Positions 1 to 58,103 are shown, numbered from the whole stretch's first letter. The stretch is DNA of 58,103 bases, filler included, from Dirinaria sp. TL-2023a (GCA_051941275.1; 4 parts of 4 records of this genome joined end to end with filler, not necessarily neighbours in it); one strand, 5' to 3'. The notes: generated by a model not told the origin, from the sequence alone. A program made the numbers and translations.

Positions 1-1344
1 GTATGGAAGGACGGTGTAGGTGCCTGTATCCCAAATGAGGAGGGAGCCAGTCTGAGCGGAGGCGCTTTCGATAAGGTGGTTCTGTGGAGGGGTTAGTGTG
101 TAATTTGTATTTGGTGGTTCATTTTCTGTTCATGGATTGGGAATTGGGTGGCGAGTGGGACATGTATCAGGATATTGTTGCACGAAATATATTGTCAGAT
201 AGCGGAAGCATTGTAGTATGATGTAGCTCGTAGGCTGCCTTCAGGGGTATGACGTGGACAATGCTTGGGCTAGATGGCCGACTCATACTCAGCATCAAGT
301 CGGCAAAGCGTCATGATGCTTAGCTCTATTACCTCAACGAGTGATACCTTGAACGAACTACTTGGTGTCTTCAGAGAAGGTTTGTAGCTCGATATCATTT
401 TAAGGATGTTGTATCAAGATCGTCGAGTAGGAAGAGAAAATGGGGTATTCAATCAAACAATCCGTTGCCGAAAAGAAAAGTTTGAGAGCCATCTCTGGGA
501 TTTTTTCTATAAGGAATGGATTTGATGGAACCATAAAGGGAGATCAGTAGAAAACCCACCCAAAGATTATGAACCCTCGTCTCCGTAGCGTTCCTATTCA
601 ACCTTTTCGAATTCGGATTCCCAGGCAATCCATACATTATCGCAAAGCTAATAGAGCTGCTCTCAGAGATCTGAAGACGGAGGTCATAGTGCACACCTGA
701 CTTTCATCAGTCATTGTCTTTCCTCCCCCTAACTTCATTTGCCTCTCTTCTGCACAATTACGTCGAAAGCACTGCTGTTTAATCTAAAATTCAACCTCCA
801 ATAAAATTACAGAAGTGAAGAAGAACCCAAAAAAAGAAAAATGCAGTCGAAGAAAATCAGGCTGGAAAAAAAATATCTACTCAGGAAACGCAAAAAACAA
901 AAGGAACATACCAGCAACAGGATGATCATGCTGATGCACAACGAAATGGCTTCCACTTTTATGCTGGTTCCGCAGATACAATTCCCTGAACCCTTCAATC
1001 GACAGCAAAGCCCTCGCCCCAGCTCGGGGCGGTCTTATACACCGCGAAAGGCGTGAAGAGAAATACTCGAGATGATCACCAATTCGAGCTGTGCCAGCTT
1101 CTATCGCCGCGGGTGTGGGCTCTGCAGAGCAAGAGTCCGCTGGGGCTTGCTTGCCGTCCTTCGCTGCTGGGGATTTTGCAACGCTGCTACGCTGACGCTT
1201 TGCAGGATGGAAATACGGTGGGGGCGAAATAGGGGCTTCGAGGGAAGTTTGAGGTGGACTTCGTGCGTTGGCGCTTGGCTCTGCGCACTCGAAGCTGGAT
1301 AGGGATGAACCGGACGATTGAGAGTTTCGGGTCCATTGATCCAT
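1..1344 (-). CDS. Stand-alone DNA ligase D-type 3'-phosphoesterase (LigD PE / LigD_N domain) protein, 3'-truncated by window/contig start
   Basis: Exons 1344-912, 696-560 and 81-1; GT-AG introns 911-697 and 559-82, the latter with a CTAAC branch point. Spliced protein reads ...HFVVHQHDHPVAG|VHYDLRLQISESSSISFAIMYGLPGNPNSKRLNRNATETRVHNLW|NHLIESASAQTGSLLIWDTGTYTVLPY. This matches the PE motifs FVxQxH...HYDxRL, KRL, H and IWDxGTY. Confidence 0.85.
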
Positions 1345-1776
1345 AATCTTCCTTGGATAATTGGCTTCTGCGCTCTGTGTGTAGGGTATTTTGGAATCTA
1401 CATCAGTTCAAGCTTAAGACTTTAGCTACGGGTTGGTTCAGGGTTATTCAGTTTGAAGTAACATCTTCATACAAGTTGATGCCAAGGAAACTATCTTCGG
1501 AGGCTTTGATCGATTCATTGAAGCAGAGTTCCAGGTAGCCGATGTGGCTTCAGAATCTGTAAAATTGACTCTAAAAGATTTCATTGCTGGAACATGCACA
1601 TAGCAAGAACTATTATTACAACTCAGCTTTCACTCTTCAGCTCATCCTCATTGCCTCTGAGAGTCATGGCAAACATCTTCTCTTTGCTCAATTAACCAAC
1701 AAAGGAAATGAAAGGCTCGATCGCGCATCCTGCATTGGGTATAAATTAACCGCGTCTCGACTGTCATACTGCTGGT

Positions 1777-3273
1777 CTAAGCAGCCTGAGCCCTCTCTTC
1801 TTCCCGTCCCCTGTCCTCGGGATGGTGGGTCTCTGCTGCCTCCTCCTCTTCCTCCTCTTCCTCTTCCTCACCTTCATCGGCATACTCGCGATGAGTACCG
1901 GCAGGAACCCAGAGACCGCTCTCGCGGTCTTTCATGTTCGTATCTTGGCCACTGAGGTCGACACCTCCACCCGCAACGCGGTCTTTACGTCGCTGAGAAA
2001 GAGTGCGTGCGCGAGTGCTGAGCTTGGAGCTTACAGCTGCATTGGCCGTGACCCAATTCGTGAGGGCATCTTCGCAGTCTTGGATGATACTATGGAGGAG
2101 ATGTCAGTAATGACGCTTCAGTAGTCCTGTAGATATTGACTTACGCCTTGCTGGCTTCATATCCATCATACGCCTGGCGGGTTTCACCAGGAGTGACAGG
2201 TGTATCGTCAACAAGCTCGAGGAGGTGCTTGCCATACCCTGCGATGATCGCCAATTTCTCGCTGTGCTCACGGAGAGCGTCGAATTGGTAAGTAAACGCA
2301 GCCTTGAGCTTCTCACGGGTGATGTTGGAAAGCTGGGCCTCGGCTACAAGCGATTCTGCCTCAGCACGAACGAGCTCCTGCTCGAGGACAACGATACGAG
2401 GGCTATTGGGCTCCTTGTACTTGAGCTGGGCAATCTGGTCGGTGATCTTCTGCTTGCGGTCTCTGCTTGGCTGAACCGAAGCTTCAATGTTGCGGATGCT
2501 CTTGATAGTTACGCGGTATTGGTCATAGCGGTCCACGAACTGGTCCTCGAGCTCGCCCACTTCATAGATAAGGACACCTAGCTTGTCCGTGACATCTGAG
2601 ACGTCGTCGTCACATGCTTCGCCCCAGATGGAGAGTTGTTGCTTTGCCAGTCAGTGACCGAAATTGTTGCCATGCTCAATTTTTACTTACAGCAACCTCC
2701 ATACGCTCTCTGCCGACAAGCTCCATGCTCCGCATGACGTTCTTCTCCATCTTCACCAATGTGGACAGCTTCTTCGCAAGATCGGGGCCGAAGGCTCCAG
2801 CGGTAGTTTTGCGGAATGCATGACCTGAAGTGAATCATACTGATTAGTCTTGTTACTGCCTTTGATGAGTTTCTTGCAACGAGGGGTAGCCTCAAGGAGG
2901 TGTAGCGCGCAGAACAGTCCAATTTCGACAAGCTTGAAGTATGCGCCAGGACTTATAAGTCCATGCTGAAAGCCATTGCTCTTGAAAGATGATATGTTGA
3001 GGCAGTTCTTGCGACGTTGGACTCGACCTCGGTTCACGTGTCAAAGTAATTTCCGATCTCGACCGTTCATGCTGCAGCCGAGGCTGGCGAAGCACAGGCA
3101 TTGAGAGAAATTGAAATGACACAGCAACATAATGGAAGTAATTGTGGTAACTCACCGACACTGGACTTGCCAAAGAAGCGGCCAGATTTGGTGGAGGACT
3201 GGGGCGGGGGTGGGTTCTGTATCTGCGAGGCTGTAGGAGCGCGCGATTGGCGCATAGAATAGGTGCGATGCAT
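1777..3273 (-). CDS. PIL1: Eisosome BAR-domain protein Pil1/Lsp1 (sphingolipid LCB-responsive protein)
   Basis: MHRTYSMRQSRAPTASQIQNPPPP, AGAFGPDLAKKLS, DKLGVLIYEVGELEDQFVDRYDQYR, LEQELVRAEAESLVAEAQLSNITR and TPGETRQAYDGYEASK are near-identical to the Pil1/Lsp1 family. Four exons, acidic C-terminal tail, TAG at 1779-1777. Confidence 0.96.
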
Positions 3274-4186
3274 GATGGTTGATGGAGCGTGCAGTCAGTG
3301 ATGTGTGTTTGTGCGTATCTCCGTAAAAGAGGTCTGTTCGAAGGAGGAGGAGTCAGTAACAAGTCCGAATATTTGAAGTTGTTGCAAGAGTGTCTTCGTC
3401 GACGTTGCCCTTTCCCAGCTTGCGGCTGTGACGTTTGAGCCAAGAGCGCAGCGCGGCGTTTGGTTCGTGCGACGGTGAGCGTCGCCTATGGGAATATTGG
3501 GGGCCTTCACAACGGTGTCGGAGTAAGGGAAGAAATGAATGGTACCTACTATTTCTTTTGCTTGTGATCGATTGTCACGAAGACAGTAAGCAGAAGAATT
3601 GAGAAGAAAGTGAGGAAGATTGCAGAGGGACGAGGAGGTTCCGTTTGCTGTTGGCTGCGCGCGCTAATCGAAACGTGGCTAAAGTTGTCGGGGAGATGCA
3701 ACAAGAGGCACAACAAGCCACTTAAGCACTTAGGTTGCCTCAAGCTGTTCTGACATCATCCCCTCGGTCCTTCTCATCCTCCGTTGCATGGCTTGATAGG
3801 CCGATGGCGTGCATGGCTCGCTTCACGCCGAGGACTCGGCGCCCTCGGAAGTAATTCAGCAAGGTGACCTCCTGAGGTATCGTTCCCACACAAATTATTA
3901 CTTGACGTGTCACATCCTCGTCTCCCACTTGCAGTAGGATTGTTGCCGGCAATGCGCATGCTCAAAGTAAAGTAAAATATCGCTACATACTAAATGCTCT
4001 CTGGTGCGATGCCAATTTTTTATTTAGCATTGGATTACCAAAGCAAGTTCATATCCTAAGCAGCTGTGATCCAGCCATGTCCAAAGTCTGTGCCTTCAGT
4101 ATGCCTCGAAGCCCGCCCTTCCAGCGCCCTGCTAATGCCACTTGAATACCGGCGATCCCTAAACTAGTCGCGCGATCATGTCTCCT

Positions 4187-6579
4187 TCAAGCTTCGGGCT
4201 GACCTTCTGGTTTAACCAGTGTGGGCGCAACCCTCCTCTTTTTCGGCTGTCCCGTCTGCTCTTCCTTCTCCGACTCGCTGGCATCCCTCTTTCCTAAAAT
4301 ACTACCGCTGATCGAGCTGGGACCGCTGACCGTGCCAGCCATGGGCGTTTGGGGTGGGGTGGTCCAAGGTAGGCCCGAGAACGACGAGCTACCCGCAGCA
4401 ACTGAGGGGACGGTACCCACAGATGGCGTAGGGTTACTGGTGACAAGGCCCTGTTGCGTAGCGACAGACGAATTCGAATTGGATCGTGTAGGGCTGGGCG
4501 GCCGGATTGCGGACTGCTGCAAGCTCGGCGTGGTGCTGCGTGCAGGCGTGGGTACGGGAGAGTTGGATGGCACAAAGCCGGGTGGAGGCTGCTTCTCCAC
4601 GAAAGGAGGTGCTGTGCCTACGATGGGTGTCGGCGTTGGTGTGGCATGTGCCGATGATGCTGTGGAGACGACGGGAGAAGGATGGTGTGCAGTTGGTACG
4701 TGTCCGGTGTAGATTTGGCCCAGTTCCCCTGGTGCAAAGGAGAGATTGGAGCAGAAGCCGTCTGAAGAGCTCATGAGGAGCGTGAGACCATCATTGGACC
4801 TGCAATGAATTAGTACTTTGCATGTCCGAAAAAAGGCTTCGTTCCTTGCTCACCATGTGACATCTGTAAAGGTTGCATAATGTAGGTTGCTCACAACGAC
4901 CAATGGCGTTTGCTGCTGCGTATCATAGACTAGGACTGCATCTTGTGTCGCCACGGCGTATACTATTCGATAAGGCAATGCAAATGCTGGATTGGGTCCT
5001 GATGGTGGGCCTGGTGCGTCAATATCCGTTGATCTAGGAGAAGACGATGGCCTTGGGAGTTCCCCAGGCGAAGGCATCGTAGGATTCGTAGACGGCGGGG
5101 GTTCCATAGCTGAATGCGTGGTTGGGGCTTTTGAAGGAACCACAGGCTCCGGAAGGTCACCTATTGGCTCCTCTGCAGAGGAGGTGTCCATCGTAATTTG
5201 AGCGGTAGGCTTTAATCCTAGGCGGTGAGTGTAGAACACCGGCGAGCATTTAACGGCAATTGAAGGCTTCTTATGACCTGGAAGATGAGCTATTGGAGGC
5301 CGATTGAGTCCTGCTCTCGTGTAGATGTACACGGTGTTGACAACGTCATCGCTTGCCTTGACTCCCTCGAGATGAGGTGTACGGTATTGACCAGCAGGCG
5401 TAAACAAAAGACTGCCATCAGGAGCGAAGGTCAGGCGACGAAAGAAGGAAGTATGAGTCTCGTTGACGTATATACTGGCGTTTTTGATTCCTATGCCGCT
5501 TCCTAAATACGGGTTCGGTGAGTTCTCCATAGGTCGTACAGCTGGTAATGGCATCGACGGTGCTGGCGAAGCCGAGCGCCGCATGGAAGGCGAGGATCCG
5601 AAGGAAGAACGGCGACTATGAGAAATGATAGGAGGGTTCATCGGGAGTGCCAAAGAGGTTGGTGTCCCAGGCATGGAAGGTGAAGGTGATGCAGGTGCTA
5701 GCGATGCCGATTCGGGGCCCGTTGACCGTGCAGTAAGCTCGTTAGGTGCTGGGCTACCAGAGGATATTCTTCGTCCTGGCAAATCCATTTTCGTGACTTT
5801 GTTGTGCGGGTTGAGCGTAAATTGGCCGTCCTTTGTTTTCAGGTTGTAAATGTGTACTGAGCGGTCAGAGGACTGGGTAGCGATATACTCATTTAGTGGA
5901 TCCCAAGCCACGCCTTGCACGTAGTGATTATGCTCAGCTATTTGGCGAATCATTTGACCTGGACTTTGTAAGCTCCAATTTCCAGGTGTCCACGGAATTG
6001 ACACACGGACCAGTCTGAGCGCTGTATATCCGGGCAACGTTATCCATGCTACCTGTGATGAAGAAGACCCCATCTGGCGACCAAGCAAGGTCATATATTT
6101 CCGAGCCGGAAGACCGACACATGTGCTTGATCCTCCACGACTCCTTGTCTTCCACAGTATCCTCACCAAAAGCGGACGCGTTGCCGTGCAAATCAGAAGG
6201 CACCCATAACAAAGTGTTACCGTCATCTCCTGCGGTTGCTAGCATTTCACCTGTAACCTCTTAGCGGATAATGAACCAATTGACCAAATGCAACGCACCT
6301 CGTGGGGCAAACCGGACGACATTGACAGCTTGCGTATGCTATTGTGAGAGATCAGCTATTGCGTGCCTAGAAATCCGAAGTGGAGCCTCGTCTCACCTTG
6401 GCCAAGGTGGTCAAATATGTAATAGTCCGATCTTCTCCTTCTTTTTCGACTTTCCACAGGCGAACATTGTTGTCTCCTCCAGCTGTGGCTAAACGTCCCT
6501 TGCCATGCGGCTCAAAGTGAGCCGAGTATATTGGGGTGTTATCATTGTGCCAGGAGATGAGGAGGGGTGATGCCTTCAT
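4187..6579 (-). CDS. CAC2: Chromatin assembly factor 1 subunit B (p60, WD40)
   Basis: MKASPLLISWH...RLATAGGDNNVRLW, HTQAVNVVRF, EIYDLAWSPDG, HNHYVQGVAWDPLNEYIATQSSDR, FFRRLTFAPDGSLLFTPAG, NLHYATFTDVTWSNDG. The C-terminal KKRRVAPTLV resembles the Asf1-binding B-domain motif. Five exons. Confidence 0.95.
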
Positions 6580-8536
6580 TGTCCTGACCCTGAGCTACAG
6601 CGGGTCGATTATGAGCCTTATATCGAGAGGTAGATTGTGGAATTCTTTGGAGAGCTGTGGATCGCAATTGACGGCCGTTGTTGCTCTCGTCGTTTCATGC
6701 AAAGGGGATGTTGGGGCCGTGGAAGCGTGGAAGCGCTTAGTAGAGGAGTAGAACGATTCCGACGCGGCCCAAGAACCGTGAACCATCAGTCCAAAGAGTC
6801 TCTCTCGAAAAGTGGCATCTGTTGCGAGAATATTTCGCAGCAGTGGAAGAATAGAAAGGAAAGTTGTAACGTGATCTCCAGACTGTGAAGTCTGATGGCA
6901 GCGGAGGGCAGAGCAGCTTCTCCGCACTGAATGGGGCCGCGTTCACCTAAAGACCTTCTTAGTCTCCTCGCCTCCTAGCGTGGTTTCAGTGCCAAGCTAT
7001 CGGACCTTACTACGGAGTGCCAGTATGTCCTCCTGCACCTTTCGTCAAAGCGTAGCATTCATTAAGGTATTATCAATTGCGATCCCTCTCCTACCTTACC
7101 GTAATTCCTTCAAGGTAAGGTGCCTACCTTATCATGCTATGATTCTGACATCTCAGCAACTTTAATCTCAGCGATTTCGTATATTCATGAACGCTCTCTG
7201 TCTCAATAACTACACACTTGATAGCCAAATAAGATTAGGAAGGGCCATGTGCCGGCTATCATTAATGACAAATACGCTGCTTATTACAAGATGTTACGTG
7301 TTTTGGGATTAATCTGTGGTGCCTTTGAGACTCGGTTGGTCATGAGTGTCGCATGGGTACTGAGAAATGCAGTACCGAATCGACTTTTTTTTGGGTGATA
7401 TATTGTCTCTACATTCTCACGCATCAAGGCAGGAATTGGATCGGTGCGGTAAAAATGTGCCGACTAGCAAATACCGCTGCTGATGGGCTTTAGGATTTGT
7501 CTTACCTCACAGAAGGTCTTTCGGTGTCTTCGAAGGCTCCTAAGCCTTCTACGCTATGTGTACGTAGTAGGAGCCTTAAATATCTAAAACTAAAGTAGGT
7601 AGGAACTGCCATGCTGCTTGTAGTTTGGTCACGCAATTACTCTCTATTCGTCGAACCATGGACCACCTCACTCAGGTACCAAGGCACGGAAGAGGTTCGA
7701 GGCGGATCTTGAGACTTGTCTAGGTCCCGCATTGAATTCAATGGCACTCCACATAAATTGGCCCTTTAACGCAAACTCTTAGTTTAGCCATGGACTCCAG
7801 GACTATGTACAAGGCTGTAAAAACCGATCAGCGTTAAGCTTTTTATGGACGCGTTCCAAGTACTCCGTAGCGTAATTGGCGAGAAGAGATGCAGCGTCGG
7901 GTTCAGCCAGGCCCAATGACTGCTCATACTAACGAGGTCCTTGCAGTGCTCCTACTTCAGGAAGGGTTCTGATAAGCTGCGTCTATCGGGGATGTAGAGC
8001 GAGGGCCGAGTTAATGCCAGATCCTGCGGGAGAAGAAATATCCATGAATCATTGATGTACTGGACATGATTAATTGGGGGCAGAAGAGACCGGAATGAGG
8101 AGCGGTTCAACACTTAAAGTGCGACCTCAGCCCCGTGCGTGGGCGCTAGAGGTAGTTGCCGGGAATCTACTTTGAGCGAGCTATGAGCCTACCTACCTTA
8201 TGCGACTGTAGATACATATTTTAGCTTCTGGTACAGTCATCTAGTTACATGCGTAACATGTATCTGGCAATCCTTTCCCCGCTTCGTCAGACTTTCCTCC
8301 GTTTGTCGTGACAGCTGCAGGCAATCAACAAACCTTATTCAAGTGGTGGAATGACATGCAAAATGATAGTACGGTGTGATGTCAGTTGTTCTATCAGTCA
8401 TCATTGACACGGTCTCCAAATTCCAGTTCTGCTGTGGCAATCTCGATCCGCCTTCATACAAGTATCAGCTCACTACTCTCGTTCAAAAAATTCATATGGG
8501 GCCGTGCAATTGGAACTTGATTGCTACAGCCAAACT

Positions 8537-11500
8537 ATGACTCAAGCTCTATTGGCAGTCTCAGCGCTAAGCACTTCCATTGTTGCTCTGATTGCTCTTC
8601 GGGTCCTCTGGACTTCCAGAAGGACTCCTACCAGTGAAGCGCACAAGCTCTATCGAGACAAAGATGGCGTTGCTACCGAAGGATCGCAAAGGCAGTATTT
8701 CTACTTCGTTCGCATCGCCAAATTCCTCTTGCTTGCGATCTGGGCTGTCGGGCTTTCTGTGTCACTCGGAGCGTCGATAGCACGTACTGCTGTTTCGGCA
8801 ACTACCCGAACAGTCGAAAGCTGGTTGGCATTTGCGGCTTGGGTGGGAATGTCGAGAACCAGACTTGCGCGAGATATGACTAACAATGATGATAGGGATT
8901 CCTTTTCTTGCCGCTTTTCGTTCTTGTTCTCGAACGCAGACCTCTCGAGATCTTCTATTCATCGCTCGCCAATGCTTTCGCAGTGACTCTCATAGCTCTC
9001 TGTCTCCTTCTCAATAGTGCTTTTTCCCGTTGGAACTCGTCGTCAAGCGATGGATACGATATTTCTTTCGCTCTGGATGCTGTGCAATTCGGGGCGGCGA
9101 TCATATCCATGCTGCTGTGTGCGCTTCTCAAACGCAGACCTGATGTATATATTGGAGGACATGCCGTTGATAGGCAATATACCACATCTTTGTTTGGTCG
9201 CTGGACCTTCAGCTGGATCAGTGGGCTGCTTGCTTTCGCTAAGGCTGAAAAGGGGCTAGACCTAGAGCATCTGCCAAAATTGCATCTCAATGTACGCTCT
9301 GGGTATTTACACGATCAAATCAGTGGTTTGGGGGAGCAACGCCACTTGTGGAAAACACTTGTTCTAGTGCATTACAAAGAGGCTCTCTTCCAAACGCTCT
9401 TTACCGTGGCACAAGCTGCCGTACAATTTATTCCATCATATGCATTGTATGGACTTCTGAATCTACTGGAGCAGAGGTCAGCAGGGGGATCAGTCGATAG
9501 AGGTGCGTGGGCTTGGATCTTGGGACTAGGGCTCTCCTTGATCTTAGCATCATCGATGGAAACCTGGCTCTTCTGGATTGTTTGTAAGCAATTTGTTCAC
9601 TTGCTCCTCGACTTGCATTGACAGAGTCATTAGGGGCTCGACTCGGTGCCCTTATCCGCTCCGAGCTCTCGGCAATGATATTTACCAAGGCAACTCGCAG
9701 AAAGGACGTCAAACATGTGAGTAAAGTGAAAGCTTCTGAGGCTTCGACAAGCGGTTTGAGTCAATCGCTTGAGCTAAACCAGCCCATCAATGAGCCACAC
9801 AAAGACGGATCATCGATTAAAACTGACCAGGAAGAGTTGGACCACGGTGAGGATATGCAGAAAAGCCGTCAGGCAACCATCAACCTTGTTGGTAAGCTCA
9901 GAGAATAGAGGCCCACAAAATTTTAATTGCGCTAATTAAACACAGGTGTCGACACCAAAAGAGTGGCAGATTTCACAACATACTACTATCTGTTTCCGCT
10001 CACTGCGACCAAATTGATTGTTAGCATTTTATTTTTGGTCCAGATGATTGGGTGGAGGGCGGTGCTGGCTGGTTTTGCTGTGTTCATTATTTCATTACCG
10101 CTAAATATCTATGCATCCAGAGCTTATGGAGACAACCAGGGGAAGCTGATGAACGTGCGCGATCGAAAGATGGTATGAGAGGCTGCTCTCTAAAGCTCTG
10201 TCATGGCACACTAACCTTTCCCAGGTCGTGATTACAGAGGCTCTACAAGGAATCCGTCAGATCAAGTTCTCGGCGCTCGAACGGCAATGGCAATCCACTA
10301 TCGCTGAGACAAGATCGGAAGAACTGACAAAGCAGTGGACATTGTTTTGCTTGGACGCGACTCTGTCCTTCATATGGATACTAGGACCAGTCATGCTGAG
10401 TGCCGTAGCACTAGCCGTGTAAGGAATACCTTCCGTTGTGGGAACCTCGCTGATTCGCCATAGGTATGCACTGCTCTACGGCAACCTGGGTCCTGCAGTA
10501 GCATTCACAACCATCACAGTGTTCGCACAAATCGAGTTGGCGCTCGCTGTTGTCCCAGAGCTGGTGGCCGACGCTCTGGAGGCTTGGGTGAGCGTAAAGC
10601 GTATAGACACGTTCTTAAGGGCACCCGAAAGGGAAGAATACATCCGTCCCGCTCCAGAGATAACTCTGGAAGATGCTTCTATTGCTTGGCCCTCTGATGA
10701 CACTAATACTGACCGTTTTGCGCTACGAAAAGTCAACGTCAGATTTCCTAAACATAAGCTGAGTGTCATCTCGGGCCAAACGGGTTCGGGGAAGTCCCTA
10801 CTTCTTGCAGCAATTATTGGTGAGGCCGACAGGCTTTCCGGCACAGTAAAAGTCCCCAAGGCGCCTCCGGCTAACGAGCGACACGATTTCAAGGCCAACA
10901 GAAGCGATTGGCTAATTGACTCGGCGATTGCCTTTGTTTCACAACTATCCTTCGTCGAGAACGCTTCTGTCAAGGAGAATATTCTGTTCGGTCTTCCATA
11001 CGATGCAGGTCGATATAAAAAGGTGCTTTCGGCCTGTGCACTTACAAAAGACCTTGATATGCTAGAAGACGGCGACAACACAGATATTGGAGCGAACGGC
11101 ATAAACCTAAGCGGAGGCCAGAAGTGGAGGCTATCGTTTGCTCGCGCACTGTACTCTCGCGCCGGCATTCTTGTGCTTGACGATATTTTCAGTGCCGTTG
11201 ATGCGCACGTTGGTCGCCTTTTGTTTGAGGAAGCGCTCACTGGTGAGCTTGGTGTATCGCGAACTCGTATACTAGTTACGCATCACATCGAGCTATGTCT
11301 GCCGGCCACGGATTATGCTGTATTACTCGCCGATGGTGCAGTGCGGCATGCTGGTTTCGTTGAAGACTTGCAGCATACCGGCTTATTTGGCCAGATCTCG
11401 AAAGAGACACATCAGGGGGAGAGCAGCGAAAGTGACAACGACCAAGCTGACATCGAAGACGGCTACGACATGAATACAGACCTAAGCAAAACATTAATGA

Positions 11501-13859
11501 AAGTCAGGACGACGGAGTCTACCGTGGATGAGGCCAAACCCAAAAGTCAACCGAAGAAATTCACGGAGGACGAGAAGAGAGAAACAGGTGCGATAAAAGT
11601 CTCGATCTACAAAGAATACCTGGGCACTTCTGGCGGTGTCTGGTTTTGGACCCCCATAATCATACTGTATGGAATGTACCAAGCACTACTTCTAGGACGG
11701 GTAGGTGATTTTTCTTACGTGGCATACTTAGCTGTCAATCGCAATGCTGATAAGAACTAGGCATGGTGGATTAGCTTATGGACAAGGTCCTACAGATCTG
11801 AATCCTTTGCGACGGCTAGGTATACGCCCTACGCTTCCAACGGCCTCGATAGTCCCACCGTATCGACAAATCACACAAACAAAAACGCCACCTTAGCTTT
11901 CTATCTGGGCATCTATGTTGGTATCTCTGTCGCCATTTGTGTGTTCGGTGTTTTGAGGTACTTTTTTGTCTACATGGGTTCACTAAACGCGTCGCGGCAT
12001 CTTTTCGAAAAACTCTCCTATACTGTCCTTCGAGCGCCGCTTAGATGGCTAGACACTGTGCCTGTCGGCCGCATCCTGAACAGGTTTACAGCCGACTTCG
12101 TGGTCGTGGATTCAAGGCTGGGAAAAGATCTAGGGTTTCTGTTATATCATTTGGTGCAACTGATCGGTATTATCGTTGCTGGCATCTTCGTATCCCCTTT
12201 CATGCTACTCTTTGCTCTCGTGTTACTGGCCCTTTGCGTATTTGTCGCAACGCATTATCTCGCTGGTGCGAGGGAAGTCAAGCGACTCGAAAGCACTTGC
12301 AAGAGCCCTATATTCGAGCAATTCGGGTCTGTGCTCTCCGGCCTCGGTGAGTCCTGCTCCAGGCTCCTCAGAGGAACAAAATTTTAAGAAAATGCAGGTA
12401 CAATTCGTGCGTTTGATAAAGTAGATCTATATGTTGAGAGGTGTGTACTGCCTCCGCTACTATGCACTTATGCGGTCGTACATTGTTATTGCTTATGCTA
12501 ATACACCACGGCGCAGGATGTTCAATAGGATTGATGAGCATGCTAGATCGTTTTGGTATCTTTGTGAGTATATTGCGTAATGGCATGCAATGAGCTCTGA
12601 CATTTCTATAGGGCTGTTCAATCGATGGCTTACTGTGAGATTGAATGCTATTGGAGTATGCTTTACTGTGGTAGTCGCAGCTATCATAGCAGGTACCGAC
12701 GGAATCGACGCTTCCTTGGCTGGTTTCGCGCTCTCTTTCGCCTTGCAGTACTCCAATGCAATCATCTGGGCCATCCGGCAGTACGCCAGCGTAGAGCTCG
12801 CTATGAACGCTACCGAACGTATCGTGGAATATTCCAACATACCTATAGAGGATCAGAATGGGCAAGGCGTTCCTGCTGCATGGCCTACGGAAGGTCGACT
12901 TGAGGTAGATGGCCTTGTCGCAGGATATGCACCGGATCTCCCACCAATTCTGAAGGGGCTGTCCTTTACAGTGGCGAAGAACGAGCGCGTTGGGGTCGTG
13001 GGTAGGACCGGAGCCGGCAAGTCGTCGTTGACGCTTGCGCTGTTCCGCTTTCTTTCAGCACGTGAAGGAAGGTCAGGACGGTCTTGGAATAGGTGAAGGA
13101 GCCATGGCTGACGACAACTTTAGCATTTACATCGACAACATTGATATCGCCAAAATTAAGCTCGAGGATCTCAGAAGTCGTCTAGCTATCATTCCTCAAG
13201 ATCCAGTTCTCTTCTCTGGTACTGTTCGTTCCAATCTAGACGCGTTCGACGAACGAACCGATTCAGAGCTTTTCGATGCTTTAGAGCGGGTCCATCTCAT
13301 TCGCACCGCTCGCCCAGCATCAAGGCAGGAGCTTGCGAGCGAAGTTACTGCGAATTCTGATACAGCGATCGACTCCAACACCAATATGTTCGATTCACTG
13401 TCATCGCCTATCAGCGAAGGCGGTCTGAATTTATCCCAGGGGCAGCGGCAGCTGCTCTGCCTTGCACGTGCGATCGTTTCTCGCCCCAAAATCATGGTCC
13501 TTGATGAAGCCACATCGGCTGTTGACGTAAATTCATTCCTCTTAGGACTTCGCAGTCACGCACGTAGAATAATAATACTAACGGATTTTTACTAGATGGC
13601 AACCGATTTCCTCATCCAACGGTCAATCCGTGAAGAGTTCCGAGACAGCACCTTGCTCGTCATCGCGCATCGGCTTTCCACCGTCGCGGATTTCGACAAG
13701 ATCCTCGTCATGGCCGACGGGAAGGTCGCGGAATTCGATACCCCGAAGGCGTTGCTGGAGAAGAGGGGCATGTTCCATGATATGGTTCAGCAGAGTGGAG
13801 AAAAATGGCGACTGGAGCAGATCATTGGAGAGGGGCAGGTAACAACGCAGCTTCCGTAG
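8537..13859 (+). CDS. ABCC/MRP-family ABC transporter (YBT1-like bile-acid/xenobiotic transporter)
   Basis: Two TMD-NBD halves. NBD1: [31 protein letters not shown]2: [47 protein letters not shown]. Multiple GT-AG introns join the listed ORFs in frame. Confidence 0.95.
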
Positions 13860-14261
13860 AGTAAGTTCCACAGTTAAATGTGTCGCCAAACTTTCTGGCC
13901 TTGAGGCATGAGGTAAGATTACATACTATGGGGCATGCTATTCCGTTTTGGCAGGTAGATAGAGGATAATGGCCATGGGGGCTGATATTTCGCTAAAAGA
14001 TGCAGTTTAGAAGAATAATTAACGAGCTTTGATTGCTATGTACGAGTACGTATGTTAGCTCGCGATCCTTGTTCGCGCGCCCCATTGTCTCTACAATCAT
14101 CCCTTCACAGATCCCTCGGCGAACAATGCCATTGTACAAAATTATGTATATTCACATTCGACTCCTTTGTTCGCGATCTCCAACTTCAACACATCCACTT
14201 CCTGGTTTTTTCTACACGGGCATTTTTTCGAAATTGTGGCTACTTATAAAAAGATGCTACT

Positions 14262-14426
14262 GCTGCTACTGCTCTCTCTCTCTTCCTGAATCTTTCCCCC
14301 CTTCTCAAGCGGCCCCCCGTGTTTTCTAATCATTTCATAAATCAAAACTTTTGGAAAGAGAGAGAGAGAAAAGAGGAAAAAAGAGAAAAGAGGGGCAGAG
14401 AGAAGAAGAAAAAAAAGAGGAAAAAA
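14262..14426. repeat. Low-complexity CT-/GA-rich tract at contig end
   Basis: Runs of (CT)n, (GA)n and poly-A are directly visible. Confidence 0.7.
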
Positions 14427-14476
14427 TGCCACTCCCCCGCCAAATCCAGCAAACCATGAAAATCCAAAACATCCTC

Positions 14477-14576
14477 NNNNNNNNNNNNNNNNNNNNNNNN
14501 NNNNNNNNNNNNNNNNNNNNTTAATTAATTAANNNNNNNNNNNNNNNNNNNNNNNNNNNNNNNNNNNNNNNNNNNN
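14477..14576. other. Artificial contig-joining spacer
   Basis: 44 N + TTAATTAATTAA (stops in all six frames) + 44 N. Confidence 0.99.
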
Positions 14577-17500
14577 GGTGAGGCCCCGGCGGAGGGCCCG
14601 GGGGCGGAGGATTTGATCCAGGATGACTGCCATGTGGAATTCCGGGTGGGTGAGGCGCTGGCGGAGGGCCCGGCGGTGAAGGGTTTGATCCAGGATGACT
14701 ACCATGAGGACTAACAGGTGGAATGATCACCGGAGGAGGCCCGGGGGGCGAAGGGGTATGCGAGGGATGGGTCTGATGAGGACCGTTGGATGGTTTAACC
14801 ACCGAAGGAGGCCCCGGAGGCCCCGGAGTGGGCCCTAGGGGGTCTGGATCATCAGGGTCATTGAAGTCTTTATCAGGTCCGCAATTGACTGCGCACGGCT
14901 TAGCGCAGAATAAGATACATTTGTGTCCGCATCCAACTGTGCATGTGGGTTTTGGAGGACCATGGTTATGCATTAGGTACAAACCATATCCTGCAACTGT
15001 TGATGAGGTCTGTTTACCTGTACTTGGCGAAGGATGCACTGGGGGTTTGCCTGTAGTTGTTGGCTTCCCAGGTGGATTGTGGTCGTCAGCTGAGTATGGA
15101 TAAGGAGGCGGTGTGATTGTGCGTATGACGGGCCGATGAGTAACGCCAGACTCGCTTCCAGGATTCCGGTCGTCAGTAATAGTGAAAGGAGGTGGTAAGA
15201 TACTGGTTGTTGGGTATATTCGAGAGCTTTGAACCCCTGACGGGACGTGTACATTCCATAAATTGATCAGATTGGTAGTTACTGGTGGAATTGTGAGTGT
15301 TGTTTTCTTTGTAGTCCTGGAAAATCCTGTCGAGGTTGACTTGTGGCCATCGGAAAGAGTTTTGACGCTCGTTGTTGGCCGTGCCACCTCGAGAGATGTT
15401 GTGTAGAGAGGGAATGAGATGGTCGTGGTACTCTTCAACTTCAAAGGTGGCAGGATGTAGTTACAAGGCGGAATACAGTTGATAATCGAAGAGCCACCAG
15501 TAGACCAGACGTTAGGATCAAGGTAAACATCACCAGAAGGCCCTGAGTCGTTCGTAGCCGAGTCTTTCGTAGCTGAGTCGTTCGTAGCTGAGTCGTTCGT
15601 AGCTGGGTAGCATGGACCGGATAAACAGCCGTGACCACAATGATCTTCACCAGAGCCACAGGAACCTGAAGATGAGCAACAAGGGCCTTGGTGCCATGAG
15701 CCGCAAATTGAATTTCCATGTTTCGGTCCGCAAGTCCCATCTTTGGTAACGGGTGCGTTGTTTCTGGAATCGTCCTCGCGGGTGGGTAATGTTGAGCGAC
15801 GGACATCAACGCTTGAATGTGAGATTGAGCTTCCGTTACCGAGTTCGAAATCAACGCTCCAGATCATTGTTCCGCCAAAGCAAAACCCACTTGCCCACTT
15901 CTTTTTCAATTCGGTAGTTTCGTAGTCATCATATCCTATCCATTGATCACCCCAAGTGATTTGCTTCATCATGGCTTGGTCCAGGAGTGTCGGCTTGAGA
16001 CCTTTCTGCGCGATATACGTTTTAATCTCCGCGAGCGAGAGTATTCCGTGGTAGTTCGTGCAAGGGCCGGGTGAGCTTGGGCCAATGAATGGACAACCCA
16101 TCTGGTTGCAGCTGCGGTCGGCAAGGGTATAGCCTATAATTTACATGGTCAGCGTTGGCTTCCCAAGTCACGCATATCGACTACCTCTGCCATAGAAAGC
16201 TAACCCAAAGTTGACCTTCGCGGGGTTGACACCATCAAACCAGAGAGGAAGGGTATCGTTATGAATTTCGCGAATGTCGGTTTGGCCTCGGACTTTGGCT
16301 CCCAAAGTTTTGACATCCGCATCCCAAAACCCGTGCAAATCGTACGCCATAAAGCCGAACATGTCAACATAAGGCTCCATGCCCTTCGCATCGAACCCTC
16401 TAAGATACCAGTAGTCCGGAGCCAGGGTCAAGCTGATGCCGTATCGGTCACCGAAAGCGGCTTTCATTTCCTTTACAAGAGAAACGAAATTCTCCGTATC
16501 CGCCCACTTTCCACCATGTTCAGTGGTGCCTGGATACCCCCAATCAATGTCAACACCTTGAAATCCATACTTAGGCATGAAGCTTTTCAACGAGGAGATG
16601 AAGGCGGCTCGATTGCCTTGAGTCGAGCAAAGATCACTCCTAATAAACGTCAGAACGTATCAATCGAAGTCTCTGAAGTCTTACCATGTGTTGCGTGTGG
16701 GGCCAGGAACACTGAATTCAAAGCCTCCAATGGCAATCCAAGTCTTGAGGGATGATGATTGAAGCTTCGTGAACTCTAAGTATTGAGCAGCATCTCCTGA
16801 ATGGCCTGGAACGACTGCAAAACTCTTGGGATCGATTTTGGCAAATGCAAAGTACAGATGAGTGAGTCCGGTCGTATTGATTTGGCTTGGAGTGACGCGA
16901 TTACACGGTCGGTCTCGCGTGTTAGAGGCTTGATAATAACCAATCGTACGTCCATTGGCCGAGCTGGCTGCCGGATTGCAGGACGGAGAAGGGGCGACGT
17001 GGCAAAGGCCAAATTTGTCTTGGCATGGTGCTTTACCGTGAGGATCAGGATTGCCACAATGAAGCTCGGAAGTCTGTCAACTTAATTAGTATGCTTACAT
17101 CAAAATGCGATGGGTTCTGAACTTACACCACACCAGCCATAGTAAGAGCAGCATAGGTCCATACCGCACTTTAGGTTCCCGCCTTCACTATATCTCCCAC
17201 ACATAGCTGTAGCATTACAATTCGAAACACAGTTGTGGGAGCTGCAATAGTCAGGTCCAAACCCGCACTTGCCTCCTTTACTACAGCAGCTGTAAAACCG
17301 AGTCAGCAATTATGTTGAGGTCCAAGTAATTCGTATCTCTACCTCTTGTCTGGACATGGCTCGTCCGAAGAGCAAAATTCGGCGGTTTTACTGATCAGTG
17401 GGCTCAGCATTGCTGGAGCTAGATCCGCACGATCGTAGGCCCTCAGGTGCAATTGATGAATGCCGGTACTTGAATTCGATGAGGAGTTCGTGGAGTCTAC

Positions 17501-17822
17501 CGCAACATCGTCGACGGTAGCGAAAATATAGTCCGCTGAGATGTCAAGAATAGGAAGTGGTGGTGCGTATTGGATATTGCACTGCGCGCAGGAATTGTTA
17601 CCTATGAGAAGGTTAGGTTGAGGCAGCCGATGTGTAGCATATCCTACCTTCTCCTAGTGCTAATTTTGCCTTCGACGACACTACCACATTCCAGCCTGGC
17701 GGACAAAGTCGAGACCACAAGGTTGTCACGTCTATCCGAGCAACGAGATATGGCAACAGGCACGCAACAGTAGCAAAAACAAAAAGCGGTTTCGAAGCCC
17801 GGAACACGTTGATTGAAGCCAT
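14577..17822 (-). CDS. Secreted subgroup-C GH18 chitinase-like protein (CBM18 modules, GH18 with catalytic Glu->Gly, second CBM18, Pro/His-rich tail), 3'-truncated
   Basis: ATG at 17822 with hydrophobic leader MASINVFRASKPLFVFATVACLLPYLVA. Hevein-like CCSKGGKCGFGPDYC and CCSYYGWCG. GH18 motifs RTIGYYQ, THLYFAFA, KTWIAIGG, YGFQGVDIDWGYP, MAYDLHG, WIGYDD and GGTMIWSVD. Five GT-AG introns. Confidence 0.93.
15543..15602 (-). repeat. 4 x 15-bp coding tandem repeat (ATNDS/ATKDS)
   Basis: The unit ctgagtcgttcgtag is repeated four times within the chitinase-like ORF. Confidence 0.95.
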
Positions 17823-18725
17823 TGTGTCCAGCTTCGGCGGATAAGAACGGCACCGCCAATGTTGGGCAGAGTACTGTCAGGCTTGATGCCCAAGCTATGA
17901 AAAATAGCACCTTGCCACCGCTGATTGGTAGGGGTTATACTACCGCTAGCAAAATCTGCATGAAGAAGAGGAGAAATTTGGGTGTGAAAGCGAAGATCAT
18001 ATACACTACGTTACGGCTGTGTAGAAGGAATCGGCAGCTACATCGAGCTTCATCCTCCATCGAGCTTCATTCCCTGAGAGAAGTTCGAAATGAACTCCCG
18101 CTCTACCATATTAACCCATCGCGCAGCAGTGTTATCCGAGGAGAAAGCCACAACAGTAAAGGCCTAGATGAACGAGTTGGTCATGGAAACATGAGGTAGG
18201 TCTGTATAGTTGTCCTTATTTGGCTTCGATCCCCAAAAATGACTTTCATCGCTTCCCATTTGATGAAAGACTGTATGTGAGATCGAGTTTGATGTGGTAT
18301 GTCTAGATATACCCGAGAGGTGACAGAGTGCTTCGGTGAGTGAGCACCAATTCGCAAATGGGTTGCAACGCCTACCCCAAGGCGGAGGTCGTTGTACCTC
18401 GGTCGAGTAAGGTGAAGACAAGGTTCAATGATGGATCCGTCGTAGTTACAATTGAGCTTCAACGTAAAGGAATCCCTCAGCATGTGACTAAGGTGGAGTT
18501 GACTTGTATGGTGTGCCGAAAATGTCGTCAAAGTCGAATATGCCATTCATCAGCTCTATCAGTGTTGACGAGACACTGCGCCTACCTTCAGGTTCGTCCA
18601 CTTCCTGATCTTTGATCGTTCTGAGTTTCCTCGTCTCTGGTTGTACGGCAAAGCAGATTTCGAAGCCAAAACCATTCTCGTGTTCCCGAGATCTATGTCA
18701 AAACAGGCCAACCTTCTTGAACACC

Positions 18726-19823
18726 ATGACGGTCCCTCTCATTGGGTCTCGACGAAGCTTTCGGGCTTTTACGGTTCTTGCAATCTCAATCTGTTGCTTC
18801 TTCGCCCTCCAACAGCTCCATGATCCGATTCAAAATATTGGACAATATCCGGCATCAGCTCACAACAAGAGAGTCGAGGTCTTCTCTGGTGATGCTGCAC
18901 CCAACGTTTCCAGCTTCCAAGGTGGACAGTCAACCACGCATGACGAACTCGTCAAACGAGCAAATGTGTGGTCAATGGACTACGAAACTGCGGTATGTAA
19001 AGGCAAGAAACTCCGCGATCGAATCGATACTTCCCAGGGAAAAGCCAGAGTCTGGAAAGTCAGTGATTTAGACAAGAATGGCTGGACCTTGACGAAGCCA
19101 GGCGAAAACGACCGTGTGGCCGCCCCAATCCCTGCCACGTTGCAGAAAGCAATGACGGCATATGGATTGTCGACCTCTGAAGATCAGAACCAGCAGAGAT
19201 ATGCCCATCTGGATCATCCCTTTGTCAGCGATACGGGGGAAAAAATTGTTGGTGGATCGGTGTAATGCTTGTAGGGTCACGCTAACAACATCTTGTAGGA
19301 CCAAGACTGTGGATATTACGAGAACGCATACAATGTCAAGAAAGGTGCTATCGTTGCACTTCAGAATGCGAGCCCCGCGTATTGCGTTAATTTAGGGGTG
19401 GAACCACCTCTAACTCCTGCGCAAATTAAAGCGAAAGTGCCTCCATTGCAACGCTGGTCCGATATGGTGTGGACGATATGGGCGGATATTGCAGGGAATC
19501 AAGCTGCCACGCTACGGTACATTTTCCGCGATAACGTGGTGAATCCTGATACCAAGCACGTTATGGACGCAGTGATGAAGTTACCGCTAACCCCCACGGT
19601 TGGCAACCTCCACATCCCTTTTCCCGGAGAAACATTCGACTTGACTTCGGACGAAGGCTGTGCGCTCCTAGCAACACCACACGGTGTAGGTGTTGCCCAC
19701 CTTCTGGCCGATCATATAGATATACTCCGTGGGAGAAAGCTCAAGATCACCATCTACACTGGTACCGACGAGACGCGTCCAGATAAGGCCAATCAGTACT
19801 TTATGCTATTCGATATGCAGTAA
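18726..19823 (+). CDS. Secreted prepro-protein of unknown function with Kex2-type dibasic sites
   Basis: Hydrophobic leader (AFTVLAISICCFFAL) and HNKR / LVKR sites. Intron 19248-19298 (GTTGGT...gctaac...TAG) joins the two ORFs in frame. Motifs LQRWSDMVWTIW, LRYIFRDNVVNPDT, FPGETF and ALLATPHGVGVAHLL are typical of an uncharacterised ascomycete family as I recall it. Confidence 0.8.
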
Positions 19824-21746
19824 GCAGAACGCAGGAACTAGACAGCTACACTATGTGAGCTATGTCTAGCCCAAGCCTTTCTGCATTCATGGTTAATGGA
19901 AAGACCCCATCACGAAATACTTACCCAGCTCGTGTTAGAAGTAAGTGACGGTACTAGACGGAAATATGGAGAAATCAGTACAGGTGAAACCTATCCATAG
20001 ATCGTGCTCTTGCTTGTTGCTTTTGAATGTACATTTAGCCGAAATTATCTGGATTTGTCCTTGCATGTAGCTCCTCAATGTAAACATAGTCGAAATCATC
20101 TGGATCTGTCCTTGCGTGCTTGTGTGGTGTGCGCCGATCCACTTGTTCCGTAGTTTAAAGGGAAGTTCAATTCGCCATCGCTAATTGCGAACCAGTGTCC
20201 AGGGCGCTTAGCGACCTGGGGACGATTCTGATGGACCTTATCGCGCCTTCCGATGTCGAATAGCCTTTGTTCGAACTTCAGGAAATACATCTGACCATTT
20301 CACGACTCCGAATTCGTCGAGGGTTTCTAATTTGTAGTACTATCGTGCTGTCTGCTATGCATCTGATGGCCATATTATGACCGCATATTCCCCATCAGCT
20401 TCTTGCAACGTTGACAGACTCTTGATATATCTTTATTTGAACACCGGGTACATAGGGGGTGGCGATTTGCTTTTCCATGGCGTACAAAGCGCTCAACATA
20501 GCTGGCTAATTGGGGCAAAGTAGGACAACGTACTTGGATTTGTCGTCCCGTTCGAGAGTATGGCCATTATGAATCCCCTTCACGTGCAGCAGCTCATTCC
20601 GCCAGCAGGATCAGAATAGACCGGAGAAGACACAAAGCGGTAAGCGCTTCATTAAGCTGTGGACAAGGGCTGCCCGGAGGGTCTAGCAAATATATTGAAA
20701 ATCTTGACTTTGTCCTTATGGTCTTGCCTACGGAGTGGCAGCGTGCCTTCTGCTAGGGTCTATTGGAGGTGCTCAAAAGTATATTGAAAGGGATGATCAG
20801 TGCTCTTTGCTTGCAGAGCTGTACGCTAGTAGGTGTTCTTCTGTAGTGGGCTTCCTGGAGAGGGAGTAGTATCCTCGAGAGCCAAATAGCGCTTGTTGAG
20901 GTTCCACCGCCCTGATACATGAGCCTTCGTCTCGCCAATGAACCCATGTAGTCGATGAATTTGTCTTACACATGTACTTGGACTGGTTTTGATATTTCAA
21001 TTTGGAAGTCCAAACGGTAGTAGTTGTATTTTGTCAGTGTAGTGACTGGCATTTTTGCCTGAATAACCTCGTCCTGGCGATATTGATATGACGAGGCAAG
21101 AATTTTTCGGTAAATATTACTCCTCTTTGTTCGAGCTGATGGCACTGTTGACCTTCATTTGCAGGTAGTGAAGTAAAAAGAAAGGGAATATCAGCCGATG
21201 AAAGGGAGGCTATATCAACACGCTATGACGTTCGGTTAGTAGAAGATGTGGAAGTACCTGATGAGAAAGATCCTCGCATCGGTCGTTTCGATCGCCATCG
21301 TCCTTCACAATTGAAATTGCGGTACGGACCCGACAGAGATATTGAGAGCGCGAGGAAAGCTTTGTGTACTTGAGACGAGGCTCGCACGAGTACAATTCCG
21401 ACAGTGGCTCGAGTGGTCGTTGCATTACTCGTGACGTCATTCAGCCTCTTGGGCAAACACTACTTAGTCAGCCTTGTGTATTTCGGACACGACAGGACTT
21501 CGCTGACTCAGCGACCGTCTTCGGATCGAGGGATCGGCATTGGGACTTTGGGAGACATAGCACTATCTAGCCTTGTGATCTGAAGAAGCTCTCGACTTGA
21601 ATCCTTCTATGACCACATAACGAACTACTAATCCTCAAATGTCTAAGGTCGCCAGAGATATATCCATGGTCGTAAGCTCCGTCTATTCGTCCTTCATCAA
21701 GAGGACTTACATCTAAGTACAGGCTGGATTGCTTACCATCGCGAAT

Positions 21747-23874
21747 CTACCGGTCAAATTTGCTATCTGGGGTCATGGCCTGCTCCAGCTGGAACGGAGC
21801 AACCTCAACAATAGGTCCCTTGTAAACCTTCCTGGCGTAAGCAATGTAGTAAAGAATCGCGAAGAGGATGACCGCCCCGGTCATCAAGACACTGTAATTC
21901 ATTGTTGCAGCTTCAACCGGGGTAGCCACAGGCCAAAAGCTGAAGAAAAAAATGATGATACCAAAGCAAATAGCGAAGAGGTTCACCGCAATACCGAAGA
22001 TGCCAGGTAGGTGGAATGGACCCCAGATAAGTTGGTTAGGTTCGCTGGTCTCATCGGCGCCGTTTCGTGATGACTTGATGCCGCCGGTCAATCGATGGTA
22101 GAGGAGGAAGCTCTCGGTCAAGATGTACGAGGCATATAAGCTGCTAACACTAAGGGAAATGACGTCGTTGAATGCAGTCGAAGAACCGATGTTGATGAGT
22201 CCAATGGCGCAGGCGACCAAAGAGCAGATAATGACAGCGTACAATGGGATCACAGTGCCCATTTGGACCTACAGGAAACCCGTTCATTGGCCTGCTTGTA
22301 ACCTAGACGTTGTCAGACATACCTTGCTCATATGATGCCAGAATGGCAGGCCACGGTCACGAGCAAAAGCCCAGACCAATCGAGACGCTGTTGCAAGCGC
22401 GGCTATCGTGCCACAAGATGACATTACGATAACGATAGCGATCATGGCTGAGGAGCCTCCTTTCGATCCTGTCGCATCGTAAAATATCTGCATGAAAGGG
22501 TAGCCAAGCGCCCCCGCCGGGCTTTCGAGCGCGGCTTCGATATCGGTGGTAACGAAAAGCATTGCGACGACAATACCGAATCCGAGAGCTCCGTTAAGCA
22601 AAGTAGTCACGAGCATAGACCAGGGGACAACCCAATCAGCATTTCGGACCTCCTCCGCCATCTACGATAAAATTAGTACCGTTCCCTTTTCAGCCAACTG
22701 CGCACCCACGTGAACAGCGCTATCACATCCTGTAAGTCGTGTTAGAAATCATGTGCGAATTTCAGTGCGGAGGCGACTACGCACCGAACATGGCGAAGAC
22801 AGAGCCAATGAGACCAATGAAGAATGATAAGCCTTGCGAGGGCCATGCACCGCCATTTTGAAAGACTGTAAAGACCTCATGCGCAGAAGCCTTTTCTGGT
22901 GCCATCTAAATCCATTCTCTTAGCTGAGGACAAGAAGCAGCTCTAACAGACTTACATATACCACTGGAATGAGTATTGCGAAGAAACCCAGGACATGGAC
23001 AACCAAGATAAAGGCTTCGATGGGTGGTAGCAGGCGGCTGGCAACTGTATTGATCAGCACCGCAACCACCACGGTGGCCCAGAACAGCAGTGTCCCTTCC
23101 CAGCGTTGTGGATTATAATTGGGGTGGTTGAGCTGGATCAATGCTTCGATCATAGTCCCTGTTAGGTAGCCGCTCCCTGCTAGAATGCCCTGCCATCCGC
23201 AGATAACCAACCAGCCTGAGTTACTTAGCCAACATTCCCCTGCGGACTACATGAGAGCTCGTACCCATAATGTAGCTCATAAATGTTCGAATTGAGGGTG
23301 GTGCAAGCTGAGCTATCCAATGGTACTGGCCACCTGAGGTAGGAGCCCTGAACATGGTTGTCAGCTGGTATCTTGTACTCCTGAATTGTTTCGAGTCCTA
23401 CAGTGAAGCCAATTCAGCCATCGTGGTGAAAACCGCAATCGTGCCTAACCATACAAAGAGGTATCCGTAGATAAGGCCTGCAGAGCCTCCACTTTGAAAG
23501 CGATTCGTTAATATGAGAGGCGCGCATTGTGCGTGGAATAAGAACACACTTCGTTAAACCAGTGGTGAAAAGACTACAATTAGGTTAGGGCCAGGGCACC
23601 GATTGCGGAGAGGATAATGCACACATTAGACTTCCTTCCCATGTGACAAGAATCGTACACATAAATCCACAAATCGATATAAATCCAAAGCGGCGCTGGT
23701 GCAAGTCAGACCATAGCGGTTTTCGAGTCTTTCTGACTCTGAGCGCACCTCCAAGACCGACTTCTTTCCCAGCCTTGCCAGGATTTGAGCGTCACGCTCG
23801 ACTTTCGTCTGAGCTTCGAGCTCGGTATGACGGGGGGACTTTCCCACCGACTGAAGCTCGTGATCAAGAGCCAT
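21747..23874 (-). CDS. Amino-acid/choline/GABA permease (APC superfamily, HNM1/UGA4-like)
   Basis: DAQILARLGKKSVLE|RRFGFISI, MAELAS-APTSGGQYHW, MAEEVRNA, SRLVWAFARDRGLPF, LINIGSSTAFND, FFSFWP and MNYS motifs. About 12 TM segments over many short exons. Confidence 0.92.
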
Positions 23875-24887
23875 TGCGACTGGACTCTACTTGAGCCAAC
23901 TAGGTGGCGTTGAGGCCGTTTGGATGGGACCAAGCGCCTTTTATCCAGTGGATTGAGATAGTCCAAAATAATCCGAACCTACCTTAGGCACCTTCGGGGA
24001 CGCTAGGTAACAAAAGGAAATAAGGGACTAAGGAAAAGAAGAATCATGGAGATGGTGCATGCCACAAAAATCGCAAAGGGCTTGAAAGAAAGATCGATCA
24101 CAAAGACCGCGAAAAAGATATTTGAGTCTTGATGCGGACAGCAATCAGCGGACTCGGTAGGAGCCATGCTGCCGCGCTGCTCGCGGGGTAAGTCGTCAAA
24201 CGCGACGCAATTTCAAGGAAGATTATAGCTGCAGCTCGCTAGCCCTGACATGGGTGGAGTGTCTGATACATGCAGCACTACGAATGCGGGTAGCGGCTTG
24301 CGCTATGCCACAATCTTGGGGAAACTAGGCATGAGGCAAGCGCTAAAGAAAGTAGATACAACTTTGTTGGTAGTTGGATGAGAATGATAGGCAGGTTTCG
24401 TGGGAGCGAAGCGGGAGCTCAGAATTGCAATTGACCCGCGAAAGAAAGCTATATCTCGGCCTCCATTAAAAGTGAAGCCAACAGAACCTTACCATCGACT
24501 TGAAGAAGGACCGGTGTTTTGACGATACAGATATTACACCCATCACTCATTTCCGCCTGGTAATGCATTCCTTCCTTTTGATGTCTCCTGTCGAATTTCA
24601 GTATAACCATTCCTGTGCTCTGACAGGCTGCGAAGTTTCAAGCCAAGACGGTCTAACGAGATGACAATGGATTGACTCGCCACGAACATGCCATCGTCAC
24701 ATAGGGATTTAATTAGAGGTTGAAAAGGGTGTGACGGCAGTGGAGCCTACAGATATGGTAGGTTCCATGGTTGGCACTCGAGGTGCCTTTAGTTGCAAAA
24801 GGAAGGTGCCGGGGACGGAAGTAACTTTAGGGGATGAGCCACTTCTCTGCTTCCACGGGCCGTGCCCCGCTGGCCGCGCTTCAGTAG

Positions 24888-24942
24888 CTATCGGACCACC
24901 TATCGGACCACCTATCCGATCACCTATCCGATCACCTATCCG
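24888..24942. repeat. 12-bp minisatellite (ctatcggaccac x2, ctatccgatcac x2, partial fifth) in divergent intergenic region
   Basis: Directly visible tandem units. Confidence 0.9.
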
Positions 24943-26592
24943 GCCTACTGGGCTTCAGCTAAGAGCCTAAGGTAGATATCAACCCCCCGCTATCTGGGCC
25001 CCCACGGCACTTAACCGTTAGTCATACGCTTATGTACTGTGCCGACAAATTGATCAGCCATGGGCCCATGAGACACCCAGACAATAATAATAATAATCTC
25101 GATCATCTCTCGTCTTTTCCTTAGGATCTTGCGCGACCGAGTTCCACACGATTCTTGCGCCATTGTGACACTCTTCGATGTCAACAAAACGGCGGAGCAT
25201 AAGCCTCCTTGGAAGGCTTTGGGGAAACCATTAAGCACAAGGAGGCGCCCACGCCTGAGCAGCTTCCGCTGGTTGTGTGTCAATCCTTCCCTTTGGAGGA
25301 AATAGGTCGCTCAGCGCCACTATTGGGCGATGGCGGGGGCGAATTTCATGCACCAGTATCGGCTTCCGTTCCCCGAGTCGACCAGGTTCGCGGGCCTTAG
25401 CGTCCGTGGCAGCTGTGGACTAGGGCAATACTAGTAAAGGTGGATGAGCTACTGGTCTCAAGTGGTGAATCCTAAACTTGCCTCGAGCAGGCGATCCATT
25501 AATCTCCACGACTGTCGATGTGGAAGTACCTCTAGCTTGTGCCGCCAGATTGTCTCTCTTAAGCGAGATACAGCAGCCTGATCATGACAAGACGCTCATT
25601 TGTCGAGTCCAAATCCTTCGAGGGTGGTACGATAAAGCTTATGCCACGTTCCTCCCGATCGGCAAAACCAGATCCATGGTGCCATTCCGCATGAAAATGT
25701 TTCTATCGCGCATGCTTCAATGGTGGGTGTCATCCATAGGGGGACTACTGGCAGACGAACACCAAGATCGGGGGCGATTGGGAGATAGGCGCATCCCTGC
25801 AGGCTGGTTCTTGCTGTGCTCCATGCATAACGCAGACTTGATCCACGGTCTCGGGTACACGCTTTAAGCATAATATTAATAATGTGATGGTAACGGAAGC
25901 CAGGACATGAGGACACCATTCTTAAATATCAACAATGCATTAGTCCGGCGACAATTTTGACGAGCATACGCTGAGCTCAACGCCCAACTGCCGTTGATAA
26001 GTGTATTGAGGTTTGATTAGCTAAACGGTATCAGGCGGAATTCCAATTTACAGATCCCGACTAGGCTGCGACCCAATGACTGGAAGAGAACCACCTCTCA
26101 ATAGCGACTAAGGCTCCTTCTAAGACAGGTACCTGCTTTAGACTACCGCCACAGCGGCCGCTGCGAGACAATAACCATGGGAGAAGAATAAACAAGCACA
26201 AGGTTCTCACGAAGACCCTGCATATCATTGCGCAGCCGTAGCCGTGACGTAGCTGACGCTGTTGTCCGGACTTGAGATGCCTGTCGACTGTGTGAAAGAG
26301 GCTGCATAAGCTCGACTCGCCTAGCCAACATGCCCCTTTCTAATCTGGCGCCCTGGATCGATATCGGCAGGCTCATGCCAAGAAGATTTGCGCAAACCGA
26401 CATGGCAGGGCCTCGGACTCTGACGCAGTTCGCTTCATGTGGAGCCCCCTCGCCGTCCAAGTTACGATCAATTAAAACAGCATTCTTCCGAAGGACTATC
26501 ATGTAAAGGCACAGATGTAGGCTTATACAGCTCCCAAGAAGCGCATCCCAGATCAACTCCATGATCGTTCTCATTGCTGGAAAAGTCACAGC

Positions 26593-27973
26593 ATGACCAG
26601 CATCTCCAACCTGACCACGACGGATGCCCCCTCATGGGAATCCTCAGAGCACCATGGACCTTTAATTAGCGTTCTCACATGGTTCCTCATCGTCACTTCT
26701 TTCCTCGCTGTGCTCGCGCGTGTCATCACAAGATTTGTCGTAGTCCGCCAGCTGCGATGGGACGACTTTTCGATATTATTTGCTCTGGTACGTGTTTGCT
26801 GTGCAAACAGAGAAAGTGTTTCAATGCTGATCAAAGATTGCAGCTTTTATCAATTGGGCAGTCGATCGCTACATCTCTCCAAGCTACGAACGGGCTCGGC
26901 CAGCATCTAGACTCGGTCTCCTCGAATCATCTCATCATCTTGCAGAAGGTGGGAGAACTCAGGCTTGTCAGTATCATTCAACTTACATACTGCAGTCTAC
27001 CTATGCTTCCGGATTTCTATACGTCGGGGCTTTAGCTTTAGTCAAGCTATCCATCTGCCTATACTTGGGTACACTCACCCCTGTGCGAATTCATAGAACG
27101 ATCATCCTTGGACTCAGCGCATTCATCGGAGTATGGGCGACGGCTTGTGCCTTCGTCATCGGTTTCCAATGTCGGTTGCCCCATAGCTGGGATTTCATTG
27201 GGGGGAAATGCATCGACTTGGTTGGCTTCTGGACATCCGCACACGTGCTCAATATGCTCACCGACATCGCTTTGATCGCCCTTCCATGCACAATCTTGTC
27301 AAGGCTGCAAGTTCGAGCAAGGCGTAAGGCTGTTATCATCAGTTGTTTTGCTGCTCGATTGGTGTAAGTACCGTGTCCCTGCCTTGGTCTGTGCGTGTTA
27401 CTTACGACTCGTTGCAGAGTAGTTGCAATGACTATTGTACAAATCTACTTACTCAACAATAGATACGCCGGCTCCTCGGACCCTACTTTTGACCTGTGGC
27501 TCGTCATCCTCGTCACGGAAATTGTCCAATCTCTGTCCCTCATAACAGCCTGCATCCCTTATCTCAAACCCTTCCTTCAAGCGCTCGAGACAGGGATGAT
27601 CCGCGCAAATGGGGGCGCTCAAATCCACGGCTATGGTACAGCATATGGAAGCGGGTCCAGCAAGCGTCTCAAGCCTCTTTCATCGAAAGGAAATCGCCGC
27701 CAGCTCAACGGCGTCCGCATGAACAGTCTAGGCTACGCGCCAGGAGAAGGGCAACTCGGTGGCAATTTGCCGAACCATCAGACCGTCACTGTGACCTCAA
27801 GAAGGCACGCAGGTGACTCGGACGGAGACAGCCAGTCAAGTGAGTCGAAGATCATTAAAAAAACGGTTGGATGGAGCGTCACTTCAGATGAAGGCACGAT
27901 ACAGTTGCCGCCGAATACTCATCTGGAATATCCCCCCAAGGGCCAGAGTGGCCCATACGCAAGAGCCGTGTGA
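26593..27973 (+). CDS. PTH11-like fungal rhodopsin-domain integral membrane protein (non-CFEM)
   Basis: AVLARVITR, WDD, NGLGQH, KLSI, FQC..P..W....GKC, NMLTDIALIALP, LQVRARRK, FAARL and ITACIPYLKPF. Three introns and a Ser-rich cytoplasmic tail. Confidence 0.9.
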
Positions 27974-28444
27974 GCAATCAAACCCTATCAGACAAAGCAT
28001 GTCCTAGTCAGAGAAGATTATTATTACACAGAAGCGACCAGAGTCAGGTTGAAGAGATTGTAGAGGGAAGCTGGACTAGCTTTGCGTCTCTCACGAAGAG
28101 AACATCCCGCCGTCGAAGCGAGATAGAGTCTCCACTACATCAAAACGATTTATACAGTACAGCAGTGTCAAGATAGAATGAAGATGCCCGACCTGCTCGA
28201 TAGATTGATAGCTCGCAAGAGATGGATTGATGCTTCTTCAAAGAAGAAGAATCAGGCTCTAAAGAAGTAAATGTCATTTCCTGAAGATGCCTGTGGGTAG
28301 TCAACGATGAATACCAAAGTCACGCTCTAGAATGGACATGAAAGAAAAATTACTATTAGTAATACATTTTCTTTTCGGGCGATTCGGGTTTCGCCCGACT
28401 GTCTACCCACATATAAAGGCTTCCGTATAAAGTGTTGCGAATAC

Positions 28445-28470
28445 TTTTCTTCTTCTTCTTCTTCTTCTTC
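28445..28470. repeat. (TTC)n microsatellite
   Basis: About 8 TTC units. Confidence 0.9.
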
Positions 28471-28982
28471 GTTTTCAATGCCACTTAACGATTTATCGAG
28501 AGTGCTTCTCTTCCCACCTCCCAGCAAGGTCCAAGTCTGACTTTGACCCAAGAATCTCAGCAAAGCCGTTACGACGAAAATTATACAAAGCAATTCGCAT
28601 CGCATAAGTCCTTATCGCAAGCTCCTTCACTTGAGCGTTTCCCAGCACAAAACAAGGCTGAACAATCATACCATCCCCAATGAACAAACACACCACGCTC
28701 CCACCTCATAAACTCTCCTCAGAAATCGACACTATATCCGCAACAGATACAATAAATGAATCCAGAAGTCTCAAAACCCCAGATTCATAAATCGGCAATG
28801 AATCAGTCGCGTCAACACTTGAATCCAGAAAAAAAATCCCCAAAACCAGCAATCTCCCATCACGGCCTGATTCATCAACACCCAGCACCAAACACCACCA
28901 AACAACACCAACAAGCAAACATCCCCTCCCCTCCTTCCCCTTCCACCCTCCCGAATAGAACTCCCAAAAACTCAACAATACA

Positions 28983-29045
28983 ATGCCCTGGAAATGCTGC
29001 GCCTGCCATCGCCTCCGCCCCTCTTTCCGCGCTTCATGCCGCTAC
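28983..29045 (+). CDS. Possible start of a small Cys-rich (zinc-ribbon-like) protein, truncated by contig end
   Basis: acaATG context after an A/C-rich leader; reads MPWKCCACHRLRPSFRASCRY (W-x-C-C-x-C). Only 21 codons are visible. Confidence 0.35.
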
Positions 29046-29145
29046 NNNNNNNNNNNNNNNNNNNNNNNNNNNNNNNNNNNNNNNNNNNNTTAATTAATTA
29101 ANNNNNNNNNNNNNNNNNNNNNNNNNNNNNNNNNNNNNNNNNNNN
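29046..29145. other. Artificial contig-joining spacer
   Basis: 44 N + TTAATTAATTAA + 44 N. Confidence 0.99.
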
Positions 29146-29900
29146 ACCTTCATCTCTTTTGCTGACTCTGGGAGTCGAGAAGACTCCAACAGTTTGGATG
29201 CGGCTAGGATGTGGGCGTAGGCCGCGTTCGCCACACACGTGAAATCGAAAAGGTTCGTGTTATCGCCAATCTGGAACTTTGTTTTCCCCTCGTAGTATGT
29301 TTTCAGCATATTTGGTAGGAGCTGTGCGTCGCCGACGCCGAACATGCTGGAAGGGCGAATAGCACAAGTGGTCATCTTGCCATTTCGTCGGTTTGCGCTA
29401 AGAACCAAGTCTTCTGCTTCCGCCTTCGTACGACTATATGGTTCTGGCTGAGCGGCGCCGCGCAATATCGGATAGCTTTCATCAGCCATGACAAGATTGC
29501 TAACTCCGTCATGAATGACCGATGGGCTGGATGTATAGACGAAAGCCTTCGTGTATCCCATTTGATCCGCATTGTCAAGTAACATCTTGGTACCCTCAAC
29601 GTTGACTTTGTAGTAGATGTTGGCATTTAGGGTGGAGACGACTGGAGAAGCCGTGTGAATGACTATCTGAGGTTTTACCATCTGATACACGCGTCGAACA
29701 TCCTCAAGGGAAGTGATGCTGCCTTCGTAATAAGATACGGTAGGAAGGCGGTTGCGTTTCGTGTTGATATCAAGAACCGAGATCGATGTAGCTGCGAGTT
29801 TTAGAGACACAAATTTTGCGACGATGTGATGACCCAGGAAGCCACAACCACCCACGACGAGAACGGATCCCAAGGATAGCAACTCTGTCTCAGAGCCCAT
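29146..29900 (-). CDS. ERG26: Sterol-4-alpha-carboxylate 3-dehydrogenase (C-3 sterol dehydrogenase, 3-beta-HSD family), 3'-truncated
   Basis: VLVVGGCGFLGHHIV (Rossmann), IHTASP, KVNVEGT, FVYTSS, YSRTK (YxxxK), TCAIRP, KFQIGDNTNLFDFT and NAAYAHILAA. May be a paralogue rather than the orthologue. Confidence 0.85.
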
Positions 29901-31842
29901 ATTGCTAAAGAATGGAAGATTGGCTTCAAGGCTTGAAAAGGCTGGCAGCGATGTTAATATGCCAGCTCAGAACGTTCAGATGAAAGGTTTGAGCAACTAC
30001 CTTATGGAGCCTTCGAATAGGATCCCGAAAGGGTACGTACGGTAAGCTATGCAGAAACTGATGTTTGTTACCATGCACAGCTTCAAAGAACTAAGGTGGC
30101 TGCATTCTTCCGGCACTAGCTGAGACTCTGCCCCTCATGTCGCCTTGTATGCGTGGTTGCCTGCTTTCTCGGCCGTTCGCTTTGCTGCCTTGCGTCAGGC
30201 ATCACTGCATTAGCAGCATGCAGGTACCTCGAAGAGTCGAAAAAGTCGAACATCTTTCGCCGCATCGCGAAAAAGAGGGAGGAAATGATCGAGCAATGCC
30301 CACTACTGCGGGGGTTCTCTATCCAATGGAACATCCACTTCTCTCATTTGGGACATCCTCATCGTAAGGCATCCACCGTTCCGAGCTGCGGACGTGCGCT
30401 GCAAGCCGAGAATGCACACAGTACCTCATGGGCACACATAATTCGAGCCGCTTCTAGTTTTCGTGTTTCAGAGTCTGCACCGTCTGATTTTGTCATCTGC
30501 CCAGCATCAAGGACGTGGTGCTGGCATGAGATTATCCACATACCCTGACCTTATGTTTTTCATGTTATGTCAATATGAATACATCGGTATCCGTCAACTT
30601 GGGACAGTACTGATAAGGCAATGCTGATCGACGGTATCGGAAAAACACCATGATAGCGGATTAATGATTCCAGGGCAGCCTTCCCGATTTAATTTGATTC
30701 CTGCTCAGAACTCGCGCCGACTGTGCCGCGGCCGTTGTTGCATACATGCTTTTGTTCCCACCACCACCCGCTTATTCGGTTCTTTCTTCGTCGACCCGTG
30801 AATGGCGAAATTCAATATGGGTAGAGATTGTTGAGGTGCTGAAACCATTCCACACTAACACAGTACCCGAGGACCTGGGGGGGAGATCGGGGATAACAAA
30901 TTTTTCGGGGCAATAGACCCGATCGGGTACTGACGACTTGCTTCGGTACACATCTGGCAGTACACATTTCTTATTTCCGGTGATCAGTCATCTATCTCGC
31001 CACTTCCATCGTCAAGTACTGTACGAGTACATCATCTGTGAAGCTGCTTTTCATGCTTCTTACACACTGTCTGTCATACCTTACGCATGGGTTTTCGAGT
31101 GATTTTTTCCTATGCTTTTTCGCATGGTTTTTTTCTATGACAGGCAGTCAGGTAGGTAGGTACTAAGGTATTGCAGGCACTATGACAGTCACTATGACGG
31201 TCGCTATGGCAGGCAGCAAGGTGTTTTGCATGGTTTTCCGCATGATAATTAGGTTCAACAGGTACTATCACAGGCAGTATCATCCATTACCTTATACATA
31301 TAGGATTGATGACGTAAGACTGCGAAAAGCTTGACAGCTCCCTTCCATAGGTATTTGCACATACTTCTTGTTTTTATGACATCAAAAACTTCGCATTCCA
31401 GTTCGAACAGAGTCAAAGAAACCGTCTGTTGTACTACTAATAAGCGCTCGAAGATGATTCAGGATAGTTAAGAGAGAAAAGAAAAATGAGAGTTTGAGTA
31501 TGAAACATGGTATTGTGTGTCAGAAGTCGCTTTCTTACCCCTTTTTTTATATAAATAATAATCTGGAAAAAAAAAGGGAGAGAGAGAGGGAGAGCAATCC
31601 AGCTAGACAACCCAGATCGCGCCCAAAAAAAATCAAAAAAAATGAAATGGAATATTTTCTGTTAATTAAAACCTCTATTTTTCAATAGTTAGTATATATA
31701 TACATTTCCCATCTCCCACCTTCCCCTTTCCCATTTTTCTCAATCCGACTCAAAACACCAAACTCTCTACTAACTTATCCTCTATATCCCCAGAAGCCTC
31801 TCTGTTAACAACCCTTATTACTCGCCGCTTTATATAAATATA

Positions 31843-31862
31843 GAGAGAGAGAGAGAGAGAGA
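31843..31862. repeat. (GA)n microsatellite within an AT-rich low-complexity intergenic tract
   Basis: About 10 GA units; poly-A/T runs between 31500 and 32110. Confidence 0.9.
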
Positions 31863-32373
31863 TTCCCGGATCATCCATCTCACCACCCTATGCTGAAAAA
31901 GAGTTCATGTAGAGAAAACAATGGTAAGGGGGAAGGGGGTGTGGAGTCGGAAATTTGATGGGATTAGATTTTCGAGCGATTTTTTGTAGCGGAGGAGAAT
32001 AGAAGGACGGGATGAAATGAACGAAAATTTAGTAGGTGAGCTTTTGTAAAGAAGGGGGGAAAGGTGAGGTAGCAGGGTTCATACCTTTTTTTTTTCTTCT
32101 TTTTTTTTTGGGAAAGGAGCAAAGCATCTAGCTTTCGCTTTTCTCTCGATATACAGAAGGGCGAGGGGGGAACTGTGTGCGGTTTCGAATGAGCTGGTAT
32201 GCTTGAAAAAACATTATTAGGGGTTTTCGGGGTAGAACTGCGAAGCTAGAGGAACTATCATTGCGTTTCAAAAGCCAAGCAGTTCAGGAATTATTCTAGT
32301 ATGGGAATATTCTTATTACGTATGCGCAAGCGCCACGATTTGATGATGGATGGATTGTTAATGGATAAGCTGG

Positions 32374-35306
32374 TTACTCTTCTTGCTTCACAGGCTGCGC
32401 ACCTGGATATTGTTAGTTCCCATAGGGGTAAAGGTTTTTAAGGAAACGACTTACCAAGTACCCATCCAATTCCACTTGCCAGACCCCCCGTAACCATATT
32501 ACTGACCATATCCCGCTTCCTGACCCTACCTTCCGTATCCGTCCCGCCACCACTATCGCTCGTTCCACTCCCCATCATGCTCATGCTCCTATGATGGGGG
32601 CTCTGTAACGATCCAGCACCGGCTTCTACCCGCGGGCCTCGAAGTGGAAACGCATTCTTGCTCAATGCTGCAGCTGCGCCTCTAGCGACATCGAAAAGGC
32701 CCATCGGCGCTTCTTCGCTCAATGCTGCACGGCTCGGTTGGCGGGGCTTTTGAACGGTAGGGACTGATTCCTTCGTAAAACCGCCTGGGATATGGCGGTC
32801 GCCTTTCGTATTCCATTTGTTCTCTTCTTCATCTTCAAGGTTAAGTGCCACGGTAAGCTCCTCTTCGCACCGGCCCCATACTTTCAGAATCTCAGCGAGT
32901 GATGATGGCGGAGCTAGGAGGAGGGCTTGTGAGAGGAGCTCCATGCGTTGTTCGAGTCGGCGGAGGGATGATGGTCCTGAATGCTCGATAGGTTTGTAGC
33001 AACCAGCTTTGTAGGCTGCACGCCAAGAGATGTCGTCGGAGCGTGATGTTGAGCCTGATGTCGAAGTTTGGGCCCCTTTGGCTAGTGGAGGAAGTCTATT
33101 GACTACATAGGAATAAGCTGTATCGAAATCGTTCTCGCCCAACGCAGCTTCAATGGCCATGCTTATGATTCTTCGCTGGGCGATCGAGGTTTGTTCGTCC
33201 GTGGAGTATCTGTTGTCATTTCCATCATCTGAAATTGGCGCGAGGCCAGCAGTGACAAGGTTTTGACCAATATCTAGCAGATCATCAAGCTTGGTATAGC
33301 TTCGCGCATTCTGCTCTAGTATTTTACCTATCAGCACCATTGGGTCTTTGTGAGCCCGAATATTGACCGGTTGAAACGGCACACCATGTTGTAAGACCAG
33401 AGAGTAGTACGACATGGCATGCGTTGCGGCAATTAATGCATTAATCTCCTTGAAATGCGGTGATTCTGGGAAGAATTCTCTAAAAGACCTTGCACTAGCC
33501 AGAAGTTAGTTGGGACTTGAGGAGCACGAAAGGGTCTTCACATTTCTGATGCCTTGCGAACGCCTCCGCGGGTCTTGTTGCCATTGCTTGCGCTGTCGTA
33601 TGATGCATAAGCGACATCTAGCACCGTTTTCTCTACAGTAGCTTTGTAGAGCGGAGCCTCCGCACCGCAGTATAGGTTTGTAGCAAGGGTATAGCCTATG
33701 GACTTCTATTAAAAAGGTTATTGCACGGTCGAGTGTCCGAGCACTCACAAGACTTGCCAAGCATTGCTTTCAAGAGCTCAATTTCAATGGTTTCAGAGGG
33801 AACTCTGCAGAACAAGCCACAACGGCTCGTTGCACTTGCTTGTGCCTCATCAGGAGGTCTTGAATTCCATTGGTGCAGCCACAATATCTGATGTCGGAAT
33901 TTCTCCCATGAACGTTCTTCCTGAGTCCTTGCCTGGACAGTATGCAGTAGACTGCGAAGCTCTGCCAACTGTTCTGTTTCGGATTCGAAAATAGCAAGAT
34001 CAAGTAATTTTCTACAAGCCATTGGATTTCCATGTGACGCAAGAATGTGGCCGGAGCAGAGGAGAGAGTTCGCTAATGCTAATGCATAAGGAGAAGGGCT
34101 CGTTAAGGGGTTATGAGATCGAAGCAGGGCGTTATGCAAGAGGTGCGACCGAGACAAGGATGCGATGTAGTCTTCTGGGAGGTCGCAGAGGGAATGATGA
34201 TAGGAATTCTGGATGTCCGGTGGGTCAGGAAGATTGAGGAGTCTAGCGATCTTCTCTAGAATGCGGTGAGAACCCTCTATTGTATCAAGGTCGCTAGACA
34301 CTGTAGCATATATTGCTGAAAAGCCCGCTTGTGCGTAACGACTGGCCAGACCTTGGGCGACATCACGCTGAGTTTCTTGTTGGCCTCGTCTATCCCAGTC
34401 CCCGTAGTCTACATCTCCAGGACCATCCCATTGTTCAAAGGCCGCTACAGCTTGATCGTATTCTCTGGTCGCTAGGTTCAGGAGCCACTCATTTACTTCC
34501 CCCCAGCCCTCGGTTCCTAGACCTTTATTTGCTGCAATGTCATGCTCTGGAGCGTTTCCAGCCACCGAACTTCGGCGCCGCTGGCTTGTGTCCAATTTCC
34601 GGCGCTTGCGAGAATTTTGGCCGTACATCCAAGGCCCGACAACGCCTCTGAGATCCCTGCTAATGTGGGTATTCACTCCCTCTTCAGGCTGACGAGTGGC
34701 GTTCAGTAGTAGGGTCTGCACCGCGGGCTCATCGCTCAACTTTTCCAACTCATCAAGCGAGTATGCAGGGCTTTCTTCCGTGTAATAGTCGTAATGGAGC
34801 CTGAGCAATGGTAGAAGGGTTGAAATCGCCCATGTTTGAAGGTATTCTGAGTGTTCTATGAAAGGCTTCACCAATTGTGACACAAGAGGTATTGAACCGG
34901 TCTCTGACTCGACTCGTGATGCCCGGTGGAGGATGAAGTTGGTGAAGGTATCCAGCGTGGAATCATATGGATGTTGTGGGTTTGCTATGGGAAGGAGATG
35001 CAGCTGTCGCACCCGCTGACGTGCTTCGAGCTCCGAGATCTCATCCTGTATCTTCAAGTCTTTCCGCCGGCGCTCAGCAGATACAGCCAGAGTGCCATCT
35101 TTCAAATGTGAGAGAAAGTCTGTATAAATTTCTGGTTCGGTCACTTCGGGCAGGTATGTCAGCAGAATCCGGAGGACAAGCTCGAAAGGGAGTGCCTCTG
35201 GATATGAAGCAACTAGCTGCTGCAGCTGGGATATAGCTGCGTTGACAGTGAGTTGGACAGCTTCGAGAATTAGGTATGCTTTGGAAGGCCTTTGCGAACC
35301 CGCCAT
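32374..35306 (-). CDS. SEC39: Sec39 (Dsl1 tethering complex subunit)
   Basis: LRILLTYLPE, RDLRGVVGPWMYG, WDGPGDVDYG, YDNASNGNKTRGG, LQHGVPFQPVNIR, LEQNARSYTKLDDL, ALGENDFDTAYSY, RMELLSQALLLAP, EEAPMGLFDVARGAA and RVRKRDMVSNMVTGGLASGIGWVLGAQP. Confidence 0.93.
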
Positions 35307-35773
35307 ACAGAGATGCTGTGCAATATCCAAAGCCTTGGGGCGAGTTGTGGAAGCTGTCCAACAAGTAACGACGAAGTTATTTTACTGCAAACAAGCTTCG
35401 TGTTTCTTAAAAGTCACGCCAAGAGCGAGAAATACCGGGTGATCGACCGAGGTCCCGAGCACGCCAAGGCCGAAGGAATGTGCACTGGAGTACGGAGTAT
35501 CGTCGGGCCGAAGTACGCCGGAGCGAACCTAAAAGAGCGAGTCAAGCATCTCAGCTTACATGTGCTTTCCCTTTAGCTACCTTACCTTAGCAACCTATCT
35601 TCAACCTCATGACCATCAAGCAGGGCCTTTTGACAATGTCGGATGATGCTTGTACATGAGCGGAGATCTCAAGCGTTTTCCCTATTCTCTCACTCCATGT
35701 CTTTCTGTCAACTGTCATCGGCCTGAGATTACCGACCGCTATTCCTTTGTTATTCGAATTCTTGGTAGTAGAA

Positions 35774-37189
35774 ATGTCTTCAAACGCTCTCATACCCTTC
35801 CTAGTCGCGATGATGCTTGTCACCGGCGTCTGCAATACACTGCTCTCGAAGTACCAGGTACGATGCGAAGCGTCCGAGCCTCCATCATTTGCTGACCCGT
35901 CAAGGATCTACAATGTGTTCGTAATTGCGATTCTCCAGACACAGAACAGTGGCAACGCTTTTCGCAGCCGGTCATACAGACGTGAGACGCCCTGATCCTC
36001 CCTGTAATGTAGCTGAGAGAATTCTAGCGCGCAGATGTTCATCGGAGAAATGGGTTGCTGGCTAGTAGTAGGAGGCTTCGCCCTGTTCCGTCGATACCTT
36101 GCGAAAGATGCACCTCTTTTTCGGGGAGGCTACCAACCTGTCGACGGTCACGAAGAGGACATAAACTCCGATGGGGAGAGCGAGCTACTGGACGACTCAT
36201 TTTCAGCACGGAACGCAACCAATCCGGCTGCAAAAGCATTGGTACCAAATGCGGACCAGCGGCGACCACTAGTCGGACTCAGAGTTTTCATGTTGGCTCT
36301 ACCGGCATGTTGTGACATCACTGGCACTACTCTGATGAACGCGGGACTCCTGTTCGTCGCCGCCAGCATATATCAAATGACCCGAGGGGCCCTAGTGCTA
36401 TTTGTGGGCCTCTTTAGCGTCATCTTCCTTCGCCGAAAATTATACATTTTTCACTGGTCGGCACTTTTTATTGTCGTACTTGGTGTCGCAGTTGTCGGCT
36501 TAGCTGGTGCTATAGCCCCAAACCCACAAGCACAGCCAGAGCCGAGGTCGCTGGTTGAGGCCGGCCTGATTGCTGTTCGTGATACAGCAGACCATGCCGG
36601 GGCGATCGCAAAGACTCCTGAGGCCGTTCAGACAGTCATTGGAGTTCTCATGATCGCTGGTGCTCAGATATTCACGGCAACACAGTTCGTACTCGAGGAG
36701 TGGATATTAGAGCACTACGCCCTTGAGCCCTTGAAAGTTGTGGGATGGGAAGGCATTTTTGGATTCCTGGTCACTATCGTTGGCATGATAGTCCTACATC
36801 TGGCTATCGGGCAAACGGCTGCTGGCCGATACGGCTATTTCGACATGGAAGAAGGATGGAGAGAGATCACACAATACCGTGCGGTTGCCGTGTCGTCGGT
36901 CCTCATCATGATCAGCATCGGGGGTTTCAATTTCTTTGGCCTCTCTGTGACGCGATCTGTCAGCGCCACGGCGAGGTCAACCATCGACACATGTCGTACG
37001 CTCTTCATTTGGATCGTCTCTCTAGCTCTAGGCTGGGAAACATTCAAATGGCTACAGATCCTTGGTTTTGCTCTCCTGGTTTATGGGACTTTCTTATTCA
37101 ACGAAATTGTGCAGCCACCATTGAGAGCATGTGTGCGCCAACAAAAGCACGAAGAACTATTACCCGAGGAACCAATAGAGCACATGTAA
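35774..37189 (+). CDS. SLC35F6-like / nucleotide-sugar transporter (DMT superfamily) membrane protein
   Basis: MMLVTGVCNTLLSKYQ, FSQPVIQT.QMFIGE, LPACCDITGTTLMNAGL, ASIYQMTRGALVLFVG, QFVLEE, VGWEGIFG, FNFFGLSVTRSVSATARSTIDTCRT. Two introns; divergent from SEC39. Confidence 0.9.
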
Positions 37190-38139
37190 AGTTTTGGGGC
37201 AGAATTTTTCGATAGATCGGTTCCATTGCGGCTTTCGCAAAACAGGATCCAGCTTAATACCCACATATGCACGCTTTGCGAGTAGCAGCACCGCATGGAA
37301 ACTGCAGCGAAGGAGCAATCAGAGCGGTATGAGGCTTCCAGAAATTGACTTGGTTAGATCTATGGCCTTGCCATGGCGCGCTCCATCCTAAGGAGCTAAA
37401 AAGCTAGCTGTGGGCGTCACTCTACCTAGGTGGCTTCCCTCTAATGAGGATGTCCATGCGACAATATTCGATGGCTCAATTACTGATACTCGTACCTCCC
37501 TACCACCATATATATATCTCGTGGGGCTGTTTCTCTCGCGAGTGCCTATCCCCACTAAGTTCAACCAGATTGCCTCTCATCGTTGCCATTAGAACTACTA
37601 GGCTCGGGTCGCGGTGAAATCCCTGAGACCATTTTTTGAGTCGTGTAGCCATACAACTACAGAGTCAGAACCAGTGGGTCCGGGCCTTTGCAGAAAGCAA
37701 AGGCTCCCATCTTGGGTTTACGTAGGCCTTCGTTAGAGGTCTACATCGAGTCAGAACTCCCTATATTCAAGATGTCTGCTCGTTCATTTGTCAAGCCGCT
37801 GACTGTCGGGCTGGTTCCCAAATATGATCAACTAGAGTAAAGATAGAAGGACATCGTACCACATGGTAGTGGAGACATACGGACTGACTTATAAGGTGTA
37901 GAGCTCATGGTGCAGAGATATCACTCATCTTTATAGAGACCCGTGCCTTCAAGTTGTTCGAGCATCGCCCTGTCGAAGCAAGATTCTTACATCCATTAAT
38001 TACCAAACAATGTTTCCGATCACAGCTGTTGACCGCGCCCAAATGCTCCATTGATCCTATGCGTATCTTCAATGCTATGCTAATGAAACACGGATACTTC
38101 GCGCTCAGCAATGTCTAATGGCTAATTCAAACTTACGAC

Positions 38140-39164
38140 CTAACGCCCCACCTTGCTCAGTCCCAGCAAACTCCTTGCCGCGAACCCTCGAACCGCACTG
38201 CTCGTCACGCCATCTCCAATCTTCCCGTCCCGCTCTCGGCTATTTGGCGGACTGCTCATCTGCTGGTCTCCATCATCAATTGCGCGTTTCTTCTTCGGTG
38301 CTGGCGTCCTGAAGCAGCCATCGGTATCCGTCGCACTCTGATGCGGGGTGGTAGTGCGCGATGGGGGCGGCGATGAGGGTAGGTGCTTTTCCGCGACGAT
38401 ACGCGCGGAGAAAGCCGTCGGCTGCAATACTGGGGCGGGTAGGAGCTTTGGAATTCCTTCCGTTCGAGTTGGCGGAGAGGGGGATGCGCTAGGAGAATTT
38501 GAGCGCGGGGGTGAATCGGGGGTGATACGGAGTTGGGATATGGGGAGGTGGGTCTGGCCCGTGCGGATTTTGAACATCGCGACACGCAGGCGGAGGCGCA
38601 GATTCTCAGCTCTCTATGTGGCTGTTAGTCATGATGTTGAGGCATTGGGGTTGTGGAAATATGGGCAACAGGAGAAAGATACCGTGGTTGTTGATGGCGG
38701 GGTGGGCTGAGAGACTTCCGTCGCAGCTGTCTGTTGCGAAGTCATGGTATCGTCCATTGGATCAGCAGTCGACAAAAAAGAATTGCGACTGCCTTGCGAG
38801 CTTCCCTCCTCCGCCTCTTGCATCTCTATGTCGACAGCTTGCTGGTCAGGCAGAACGGGGGTCATCTTCGGTGAGGGTTGCTGTGAACATGTCACCTTCA
38901 CGAGTTCACAACTGTCCACAGGCAGCGACTGACCTCGCTCGCCATCAATGCAGCATGTCGCTCCGTATTCTGCCCCATGGCAGTATCTTTGGCCATACAA
39001 TGACGAGTGGCAGTGGGAGGAGCTTGGGGGCAATCGAGATCATGAATGTGCCTCTTCAGAGTCTTATTTGTTTTGGTTGCCGGGCTCAGTAGCGCCTGGG
39101 GCAACCCGTGAGTGTTGACTGATAATTCATTGAGAACTTGTCGCGCCGGACTGCCCTGATTCAT
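38140..39164 (-). CDS. Whi5/Nrm1-family G1/S transcriptional repressor (Nrm1-like)
   Basis: N-terminal D-box-like RQVLNELSVN, Whi5 motif LRLRLRVAMFKIRTGQ, PKLLPAPVLQPT, many S/T-P CDK sites, and C-terminal GTB-like TSSAVRGFAARSLLGL. Two introns. Confidence 0.8.
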
Positions 39165-39363
39165 CTTATCCTTTGAAGGTTCGGATGAAAGTGAATTTGG
39201 AGCTGGTGGGGGTGAGCTGCGCACGATTGAAGAAACCAAACTTTGCTGTTACGAAAGATTTGCTAGAAGGAACGATGAATGTACAAGAATATATGTGTAT
39301 CGAAGGGATCCAAGATCTAAGAAATACAGATAATTTACTGGAAATGAGTTACGGTTGAAATGC

Positions 39364-39411
39364 TTCGCGTCGTGAAATATCAATAAACATCCTGCTTGCA
39401 TTGATCCGCGT
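39364..39411 (-). promoter_or_regulatory. Two MCB-like (ACGCG) cores upstream of the Nrm1-like gene
   Basis: cgcgt at 39366-39370 (ACGCGAA on minus) and at 39407-39411, about 200-250 bp upstream of the ATG. Confidence 0.4.
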
Positions 39412-41128
39412 CTTGACCAGGGATCATGAATCAACAGCCCGAGGACGGACCGAGCCATTGCTACTTGGCACTCTCGGCACTACTCTCGGCACCCTCGGCG
39501 TTAGAAAGCCATCTTCCGCCTAAGGTAGATCCTTTTAAGACTTGTTCTTCAGTACACGATTACTCCTGCATAAATTGTAGTACATTAACAAATCTGTCCT
39601 CCTGTCTACGCAGAGACGATCACATTAGTAGCTAATACCACAGGTCTACGATGGTTTGCGTGTACATGAAACCCACGTCTATGGAAATGATAGCTTGGCC
39701 GTGTTGGGGCTTTCTTCAGGTCCCCTCACGAGCTTCTCACCTCAGGGAGTCGAGGGCTCGAAGAATGCCATCAGATTCTGATGCAATTACATCTGAACCT
39801 TTGAATCCATGCGCAGATGATCGATTGTTTGAGTCAGGATTCCGAGCTCCAGTGCAAGACACCGAAAAGATATTCGCAAGGCTGCGTACCATGGAGGGGT
39901 GACCGTCATGCACAAACATGTGGTCGACTTCAACGTACAGGAATCTATTGATAGGTCCTTGCAAAAGTCGTAGCCGGACCAAAGATCGGTTAGAGTTGAA
40001 GCGCGGACGCTGCAGAATCAGCGCAGGTCACCTGTTTCTCCCAAACCACGTGTTCCACATCGCGATCCCTTTTGAAAGACTCGCATAAGACATGGGTAAG
40101 AAAGAAATAGATATGCGAGCTAATCTAGACGTCGGAGTAAACCGACCTATCAGCGCATCAAGGAAGCCGGCTTTCTCAGTAATGCCTGCCGATCCCCCAA
40201 CTTTGTGCCCTTACTCGCCTCAGCTGTTTACGGCGGAGCAACAATGTTGCAGGAACTTGTCCACCAAATATCACACTGCCCTGTCCGTGAATACCTGTCG
40301 ATATCATTGAAGATGTTCGCTATTGGCCTCGTCGTCACATGTCGCTAGAAGAATTTTTTTAGCTGGTTCTTAGATTGTTTCATCTTGACGAAATGCATGT
40401 ACGAGTACTGCATCCCCAACTGCCGGAACGCACATTCTGGTTATCATTCCATTCGAAGGAACGCCGCAACTCAGAGGCACGACACAAGAGCAGTCATGAG
40501 GTGCAAACAAGAAACAATCCAAGCACTTCGTGGAGATCAACTAATGTACATGAAATTTCATCCAAATCATATCATGCGAAACAAGCGCCTCAACTCTACA
40601 CATTGTCGAAGACATTGAACATCAGAACAATTGTGGCTGCACTTAGGCTCGACATACGGAATAAGACAAGCGTCATGGATTGATAGAAATCTCGACGTTG
40701 CTGTGCCTGAATTAGACATTCATGGTGCAGCGAATGCATGCGGTCGTGTCTTCTTCATATCGACTCGGCTCAGCCGCAGATAACAGTATACGGCAAAACA
40801 CTGCATGATGCTGCAGTAGGGGCCAGCCCTTGAAACCATTGATGCTTGCGCTAGAATATGATCTATCGTACTAAGGCTGTCACAGACCACGACCTACTCT
40901 GTGATGGTATAATAAGAGCGTCCGGTCCTTATTCCTAACATCAAAGCTCTCAGATCAAGCGACTTACTGGGAAAGCGACTGGGCTGATCCAAGCTAGACC
41001 TTCAGCTGCCAGCAATCTCGCGAGAAATATATTTCCCAAGACGCTAGAAGACGCTAAACGTCATCTTTCCCTCCAGAGCTTGCTCATCTATAGCTCTTCC
41101 TGAATCTCCTCGCTAGCAGTCTACAAAT

Positions 41129-43575
41129 ATGTCTAACAGCAATAGCGTGGAGCAGAAGGGTGCAATACGCTGGGATGAAAAGAGTAGAAGGTTGGTAATA
41201 TTGTATTCGCTGCTTACGAAAATTTGGCTAACGACATGGAGTGAAAGCTCTACATCGAGCAACGCCAATGTTTGTACTACTCAAAGCCCATCACGGAGGG
41301 ACGAGACGCTCGTCACAAAACCGGTGATTTGGACCCGTATCAAAGCATTGTGGAATATTCTATTTCGCGCGTTCGGGCTCTCACTGATTTCGCATGCGTT
41401 TGGCTCTCTTCGACATCCGGTCGGTAGAGGACTTCATGAACCAACGAAGATTGCTATGAACCAGAATCGATTTGTGGCTTTGCTACGTGCACTCATTCAT
41501 ATTGTCCCAGTAAGCGTGGCTCTATGTGTGGTTATTCTCAATTGGAATACCTACTACGTCGGTACTACAGCATATACCCAAGCTACATACCAACTGCTAG
41601 CCAAGATCCATGAGCTCTTGATGCAAGCATCGATAGCTGCCGTTGTTTTCTGCTGTATTCGGACCGAGATGGCTCTTGGCTCAGGCATTCCGTTTGGACT
41701 ACTGTTCTCTGGATTGCAAATTACTCAAATAAGTTATCTGTGGTCGATGGAATTCTGGGCATCTTTGACGAGTGGACTTCAACGCACTTACCGAAGATAT
41801 CTCCTCCTCCTGCTCATACCGTTAAGCATTCTTTTAGCAACCGTTTGCGGACCATCTAGCGCAGTGTTACTGGTTCCGAGACTTCAATACTGGCCAGGTG
41901 GAAGCACGGATATCTGGATCAATGCAACTGCAAGCGATCTGTGGCCTAATCAGTGCGACTCAGCCCAGCTTCCTCGAAATGCGTTTAGCTGACCCCAGTA
42001 TAGGACCGATAGCCGTTCAATTCCAGAGTCATGTTCAGTCGCAACCACAGAGGAGATAACAGGTGTTTGTCCTTCCGCGCAATGGCCAAAGATCCGCGAT
42101 TACTTGTACTTGGAGAGATATATGTTACCCTCTGCATACAAAGCCCAGTTCTATGTGTCTCAAGCACCGAATAAGATCGAGCTAGCCGACAGAAGCTCGG
42201 TCCGCTACTTGACCATCACTGAAGATGAATCGTATTTGGGGCTAGGACCTCGGCCGGTTACAGCTATGACGCAGCATGCCGTTGTCGCAGACGCCCTAAC
42301 GAATACCGGGGCTCTATGGTTTCTGTCTCTGACTAATGTAACAGCGAGGAAAGGTCACGGACATCCCTTGTCAGACCAATCAGATGCGTTGCACACTATA
42401 TCCGACAGTTATCTGCAGCCGTACAGTACTGTAGTCTGCATACCAGACTCGATATCGAATGTCAATAGCTCACGGCCGCTTGCGTTGCCGAGGCTCCCGA
42501 ACGCCAATCCTGCTTCTCTTACCAATGGGAACTTCAGCTACGATGGCTGCGAACCCGGAACTGAGGAAATCGCTGAGACGATTGCACATCCGACAATTAC
42601 GCGAGAGCAAATATACAACATACCACACTCAACCAGGGACTACAGACTGGAATGGCTCGAGCTGGATTCTGAACATTTTCAAGGGAGCAGTATCGGAGCT
42701 GTGGTTTTCTTGCCTCGGGCCCAAAAAAATGCGACACAGGATGTGATACTTTGCAATTTGTCTGCCGGATGGGGTACATCGACGCTCTCTATGAGTACAG
42801 TGGGCGGTGGTGACACCGCAGTATCCAGCAAAGTCACCCATAAGGATAATCACAGTACTCGAGCGCAGCCAATGAAGCTGACGAATATCCCGGCGTACGA
42901 GACCACTGAAGCTGCGAATACCGGAGATTACTTTGATTATCATCTCCCAAATTACCCTCGACAGCTAATCAATATTACAAGAGAATGGGCCAAGTATCTA
43001 AATCCCACCATAGCAGGTCTGAACACTTCAGTGATGAATACCCTACTGCAACAGCAATTATTCTCCTGCACTCCTCGCGTTACGGTCGAGCAAGCCCTGG
43101 TCAGCTTAGTTGTCAACGGGCTTGCCAAGACCGGTGCTGGAAGTCAATTACAAGGCAAAGTTCGAACGGTGGGCCCCGAAGGCGATCAAGGACTTGACGG
43201 AAACTATTGGTTGTCTGGCAAAGGCAACGTCTTTCAAGTTGATCATCCAAACGAAGACTGGCTCAAGTTTCACGTGACGTCAACATTAGAAGGTTACGGC
43301 TACAATGCCTTCGAGGTGTCTCAAAGGCTTGCAATAGCGTTCTTGATCATTTATTGCATTTTGGCGCTCGGCCACATGGTATACGCGATTGGTACCGGTA
43401 AGCCGCTTATCATTCCCACTCGTGACCCCGGTGCCAGAGGCGATTCTAACCATATTCTAGGGATCAGCTCGAACTGCTGGGATTCCATAGCAGAGGTGAC
43501 TGCGCTGGCCATGAACTCCAGCCCCACTGCAGCGCTACGGAATACGTGTGCCGGTATTACAGAGCTACATATCTT
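41129..43575 (+). CDS. Uncharacterised fungal membrane glycoprotein (N-terminal TM bundle, large extracellular loop, C-terminal TM), 3'-truncated
   Basis: QLLAKIHELLMQAS, GIPFGLL, SYLWSMEFW, GPSSAVLLVPRL and C-terminal AFLIIYCILALGH...WDSIAEVTALAMNS.P...LRNTCAGI. A GT-AG intron near 41953-42003 joins the two ORFs in frame. Confidence 0.8.
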
Positions 43576-43675
43576 NNNNNNNNNNNNNNNNNNNNNNNNN
43601 NNNNNNNNNNNNNNNNNNNTTAATTAATTAANNNNNNNNNNNNNNNNNNNNNNNNNNNNNNNNNNNNNNNNNNNN
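43576..43675. other. Artificial contig-joining spacer
   Basis: 44 N + TTAATTAATTAA + 44 N. Confidence 0.99.
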
Positions 43676-43717
43676 GAAGGGAGGGGAGCTGCCTCCCAGG
43701 GAGGATATATGTACCAT
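43676..43717 (-). CDS. Possible first exon (ATG only) and intron start of a gene cut by the contig end
   Basis: On the minus strand a pyrimidine-rich leader is followed by atcATG and immediately GTACAT (donor-like). Product unknown. Confidence 0.25.
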
Positions 43718-44242
43718 GATTGCGATCACAATGTAGATGCCGGGGCGAAGGAAAAAAGTCTGAGGTTGAGGTAGCTTGCGCTGAAGGGGGGGAATGGAGT
43801 TGGTGTTCTTACTGGGTTCTTCTGCAGAGCTCAATCGCTTCCAAGCATGAGGCTAAAGGCTTGGCACTTGGTCGTGGCGCGCTAAACATTTAATGTCACG
43901 ACAGTATCCCGTTACCTACTTCACCTCACGGTATACTGGTATAAGGTAATTAAAGTGAGGTAGAGCTACCTTGGACTTTTAAAGATGGATCTTCCCATAA
44001 TCTATCATGTGTCCTTCCATCAAATCACTTGCATATGGTCACGCTTGATATGGATGAGCTTCGACATTGCAGCCTGGAATTGTTGCTATTTAAGGTAGTC
44101 TGTGGATAATGCAGATAAAACCCTCCGGCTGCATCGATCGTACACCTCCTGGGCTCCGATCATGCTTGCTAGAGATGCTTTTCTAATAAAACTTTTCGAA
44201 TGCCTGCTTTTCTAAAGAGGCTTCTTCGCCTTGGAAGTTACG

Positions 44243-47200
44243 TCATGTGCATGACGAGAACTGTAAGATAGAGTCAGCCAACACATCAAGTGACAAGATC
44301 ATATTCTAGTCGACTTACATCGTTTGGGTTGTTATCGATGATATATGTGGCTGGTCCGATCGATGGCGCCTGCGACGATGTCTCGGACGGAGGTGGAGCG
44401 GAGCTTGTAGTTGGCGTCTTTGGCGGCGATGATGATGATGTCGTGGACGGAGTGGGAGCCGGGCTTCCATTGGGCTTCGGCGGCTTTGGAGTTGCAACGA
44501 AGCTTGTAGTTGTCGACGACGTCAGGCGCGATATTAAGGCTGATGGTATGGGTGCTGGAACTAGGGGTCTCTTTCGTAGTTTAGGTAGAGGTTTGTCGGT
44601 TTCACCCTGACGCGCCAGCAATGGACGTCCATTCAAGACTGTCTCATTCTTGCCGTCGATTGAGGATCCGAACTCTTCGTTGAGCCTCACGTGTCTCGCT
44701 GCCTTGGCCATTGGGACGTTGCATCTGATCTCACGAACCCCATTGTACGCTCCCCAAAACGCATCATGTCCGGGGTCCCGGCGCTTTAAATTGTTCAGCT
44801 GGTTTTTACGGCCCATCGCTACGTTCCCTGGCGCGGGTTGCGATTGGGCAAAGGCTGGAGACGTAGAGAAATAGGCGGCGAGGGCAGCAACTTGCGGTGC
44901 TGTAAGTGATGTGCCACCGTCGAAAACGTATCGATTGACAATTGAAGGATCTGATGTTGGCACATAAAGATTTTCACCAATGGCAGAGATATCTATGAAT
45001 CCCTTTAAAAAAGGATCTCTGCCGTCCGGTGCACTACCAGCGAGGGATTGAAAACTCGAATATGTTCCACTTGTCGTAAAAGAGCCTACTGTGATCAGTG
45101 CATTGTCAGGCCGACCGAAACGTTGAGGCGTGAGGGCGCCCAATGCCCCGCGCGTGTTGCCAGCACAGATGACCGTTACGATATCGTTGTCCCAGGCGGA
45201 TGCAAGGATCGGTAGGAAGAAATCAGACCTTGAAGGAGGATTTATGTTATACCTGGCGTAGTTGACATGACCGTTGTTGTCAATCTGCGATGGATAATCA
45301 GAACCTGTCGAACATTATCAGTAAGCGCTATAGTTAGTCTGACCCTTCGAGGTAAAGGGGACTGCAGATCACTCGTGTAAGCAACTTCGATTTGCAACGC
45401 TTGCTTGACCATCGGAATAGCTAAGAGATGCCTTGCCATACAAGTGTCATATAATTTACCGATGGAAGAACGAGCGGATGAGCTACAAAGCGGCAGGAGT
45501 TTGGCAACACCACTTCCGTACCCTAACAGATACAAGTAACAGAAGTGAACCTGGAAGTACTCACCTCCACTATAATTAATGACAGCTTTACCCTTGCGGC
45601 CCTTGTTGATAATGTCCTGTATCGCCCATCTCCAGGCCTCCAATATTAGGCCTGTACTCGCACCTGGTATGTCCGGGGATTTGAATTTTACCACAACCAG
45701 GCCTGCTTTCGGTGCTACGCCGTTGACTGAGCCACCTACTACCGATGCGACCTGTGATCCATGGTCTAGGGCGTCATCCCACTGCCCTTCATTATTGGCA
45801 TTTGGATGGTCTGGATCTTTCACGATGTGTCCCTCAATAGGTGATGGAAACGGGCGAGTAGAGAACTCCGGGTGCGCGATAGCTAAACCGCTATCTAACA
45901 CATACACATATGAACCTTCGCCCATCTTTTCCTCGGACATATAGGGCTGTGAGTTGAGGTATTGGGAATCGCCGTAATCTCGGTCCCTCCGTAGCGAAAG
46001 CGCTTTTTGGTGCAATCTCGCCTGCTCGGGGTTGTTCCGCAAGACGTTGAAATCGTCTCGGCGGTCAAGTCGATGGTCCTTGGGTGTCTGAGAATGGTCC
46101 CGGTCCAGTACATGGTGGGTAGGGTCGGAGATATTGTGTATCTCTCCATCCCGAGCACGAAAATCCTGTGCTATGTTGACTTGATTTAGAACAATTTGGT
46201 CAACGATTGGATGTTTCGAAGCCTCTTGCGCTTCGGCGAGAGTCATTTTACCATAGTAGACTTGGTCTCCTATTCCGGGAAAGACTGATCGTGGACCTGC
46301 CCCTTTATCGGGCAATGAATTTACAAATTTATCGAACGCCTCCACCGTTGTACCACGAACGGTGTTAAGGATCCAAGTCTCGCGATCTCCAGTACTACTG
46401 GAGGAAGCTGCACTTGAAGATGATGTGGCAGTTGAAGGTTTAGGACTATGCCAGTTGGTGATCAGTGCAACCTCTGCTGGCACTGCTAGTAGTGCTAGCT
46501 GAGCGGCGAGTTTGCGATACTGCGAGATGCCTTGCGCAGGCCTAGATATCCAAGTACCAAAGCCTTCCGCTAAGTCGCGAAGTAGGTTCAGAGTATTGCC
46601 AAGTTTTGATTTGATTTGGGAAACGTCTTGAAGATCCTGTCCGCTGAAAGACTGCAGCTCGATGTTCTCCGCAGCGGTATCTAACGTCCCAACATCTTTA
46701 AAAGCATCAGCGAGAGCACCAGCAATATGGGAGACATCTTCAGAGCTAGGAGATGCATTATCAGCCAATTTTGTAGCTGAATCCCCCGCGTCCTGGATGG
46801 AGCCTAGGGCGGCGAAAGCAAGAGGTTTCAAGGCGTCGATTGCACCGGATCCCGCAGTTGGGAAGGATGCTGGCGGTTTGGCGGCACCTGTTATGGTTGT
46901 GAAGTGGGAAATCGTGAGACCCACATTGGGCCCACCTGTGGTAGTCGAGGAGGCAGATGAGGTTTTCGGTAAATGTGGGATGAAACTAGACGAGGTTTTC
47001 GACAAATGTGGGATGAATGTAGACGAGGTGGTCGGTAAATGCGGTGGATTCTTGCTTTGCTGAAGGCTTAAGGCCTCTGTGCTGGAACCAACAACCACCT
47101 GTGAAGCGCCAGGTGCCAGGGATATTGGTGTACCGGAAACTATGATGTGACCGCCCGGGCTGAGCGTCTGCCCGCCGATCACGAATGCGGAAGCAGAATT

Positions 47201-50200
47201 AGGCGTGTATGTTGAGCCTCCAATGGTCAGATAGCCTGGTGCAGCACCTGCAGGAGTGGGCTTCACAGCTTGTGTGACGGAGCCAACAACCACCTGTGAA
47301 GCGCCAGGTGCCAGGGATATCGGCAACCCGGAAACCGTGATATGACCGCCTGGGGTGAGCGTCTTGCCCCCAATAACAAACGCAGAGGCAGAATTGGCTG
47401 TATAAGTAGAGCCTGCAACCGTAATAACTGGACTAGCTGCTGCTGTGGCATGTCCCACAGCTTCAGTGCTGCCGTCGACGACTACGACAGAAGCGCTTGG
47501 ACCTAACGAAATCGTAGTGCCTGCGATTGTTAATTGGCCGCCAGGGGTTAGAGTCTGCCCGCTAATGACGAAGGCAGAAGCTGAATTGGCTGTATAGGTG
47601 GACCCGGCGATCGTCATTACTGGGACTTGGCCTGGACCTTGGTCCGGGCCAGGACCGGGTCCAGCAGGAGCAGCGCTGCCGCCAGTTACGCAATCGGCAG
47701 AAACTGGATGGAGAGTGGCTGGATTGTTCGGGTTGTCCAGAGGAGCTCCCGTACCGGGAGGCGCAGGCACGATGTGTTTACAGCTGTTCTTCCAGACAGT
47801 GATAGCTCCATCCTCCGGATCGATTTCCACGATATCCGCGCGGCCATGAGCAATGTGTACTCGGGCAAACAAGGTGTTAGCAGCAGAGACGCCATTACCG
47901 GGGACGATATTTCGAGGATAAGGTACTTGACGCACCCATCTGCTAAAGCGTTAACATAAGGAAACCAAGACAGTCTGGAACGCCAAGCTGAAAAAGCCCC
48001 AGATATGAAGTAAAATACGAACCCTACTCGAGTGGAAGGGTCCTTATTGAGCCACACAACTGCCGATCCGTCCTGAGGATGGATCCATATGACGTCTGCC
48101 TTGCCATCTCCATCGATGTCACTATGAAGTCCTTGTCAGATTTTGCTGTCTCCCGCTTCGGAGTTAAGGCTCAGGTACTCACGCAAAACGTAGGTCGTTG
48201 GGATTTCCAGCGTCCAAGTCGATGGGTACTTCGGTGAGCGCAGTCCATTTCCAGATCCTAGCGCAAGATTATAATCAGTCAGAGATTGGATGGGCAGAAA
48301 ATCGGGCTATGTACAGACGACGTGAGATAGTGCGGTTAGTAGCCGCGAGCCGCTCTCCGGCTTCTTAGGGAGATGCCGATGCCTCTGCAACATGCAAAAG
48401 GTAATGTATATCGACTTACTTTCGATCACCCTGGAAGTCATTCCGCCAGATAGACATTCTCGAAACCTCATCAAGCCAGATGAGGTCTGCACAGCCATTG
48501 CCGGTCAAATCTGCAAATCTCACACCGGCCGGAGGGCCTCTACTTGGCGATATTGGGCCGACAGGCGTCCACACCCATCCTCGAGGCTTGGCCTTTGCAT
48601 CGGCGCCTTCGTTGATCCATGCTTTCACCGATCCATCCGGATTAACCACAAGCATGTCCGCCTTTCCGTCGCCGTCGATGTCTTGTAAGATGACACTCTC
48701 ACGCTTAGCACCCACACCCAAAGCTATAGGCTTACCGTTGTTAGCGACCAAGAACAGCCATCCGTACTGTAGCTTTGGGTGAGGCCCTTTGTTGATATAA
48801 AGGGTGATTTGACCTTCTTTGGTAATCATGATCTTGTCGTCGAGCCCATCTATTGGAGCCATTGAATTAGTCATGCTCAGTAAAAATAATATCACGATCA
48901 CGACGGTTTCCCGGCTTTGTACTTCCAAAAAATCGAGACAACCAATTTTTCGCTAGCTGAAAAGGGGTTAAACTCACCTCCATCCAGGTCAGCCATACGC
49001 GTTGAATCTCCCGCTCTACTGGTATCAGCGCGGCCATCATTCTGAAAGACTCTTGCCGCTCCATTGTCGTCGTTAACCACGACATAGTCTGCTTTACCGT
49101 CTCCATTCAAGTCGCCTATACGAATGTCCTGCCAATGAACGCCTATATCTTTCTTAATGTGGGCTTGATGGACCCAGATTGGGAAACCCTCCTTGAGCCC
49201 GCGTACATTGAGGAAGCCGGTAATACCACCCTCAGGTCTCCAGATCAGGACATCATCTCGTCCGTCCCCATTAATGTCCGCGAGTGTAATGTTACTTGTC
49301 CCCGTTCCTGATGCGATTTGACCGACTTCGTGTAGAAAGATTTCTTCTGTATGGAGTTTCCCAAGGTTCAACCAGCAATGCAAGGAGCCTTTAGGTCCTC
49401 GAACAAGTAGATCATCGCGGCCATCTCCATTGATGTCGCCAAACAAGATGCTGTTGCGGTTACCACCAGGAACGCCGTCGGAAATCCGGTGAGGGCCATT
49501 CCACTTCCAGCCACCATGTTCCAAGTATTTATTGAACCAAACATCAATCCGGCCTGTCTTGTCATCAATGCACACATAGTCGGCCGTTCCCGAGCCAGTT
49601 AGATCGGGGAGCCTTAAGCGGGCTGGGGGGCATAGTCCGCTAGCTACTGGCTTCCCATTGTTGGCCGGCTGCCAATTATAGTGTGTTTGGTCTCCTTCGC
49701 TAAGGTGAACAATCAGTCCTCCGGAATGGGGATCAATCCAGACATAGTCATCTCGACCTTATAATGCGAACTCATTAGAATGACAGCCGCTCCATTTCAA
49801 GGGACACCAAGCGATGCAACAAGATGTAAAAGGCACTCACCATCGCCATCTAGGTCTCGGAATTGAACTGATCGAGCGTCTAAACCCTTCTTACCAATAC
49901 CATGAAAGACTATACCGCGTTCAGTCCAGCTCGGAAAGAATTTGGCTGGGCCATTTATGCCAACGCCGTGGGTCAATCTTCCAGTCTCATCCCAGATGGG
50001 TAGACTAAGACAGTAATGGCCAGGAAAGGGTCCATTTCGGGTCTGTAAATCTGATCCCCGCGCTGCACCGCATATTGGATCGGGTCCAATGGGAGGTTTG
50101 ATCCACCCCTCTGCGGCGGCTTCCTTGATGCCCGTATACCCTGATGACGGCATTAGCATCTCCTTCAAGGCACGTCGACCGTGTGCTGAAGTTTGATGCA

Positions 50201-51086
50201 CTTACAGTGGTTCGCCATCAACTTGTAACCCTCGTCGGTGGGATGGATCCCGTCATCACGCAACTGATCGCCTTCAATAGTCCTCATATCAACCACGAGG
50301 ATATGGTGGCCTTGTTTGACACGTTGAGCAACGACTCCAGGTATTGCATTGTTAAAACGCTCAATGCGTGCTTGCACTTTTGGGTCGCGTGCCTGGATGA
50401 TCTGCGCTACAAGAACCGCAGCATCCGGGCATGCTGTAACAATTTCGTCAAGCAAGGCACCAAGGCGATCCGGGGCACCTTCCTACATGTCAGCTACAGT
50501 ATCAACATGCGGTATCTGGACAACTTGCCAACTTCAGAACTTCCAGGGATCGGAGGATCACGGTCAAGGTCATTTGTGCCCTCATGTAGCAGCACGATAT
50601 TAGGTCTAAATAGAAGTGCAGGTTTTGCTGTCTCTGCGATTTGGCTTTTCGTCGGATCAGCTTTCGACTCATTCTTCTGCACGATGCCAAATACCTGATG
50701 GTATATCCAGAATAGCCCTCGTTAAAGTTGTCTGCCATGGTACCCTCTCGTAAAGATCCAACATACTGAATCTTACTACCATTCAGATTGTCTTGAAGAA
50801 ATAGTCGGTAACCATTGCCATCGCTCTGTAACAAGGCTGTCAGCCCCGACAGAAGTCGATCTAGCCTCTCGGTATTCCACTTACACTACCTTGTCCTATG
50901 GTGATAGACGATCCCAGAGGGAGAATCCGCAGCTCTGTACCTTGCTCAACATCATCACGACCCGACAAGTGTGCTACAACGCAGGCTATTCTCAAATATC
51001 AGCCACAGCGCTTACAATTAACGAACAGGCAGTTGATACTCACAGATAGTGTTGATAAGCACGTTGTATGCAAGAAGGTAATTCAT
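44243..51086 (-). CDS. Large secreted multidomain protein: SGNH/GDSL esterase (CE3-like) + 10 FG-GAP/VCBS repeats + beta-rich repeats + helical domain + I9-like prodomain + subtilisin S8 protease (~1,900 aa, 13 exons)
   Basis: Signal MNYLLAYNVLINTISCVVA. SGNH blocks RILPLGSSIT, NEGYSG, HEGTND, DGIHP. Repeated D-x-D/N-G-D-G-x-x-D. S8 triad VYVLDSG (45893-45895), DHGSQVAS (45761-45763) and GGTSLTAPQVAALAAY (44907-44909), with oxyanion AGN. All 12 introns are GT-AG and preserve frame. Confidence 0.85.
47068..47620 (-). repeat. Three ~60-aa coding repeats (ITVAGSTYTANSASAFVIGGxTLTPGGxITVSGxPISLAPGASQVVVGS)
   Basis: Protein repeats, with an identical DNA stretch ccaacaaccacctgtgaagcgccaggtgccagggatat at ~47088 and ~47284. 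Confidence 0.93.
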
Positions 51087-51439
51087 GGCGTATCGCTTTC
51101 TGCTGGTGTAGAGAGAATACGAAAGGGAAAACAAGAAAACAGAAAAGGTCCGCCTTCAACCCGGGGCCAGTGTTGATAAATCATCGTGAACCCGTGTGAA
51201 TGGATCTTCGGACGTGACAGAGTCCAGTATGTGTTAGCTGTTTCGAGTGTTATACGGAGAAGCTGCCACTCCTTGCGTGTGTTTACTAGGTTGACTCTGC
51301 AATGTAGGTAAGAGAAAGTACCTGAAGCCCGCGGTGGGACACCTTTTTCCATTGCATCTCGGTCTCATGTATCACGTAAAAGTGCTACTACTACATGGAC
51401 CTTTCTCCTAGTTGAACCATACAGCGAATTTCCAAACAT

Positions 51440-52948
<1,509 letters not shown>

Positions 52949-53431
52949 TCAATTTGTTCAGTTCGTGGAGAAGTTCTGTGCTTTGGTCTTGAGAGGGACG
53001 TCGATGATGCGAATTGCAGGGATTAGAGTCACTGAGTCAGGGTCTGTACAGTACATACATTAGGTACAATAGGCGCGCGGAGCTGCGGGTGATCTTTTAG
53101 CGTGCTTATCTTATCTTCAGTACCATACAGTAGATGCCTATTTACCATAGTATTTGCACCAATGCAAGTGTTTGGCGAACAGATATATCACACTGACATC
53201 CTCGTGAAAATACGTGTTAAGGAGATAGTGACTCTGGAACCCTGACATTGATTGATCGACTTGTAAGGTCTTCCGCAGACAACATCATCAGAGTTCGTAT
53301 TTTCGGCTTTGGGTCACGTGAATACGTGTAATTTGAGGTGGAGCATCGCGTCAACCGAAAGTTCTTTGATATTCAAGTCTGAGCAAGACCCAATCTTAAC
53401 CGGCAGATTAAAGCTCATCATATTCAAAACC

Positions 53432-55714
53432 ATGGCGGAGGAGAATAAATGGAAGTCTAGTGGTGACGCTGAGGATGGGGAAGATGAAGAGGAGCTTGAC
53501 GAGACTGTACACCTTTGAAACTGCCAAGAGCACGGACGAATGGCTACTTACCAACGGCTAGGCTTACAAAACCGCCAAAGACGCGGTACTGTTAGTTATC
53601 GAGGTCAGCTCGTCAATGCTTACAGCTTCACCCGCGTCGAACTCCAAAGGGGGTCCCACAGATACTGCGACATTGGCCGCCTTGAAGTGCGCTTACTCGC
53701 TAATGCAGCAGCGTATCATATCGAATCCTAATGACATGATGGGTGTCATGCTCTATGGAACAGAAGCGTCGAAGTTTCAAGGGAATGACGACGCTACAGT
53801 TGCATATCCTCACTGCTACCTCCTGACTGACCTTGACATACCATCGGCGGATGACGTCAAAGCACTAAAAGCACTTGTGGAAGACGAGGCTGAGTCGAAG
53901 AGCTTACTTGTGCCTTCACATGAAAATGTGTCAATGTCTAATGTTCTTTTCTGCGCGAACCAGATCTTCACTACGAAAGCCCCCAACTTCTCATCGCGGC
54001 GGCTATTCATTGTTACAGATAACGATGACCCTCATGCACGTGATAAGCAAACGAAGAATTCCGCTGCAGTGCGAGCCAAGGATCTCTACGACCTGGGCGT
54101 GATTATCGAGCTGTTCCCTATTTCCCAACCGGGGCATGAATTTGACCGAGAGAAATTCTATGATGTAAACCTTTACGGTCTCCCACTTCTCTCTGGGGGA
54201 CGGCAAAGTTAAAATTTTACAGGACATAATATACAACGCTGCTCCCTCCGACCCTTCTGCGCCCGCGCCTCTAACCACTATAAATGCACCGTCCTCAGCG
54301 AAAGACGGCATCAGCCTTCTGAATTCCCTTCTCTCGTCCATTAATTCCAAGGCTGTTGCACGCCGCGCCCTTTTCTCCAATTTACCGCTGGATATCGGTC
54401 CTGGTCTCAGAATTTCTGTCAAGGGATACATCATATTCAAGCGCCAAGAACCAAAACGCAGCTGTTACGTCTGGCTTAATGGTGAAAAGAAGCAGATTGC
54501 TACGGGCATGACAACGCAGATGGCAGAAGATACAGCACGCACCGTTGACAAAGTAGAGATCAAGAAAGCATATAAGTTCGGGGGTGCGCAGATAGCATTC
54601 ACGTCGGAGGAAGTGCTAGCGCTGAGACATTTCGGCGACCCTGGCATTAGGATCATTGGCTTCAAGTCTATAAATTTGCTGCCATTTTGGGCAAACCTGA
54701 GGCCTTCTACCTTCATTTACCCCTCCGAGGATGGCTATGTGGGATCCACCCGTGTCTTTTCGGCACTGCAACAAAAACTTCTCAACGATAAGAAGATGGG
54801 CGTTGCTTGGTTTGTGGTGCGCAAGAACGCTACGCCTCAAATAGCAGCAATCTTACCCGGATCGGAAACATTCGATGACAACGGTATGCAAGCGATGCCA
54901 CCTGGCATGTGGATCACGCCTCTACCCTTTGCAGACGATATCAGACAGAATCCGGAAACGACTTTAATCCGAGCACCTGACCAATTGGTAGACCTAATGA
55001 GAAAGGTGGTCCAACAGTTGCAATTGCCGAAAGCGCGATATGATCCTTCAAAGTATCCAAACCCATGTAAGTCTTCTGATACGAAGAGCTTGAAGGGAAG
55101 AGACGATTGACACAAACTGCTAGCCTTACAATGGCATTACCAAATATTGCAATCCATAGCTCTCGACGAAGATATTCCGGAAAACCCGGACGACAAGACA
55201 ATACCCAGGTGGAGGCAGATCGACAAGGTAGAAGATTTCCCAGCTCGTGACGCAATACGTCTCGTTCTGGATTTTCTTGCTAAATATGACGACAGCGCGC
55301 AGGCTCATACGTAACAGACTGGGGCGTAGAACTAGAAGCGCAAACCAGGGCCTGGGAAAAGGGGAATAACAGTTCCGCTACCGCTGCTCAGGCGAAACGC
55401 ACAGCTGCGGGCAATACTGAATTGCCCGAGCGCGGTAACAAGCGAATAAAGACAACCGATACTGAGGAGGGAGTGCGAGAAGAAGAAATGAAGAAGGCTT
55501 TTGATAGAAACGAGGTTGAGAAAGTGAGTTCCTCGCACGCCCTGGACCATATCTAGGGATCACATTCAGTAGTTTAGAAATGTTTACTAATTGATGTTCC
55601 TTAAAGTTTACGATGCCAATGTTAAAGGCGTGGTTAGCCGGAAAAGGGTTAAGTGTCAGCGGCAAGAAGGTAGATTTAGTGGACCGAGTCGAAAGTTGGT
55701 TCGAACGAAAGTGA
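53432..55714 (+). CDS. KU70: ATP-dependent DNA helicase II subunit 1 (Ku70)
   Basis: [108 protein letters not shown] and a C-terminal SAP domain ([23 protein letters not shown]). Confidence 0.97.
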
Positions 55715-57231
55715 TCGAGTTCGCAGAATCACCTTGGGAAAAATATAATATCGCTTAAAAGTCTTGCATACGGCCGGAATGACGCAGTTGGTTAAACCAA
55801 AGTTCATGTAAGGAAAAACTAAGGCCATGTGTAGCTCTCGTTGTTACCTATCAAAAGCTGATGCATAATCATCGTCTTGATTCACGGCGGCTATACTATA
55901 CCCAACCAATCGATAAACAGAAAGACGAGAGAACTCTGCTGGAACTCTTCTGCACAATCGAAACTTGGATTTCCTCGCTTGAACACGTATCTGCGATGAT
56001 ACTGTAAAAAAATTGATTTAAAAAAAAGCGGAAAGCGAAGAACCTAAATTAACAAGTGAAATATAGCAGTAAACCCCATGAAGTACTTGTCTCTTTGGAA
56101 AGCGGATATCCGGTGCAAGAAATCCTTCAGAAGACACTAGACAGCTCGCTAGAATACCATATCATCAGCCTGGGTAAATTATGCCCGTACCATTTCAGGG
56201 AGCAAGCAAAGATTTGGGCATGATTCGGACTGAATCGAGCAGCGTGCCGGTTGGTGCAGGTGCACGGGATATCGGAGGAGAAAGGCTCGAAATAGCAATT
56301 GGGATTGCGAACTGAAAACAGAGGAAAGGGTTTGGTATGGGATGGTGCGGTTTCCCCGATCGGAAAAGAACAGATACTCATCCTTGAAGTAAGTTTGTTT
56401 GCAAGATCCGACTGTCCTTTCCACGCCTGCTTACACTGTACCTTTTTAATTATTTAGAGATATATATAGTTTTGTTCCCCTGATTTTGATGGTATTATTA
56501 ACTACACATTTTCTATTGGAATAAAATGGGGGTGAAATACTTCTTGAGAAAGGACTGGCTTCGGATTTGCTCAATACATGATACTTGATTTATGATATGT
56601 CTACTGGATAGTGTGGACCTTCCTCCGAGCAAGTCGAATCGTGGTATCTATGGATTTGTCTATGGACAGTTTATTTCGTTTCTTATATTATCGTGGGATT
56701 ATCTGACGTTATGAGGGAATAGATGTGGGATCCTAGGCCTCTAGATACCAGATAGACCGGGAGAATGATCTAGCACCAATGCATGCACCAAGAGCTCAGG
56801 TAAATCGACCTGTATAGGCCCTGTATGAATGCTAAAGGAGTGATGATCTTCTAGATACAAGTGCCAATGCTACATATATCGGCGAAGAGCCGCCCACACG
56901 TGACTGCCAACCCCCAGCCTAGTCAACCACTGTCCTATCCCCCAGGACCTGCGAGATCCACTCGCCCACAACGTATGCATGTGTCTTGCGAAATCTTGAC
57001 ATCTCAAAATCTCTTTTCTTGTCTATATACGATCATCGTCCGACTGCTGAATACATTATGTCTAGTTCATGATATGTGGTCATGATTCATGACTTAGATC
57101 ATGAGAAAAGAGATATTATTCTAATACGCGTCAAGTGTATCAGATATAAAGTTATAGAAGGTGAAATACTAGATCGGAATTAAAATGTCATAGAATGGGT
57201 CTGGGGTCAAAAGTATAGGAAGAAAGCATAC

Positions 57232-58101
57232 CTAGGGAATACAAGCCATAACACTGGAATCGAGAATTTTTCCCCCCAGAAAGCAGAGCTTGGTAATGGG
57301 CTTTTGGAGATCGTAATAGCTAGAGCGAATTAAAATACTTCTTCGCGCTGAAATTCTCGTTTTCGCAGAGCAAGTATCTATCTCGATGTCAAAGGTAGTA
57401 ATATCCTTCTTCGTTTGAGACTAATTACGTTCTTTGGTGTTTATGACCTCGATTTCGAAATGATTCTTGGTAGTCTTTTTCAAGGGAACGCGTCGGGATC
57501 GAATATACTCATTGAGGTCGAAATCTGCGAATTAATTGAAACGAAGAATTCTGATGAGGAATTGAAATTGTGCGATCAGACTCGTCGTTTTATCATCCAA
57601 TCGAATTTTTCAATGAAAAACTCAAATTTTTTTGAACAGCTCAAAAATGTTGACTTTCGAGCACGAGACAAAAATGTAATTATTGTATTGATTCAGCGAG
57701 TTCCGATTAACGACATCAATTGCTCGAAAATGATTGTTTCGATCAAAGTCATACGAGCAATACGACTCATAAAACGAGATTCACATGAATGAGTTTCAGT
57801 TAAAATTGAGAAAAAACGAGATGCGATCAATTTTTTTTATTCAAGAGATTGTGAGAAAATGAAGAGGTCTCTTTGATAAGTTCAGTCAGATCGTTAGCAA
57901 TCGAATCCATGTCGCATCAAGAGAATTCGATCAGAACGCTGTAAGTTCTAGTACCATAGCGGCATCATACGGAACTATTCAAACGAGTAGCAGCTTCCAT
58001 TAGCAGATGCAGTTCTGAAATTTATTGCGAAGGTCTTGGTTTTTAGGCGGATATCGATTGGAATGATTCGCTTTGATCTCGCGATCAAGGAATCTAACAT
58101 C
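57232..58101 (-). pseudogene. Hypermutated (RIP-like) relic of an unidentified gene or element
   Basis: One continuous 290-codon minus frame with 12 stops (8 TGA, 4 TAA/TAG), ending at a GTATGC donor. The exact antisense frame is open (ORF 57415-57792). AT-rich with strong CC/GG depletion. Confidence 0.5.
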
Positions 58102-58103
58102 TC

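Follow-up and report, generated by a model that had tools for sequence, protein, structure and literature searches.

The locus described here raises the question of whether one gene of a lichen fungus joins a secreted esterase, a propeller and a subtilisin-type protease in a single protein and, if so, how such a protein might operate. The gene lies on the minus strand of a window of 58,103 nucleotides from Dirinaria sp. TL-2023a (GCA_051941275.1), the window being the whole stretch analyzed, in which four parts of four records of this genome are joined end to end with filler. A sequence-only reading had proposed a 13-exon gene for this fusion; its start and stop agree in their coordinates with our splice model, which has 13 exons too, and its complete domain list was recovered, together with the intact catalytic residues of both the SGNH and the S8 parts. 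The gene and its exons are given first, followed by the encoded parts in order of translation (hydrophobic N-terminus, SGNH, FG-GAP, beta repeats and linker, four-helix bundle, prodomain, S8, tail).

44243..51086, minus strand: whole gene, 13 exons, 12 GT-AG introns, 1,908 aa (splice model and translation)
51086-51044, 50985-50885, 50825-50695, 50644-50533, 50482-50206, minus strand: exons 1-5 (splice model)
50140-49841, 49757-48978, 48849-48420, 48257-48183, 48121-48023, minus strand: exons 6-10 (splice model)
47939-45565, 45304-44319, 44260-44243, minus strand: exons 11-13 (splice model)
45565..47939, minus strand: exon 11, open from the last FG-GAP blade until beyond the S8 Asp and His
50960..51086, minus strand: hydrophobic N-terminus, likely signal peptide, aa 1-23, spanning intron 1 (51043-50986)
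50121..50932, minus strand: SGNH (CE3-like) esterase, aa 33-228, spanning introns 2-5 (Pfam, PDB matches, residues)
47753..49907, minus strand: FG-GAP/VCBS region, aa 300-845, nine canonical repeats and one degenerate repeat, spanning introns 6-10
47054..47626, minus strand: three beta-rich repeats, each about 62 aa long, aa 888-1078 (read in translation)
46913..47053, minus strand: Ser/Thr-rich linker, aa 1079-1125, with a 33-nt tandem repeat at 46955-47041 (Tandem Repeats Finder)
46457..46852, minus strand: four-helix bundle, aa 1146-1277 (AlphaFold2 helices, model residues 25-156, pLDDT about 80)
46187..46381, minus strand: prodomain, aa 1303-1367, predicted beta-alpha-beta-beta-alpha-beta (model residues 182-246)
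46046..46186, minus strand: disordered linker between prodomain and S8, aa 1368-1414 (pLDDT below 50, model residues 250-291)
44658..46045, minus strand: S8 catalytic domain, aa 1415-1790, split by intron 11 (45564-45305), Pfam PF00082 in both halves
44246..44657, minus strand: Ser/Thr/Pro-rich tail, aa 1791-1908, spanning intron 12, without a hydrophobic end

The ATG at 51086 and the TGA ending at 44243 can be read directly from the minus strand, and the introns that the splice model places between them (50-260 nt long, GT..AG in all 12) leave a coding sequence of 5,727 nt, or 1,908 codons, whose sole stop is the terminal one. The longest ORF in any other frame within the gene encodes 189 aa, and Rfam and tRNA scans of the gene region returned no matches. 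The neighboring genes are of the housekeeping type (ferrochelatase, Ku70/80). Among the sequencing runs listed, one DNA run from a lichen metagenome shares the gene's words (7% of them), and no RNA run does.

Several lines of evidence make it very probable that this is a single fused gene. Exon 11, which the sequence-only reading had placed at about 47941-45565 and described as uninterrupted, is indeed a single open frame of 792 codons, free of stops. It encodes HGRADIVEIDPEDGAITVWKN and the three beta-rich repeats, the helical part and prodomain, as well as the protease motifs VLDSG, with the S8 Asp, and DHGSQ, with the S8 His. The assertion that the fusion is no gene-merging artefact holds accordingly, because the junction sits inside this one open exon, and the layout recurs in seven lichen-fungus proteins, the continuous junction itself in an independent metagenome ORF (P0019) of 852 aa. 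The latter is 51% identical over residues 2-791 of the exon-11 query and combines two FG-GAP blades with the beta repeats, the helical region, the prodomain and both S8 residues, Asp and His, in one ORF. Moreover, a lichen-metagenome relative of about 90% identity covers the whole gene colinearly, and its exons stay in frame throughout: the exon indels and joints shown are frame-keeping (+3, -12, 87 letters replaced by 105, and a net -84), adjacent single-base indel pairs cancel each other (45843/45848 and 45566-45574), and its +2, +1, -5 and -2 changes and a 142-nt skip all fall inside introns 11, 10 and 8. A 28-codon in-frame length difference was observed in the tail of this relative.

Two artefacts could nevertheless mimic such a fusion. 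The gene model might have merged an esterase-propeller gene with a separate protease gene starting within exon 11, as could be argued from the public model of the locus (Dirinaria sp. MAG), which is identical but comprises 594 aa only. That shorter model simply ignores the GT donor of intron 7 and runs on into a stop, however, and the frame stays open across the junction both here and in P0019, at 51% identity. A hydrophobic 10-mer (Kyte-Doolittle 2.29) follows Met1, making the N-terminus a likely signal peptide, and no such stretch follows any of the other 13 of the 14 Met, so that a second secreted start within the gene is not apparent; in addition, the parts are joined in seven independent annotations. 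Two adjacent genes are hence very improbable. An assembly chimera, which might be suspected since the source is apparently a metagenome-assembled genome and the contigs of the 90%-identical relative break at the Ser/Thr-linker repeat (46697-47024), is more improbable still, given that contig 3 of that relative bridges the FG-GAP region to the beta repeats (47024-48270), that its colinear coverage extends over the gene and that P0019 and the seven long proteins present the same part order.

The N-terminal half can be assigned with some precision. All four SGNH blocks are complete, with Ser41 (LGSSIT), Gly88 (EGYSG), Asn116 (GTND) and Asp206/His209 (DGIHP), and their columns are nearly invariant across a 79-sequence alignment, block I reading GSS here versus GDS in most sequences. 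In Pfam, the exon-5 piece matches Lipase_GDSL_2 (E 4.3e-7), and single-exon scans gave 23.7 bits for PF00657 (cut-off 23.6) and 31.0 bits for PF13472 (cut-off 32.9). Matches to PDB sequences comprise the acetyl esterase 5b5l (3.7e-6) and 2vpt (1.3e-5), the latter being matched at 5.4e-19 by the entire SGNH domain of a relative (P0185). Blocks and matches together place the domain in the CE3-like branch of the SGNH/GDSL superfamily, and it probably deacetylates carbohydrate, at somewhat better than even odds. The FG-GAP/VCBS assignment of the following region rests on nine tandem calcium loops of the form D-x-[DNT]-G-[DNS]-G-x-x-D (aa 317-751), followed by a degenerate tenth blade at 814 (HGRADIVEID), and on two FG-GAP_3 (PF13517) matches (3.6e-19 and 1.5e-14; 69.5 and 54.8 bits against a cut-off of 26.9); the beta-propeller that these repeats would form is putative. 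A Tc-toxin TcB-like identity was also considered and rejected: PF12256 scored 21.7 and 18.1 bits against a cut-off of 24.8, with no single stretch passing, Pfam found neither RHS nor SpvB families in any piece of the protein, and PDB matches to TcdB2 and YenB are confined to their FG-GAP-like propeller. The toxin-like role envisaged in the sequence-only reading finds no support here, the TcdB_toxin_midN matches being below cut-off and reflecting the FG-GAP repeats.

Between the propeller and the protease module, the three beta-rich repeats match no Pfam family and went undetected by Tandem Repeats Finder at the DNA level, and this beta-rich stretch is the target of most of the 150 listed representatives matching exon 11. 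The structural matches of the four-helix bundle are generic and designed bundles only (Z about 12). The prodomain that follows was modeled with AlphaFold2 from an 11-row alignment, together with the bundle and, of S8, the N-half only; the model is of moderate quality (mean pLDDT 68, pTM 0.47), with block-mean pLDDT values of 79-88 in the prodomain. Alignments at Z 9.0-9.2 pair the prodomain with the propeptide regions of pro-subtilisin E, site-1 protease and EpiP (VIA-align: 3whi_A, Z 9.1, chain 6-216; 8uwc, Z 9.2; 3qfh_D, Z 9.0), the alignments starting at model residues 179-181. In this moderate-confidence prediction, a subtilase propeptide fold precedes the catalytic domain and docks on it. 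At the sequence level, no Pfam match at E<=10, PF05922 (Inhibitor_I9) included, was obtained for aa 1287-1382.

The S8 domain presents Asp1465 (VLDSG), His1509 (DHGSQ), Asn1624 (CAGN) and Ser1707 (GGTSLTAP); Asp and His are kept in all ten aligned sequences, and Asn and Ser in all seven that reach those columns. Scanned separately, both halves exceed the Peptidase_S8 cut-off of 21.8 bits (2.7e-10 and 40.5 bits for the N-half, over profile positions 1-117; 6.1e-6 and 26.2 bits for the C-half, over positions 139-252). When the 902-aa ORF was scanned in its entirety, PF00082 was not matched at E<=0.01. The top PDB sequence matches of the N-half are Aspergillus alkaline protease 1 (8gko, 1.1e-15), a Penicillium protease and proteinase K, and the C-half has none at E<=1. 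The best Foldseek match is the A. fumigatus alkaline protease (35% identity over 127 columns), and an ESM Atlas search returned generic S8 clusters only.

The comparison with relatives shows that the fusion layout is not unique to Dirinaria and is common to several other lichen fungi. Seven of the 120 relatives listed for the FG-GAP exon bear the prodomain, and in six of them the S8 module is present as well. The seven are 'hypothetical proteins' of 1,505-1,840 aa, all of them colinear and all from lichen MAGs of Teloschistaceae: P0184 (Wetmoreana brouardii, 1744 aa), P0264 (Gyalolechia sp., 1835 aa), P0203 (Squamulea sp., 1678 aa), P0223 (cf. Caloplaca sp., 1840 aa), P0178 (Teloschistes chrysophthalmus, 1769 aa), P0191 (Seirophora lacunosa, 1787 aa) and P0199 (Variospora sp., 1505 aa). 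They follow the Dirinaria order of SGNH, FG-GAP, linker, helical bundle, prodomain and S8, with 39-42% identity in the N-terminal block (over 722-872 aa) and 28-33% in the C-terminal block (over 349-682 aa), and they keep the catalytic residues, P0199 stopping after the S8 His region. In contrast to the Dirinaria protein, they lack the long Ser/Thr/Pro tail and the three beta-rich repeats, which are found in none of the 120 listed matches; P0184 has a second helical bundle instead. Two further metagenome ORFs (69% and 42% identity) carry the same helical-prodomain-S8 module. In whole-protein scans, Pfam flags S8 in one of the seven Teloschistaceae relatives (P0203).

The N-terminal scaffold is far more widespread. 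The FG-GAP region is matched in all 120 listed relatives, at 29-51% identity to exon 7, and SGNH in 114; 113 of the 120 lack the helical-prodomain-S8 cassette. SGNH and FG-GAP proteins of Pezizomycotina and actinobacteria, such as Fusarium fujikuroi FFUJ_14670, Colletotrichum higginsianum CH35J_007763 and proteins of Frankia and Parafrankia, share this scaffold with the Dirinaria protein under annotations such as 'SGNH hydrolase-type esterase', 'carbohydrate esterase family 3' and 'lipolytic G-D-S-L family'. Other extra domains found on it, in part in relatives that group with actinobacteria, are GH43, GDPD, EEP plus a ricin lectin, and an N-terminal trypsin, the last in two sequences (P0176 and P0208) that cluster with the bacterial branch. 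A genome scan with P0176 located three loci, matching its SGNH-FG-GAP part only; one of them has a short-chain dehydrogenase, a histidine kinase, a D-Ala-D-Ala ligase and an alanine racemase as neighbors, which give no hint of a substrate. The nearest N-terminal relatives, P0182 and P0185, are devoid of the S8 module, and the closest, P0182, ends in an unrelated C-terminus. This C-terminus and the varied additional domains lend partial support to the notion of swappable C-termini put forward earlier. In the N-terminal tree, the grouping of the Dirinaria protein with the S8-bearing Teloschistaceae clade is not firm, their union receiving 92 in FastTree and under 80 in IQ-TREE; an AU test did not reject it (p 0.706, for a group chosen after the tree was seen). 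Using the helical-prodomain-S8 alignment, a JGI metagenome scan yielded 439 pattern matches, none of them confirmed. Of the word-index searches with exon 11 for long relatives, those among proteins of at least 1,387 aa recovered 16 beta-repeat proteins, with a Pfam enzyme domain in none of the ten scanned, and another returned nothing; these blanks are false negatives, because long S8-bearing relatives were found later.

Taken as a whole, the protein is best explained, with reasonable though not high confidence, as a secreted multi-domain pro-enzyme in which a widespread scaffold bears a C-terminal protease cassette. The N-terminal 845 residues correspond to the SGNH esterase and FG-GAP propeller scaffold that is widespread in Pezizomycotina and actinobacteria; in a lichen-fungal lineage it is followed by a cassette made up of a linker that varies, the four-helix bundle, a prodomain of subtilisin type and an S8 domain resembling proteinase K. 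The internal prodomain would assist S8 folding and hold the protease latent until the disordered linker is cut at a conserved Arg, by the protease itself or by an enzyme of the kexin type. The candidate site is Arg1409-Arg1410 (46063-46058): the Arg after the prodomain is invariant, and forms a dibasic pair in eight of the 11 aligned sequences and Pro-Arg in the other three. Such a cut would release an esterase-propeller piece of about 1,400 aa ending in the prodomain and a protease of about 500 aa, both of which may work on the same glycan- and protein-bearing surface. The likeliest reading is thus a secreted zymogen whose protease would be parted from the prodomain by this cut; processing at their junction has, in our estimate, about an even chance of being correct. 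The self-processing polyprotein initially proposed is supported in part, by the prodomain fold directly before S8 and by the invariant Arg, the cleavage itself being predicted.

It might be objected that the protein is never cut, the prodomain-like module and the helical bundle acting only as folding aid and spacer and the protease remaining tethered within a single multifunctional enzyme. The missing Inhibitor_I9 sequence match and the three Pro-Arg sequences are compatible with this option, yet the predicted prodomain aligns with propeptides of unprocessed pro-subtilases, some 45 disordered residues lie behind it, and in subtilases the S8 active site normally stays blocked for as long as the propeptide is uncut, all of which render an uncut protein unlikely. 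Rather less probable is that S8 is not a working protease, be it a binding or regulatory pseudo-enzyme or a domain that matures its own precursor only. Its strong divergence, the lack of PDB sequence matches for its C-half and the six relatives missed by whole-protein Pfam scans could suggest as much, but the four catalytic residues are kept in every aligned sequence reaching them and each half alone passes the Pfam threshold.

Beyond a secreted zymogen, the cassette could be viewed as a lichen-lineage invention for the targeted delivery of a latent protease, with release at a surface. The cleaved esterase-propeller piece would retain the protease through the prodomain at its own C-terminus and carry it to acetylated glycans (photobiont wall, the fungus's own matrix or bark), where it would be freed. 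We regard this extension as doubtful; were it true, the trypsin fusions of P0176 and P0208 would point to a general coupling of deacetylation and proteolysis. An attack on a host, photobiont or competitor, as suggested by the sequence-only reading, finds no support in any of the evidence.

Every domain of this protein is familiar and their combination is not. The literature searched contained no description of an esterase-FG-GAP-subtilisin architecture and no characterization of fungal FG-GAP and SGNH hydrolase proteins, the FG-GAP literature consulted concerning other FG-GAP proteins. The claim that the architecture had not been described can thus be upheld for that literature, but the layout was already present in public proteomes as hypothetical proteins, with S8 flagged by Pfam in P0203. 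Surveys of lichen-fungus secretomes probably undercount such proteins, because automated annotation shortened the Dirinaria model to 594 aa and S8 escapes Pfam in six of the seven relatives. If processed as proposed, the protein would constitute a concrete candidate for the remodeling of extracellular surfaces by the mycobiont.

With respect to known systems, the nearest solved relatives of the SGNH domain are the esterases 2vpt ('lipolytic enzyme') and 5b5l/5b5s ('acetyl esterase'), probably CE3 members, in line with the source names of relatives; they share the four SGNH blocks and are single-domain proteins of about 210 aa, whereas the Dirinaria protein is multi-domain. In a similar vein, A. 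fumigatus alkaline protease 1 (8gko) has the motifs around Asp and His in common with the Dirinaria S8 domain. This protease and proteinase K, however, are made as precursors of about 400 aa with the propeptide straight after the signal peptide, while in the Dirinaria protein about 1,300 residues precede the prodomain and the C-half of S8 has diverged too far for a sequence match to a PDB chain at E<=1. A prodomain lying so deep inside its precursor, with an esterase and a propeller ahead of it, represents an unusual zymogen design that, among the matches listed, appears to occur in lichen-forming fungi and three metagenome ORFs only. A working analogy is offered by WprA of Bacillus subtilis, a subtilase precursor from which two wall proteins arise: a single secreted chain gives an N-terminal product that is not a protease and, besides it, an S8 protease. 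WprA differs in that its N-terminal part is no enzyme-propeller module.

The DNA of the window is of the eukaryotic type, with short introns, and the limits that the sequence-only reading had proposed for the gene, an ATG at 51086 and a TGA ending at 44243 on the minus strand, proved to be exact. Joining of the open frames yields a model of 13 exons and 12 GT..AG introns of 50-260 nt, with a coding sequence of 5,727 nt in which the sole stop codon is terminal and a predicted product of 1,908 aa. Intron 3 (50694-50645), with the acceptor AAG, restores the expected spacing between SGNH blocks II and III, and intron 11, of 260 nt, presents a TACTAAC-like branch site. The boundaries of intron 10 (48022-47940) follow P0019, an 852-aa ENA protein recovered in our searches, which carries the same peptide (...VVWLNKDPSKRSGWVRSVPYPR...) uninterrupted. 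A public model of the locus, P0168, bears the name of a Dirinaria sp. MAG and has 594 aa. It is 100% identical to the protein over exon 7; its sequence equals aa 1-581, after which it continues across the intron 7 donor to a stop (window 48978-51086, minus strand), and the public annotation of the locus is therefore truncated.

The key residues of both putative enzymes, and the calcium-loop motifs of the propeller between them, are listed by protein position.

Key residues and motifs of the predicted protein
Ser41, Gly88, Asn116, Asp206 and His209: SGNH esterase
aa 317-751: nine FG-GAP calcium-loop motifs, with a degenerate tenth repeat at 814
Asp1465, His1509, Asn1624 and Ser1707: S8 protease

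Pfam returned GDSL/SGNH matches on the exon-4 and exon-5 pieces, FG-GAP_3 matches at 3.6e-19 and 1.5e-14, and Peptidase_S8 on the C-terminal open frame (26.2 bits, cut-off 21.8); the N-terminal half of the S8 domain, scanned alone against the same cut-off of 21.8, gave 40.5 bits over profile positions 1-117. By sequence, the closest solved structures are the acetyl esterases 5b5l/5b5s and 2vpt for the SGNH exon, 9oee ('Secreted esterase') and the TcdB2 and YenB propellers for the FG-GAP exon, and Aspergillus fumigatus alkaline protease 1 (1.1e-15), together with proteinase K, for the N-terminal half of the S8 domain; the C-terminal half found no match at E<=1 among solved structures by sequence. 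The relative P0185 aligns with 2vpt at 5.4e-19 over the full SGNH domain. As judged from these assignments, the catalytic residues of esterase and protease are both intact.

A fusion of this kind could be suspected of being two genes merged by the splice model, and several lines of evidence strongly indicate that it is a single gene. Exon 11 (47939-45565) stays open for 792 codons, from the tenth FG-GAP blade to past the S8 His, bearing out the earlier claim that propeller and protease are joined within one exon; open frames in other reading frames within the gene reach at most 189 aa. An exhaustive search of representatives returned 2,249 proteins at E<=1e-3, 150 of which were listed. Among them, P0019 matches query positions 2-791 at 51% identity and spans two FG-GAP blades through the S8 His within a single open frame, and P0020 (69%) and P0075 (42%) present the helical, prodomain and S8 part. 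In a search with the FG-GAP exon, seven of the 120 listed proteins also carry the prodomain, six of them together with S8 according to BLAST; all seven are colinear with this gene, measure 1,505-1,840 aa and come from lichen MAGs of the Teloschistaceae. The S8 Asp and His are conserved in all ten aligned sequences, as are the Asn and Ser in the seven that extend to those columns. Such relatives show, at the sequence level, that the layout is conserved among lichen fungi.

Lichen-metagenome contigs of about 88-92% identity cover 44222-51145. Among the indels and joints listed, beyond which there are 12 more indels, those in exons preserve the frame (+3, -12, 87 letters replaced by 105, net -84), and two groups of close single-base indels in exon 11 (45843/45848 and 45566-45574) cancel out; the others listed (+2, +1, -5, -2 and a 142-nt skip) fall in introns 11, 10 and 8. 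A separately secreted protease translated from an internal start is unlikely, since of all the Met residues Met1 alone precedes a hydrophobic stretch.

The region leading into the protease (window 45566-46924) was modelled with AlphaFold2 as 453 aa from an 11-row alignment (mean pLDDT 68, pTM 0.47).

Regions of the AlphaFold2 model
Residues 25-156: helical bundle, pLDDT about 80
After the helical bundle: Ser-rich stretch, predicted disordered
Residues 182-246: beta-alpha-beta-beta-alpha-beta unit, block-mean pLDDT 79-88
Residues 250-291: second disordered stretch
After residues 250-291, at the end of the model: first half of a subtilase fold

The helical bundle matches generic and designed bundles only. 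With the model as query, the top Foldseek match was alkaline protease 8gko (5e-4), followed by pro-subtilisin E in its unautoprocessed form (3whi; 8.3e-4, 316 columns). VIA-align gave Z scores of 9.2 for site-1 protease, 9.1 for 3whi_A (chain 6-216) and 9.0 for EpiP. Each VIA-align model range begins at residue 179-181 and hence includes the propeptide. No Pfam family matches the prodomain at E<=10, so that it is predicted to be a propeptide by its modelled fold and position, not by sequence; the modelled fold resembles a propeptide and occupies the position canonical for one, before S8. Between prodomain and protease one Arg is invariant; the residue before it is Arg or Lys in 8 of the 11 sequences aligned, and Pro in the other 3. 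Here the pair is Arg1409-Arg1410 (window 46058-46063, minus strand), within the predicted disordered linker, and the conserved Arg is plausibly a candidate kexin-type or autocatalytic cleavage site.

Upstream of the helical bundle, a beta-rich repeat of about 62 aa (GSTYTANSASAFVIGGQTLTPGG...ISLAPGAS) occupies window 47054-47626 (minus strand). No covering family was found for it in the Pfam scan, and it is very widespread, being the sole match of most of the 150 listed representatives (2,249 at E<=1e-3); it is apparently a hitherto undescribed repeat in secreted proteins of fungi. A 33-nt tandem repeat of 2.6 copies (46955-47041) codes for a Ser/Thr linker, and the related lichen-metagenome contigs break around it.

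The SGNH and FG-GAP scaffold is itself common: of 8,000 scored candidates, 2,696 matched at E<=1e-3. They belong to many Pezizomycotina and also to actinobacteria, among them Frankia, Micromonospora and Streptosporangium; source names include 'carbohydrate esterase family 3 protein'. Several relatives bear additional domains.

Extra domains on scaffold relatives
P0192 and P0251: GH43
P0171, P0177 and P0186: GDPD
P0241: EEP and ricin lectins

Two Logan proteins of about 1,040 aa, P0176 and P0208, combine an N-terminal trypsin domain (aa ~53-229) with SGNH and FG-GAP, and constitute a second serine-protease fusion to the scaffold, differently arranged. Fusarium members of ~1,400 aa have about 480 residues without assignment ahead of the SGNH domain, and Pfam places two GDSL_2 stretches in P0189 (Fusarium fujikuroi FFUJ_14670, 1436 aa).

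A FastTree phylogeny of 109 rows (this protein and 108 of the 120 listed matches, leaving out P0168 and 11 matches covering <650 residues) sets one branch, made up of bacterial and unnamed sequences along with a single long-branched fungal row (P0280), apart from the fungal branch. It also recovers a lichen clade of 15 members (support 92) that takes in this protein together with each of the seven S8 forms. IQ-TREE on 39 hand-chosen rows gave no resolved union of this protein with the S8-bearing lichen forms; the lichen-clade union, a group defined after viewing the FastTree tree, was not rejected by the AU test (p 0.706). The nearest N-terminal relative, P0182 (52% identity in that part), lacks S8, as does the next, P0185. 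P0182 has instead, at aa 1180-1257, a Cys-containing motif shared with P0139 (aa 482-560; 47% identity over 79 aa, E 1e-9), which is built from beta repeats plus a helical bundle, and C-terminal modules therefore seem to have been exchanged within the family. The linker region is variable across the family. In P0184, from Wetmoreana, the helical bundle occurs twice (aa ~902-1030 and 1110-1240) and the beta repeats are absent.

The neighbours are housekeeping genes in an ordinary chromosomal context and do not form a gene cluster.

Neighbouring genes
51516-52948, minus strand: ferrochelatase, two exons
53562-55110, plus strand: Ku70/80, N and beta-barrel domains
36017-37189, plus strand: nucleotide-sugar transporter, more distant, on another record

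Convergent with the gene, on the plus strand at 41117-43627, lie two open frames of considerable length (291 and 544 aa) for which a Pfam scan gave no family; the second reaches an N run. The N runs at 14477-14576, 29046-29145 and 43576-43675 come as three pairs of 44-base runs with 12 bases between the members of a pair, the last pair lying some 570 bases past the stop codon of the gene.

Taken as a whole, the layout suggests that the protein would be secreted, that cleavage at the conserved Arg would release an esterase-propeller piece and a protease, and that both might act on acetylated glycan and protein surfaces. None of these findings bears on the photobiont, host or competitor that the sequence-only reading had proposed as a target. 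Searches of full-text literature outside subscription journals found no description of this layout or of the SGNH and FG-GAP family. Public proteomes already contain proteins with the layout, labelled hypothetical and left without a name. The domains are all of known kinds; it is their combination that is unfamiliar.
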